Positions 1 to 10,106 of a DNA stretch of 10,106 bases are shown in pieces. The position numbers were made by a program, and so were the translations under genes. The notes beneath the pieces were generated by a model that was not told the origin of the DNA, ran no database searches, and saw nothing but the letters and a program-made list of their open reading frames with translations. The DNA comes from an uncultured delta proteobacterium (GTDB lineage: Bacteria > Desulfobacterota > BSN033 > UBA1163): assembly GCA_963827685.1 (NCBI GenBank), contig CAWHBU010000014.1, positions 1 through 10,106 on the forward strand, read 5' to 3'. How positions within the stretch are numbered: the first letter of the stretch is position 1; each line of letters opens with the position of its first letter.

Positions 1-804
1 GCCATTTAAAAGGGTTGGACCATCCACCCAGGAACGTACTTGAACAACTTCGTAGAACATGAGAGGAACAGAGGCAAACCCTCCCCCAAAGGCAAACAGA
101 TCTATCCTGAACATGAGCGCAGCAAGATTGAAAAGCGTTCGGTCTAGGAGATAAAGCAATCCAAATCCTATGCCTGTAGCTAATAATAATAGAAAGAGAG
201 ATTTTGGAGCATGTGCCTTATCCTTGGGATTCACTACGGAAGGATGAGGTTGTTTGGCATAAAGTACCACCCCTAAAAAGGCGGCCACAATAATGACCAG
301 GATGGGATTGACCTTCAATCCAAATAGACCCGCAGCAATCAGCGCATTGATAACATTTTTCCAATTTTTAATGGAGTTCCTGCCAAAGGATAAGGTGGCG
401 TTGGCAACAACAGCGACAACGATAGCCTGAAGTCCGTTAAATGCGGAAACGACAGCAGGCAATGTATGGGTTCGGGCATAGAGGGCTGACAGGATCAGCA
501 TAAATAGAAATGCAGGCAAGCCAAATCCTATGAAACTTGCTGCAGCGCCCGCCACTCCCCTCGCTCTTAAACCTACGTAGGCAGACATTTGCATCGCCGT
601 CGCCCCAGGGATCGTCTGACAAAGGGCGACTCCATCGTGAGCGGATTGATCGTCGAGCCAGTGTTTCTTTTCAACGGCCATCTTTCGAATGTAAGCCACC
701 ATTGCCGGACCACCAAATGCGGTAGCGCCCAGTCTTAAAAATGAACTGAACAACTGGATTAACGAAGGGTTTGGATTAGGGTGTTGATATTGGGACTGTT
801 CCAT
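1..804 (-). CDS. chrA: Chromate efflux transporter, CHR family (long-chain, two-domain); 3' end truncated by the window edge
   Basis: Hand translation from ATG at 804 is open to position 1: MEQSQYQHPNPNPSLIQLFSSFLRLGATAFGGPAMVAYIRKMAVEKKHWLDD...VALCQTIPGATAMQMSAYVG... with a second repeat RIDLFAFGGGFASVPLMFYEVVQVRSWVD. The two FGG...W motifs and the Q.IPG motif are typical of CHR domains. Confidence 0.93.
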   Translation of the reverse strand, partial: MEQSQYQHPNPNPSLIQLFSSFLRLGATAFGGPAMVAYIRKMAVEKKHWLDDQSAHDGVALCQTIPGATAMQMSAYVGLRARGVAGAAASFIGFGLPAFLFMLILSALYARTHTLPAVVSAFNGLQAIVVAVVANATLSFGRNSIKNWKNVINALIAAGLFGLKVNPILVIIVAAFLGVVLYAKQPHPSVVNPKDKAHAPKSLFLLLLATGIGFGLLYLLDRTLFNLAALMFRIDLFAFGGGFASVPLMFYEVVQVRSWVDGPTLLNG

Positions 805-823
805 CAAGCAATCCGCTTTAACA

Positions 824-837
824 ATTATAGTATACCA
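824..837 (-). promoter_or_regulatory. Candidate sigma70 extended -10 element upstream of chrA
   Basis: Minus strand reads TGGTATACTATAAT: TGn-TATACT overlapping a perfect TATAAT, 20-30 nt upstream of the ATG. No good -35 box seen. Confidence 0.4.
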
Positions 838-925
838 AAACTCCTCTATCGATGCTTCCTTGATTTCATATCATCGCTTGCTCGTTTAACGGTCCTCTTA
901 AGTAATCCCCCATCCATTGTCTTGA

Positions 926-2176
926 TCAGAACATCGGTGTTGGCACAGTGCCCCATCCGCTTCCTGTTGGCGTATCGCGTATTTGAAGAATCTCCCCTGT
1001 ATGGAGGTGTATATCTACGAAGAAGAGGGGCTTCCGCGTGATATTGATGTCGAAATCATCAAATGGGGATGTGAGGTCTTTATTACCCGCAGATAGTTCG
1101 ATGAAGATGATCCTTCGTTTCATCGATGGGCTGTCGTGCATGCTTGGATTGTGAGCTTGCATTCCCGGGTGATGAGCGTGCCCTTCCGTCAGATGAGCGA
1201 AGGGATGGAATATGTACTCAGTAATCATACCGATGGTTTTATGCTGCTCGAACAACTTCCACTCCTCACCTGTATGAGCGATCATACCCTGCATCACATA
1301 GTCAATCGGAATGAAATAGGCAAGTAGACGATGCCCTTTGTTATTTTCCATCAATTGCAACTTTGAGGCAATGGCAGGATTCTGAAGCACGGAAGGAAGA
1401 AGTTGTTTTGCCGTCATTAGATCTTCTTTTGTAATGGTGATCACATCAACACGGTTGACTTGCTCTAATGGAAGATGATGAACAGTATAGGCTCGCAAGA
1501 TGAAACCGCTCCCTACGATAACAACAAGGAGTACCAGAAAGATGACAATGGCTTTTCCGATGCTCAGACGTTGTTGCGGCATTGGATTCCCTATGAATGC
1601 TCTCTCAATGAAATGCGGGAGGAACATTCCCGTCCGATTCATATAAGCAATATAGCTCTCCCCAAAACGATTGATCATCCGACGCTCCTCGTCTTTAGCA
1701 AGGAGGTAATACAAAAAGAGCATGACCGCAAAAAGCGCCAGCGTCAGAAATCTGGGCCACATGATAGCCAGTCCCAAAGCTGCCAACCCAAGTCCGAGGT
1801 ATTGAGGATGGCGAATAAGGATATATAATCCTTTTGTGGCAACACCCTTCTTCAGCAACTTGCCCAGATATACCTGTCCAGCGCAAACGAGAAATATGAG
1901 CATCCCACCCACAAAAAAAACAGATCCTAAAATACGAAGTACCGTCAATGCCTCATTTGGTGGAACGACCATATGAGGAAGAAAGAAAGCCGTTAACCAG
2001 CGAGTCATCCACGATTGATTCAGAGCGAGTAGAAATGGGTTGAATGCCGCATAGAAAAAGAACGCAAAAGGACTGATCATGATGGCAATTTCAAAAGCCA
2101 CAATGAACGATAAGAAAATAGCGCTGATCCATGCAAACCTTTTGCCTCTATTGCTGTTTGATCTTCCTTGTACCAT
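926..2176 (-). CDS. Isoprenylcysteine carboxylmethyltransferase (ICMT/PEMT)-like integral membrane protein with a C-terminal His/Met-rich soluble domain
   Basis: Motifs TKGLYILIRHPQYLG and DEERRMINRFGESYIAYMNRTGMFLP, several TM helices, then an extra TM and a ~190-aa domain containing HPFAHLTEGHAHHPGMQAHNPSMH. Start moved from 2209 to ATG 2176 because AGAAAGGAG lies at 2187-2195. Confidence 0.8.
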   Translation of the reverse strand: MVQGRSNSNRGKRFAWISAIFLSFIVAFEIAIMISPFAFFFYAAFNPFLLALNQSWMTRWLTAFFLPHMVVPPNEALTVLRILGSVFFVGGMLIFLVCAGQVYLGKLLKKGVATKGLYILIRHPQYLGLGLAALGLAIMWPRFLTLALFAVMLFLYYLLAKDEERRMINRFGESYIAYMNRTGMFLPHFIERAFIGNPMPQQRLSIGKAIVIFLVLLVVIVGSGFILRAYTVHHLPLEQVNRVDVITITKEDLMTAKQLLPSVLQNPAIASKLQLMENNKGHRLLAYFIPIDYVMQGMIAHTGEEWKLFEQHKTIGMITEYIFHPFAHLTEGHAHHPGMQAHNPSMHDSPSMKRRIIFIELSAGNKDLTSPFDDFDINITRKPLFFVDIHLHTGEILQIRDTPTGSGWGTVPTPMF

Positions 2177-2315
2177 TTTAGAAAAACTCCTTTCTATTAG
2201 GGGTGCCAAGATTTCGAAGATTTCCTATATCAACTCAATTTACAATATTTGTATCTCCATTTCACCGCTCTTCGCTTTTTGAGTTGTTGCGGAACCCAGG
2301 GCGCTTCTGCAAGGG

Positions 2316-2351
2316 ACCTCAGGACCTTACATGAAACCTTAGCTCCTTACA
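2316..2351 (-). repeat. Imperfect 16-bp direct repeat with 20-bp period; possible regulator binding site
   Basis: Minus strand TGTAAGGAGCTAAGGT-TTCA-TGTAAGGTCCTGAGGT (13/16 identical), intergenic, upstream of the ICMT-like gene. Confidence 0.45.
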
Positions 2352-2360
2352 GGCGCGCGC

Positions 2361-3269
2361 TCAAGGTTCGACAACAACGTGAAGTGTGTAACGTGGGCCG
2401 CCTTGGAGCTGTGCGTCGATCTCGGCAATGCCGGACACCGGGCCGCCCGTGACGGAAAAACGTACAATGCCTAACCGGGCAAAGCCCGGGCCAAAACGTT
2501 CCGGCTTGAGTGTGACAGCGACCCCGCGCCGCACAACCGTTCCGATCGGCGTTCCATCGCTGAGGATCTCCAGGTTTTCATTGGTGCCGAGACTCAGATC
2601 AATGGAGGAGCGGGCCTTATCGGGCAAATTGATTAAGAGGTCAATAGGCAGCGGTGCGGCCTGGCCCGCCTTCACATGCTGCCAATCCTCATTTCGACCC
2701 TCGTGAAGTTGGTTGTAGGCAGCGACGATCGGCACCGGCTTTGAAGTAATGTGGACGACGGCATGCGTGGTCCCAGACAATTCTCCGGCATCCGAGATTT
2801 TGATCGTGATTGGATAGTCTCCTTCCCGCAAAGGGTTGAGCGGACCCCAACGCAGGTGAATCGCCTTCAAGCCTGGGCGCTCCGGTGGGCCGACGGGGAA
2901 GGCCTCTTTTAGTTTGAGAAAGATGGTACGTGGGTCCGTAGGATCCAGCCCTACGGCAAAGGGTACGGGCGCGGCCTTCTGCGGCCAGCCGTAGAGGAGG
3001 ACAGCCTCTGGATGGATACCCAGCTTCGGTGTAAACGCCGGCGGGAATGTGAAGCGGAAAGTTGCGCCGGCCGGTAGGGCATACCCCGATTCAGCCGGGT
3101 TGGATGACTTATCGAAGACGACCCACGCCTCGAACGGGTATCCGGCTGCGAGCCCCTGGCTCGTCATCGGCTGGTATTCGATGGTCGCCTCCGGTGGACT
3201 CGCCATGACAGTTGTAGCCAAAAACACAACGGTCATTGTACTGAATAACAATATGTAAATCTTCCTCAT
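2361..3269 (-). CDS. Secreted/periplasmic hypothetical protein, 302 aa
   Basis: Long ORF with AGGAGGT RBS just upstream and a Sec-type signal peptide (MRKIYILLFSTMTVVFLATTVMA|SP). The mature part is Pro/Gly-rich and looks beta-rich. No family recognised. Confidence 0.85.
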   Translation of the reverse strand: MRKIYILLFSTMTVVFLATTVMASPPEATIEYQPMTSQGLAAGYPFEAWVVFDKSSNPAESGYALPAGATFRFTFPPAFTPKLGIHPEAVLLYGWPQKAAPVPFAVGLDPTDPRTIFLKLKEAFPVGPPERPGLKAIHLRWGPLNPLREGDYPITIKISDAGELSGTTHAVVHITSKPVPIVAAYNQLHEGRNEDWQHVKAGQAAPLPIDLLINLPDKARSSIDLSLGTNENLEILSDGTPIGTVVRRGVAVTLKPERFGPGFARLGIVRFSVTGGPVSGIAEIDAQLQGGPRYTLHVVVEP

Positions 3270-3293
3270 GCTATACCTCCTGTAAATACTCCT

Positions 3294-3321
3294 ATAATAA
3301 CAAAAAATTTTTCTAAGTGAA
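3294..3321 (-). promoter_or_regulatory. Candidate sigma70 promoter for the 302-aa gene
   Basis: TTCACT (3321-3316), 16-bp spacer, then TATTAT (3299-3294) preceded by TGn, in an AT-rich intergenic stretch followed by two tandem SD-like AGGAG motifs. Confidence 0.4.
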
Positions 3322-3339
3322 AAAAAGGGGGGAACGGCC

Positions 3340-3583
3340 TCATATACTAAGATGAACGCTGGTATACAAATTCCTCAAAATTTCAGCCGGCTTCATCCGG
3401 ACGGTCCACCTTCCCATCACATAACTCACCAGTGCGCCTGCTGCAAGAGACAAGGCCATCGAGATCGCCCTCAGACTGGCTGATACGCTTACCGGAAGCC
3501 GAATAACCCGAGAAGCGGCTTCTGCATCCTTGGCAAATGCAGGCAAAAGATTTACCTCCCGGGGGGTTGATACGGGAGCCCTG
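3340..3583 (-). pseudogene. C-terminal remnant of an FtsX/MacB-like ABC permease
   Basis: Frame reads ...VIRLPVSVSASLRAISMALSLAAGALVSYVMGRWTVRMKPAEILRNL, resembling the last TM helix and tail of FtsX permeases (compare ASRMEPIKALRHV in the intact permease). No credible RBS or start. The codon after ILRNL is TAT (3366-3364), one base from a stop. Confidence 0.6.
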
Positions 3584-4960
3584 TTAAAAACCAAAATAGT
3601 ACCTCACTCTGAATTCTATCCTGTAATCGTTTTGCTTTTCGCCGAAATCGGTTCCTTTATGTCCGACCAGGGCCATTCCTTTAAGTCGGAATTCCCAGTT
3701 CTTGAAGCCCTCGTACAGAAGCTCGGGAGAAATGGAAAAACTTCGGTCATCGAGATTCATAATCGTGGTGATGGCGGGTGTAAAGTAAAGTATATTGAAA
3801 GGTTCTTTTTGACTGATCCGCAAGTAAAGGTAGTCTTTTCCTGGATTCATTCCTCCATAGTTGCCCAGGAACAGGGTCTCGGCCTTTATGACCTGATTAT
3901 TCTTCCCAGTGGATTGGAATGTATCAAAGGCCCTGTGTGTGAATGAAAAAAAATCCTCCAATTCAGACGAGCTATAACCAGGTGCATTATGATAATATTC
4001 GAGAATGTAAGTGGTGTCCATCGAGGAAAGGTACCGTAGACCCAAGAGAAAACTCTTGGCATCGAATGTAGTCTTGAAGGTATTCCCGCTGCTGTCGATT
4101 GAAGTTTTCTGTTGATGGTTGGTGAAGGCAAACTCTCCATGGACCTCCAAGTTCGTTGTAACATTCCTTGAGAAATCAAATCCAAACCGATTTGTCTTGC
4201 TTCCACCGGTCAAAAAAAGAAAATCGATATCGGTATCATAAAAAAGAAAATAGACTCTGCCGGCAACATTGACATGGCCGATCTCTCCGAAGGTATCATT
4301 TACGTGGTGGTAAACAGGAAATATCACGGGCGTCACGGAGAGCGTTTTTAGTGGCCCACTGAAGCTCTTGATGTAATCTGCCGTGGCAGCGATATACCCT
4401 TCGCGAGGAAGCTCGGGGTCGTCCGGGTTTTTGGGGCGGTCGACAAAAGCCACAGGGTTCCAGGCATATCCTTTGCCCCAGCCGAACACCCTTTTCCCAA
4501 GATCGATGGTCAACGAGGATGAAGGTTTAAAGGACACGTAACCTTCATAAATCTTTGTCTCATGGTCCCAGCCTTGGTAAGTATGATTCAAGCCCAGATT
4601 CGTTTTCAAAAAAAGTCCGACAATCCCTTTCTCATAGCTCCCTTCAAGCCAGACTCTGCCGTCGTAATCCTCGATGGTGCTTCCCTCTTTACGATTAAAA
4701 AAGTTCAGCTTGTAGATTGCATTGTCCTTGTCCAGGCCGTAGAGAATAGGCCTGAATTCGAGATAGCCACCGATATGGTAGGGCTTTTTCTGAATTTCGG
4801 AAGCTTCAAATTTATACTCTTCTGCCGGCGGAGCGGAAGGCGGAGCCTGGGTCTCAGTCGTTTGACCGGTAGGACTTTGAGATGGGTACTCTTCTGCAAA
4901 AGAACTAATTGAGACGAAAAAGAAGAGTAAGACGACAGAGGTGTAAAGAAATCTGTTCAT
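3584..4960 (-). CDS. Outer-membrane beta-barrel protein, uncharacterised, 458 aa
   Basis: Signal peptide (…SISSFA|EE), Pro/Thr/Gln linker, alternating aromatic-rich amphipathic strands, GKRVFGWGKGYAWNPV motif, and a C-terminal BAM-type strand ending IEFRVRYYFGF. Confidence 0.85.
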   Translation of the reverse strand: MNRFLYTSVVLLFFFVSISSFAEEYPSQSPTGQTTETQAPPSAPPAEEYKFEASEIQKKPYHIGGYLEFRPILYGLDKDNAIYKLNFFNRKEGSTIEDYDGRVWLEGSYEKGIVGLFLKTNLGLNHTYQGWDHETKIYEGYVSFKPSSSLTIDLGKRVFGWGKGYAWNPVAFVDRPKNPDDPELPREGYIAATADYIKSFSGPLKTLSVTPVIFPVYHHVNDTFGEIGHVNVAGRVYFLFYDTDIDFLFLTGGSKTNRFGFDFSRNVTTNLEVHGEFAFTNHQQKTSIDSSGNTFKTTFDAKSFLLGLRYLSSMDTTYILEYYHNAPGYSSSELEDFFSFTHRAFDTFQSTGKNNQVIKAETLFLGNYGGMNPGKDYLYLRISQKEPFNILYFTPAITTIMNLDDRSFSISPELLYEGFKNWEFRLKGMALVGHKGTDFGEKQNDYRIEFRVRYYFGF

Positions 4961-5018
4961 ATGAATCTTCCGCTGATCCTCAAATTCCTATCCCACCCTT
5001 TCTCTTCTTCTGAAGTTC

Positions 5019-5750
5019 CTATTTCCTCAACGATTCCATTTTGGGCATATAAGTGAGAGTGAACACCTCATCTTTGAAATCCCTCTGTTTAATTTTCGCA
5101 AAGATCATAATTGACTTGTACCCCTTATAGAGGGGACTGTCCGTCTCGATGACCGAGGGCCGGACGATACCCCCTCCAAAATCTTTGACTTCCTTAAAGT
5201 AGAGAGTCTTGATGAGCATACCTGCCTCCGTAAGGCACTCAATCTTTACGGGAAGCTTCTTGTCCTTATCTGCCCATAGCTTCAATCGATCGTAGGCAAC
5301 GGTCTTCGTCTTGGCCTTGAGCTGAAGGAAGTATTCGTTTTCCTTTTCTTCCACGTTCTCAACGTTGTATTCAGCCGCGTAATCCAGGCTCAAGATGTCC
5401 GCGTTGTTAAAAACTCCCCCGATGACGGACTGAAGGCTTGTAATCCGTATCGGCTTTCCTACGTTGGGGATGTAGAGCCACATATTGTCTCCGAGGCGCA
5501 GAGTGCTTCTTCCTTTGTCGCTTGCCGGAGCAAGAAAGACCCCTGCAATCTTGTCCACACCTTTTTTGACCGAGAAAAATGTATATTCCATCTTCCGGCC
5601 ATTGGGCTCAACATTGATCAGCTTACGATACATTTCGTAAGATTCAGGGTTGAGATTTCGGTCAATTTGTTTCAAAAGCTGGGTGCCGTCAATCGCATAG
5701 GCGGGAGCGGCAATGAGTAGAGCGACCAAACAAATCAGAATCTTTTTCAT
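5019..5750 (-). CDS. LolA-like periplasmic protein (outer membrane lipoprotein-sorting protein family)
   Basis: Signal peptide (…APAYA|ID), motifs FLAPASDKGRSTLRLGDNMWLYIP and GGVFNNADI. GAGG RBS at 5757-5760 favours ATG 5750. Position between an FtsX-type permease and an OM barrel fits this family. Confidence 0.88.
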   Translation of the reverse strand: MKKILICLVALLIAAPAYAIDGTQLLKQIDRNLNPESYEMYRKLINVEPNGRKMEYTFFSVKKGVDKIAGVFLAPASDKGRSTLRLGDNMWLYIPNVGKPIRITSLQSVIGGVFNNADILSLDYAAEYNVENVEEKENEYFLQLKAKTKTVAYDRLKLWADKDKKLPVKIECLTEAGMLIKTLYFKEVKDFGGGIVRPSVIETDSPLYKGYKSIMIFAKIKQRDFKDEVFTLTYMPKMESLRK

Positions 5751-5846
5751 ATTCAACCTCTCTTTCCACGGTTACATTTTCGTCTGAGGCTTACATGGTT
5801 TGAGGTAAAACAATTTTGCCTCCGGCCTCCAACCTCTAACCCTATT

Positions 5847-7085
5847 CTATACATGTCTTAGTGCCTTAATCGGCTCCATTCGCGAAGCCTTAAAGGCAGG
5901 TTGCAAACTGGCGATCACTGAAATCAAGATCACAATGAGAGAGATGATCAGGACATCTCCCGGAGCAATGGTTGCTGAGAGGACGAGTCCCTTTTGCATG
6001 CCAAAATCAAAGGTGATGCCGATGCGATTGAGGATTAGGATGACGATGATTCCCAGAATGTCCCCTGCCAAAGCGCCCATCGCTCCAAGGCAGAATCCCT
6101 CAACTAAAAACATGGAAAGAATCTTCCCCGGCAGGGTGCCAATGGCAGCGATTGTGCCGATCTCTCGAATCCTTTCATAAACCGCCATGATCATCACATT
6201 CATAATGCTTATCAAAACGACCGCGATCAGCATGAGTTTGATAAAGAAGGACATCACGTCGATCATCCTGGCAATGTTGTAAAAGGGAGACAGTTTCTCC
6301 CAGGTATGGACCTCAAAGATCGGTTTTCCCTCTTTGTTTACCTCTCCCGCCAGGAGTCCTTCAAGTTTTTCACTAAAGGCATTGAGCTGCCCAAAATGCT
6401 TAAGCCGGATGGCTACTTCGCTGATCTCCATTTCCTCCATTCTTAGGGTCTCCATGGCATCTTGGATATGGATATAACCGTCTCTACCTCCCGGCCCGGT
6501 GACACTTTCGAGGATGCCGGAAACTCTGAACTGCTTCCCATTGACAGATCCATCCTTATTTGTAGCAACGATGACAATCGTATCTCCGACGTTCACCTTC
6601 ATTCCCATTGCGAGTAGATCGGGGACTAAGATTTCTCCCTTGTTCAAGGTCTTTTGGCCCCGAATGATTCTTGAGGGCAGAAGGGGAATGGTTTTGAATT
6701 CCTGGTCCGGGTTGACCCCATTCAATCTTATATTCGTCGTCTCCACGAAAGTGCTAAACATCCCGCCGAATTTGATCCGGGGTGAAAAGGCTTCGACCTC
6801 CGGTTGCTTATTTAGAATATCAGCCAGTTTCTTAAATGCCTGCGGCTTCAGGTTTAAATTGAGGGGGAGGTTGTCGATGGATGCCAAGTAACCCTTTCGA
6901 TGAACCTCAAGATGTCCCAGCATCGAATCCGTTATCTGTCCGACCATCATATTTTTAAAGGATCCTGAAACGGAAATGTAAAGTAAGACGAAAATAACCC
7001 CGATGGTCACGAGAGAGGCCGTCAGCAAAGTCCTCCTCTTATATCTCCTGAGATTCCGGACTGCAATTTTGAAGAGATTACCCAT
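5847..7085 (-). CDS. ABC transporter permease, FtsX/LolC-E/MacB-like (type VII), 412 aa
   Basis: IAVRNLRRYKRRTLLT N-terminus, TM1, large periplasmic domain, NVMIMAVYERIREIGTIAAIG motif, three C-terminal TMs, QPAFKASRMEPIKALR tail. AAGGAGG RBS precedes ATG 7085, which overlaps the ATPase stop by 8 bp. Confidence 0.93.
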   Translation of the reverse strand: MGNLFKIAVRNLRRYKRRTLLTASLVTIGVIFVLLYISVSGSFKNMMVGQITDSMLGHLEVHRKGYLASIDNLPLNLNLKPQAFKKLADILNKQPEVEAFSPRIKFGGMFSTFVETTNIRLNGVNPDQEFKTIPLLPSRIIRGQKTLNKGEILVPDLLAMGMKVNVGDTIVIVATNKDGSVNGKQFRVSGILESVTGPGGRDGYIHIQDAMETLRMEEMEISEVAIRLKHFGQLNAFSEKLEGLLAGEVNKEGKPIFEVHTWEKLSPFYNIARMIDVMSFFIKLMLIAVVLISIMNVMIMAVYERIREIGTIAAIGTLPGKILSMFLVEGFCLGAMGALAGDILGIIVILILNRIGITFDFGMQKGLVLSATIAPGDVLIISLIVILISVIASLQPAFKASRMEPIKALRHV

Positions 7086-7782
7086 TTTTCTTCCCTCCTT
7101 TGGCCTGTTTTCCGGCAATTTCTCCATCCTCCAGCGCATAGATAATTTCTGCTTCCCCTACGATCTTTTGATCGTGCGTCGAGAAAATGAAGGTGGTCTG
7201 AAATTCATCCCTCATCTTTTTCATGAGTTCGATGACAAGATAGGCTGTTTTATGATCCAGGTTTGCAGTTGGTTCATCAGCCAAGACAAGCTTTGGATTT
7301 GTGACCAACGCCCTGGCAATAGCCACCCTCTGCTTTTGCCCTCCTGAAATTTGATCAGGAAACTTATCCTTTTGCTCGATCATTCCCACGGCCTCCAAAA
7401 GAGTCATCACCCTCTTTTTTCTGTCTCCAGGAGAGACATTTTGAACCATGAGCAGGGGGTATTCAATATTTTCAAAGACCGTGAGTATGGGTATCAGGTT
7501 GAAATCCTGGAAGATAAACCCGATGTTGTTTCCCCTGAATGAGGCGCTTTGTTTCCGGTCAAGGTGGAGGACATCGGTGTCTGCCACCATCAATTTTCCC
7601 TCCGTGGGTTTATCAAGACACCCGATCAAATTCAAAAGGGTCGTCTTGCCGCTTCCCGAGGGGCCGACAAAGGAAACGAAGGAAGCAGGCTCGATTTCAA
7701 AGCTGATCCCTTTTAACGCCCGGACCGTTATCTCACCAACCTGGTAATCCTTACTAATGTTCTCTGCCGCAATGAGTTCCAT
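7078..7782 (-). CDS. ABC transporter ATP-binding protein, LolD/MacB-like, 234 aa
   Basis: Walker A GPSGSGKTT, Q-loop GFIFQDFNL, signature ISGGQKQRV, Walker B VLADEPTANLD, H-loop STHD. AAAGGAGA RBS precedes ATG 7782. Confidence 0.95.
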   Translation of the reverse strand: MELIAAENISKDYQVGEITVRALKGISFEIEPASFVSFVGPSGSGKTTLLNLIGCLDKPTEGKLMVADTDVLHLDRKQSASFRGNNIGFIFQDFNLIPILTVFENIEYPLLMVQNVSPGDRKKRVMTLLEAVGMIEQKDKFPDQISGGQKQRVAIARALVTNPKLVLADEPTANLDHKTAYLVIELMKKMRDEFQTTFIFSTHDQKIVGEAEIIYALEDGEIAGKQAKGGKKNG

Positions 7783-7809
7783 ATTATCTCCTTTCAAATA
7801 TTCCTTTTT

Positions 7810-8719
7810 TTACCGAGGGAATCCCTTCCATACTCCCCTGCGTGTGCCCGCATCCATTCCAAATCCTGACTCTATTCCCAACAAACAGTCCTCAGGAAGT
7901 CGCTCCAATTGCTCTTTTGTGAAGATTGACCTGGCTTTCATCTGGAAAGAAAATACAAGATTGCCAAGTTTCGCCTGGAGTTCTGAAATCTTCTTTTGCC
8001 GGTCAAGAAGGATCTTAGGTCGAAACATTCGGGTCCCGGACTAAATAGCGAAATTCAAGCCTTAAAACTATGAGATCCCTTCTCAGAGGCATAGCTTCTG
8101 CCATGTAGGCATGCTGAATGGCTTCAAGTGCCTTTGCCTGTTCCTCGGTGAGGACGGATGATTGCCCGCATACGCCCTCTTCGCCCATCTTCAAAATCGC
8201 CTTGTTTTGTTTGGGAAAAGAGGGTTGAGCCAGCAAGGGCTGAATGTTCATGCTGGTCAATAAGAAAAGTAATAATCCAAGCCTGATTTCCCGTCGCAGG
8301 GATGGCCTTCTGTCCTTTCCAATATTTTCGGAAATATTTCGGTTTTGAAACTTTCCTGGTATTGAGAGACTCCTTAATAATTCGTATAACTTATCCCAAT
8401 CGATGGGTTTGGAAAGGAATCCATCCACCCTTTCTTCTTTGGCCTTGTTCTTGATCTCATCCGCTGGAAAACCGGTGACCATAATGGTACGAAGGTGAGG
8501 GTGAATCATCCTGGCATTCCGAATCAGTTCGAAGCCATCCATTCCAGGCATACGGACGTCGGTAATGAGAATATTGAAAGACTCTCTGTTAAGACATGTC
8601 AATGCCTCCTCCGCATCGGCACAGGATCGGGTTTCATACCCCGAACTATGAAGGAGGTTTTCCATTGCACCTCTGGAGAAAACGTCATCCTCCACGATTA
8701 GAATCTTTTTGGATTTCAT
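7810..8719 (-). pseudogene. Receiver (REC) domain + signal/TM segment + Spy/CpxP/ZraP-like domain fusion, interrupted by one extra base near 8023-8025 (true frameshift or sequence error)
   Basis: REC motifs are intact (ILIVEDD, LITD54VRMPGMDG, MVTG, LSKP). Hydrophobic segment LGLLLFLLTSMNIQPLLA is followed by LTEEQ. Removing one T from AAT GTT TCG ACC TAA gives NVRPKILLDRQKKISELQAKL…FTKEQ, joining ORFs 8015..8719 and 7810..8028 into a 302-aa protein that aligns without gaps to the upstream ZraP-like protein. Confidence 0.85.
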
Positions 8720-8745
8720 TTTTCCCCTTTTTCTGAATGACAGGG

Positions 8746-8773
8746 ACAGGGCGGAGAAATCTCCCCGCCCTGT
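8746..8773 (-). terminator. GC-rich stem-loop after the ZraP-like gene, lacking a U-tract (weak terminator or mRNA-stabilising hairpin)
   Basis: Minus strand ACAGGGCGGGGA-GATT-TCTCCGCCCTGT forms a 12-bp stem with one G-U pair, 8 nt after the stop codon, followed by CCCTGTCATT rather than poly-U. Confidence 0.6.
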
Positions 8774-8781
8774 GTTCGAGC

Positions 8782-9237
8782 CTACCAGCAGCCCATACGG
8801 CCCATTTTGCCCATTCCTGGACCAAAGCCCATGCCGTAGCCAAATGTTCCTATTTGGGCTTGTTGTTCCGGAGTGAGCAGCTTCCGGATAGCGAGCCTGA
8901 AATTGGTAGCTTTCTCTTGGAGTTTGCTCTGGAGATTCAGAATCTCCTTCTGCTTGGCTGTGATGGCAGCCTGATCAGGATTCTGGGTTAGCCAGAGGCT
9001 ACGAAGCTCGGTTCTCTTCTTGAAGAGATCCTCCTGAAGCGGTGCGGTCTCATCCAGATGGGCCTTCTGTAAGGCCTGAATCTTCGAAGATTGCTCCGCC
9101 GTCAAGTTGGGAATAGCAGGATAACCATACCCCGGTCCCATACCATAGCCTCGGCCAGGCCCCCAGGCCAGTGCCGCTGTCGCCATCAAGGCCAAAGCCA
9201 ACATCAGACTCAGCGTAATGATGGTGGTCTTTTTCAT
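8782..9237 (-). CDS. Spy/CpxP/ZraP-family periplasmic chaperone / heavy-metal sensor accessory protein, 151 aa
   Basis: Signal peptide (…TAALA|WG), Gly/Met/Tyr-rich N- and C-terminal tails, two LTxxQ motifs (LTAEQ, LTPEQ) flanking a helical core, strong AAGGAGGTGA RBS. Confidence 0.92.
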   Translation of the reverse strand: MKKTTIITLSLMLALALMATAALAWGPGRGYGMGPGYGYPAIPNLTAEQSSKIQALQKAHLDETAPLQEDLFKKRTELRSLWLTQNPDQAAITAKQKEILNLQSKLQEKATNFRLAIRKLLTPEQQAQIGTFGYGMGFGPGMGKMGRMGCW

Positions 9238-9373
9238 TGGAACTCACCTCCTTTCTCTTTGGATTCAGCTTCCTCAGTGTGTGTTTCATGACCTCTGAGG
9301 AGAAGACGGTCGATAGAATTCTTGCTTTGGTAATTTTTCGATGAATTAAATAGACGGGTTACTCTGGTGGAAA

Positions 9374-9682
9374 TTAGCAGCGAAGGGGAACAGGATTGAG
9401 GAAGGTATTGGAATAGAAGGAGTAGAGAAGAGAAATCCGCAACTCTTGAGTGGAAGGTAATACCTGAAAAACTGTAGTCAAACGTAAACTTGCTAAAATC
9501 TGGTTATCATGAGAGGCGATGGAATGGAAAGGACACGGCTTACATTTCACTTCTTGCTTCCCCTGAGAGAGGGGACATCCGGCACCAATTTTTTGAAGAA
9601 AGTTTAGTGGGATCATACCAAGTAGAATCGGTATGAGAACGATTGCCGGGATAAGAATGAATAGTTTTGATCTGCCACTCAT
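9374..9682 (-). CDS. Small membrane-anchored Cys-rich protein, 102 aa; candidate metal-responsive leader peptide
   Basis: AAAGAGGT RBS before ATG 9682; the longer start at 9736 overlaps the sigma54 promoter. N-terminal TM LFILIPAIVLIPILLGMI, Cys cluster CPLSQGKQEVKCKPCPFH, low-complexity linker, C-terminus NPVPLRC. Confidence 0.72.
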   Translation of the reverse strand: MSGRSKLFILIPAIVLIPILLGMIPLNFLQKIGAGCPLSQGKQEVKCKPCPFHSIASHDNQILASLRLTTVFQVLPSTQELRISLLYSFYSNTFLNPVPLRC

Positions 9683-9719
9683 TTGAAACCTCTTTGATTT
9701 GAACCTTGATCTGGGATAC

Positions 9720-9735
9720 AGCATTTTTGATGCCA
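9720..9735 (-). promoter_or_regulatory. Sigma54 (RpoN) -24/-12 promoter
   Basis: TGGCATCAAAAATGCT has exact GG-N10-GC spacing (consensus TGGCACN5TTGC). It is ~40 nt upstream of ATG 9682, with an AT-rich tract (9740-9778) and enhancer-like repeats further upstream. Confidence 0.75.
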
Positions 9736-9837
9736 TAATCTAAGAATTTTTTTGATAATTAAAAATATTTTTGAATTACGAGGAGTTAGATAAATCCAGA
9801 AGGTTCAAATTAGGATACATAAAATGCAGCGGTTAAA

Positions 9838-9959
9838 TCGACTTCGACAATGATGTCGAGTAAAAGAGGCAGGAATTAACTTGTTTTCCTTCAATATCAA
9901 TCCGTTACATAAATTTCGACATGACTTTCCTGAATCGACAGCCTTGTCAAACATCGACA
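9838..9959. promoter_or_regulatory. Clustered TGTCGA/TCGACA repeats; candidate upstream activating sequences for a sigma54 enhancer-binding protein
   Basis: Plus strand: TCGACA-ATGA-TGTCGA (9844-9859); TCGACA at 9916, 9935 and 9954 (exact 19-bp period); TGTCAA at 9945; TCGACT at 9838. Confidence 0.65.
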
Positions 9960-10033
9960 TCAGCTTCCTTTGATACATCCGTGTTACTACGCAGTGGATT
10001 CTTTACCCGAATATCCGGGATCTGATCTTGTCT

Positions 10034-10106
10034 CTAATCGATTTCTTGGAGCAAAGCTGTTACCTTGTTTTCGATCAAATCCCTGACTTGACGGAAAACA
10101 TCAATC
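10034..10106 (-). CDS. C-terminal end of an ArsC arsenate reductase / LMW protein-tyrosine-phosphatase family protein; 5' part outside the window
   Basis: Hand translation IDVFRQVRDLIENKVTALLQEID* resembles the FR.VRD.I...V..L C-terminal helix of thioredoxin-coupled ArsC/LMWP proteins. Only 23 residues are visible. Confidence 0.7.
   Translation of the reverse strand, partial: IDVFRQVRDLIENKVTALLQEID

What the first reader, a model, noticed from the sequence alone, without database searches (positions are those of the whole stretch)
7810..8719. Receiver domain fused through a signal/TM segment to a Spy/CpxP/ZraP domain
Seen: an intact REC domain (D54, T and K conserved), a ~25-aa linker with no in-frame ATG/GTG/TTG, a basic-hydrophobic-PLLA|Q segment resembling a Sec signal peptide, then an LTxxQ...FTxxQ helical domain. 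Established: CpxP and ZraP are free periplasmic modulators of their sensor kinases (CpxA, ZraS), and REC domains are cytoplasmic. Inference: one polypeptide puts a phospho-acceptor inside and a kinase-modulating/chaperone domain outside. It could be a membrane-spanning feedback modulator or phosphate sink for the two-component system driving this operon, or a polyprotein cleaved by signal peptidase I. I know of no characterised protein with this architecture.
Basis: partly seen in the sequence, partly recalled or inferred. Interest (0 to 1): 0.82.

Follow-up and report, generated by a model that had tools for sequence, protein, structure and literature searches.

The report
Receiver domain fused to exported ZraP-like protein
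A sediment bacterium and its relatives make one protein with a cytoplasmic phospho-receiver domain, a signal-peptide-like segment and a periplasmic ZraP/CpxP/Spy-like domain; this is a real but narrow and uncharacterised gene family that could link two-component signalling to an exported stress protein.

Summary
On the minus strand, 8719-7810 encodes REC (Pfam 88.8 bits), a basic linker, a hydrophobic signal-peptide-like segment and a divergent ZraP/CpxP/Spy-type (Metal_resist) hairpin domain.

The two ORFs in the window are split by one extra base in a short run (8023-8025). Contigs from three public runs, one otherwise identical to the window, lack that base. The break is therefore most likely an assembly error or a rare variant.

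The fusion is not a local accident. 77 of the 80 best metagenome loci carry REC and the Spy-like part in one frame, and the phospho-acceptor residues are invariant in 39 proteins. The family is narrow: one family of Thermodesulfobacteriota, with two full-length representatives at 50% identity among 1.84 billion proteins.

REC is optional. REC-less alleles sit at the same locus with the same hydrophobic segment as an ordinary N-terminal signal peptide. Some keep stubs of REC.

The gene is third in a sigma-54 operon (small Cys protein, ZraP-like protein, this gene, then a MacB-type ABC exporter) with conserved upstream palindromes. No kinase lies nearby.

Best reading, inferred: an exported and probably cleaved ZraP paralogue that leaves or carries a membrane-tethered receiver for feedback. 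I found no paper on this architecture. It is a new variant of known kinds, of moderate to high interest.

The parts
7810..8719 (-). REC-linker-signal segment-Spy/ZraP-like gene (302 aa when the extra base is read through)
   Evidence: intact 98%-identical homologue P0002
8375..8704 (-). Receiver (REC) domain, residues 6-115; the D54 codon is at 8560-8558
   Evidence: PF00072, 88.8 bits; D11, D54, T82 and K104 invariant in 39 sequences; AF2 (beta-alpha)5 fold with pLDDT about 85-97
8297..8374 (-). Basic linker predicted to be disordered, residues 116-141, with no in-frame start codon
   Evidence: net charge +1 to +5 in the 12 residues before the hydrophobic run in 43 REC-bearing proteins
8228..8296 (-). 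Hydrophobic signal-peptide-like segment, residues 142-164, ending in a -3/-1 (L..A) site before Q165
   Evidence: helix 142-157 in the AF2 model; same features as the N-terminal signal peptides of REC-less alleles
7909..8152 (-). ZraP/CpxP/Spy-type (Metal_resist) helical hairpin domain
   Evidence: PF13801 E 4.6e-4; 37 of 39 homologues at E<=1e-3; profile hit to ZraP 3lay, E 0.003; Foldseek top hits are ZraP, CpxP, NccX/CnrX and Spy
8023..8025 (.). Run that holds one extra base (the frameshift)
   Evidence: alignment with L009, L017 and L018; left out in contigs of runs X1 and X3, and loose ends of X1 and X2 read the shorter form
8782..9237 (-). ZraP-like periplasmic protein (upstream paralogue)
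   Evidence: PF13801 2.2e-16 and LTXXQ 6.3e-8; NCBIfam ZraP 56 bits, below the cut-off of 200
9374..9682 (-). Small membrane protein with Cys/His motifs; first gene of the operon
   Evidence: conserved upstream of the ZraP-like gene in most loci that reach that far; no Pfam family
9720..9735 (-). Sigma-54-type promoter (GG/GC elements at the canonical spacing)
   Evidence: the same element lies 52-61 nt upstream of the gene start in 31 of 38 related loci
9844..9950 (.). Two upstream palindromes TCGACA-N4-TGTCGA (9844-9859 perfect, 9935-9950 with one mismatch); candidate enhancer sites
   Evidence: conserved in the alignment of 27 upstream regions; only 2 perfect sites in the 5.2-Mb genome
5019..7797 (-). 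Downstream ABC ATPase, MacB_PCD/FtsX permease and LolA-like protein
   Evidence: syntenic in related loci

Best explanation
Shown: this is a genuine, clade-restricted gene. It encodes, in one polypeptide, a phosphorylatable cytoplasmic receiver domain, a basic linker, a Sec-type signal-peptide-like hydrophobic segment and a periplasmic ZraP/CpxP/Spy-like domain. It is the third gene of a sigma-54-dependent metal or envelope-stress operon: small Cys protein, ZraP-like protein, this gene, then a MacB-type ABC exporter with a LolA-like protein. The break in the window is an artefact or a rare variant. The REC part is an optional N-terminal add-on to a secreted ZraP paralogue.

Inferred: the protein inserts N-in/C-out. 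Signal peptidase I probably cuts after the conserved ..A|Q site. This frees the ZraP-like domain into the periplasm and leaves one membrane-tethered receiver per exported molecule. That receiver takes phosphoryl groups from the still unidentified kinase that drives the operon's sigma-54 activator. The effect would be a cytoplasmic negative-feedback arm (a phosphate sink), parallel to the periplasmic feedback known for ZraP and CpxP.
For: - One ORF in 77 of the 80 best metagenome loci. Six of 13 related genomes with the gene carry the fused form.
- D11, D54, T82 and K104 are invariant in 39 proteins with 69% mean column identity.
- The hydrophobic segment cannot be told apart from the N-terminal signal peptides of REC-less alleles. 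The -1 residue is A in 40 of 43 against 70 of 74. The -3 residue is S, L or A in 42 of 43 against 70 of 74. The hydrophobic core has a median of 15 residues in both. Net charge before it is a median of +3 in both.
- REC-less alleles occupy the same locus, with no room for a REC gene.
- ZraP is the top match by profile and by fold.
- The sigma-54 promoter and the palindromes are conserved.
- The same genome has a ZraP-ZraS-ZraR-like locus with a sigma-54 promoter. The REC of its activator is the best REC match to the fusion in that genome (33% identity).
- The frameshift is absent from contigs of runs X1 and X3.
Against: - No cleavage predictor could be run. An uncharged run of median 18 residues could also serve as a membrane anchor, and the fold relatives CnrX and NccX are anchored.
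- No histidine kinase or sigma-54 activator lies in the window or within 10 kb in four long loci. The phospho-donor is therefore a guess. The 33% match to the ZraR-like REC barely exceeds the next hits, at 28-32%.
- REC is gained or lost at least 10 times on the C-domain tree, so it is dispensable for the exported part.
- The window's own Metal_resist score is below Pfam's cut-off.
- No Foldseek match reaches E 0.001.
Confidence: 0.45

Rival explanations
1. The protein is an uncleaved type-II membrane protein that signals inside-out. Phosphorylation-driven REC dimerisation in the cytoplasm would change the oligomeric state or activity of the periplasmic ZraP-like domain through the single membrane helix. 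The same wiring could also run outside-in.
For: Topology features. CnrX and NccX, which are membrane-anchored, are among the fold matches. REC residues are conserved. A PF13801 membrane protein with a putative cytoplasmic anti-sigma domain is described for group ECF241 (PMC7826278, passages read).
Against: The segment keeps the same -3/-1 site and short hydrophobic core as the plain signal peptides of REC-less alleles. About 34 residues predicted to be disordered separate the helix from the hairpin, which is a poor conduit for a conformational signal.
Confidence: 0.25
2. The receiver is released by regulated proteolysis. The periplasmic domain senses metal or misfolded protein and is degraded. 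An intramembrane protease then frees REC into the cytoplasm, where it acts as a single-domain regulator, following the logic of RseA-type anti-sigma factors.
For: The closest REC relatives outside the fusion are stand-alone single-domain regulators of 128-140 aa. NCBIfam's best REC match is CpdR, a single-domain regulator. A rhomboid gene follows the ZraSR-like locus in the same genome.
Against: There is no direct evidence and no protease gene is conserved in the operon.
Confidence: 0.1
3. The REC part has no signalling role. It is a tolerated N-terminal extension on its way to being lost.
For: REC presence changes at least 10 times on the tree. In-frame deletion stubs exist (P0012, P0058 and P0092 keep 21-26 REC residues).
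Against: All catalytic residues are invariant in 39 diverged sequences, and REC identity is about as high as that of the rest of the protein. That pattern indicates purifying selection.
Confidence: 0.1
4. The fusion is a local accident, a pseudogene or an assembly chimera in this window.
For: The window copy is frameshifted. The genome bin has 8% contamination.
Against: One ORF in 77 of 80 loci. An intact 98%-identical protein exists. The extra base is absent from public contigs.
Confidence: 0.02

Closest known systems
ZraP (zinc resistance-associated periplasmic protein; PDB 3lay)
   Same: It is the best profile match (E 0.003) and the best fold match (TM 0.8-0.87 on the target, rmsd 1.5-2.3 A over about 75 residues). 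Both have LTxxQ-type motifs and a sigma-54-type promoter for the operon. That zraP is sigma-54/ZraR dependent and represses ZraS is recalled knowledge.
   Different: ZraP is a free periplasmic protein with no cytoplasmic domain. The NCBIfam ZraP model did not match the fused protein at E<=0.1 and scored only 56 of the 200 bits needed on the neighbouring paralogue.
CpxP and Spy (periplasmic modulator and chaperone)
   Same: The same helical-hairpin superfamily appears among the fold matches (3qzc, 3itf, 3o39). JGI names REC-less relatives 'Spy/CpxP family protein refolding chaperone'.
   Different: Matches are weak (E 0.16-0.8). LTXXQ (PF07813) scores only 12.3 bits on the window protein. Neither CpxP nor Spy has a REC domain.
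CnrX/NccX membrane-anchored periplasmic metal sensors
   Same: The fold class is the same (4clv, 2y39, 3epv). They are held at the membrane by an N-terminal helix and signal across it (recalled).
   Different: They have no cytoplasmic domain of their own and act through the anti-sigma factor CnrY (recalled).
Single-domain response regulators (CheY, CpdR, phosphate-sink receivers)
   Same: The receiver has no DNA-binding or enzymatic output. The best NCBIfam match is CpdR (78 bits, below its cut-off). The nearest non-fused relatives are 128-140-aa receivers.
   Different: Here the receiver is translated in one piece with a signal segment and an exported domain.
PF13801 membrane proteins linked to ECF sigma factors (group ECF241)
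   Same: A Metal_resist domain outside the membrane is coupled to a putative cytoplasmic signalling module in one membrane protein (PMC7826278, passages read).
   Different: The cytoplasmic module there is a putative anti-sigma domain placed C-terminally after two helices, not an N-terminal REC.
Polyproteins cut at an internal signal peptide (e.g. the Bradyrhizobium FbcH cytochrome b-c1 precursor; recalled, not checked here)
   Same: A cytoplasmic or membrane part sits upstream of an internal signal sequence that signal peptidase cleaves.
   Different: That case is a respiratory complex, not signalling. Cleavage is unproven for the family studied here.

Membership tests
Response regulator receiver domain (PF00072, CheY-like) | Profile score above the curated cut-off | tested here: met
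   88.8 bits against 30.2; 39 of 39 homologues match
Response regulator receiver domain (PF00072, CheY-like) | Acidic pocket, phospho-accepting Asp, and conserved Thr/Ser and Lys | tested here: met
   D11, D54, T82 and K104 invariant, D12 in at least 90%, in 39 sequences
Response regulator receiver domain (PF00072, CheY-like) | (beta-alpha)5 fold | tested here: met
   AF2 model: five strands alternating with five helices, pLDDT 85-97
Response regulator receiver domain (PF00072, CheY-like) | Phosphotransfer from a cognate histidine kinase | not testable with these tools
   No kinase in the window or within 10 kb in L094, L071, L036 and L058
CpxP/Spy/ZraP superfamily (PF13801 Metal_resist, PF07813 LTXXQ) | Profile score above the curated cut-off | tested here: not met
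   Window protein: PF13801 20.8 bits against 29.2, and PF07813 12.3 bits against 24.3. Across the family, 37 of 39 match at E<=1e-3, the best at 6.1e-10, and precomputed Pfam lists PF13801 for many hits. It is a divergent member rather than a non-member.
CpxP/Spy/ZraP superfamily (PF13801 Metal_resist, PF07813 LTXXQ) | Long helical hairpin fold like ZraP, CpxP and Spy | tested here: inconclusive
   Hairpin predicted at pLDDT 85-97. The six best Foldseek rows are ZraP chains, followed by CpxP, but the best E is 0.02 and none reaches 0.001.
CpxP/Spy/ZraP superfamily (PF13801 Metal_resist, PF07813 LTXXQ) | Two LTxxQ-type motifs | tested here: met
   LTEEQ and FTKEQ in the translation. Q194 and Q270 are invariant; L190 and T267 are at least 90% conserved.
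ZraP proper (NCBIfam NF008584 equivalog) | Equivalog score of at least 200 bits | tested here: not met
   No match for the fused protein at E<=0.1; 56.3 bits for the neighbouring gene 8782-9237
Sec signal peptide with a signal peptidase I site | Basic n-region, hydrophobic h-region of about 7-15 residues, small residues at -3 and -1 | tested here: met
   43 REC-bearing proteins: net charge median +3, core median 15, -1 A/T/G in 43 of 43, -3 S/L/A in 42 of 43. The figures are the same for 74 REC-less proteins, where the segment is N-terminal. The rule itself is recalled; no SignalP was run.
Sec signal peptide with a signal peptidase I site | Actual cleavage and export | not testable with these tools
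   Needs tagged expression or N-terminal sequencing
Sigma-54-dependent operon | -24 GG and -12 GC elements at fixed spacing upstream of the first gene | tested here: met
   Window 9735-9720 (alone no better than chance, 4 found against 4.1 expected). Conserved 52-61 nt upstream in 31 of 38 loci, against a background of 0.012 per 210 nt.

The most novel reading that the evidence does not exclude
The gene is a 'secretion-coupled receiver'. Each ZraP-like molecule exported and cleaved leaves exactly one membrane-tethered phospho-acceptor behind. The cell thereby counts its periplasmic chaperone output in the currency of the controlling two-component system. This would be a stoichiometric, two-compartment feedback device made by a single translation product, with natural REC-less alleles acting as built-in knock-outs.
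Probability: 0.2. Interest if true: 0.85.

Novelty: new variant of a known kind. Interest (0 to 1): 0.62.

Why it matters
Response regulators are treated as cytoplasmic proteins whose outputs act in the cytoplasm. ZraP, CpxP and Spy are treated as free periplasmic proteins. A conserved polypeptide that joins the two across the membrane would be a new way to wire envelope-stress feedback.

The natural REC-present and REC-absent alleles at one locus offer a ready comparison for experiments. The finding also gives a concrete case for testing whether bacteria use internal signal peptides to make two proteins for two compartments from one gene.

Tried and rejected
- **Read-through codes.** GTTT=V and AATG=N shifted the frame at other in-frame sites and gave stops. 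TCGA=S worked.
- **Palindrome spacing.** N5 was the wrong spacing and missed the window's own site. N4 is correct.
- **Sigma-54 pattern in the window alone.** It is not above chance (4 found against 4.12 expected). Only its conservation across loci gives it weight.
- **Other palindrome sites.** The perfect palindrome at C2:489453 lies inside an ORF with no family and was not pursued.
- **Earlier findings of this scan.** Nothing was shown.
- **RNA evidence.** No RNA holder was listed.
- **Foldseek.** No match at E<=0.001. The two-domain model was not fold-searched, because REC hits would swamp the list.
- **Complex prediction.** Not used. Homodimers of this superfamily would pass by likeness to solved structures, and the kinase partner is unknown.
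- **Phospho-donor from REC similarity.** Not decisive. The ZraR-like activator's REC scores 62.2 bits and 33% identity, against 61.3 bits for a 139-aa frame. NCBIfam ranks CpdR, FixJ and NtrC above ZraR.
- **Independent distant fusions.** The representative search lists only the top 150 of 887,672 hits. REC+Metal_resist fusions scoring under about 147 bits cannot be excluded.
- **Literature.** Searches cover only the held open-access and bioRxiv library. Galperin's 2006 and 2010 response-regulator censuses and InterPro architecture tables were not seen.

Full report
**What is in the window**

The window is the whole of contig C14 of a 14-contig, 5.2-Mb genome bin (94.5% complete, 8% contamination). 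On the minus strand, ORF 8719..8015 (234 aa) carries a receiver domain: PF00072, residues 6-115, 88.8 bits against a cut-off of 30.2. It overlaps ORF 8028..7810 (72 aa).

Reading one four-base step gives a 302-aa protein, P0001. Its weak Metal_resist match (PF13801, residues 190-270, E 4.6e-4, 20.8 bits, below the cut-off of 29.2) spans the break. The two ORFs are therefore halves of one gene.

- the REC domain with D54, T82 and K104;
- a basic linker with no in-frame start codon;
- a hydrophobic segment ending ..A|Q;
- the motifs LTEEQ and FTKEQ.

**The break**

Against the 98%-identical locus L009 and two further relatives, the window has one extra T in a short T run (minus strand 8025-8023).

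Logan contigs of four public runs were laid on 7600-8900:
- Run X1 holds 0.97 of the sampled words. Its 1122-base contig has no other difference over 8006-8900 and leaves that base out.
- A 7-kb contig of run X3 also leaves it out.
- Loose ends of a second X1 contig and of an X2 contig read the shorter form.
- No contig showed the three-base run.

These are contigs, not reads, and X1 may be the source sample. I therefore rate the break a probable assembly error or a rare variant, not proven. A sister genome with few contigs (G051) shows REC and the neighbouring ZraP-like gene in several frames, which suits indel-prone assemblies.

**The fusion is a family, not an accident**

A search with residues 118-302 found 124 proteins, of which 120 were listed. 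Local phmmer with the REC part scored these 120 plus the query:
- 40 have a full REC (293-309 aa).
- 7 have a partial REC. Four start inside REC at a gene-call edge. Three keep only the first 21-26 REC residues.
- 74 have none (166-216 aa).

The JGI metagenome scan found 245 relatives and kept the best 80. That ranking favours full-length matches. Of the 80, 77 have REC and the Spy-like part in one uninterrupted frame as far as the contig reaches. At least five begin inside REC at a contig end. Three lack REC.

In 39 aligned full-length proteins (mean column identity 69%), D11, D54, T82 and K104 are invariant. All 39 match PF00072, and 37 of 39 match PF13801 at E<=1e-3.

**How narrow the family is**

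A profile of the 39 proteins, run against 1.84 billion representatives at 50% identity, returned two full-length representatives (303 and 304 aa) and three N-terminally shorter ones. The rest of the top 150 were multi-REC proteins, REC-only proteins or REC-less relatives. Weaker, independent fusions below about 147 bits cannot be excluded.

The ESM Atlas holds one cluster of 67 members with this make-up. Record titles name Thermodesulfobacteriota, Syntrophaceae and 'delta proteobacterium' MAGs.

Among the 55 genomes of the same order (a single family), 13 have a strong match to the exported domain:
- 6 are fused: G000, G044, G019, G003 and G037, plus G051 in pieces.
- 5 are REC-less: G006, G054, G043, G042 and G033.
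- 2 are cut by contig ends.

Both forms occur within genus g1 and within genus g21.

**REC is an optional add-on to a secreted ZraP paralogue**

REC-less alleles sit at the same place (small Cys protein, ZraP-like gene, then this gene). The intergenic gaps are far too short for a REC gene. REC is never a separate gene in front of the Spy-like gene.

On a tree of the C-terminal domain (120 rows, 113 columns, quick search), REC presence needs 26 changes. At least 10 of these are forced by well-supported branches, and several near-identical C-domains differ in REC. With so few columns the exact number is soft. Recombination between alleles could contribute.

Stubs of REC in REC-less proteins point to in-frame deletions. 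P0012, P0058 and P0092 were detected by phmmer. By eye, others keep the first few residues or the last REC helix.

**Topology and the signal segment**

Features of the hydrophobic segment in the two kinds of allele:

| Feature | 43 REC-bearing proteins | 74 REC-less proteins |
|---|---|---|
| Hydrophobic core, median | 15 residues | 15 residues |
| Uncharged run, median | 18 residues | 18 residues |
| Net charge before the segment, median | +3 | +3 |
| -1 residue is A | 40 of 43 | 70 of 74 |
| -3 residue is S, L or A | 42 of 43 | 70 of 74 |
| +1 residue is Q | 42 of 43 | 73 of 74 |

In the REC-less proteins this segment is an ordinary N-terminal signal peptide. By the positive-inside rule and the -3/-1 rule (recalled knowledge), REC is cytoplasmic and the ZraP-like domain is periplasmic, and cleavage after the A is plausible. 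No signal-peptide predictor was available, so cleavage is an inference.

AlphaFold2 on the 39-sequence alignment gives the following:
- a confident REC domain (pLDDT 85-97);
- a disordered linker (122-144);
- a helix at 142-157;
- a disordered stretch to about residue 187;
- a confident hairpin (192-228 and 234-265, pLDDT about 85);
- a disordered Gly/Arg-rich tail.

**The exported domain**

A profile of 30 REC-less members hits ZraP (3lay) at E 0.003 among solved-structure sequences. A model of a REC-less member (pLDDT above 90 over the hairpin) has ZraP chains as its six best Foldseek matches (TM 0.76-0.87 on the target). CpxP follows, then NccX/CnrX and Spy. No match reaches E 0.001. It is a divergent member of the ZraP/CpxP/Spy/CnrX hairpin group and not a ZraP equivalog.

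**Operon and regulation**

Gene order is conserved: small Cys/His membrane protein, one or two ZraP-like genes, this gene, a variable stretch, then an ABC ATPase, a MacB_PCD/FtsX permease, a LolA-like protein and a 458-aa protein with no family.

The long loci are metal or metalloid islands. They hold ArsR, an SBF-family transporter, LMW phosphatases, a chromate transporter, RND efflux genes and DsbA-like genes. There is no histidine kinase or sigma-54 activator within 10 kb in L094, L071, L036 or L058.

A sigma-54-type element (window 9735-9720) lies 52-61 nt upstream of the first gene in 31 of 38 loci with enough upstream sequence. Two more loci have it at about -140, and five have none. Background is 0.012 per 210 nt.

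Upstream of the promoter, palindromes TCGACA-N4-TGTCGA are conserved in 27 aligned regions. The genome has only two perfect copies. One is here (9844-9859), with a one-mismatch partner at 9935-9950. A similar pair precedes a paralogous operon at C6:229 kb, which encodes a 133-aa protein, a PEMT-like protein and a chromate transporter.

Elsewhere the genome has a ZraP-ZraS-ZraR-like locus: two Metal_resist genes, a HisKA kinase, a REC-sigma-54 activator and a rhomboid, with a consensus sigma-54 promoter. The activator's REC is the best REC match to the fusion in that genome, but only narrowly (33%). Its role as the operon's regulator is a guess.

**Mechanism**

Shown:
- a conserved one-piece REC + signal segment + ZraP-like protein;
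- a REC domain competent for phosphorylation by sequence;
- N-in/C-out features;
- a sigma-54 operon;
- REC is dispensable for the exported part.

Inferred, in order of my odds:
- Cleaved polyprotein whose membrane-tethered REC acts as a phosphate sink or feedback arm for the controlling two-component system (0.45 for the whole statement).
- Uncleaved inside-out or outside-in signalling protein (0.25).
- Proteolytic release of REC (0.1).
- REC without a signalling role (0.1).
- Artefact (0.02).

**Comparison and novelty**

The parts are textbook; their union is not. Six full-text searches found no paper on a REC-ZraP/CpxP/Spy fusion. The held library lacks many subscription papers, and I did not see InterPro architecture tables.

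The nearest precedent read is a two-helix PF13801 protein with a putative anti-sigma domain in ECF group 241 (PMC7826278, passages only). Source databases name the fused proteins 'DNA-binding response OmpR family regulator' or 'CheY-like chemotaxis protein'. The first name is wrong, because no DNA-binding domain is present.

Verdict: a new variant of known kinds, real and testable, with the mechanism open.

Noticed in passing
window 9374-9682 (-): The first gene of the operon encodes a 102-aa protein with an N-terminal membrane helix and conserved Cys/His motifs. It has no Pfam family. It is conserved in front of the ZraP-like gene in most related loci. The Atlas gives a weak lead to a DUF2946/DUF6769 cluster (score 0.94, 111 shared features).
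   Followed up: partly
window 9720-9950 (-); G000 C6:229196-229304: Conserved sigma-54 promoter plus TCGACA-N4-TGTCGA palindromes. The same arrangement precedes a paralogous operon (133-aa protein, PEMT-like protein, chromate transporter), so a small regulon of an unidentified sigma-54 activator is likely.
   Followed up: partly
window 8746-8773 (-): A 12-bp GC-rich hairpin lies between the stop of the ZraP-like gene and the start of the REC gene. The 76-nt stretch folds at -30 kcal/mol (z -3.3, 0 of 200 shuffles as stable). There is no T run, so it may be an intercistronic stabiliser or attenuator that sets the ratio of the two paralogues. Its conservation was not checked.
   Followed up: no
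G000 C3:694953-699572 (L097 6953-11572): A ZraPSR-like locus: two Metal_resist genes, a HisKA kinase, a REC-sigma-54 activator and then a rhomboid protease. A consensus sigma-54 promoter and TGTCGAA half-sites lie upstream.
   Followed up: partly
L116 (G054 C18:9377-12721): The only stand-alone receiver of the same REC subfamily found in the 55 related genomes lies directly after an ECF sigma factor, a putative anti-sigma protein and a membrane-anchored Metal_resist protein (53 bits). The REC/Metal_resist association therefore recurs unfused and in another gene order. This is a single case.
   Followed up: partly
window 3584-4960 and 2361-3269 (-): A 458-aa protein with a signal-peptide-like start and a 302-aa protein have no Pfam or NCBIfam family. 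The 458-aa gene follows the LolA-like gene in most long related loci.
   Followed up: no
L017, L021, L025, L030, L031, L035, L040; L046, L047, L073, L079, L082, L084, L087, L089, L093: The number of ZraP-like paralogues varies. Some loci have a further ZraP-like gene after the fused gene, and others have two before it.
   Followed up: no
L111 (G051 C4): In a 20-contig sister genome the REC part and the neighbouring ZraP-like gene are each split over several frames. This suggests many indel errors in low-contig (probably long-read) bins of this group, including the window's own genome.
   Followed up: no
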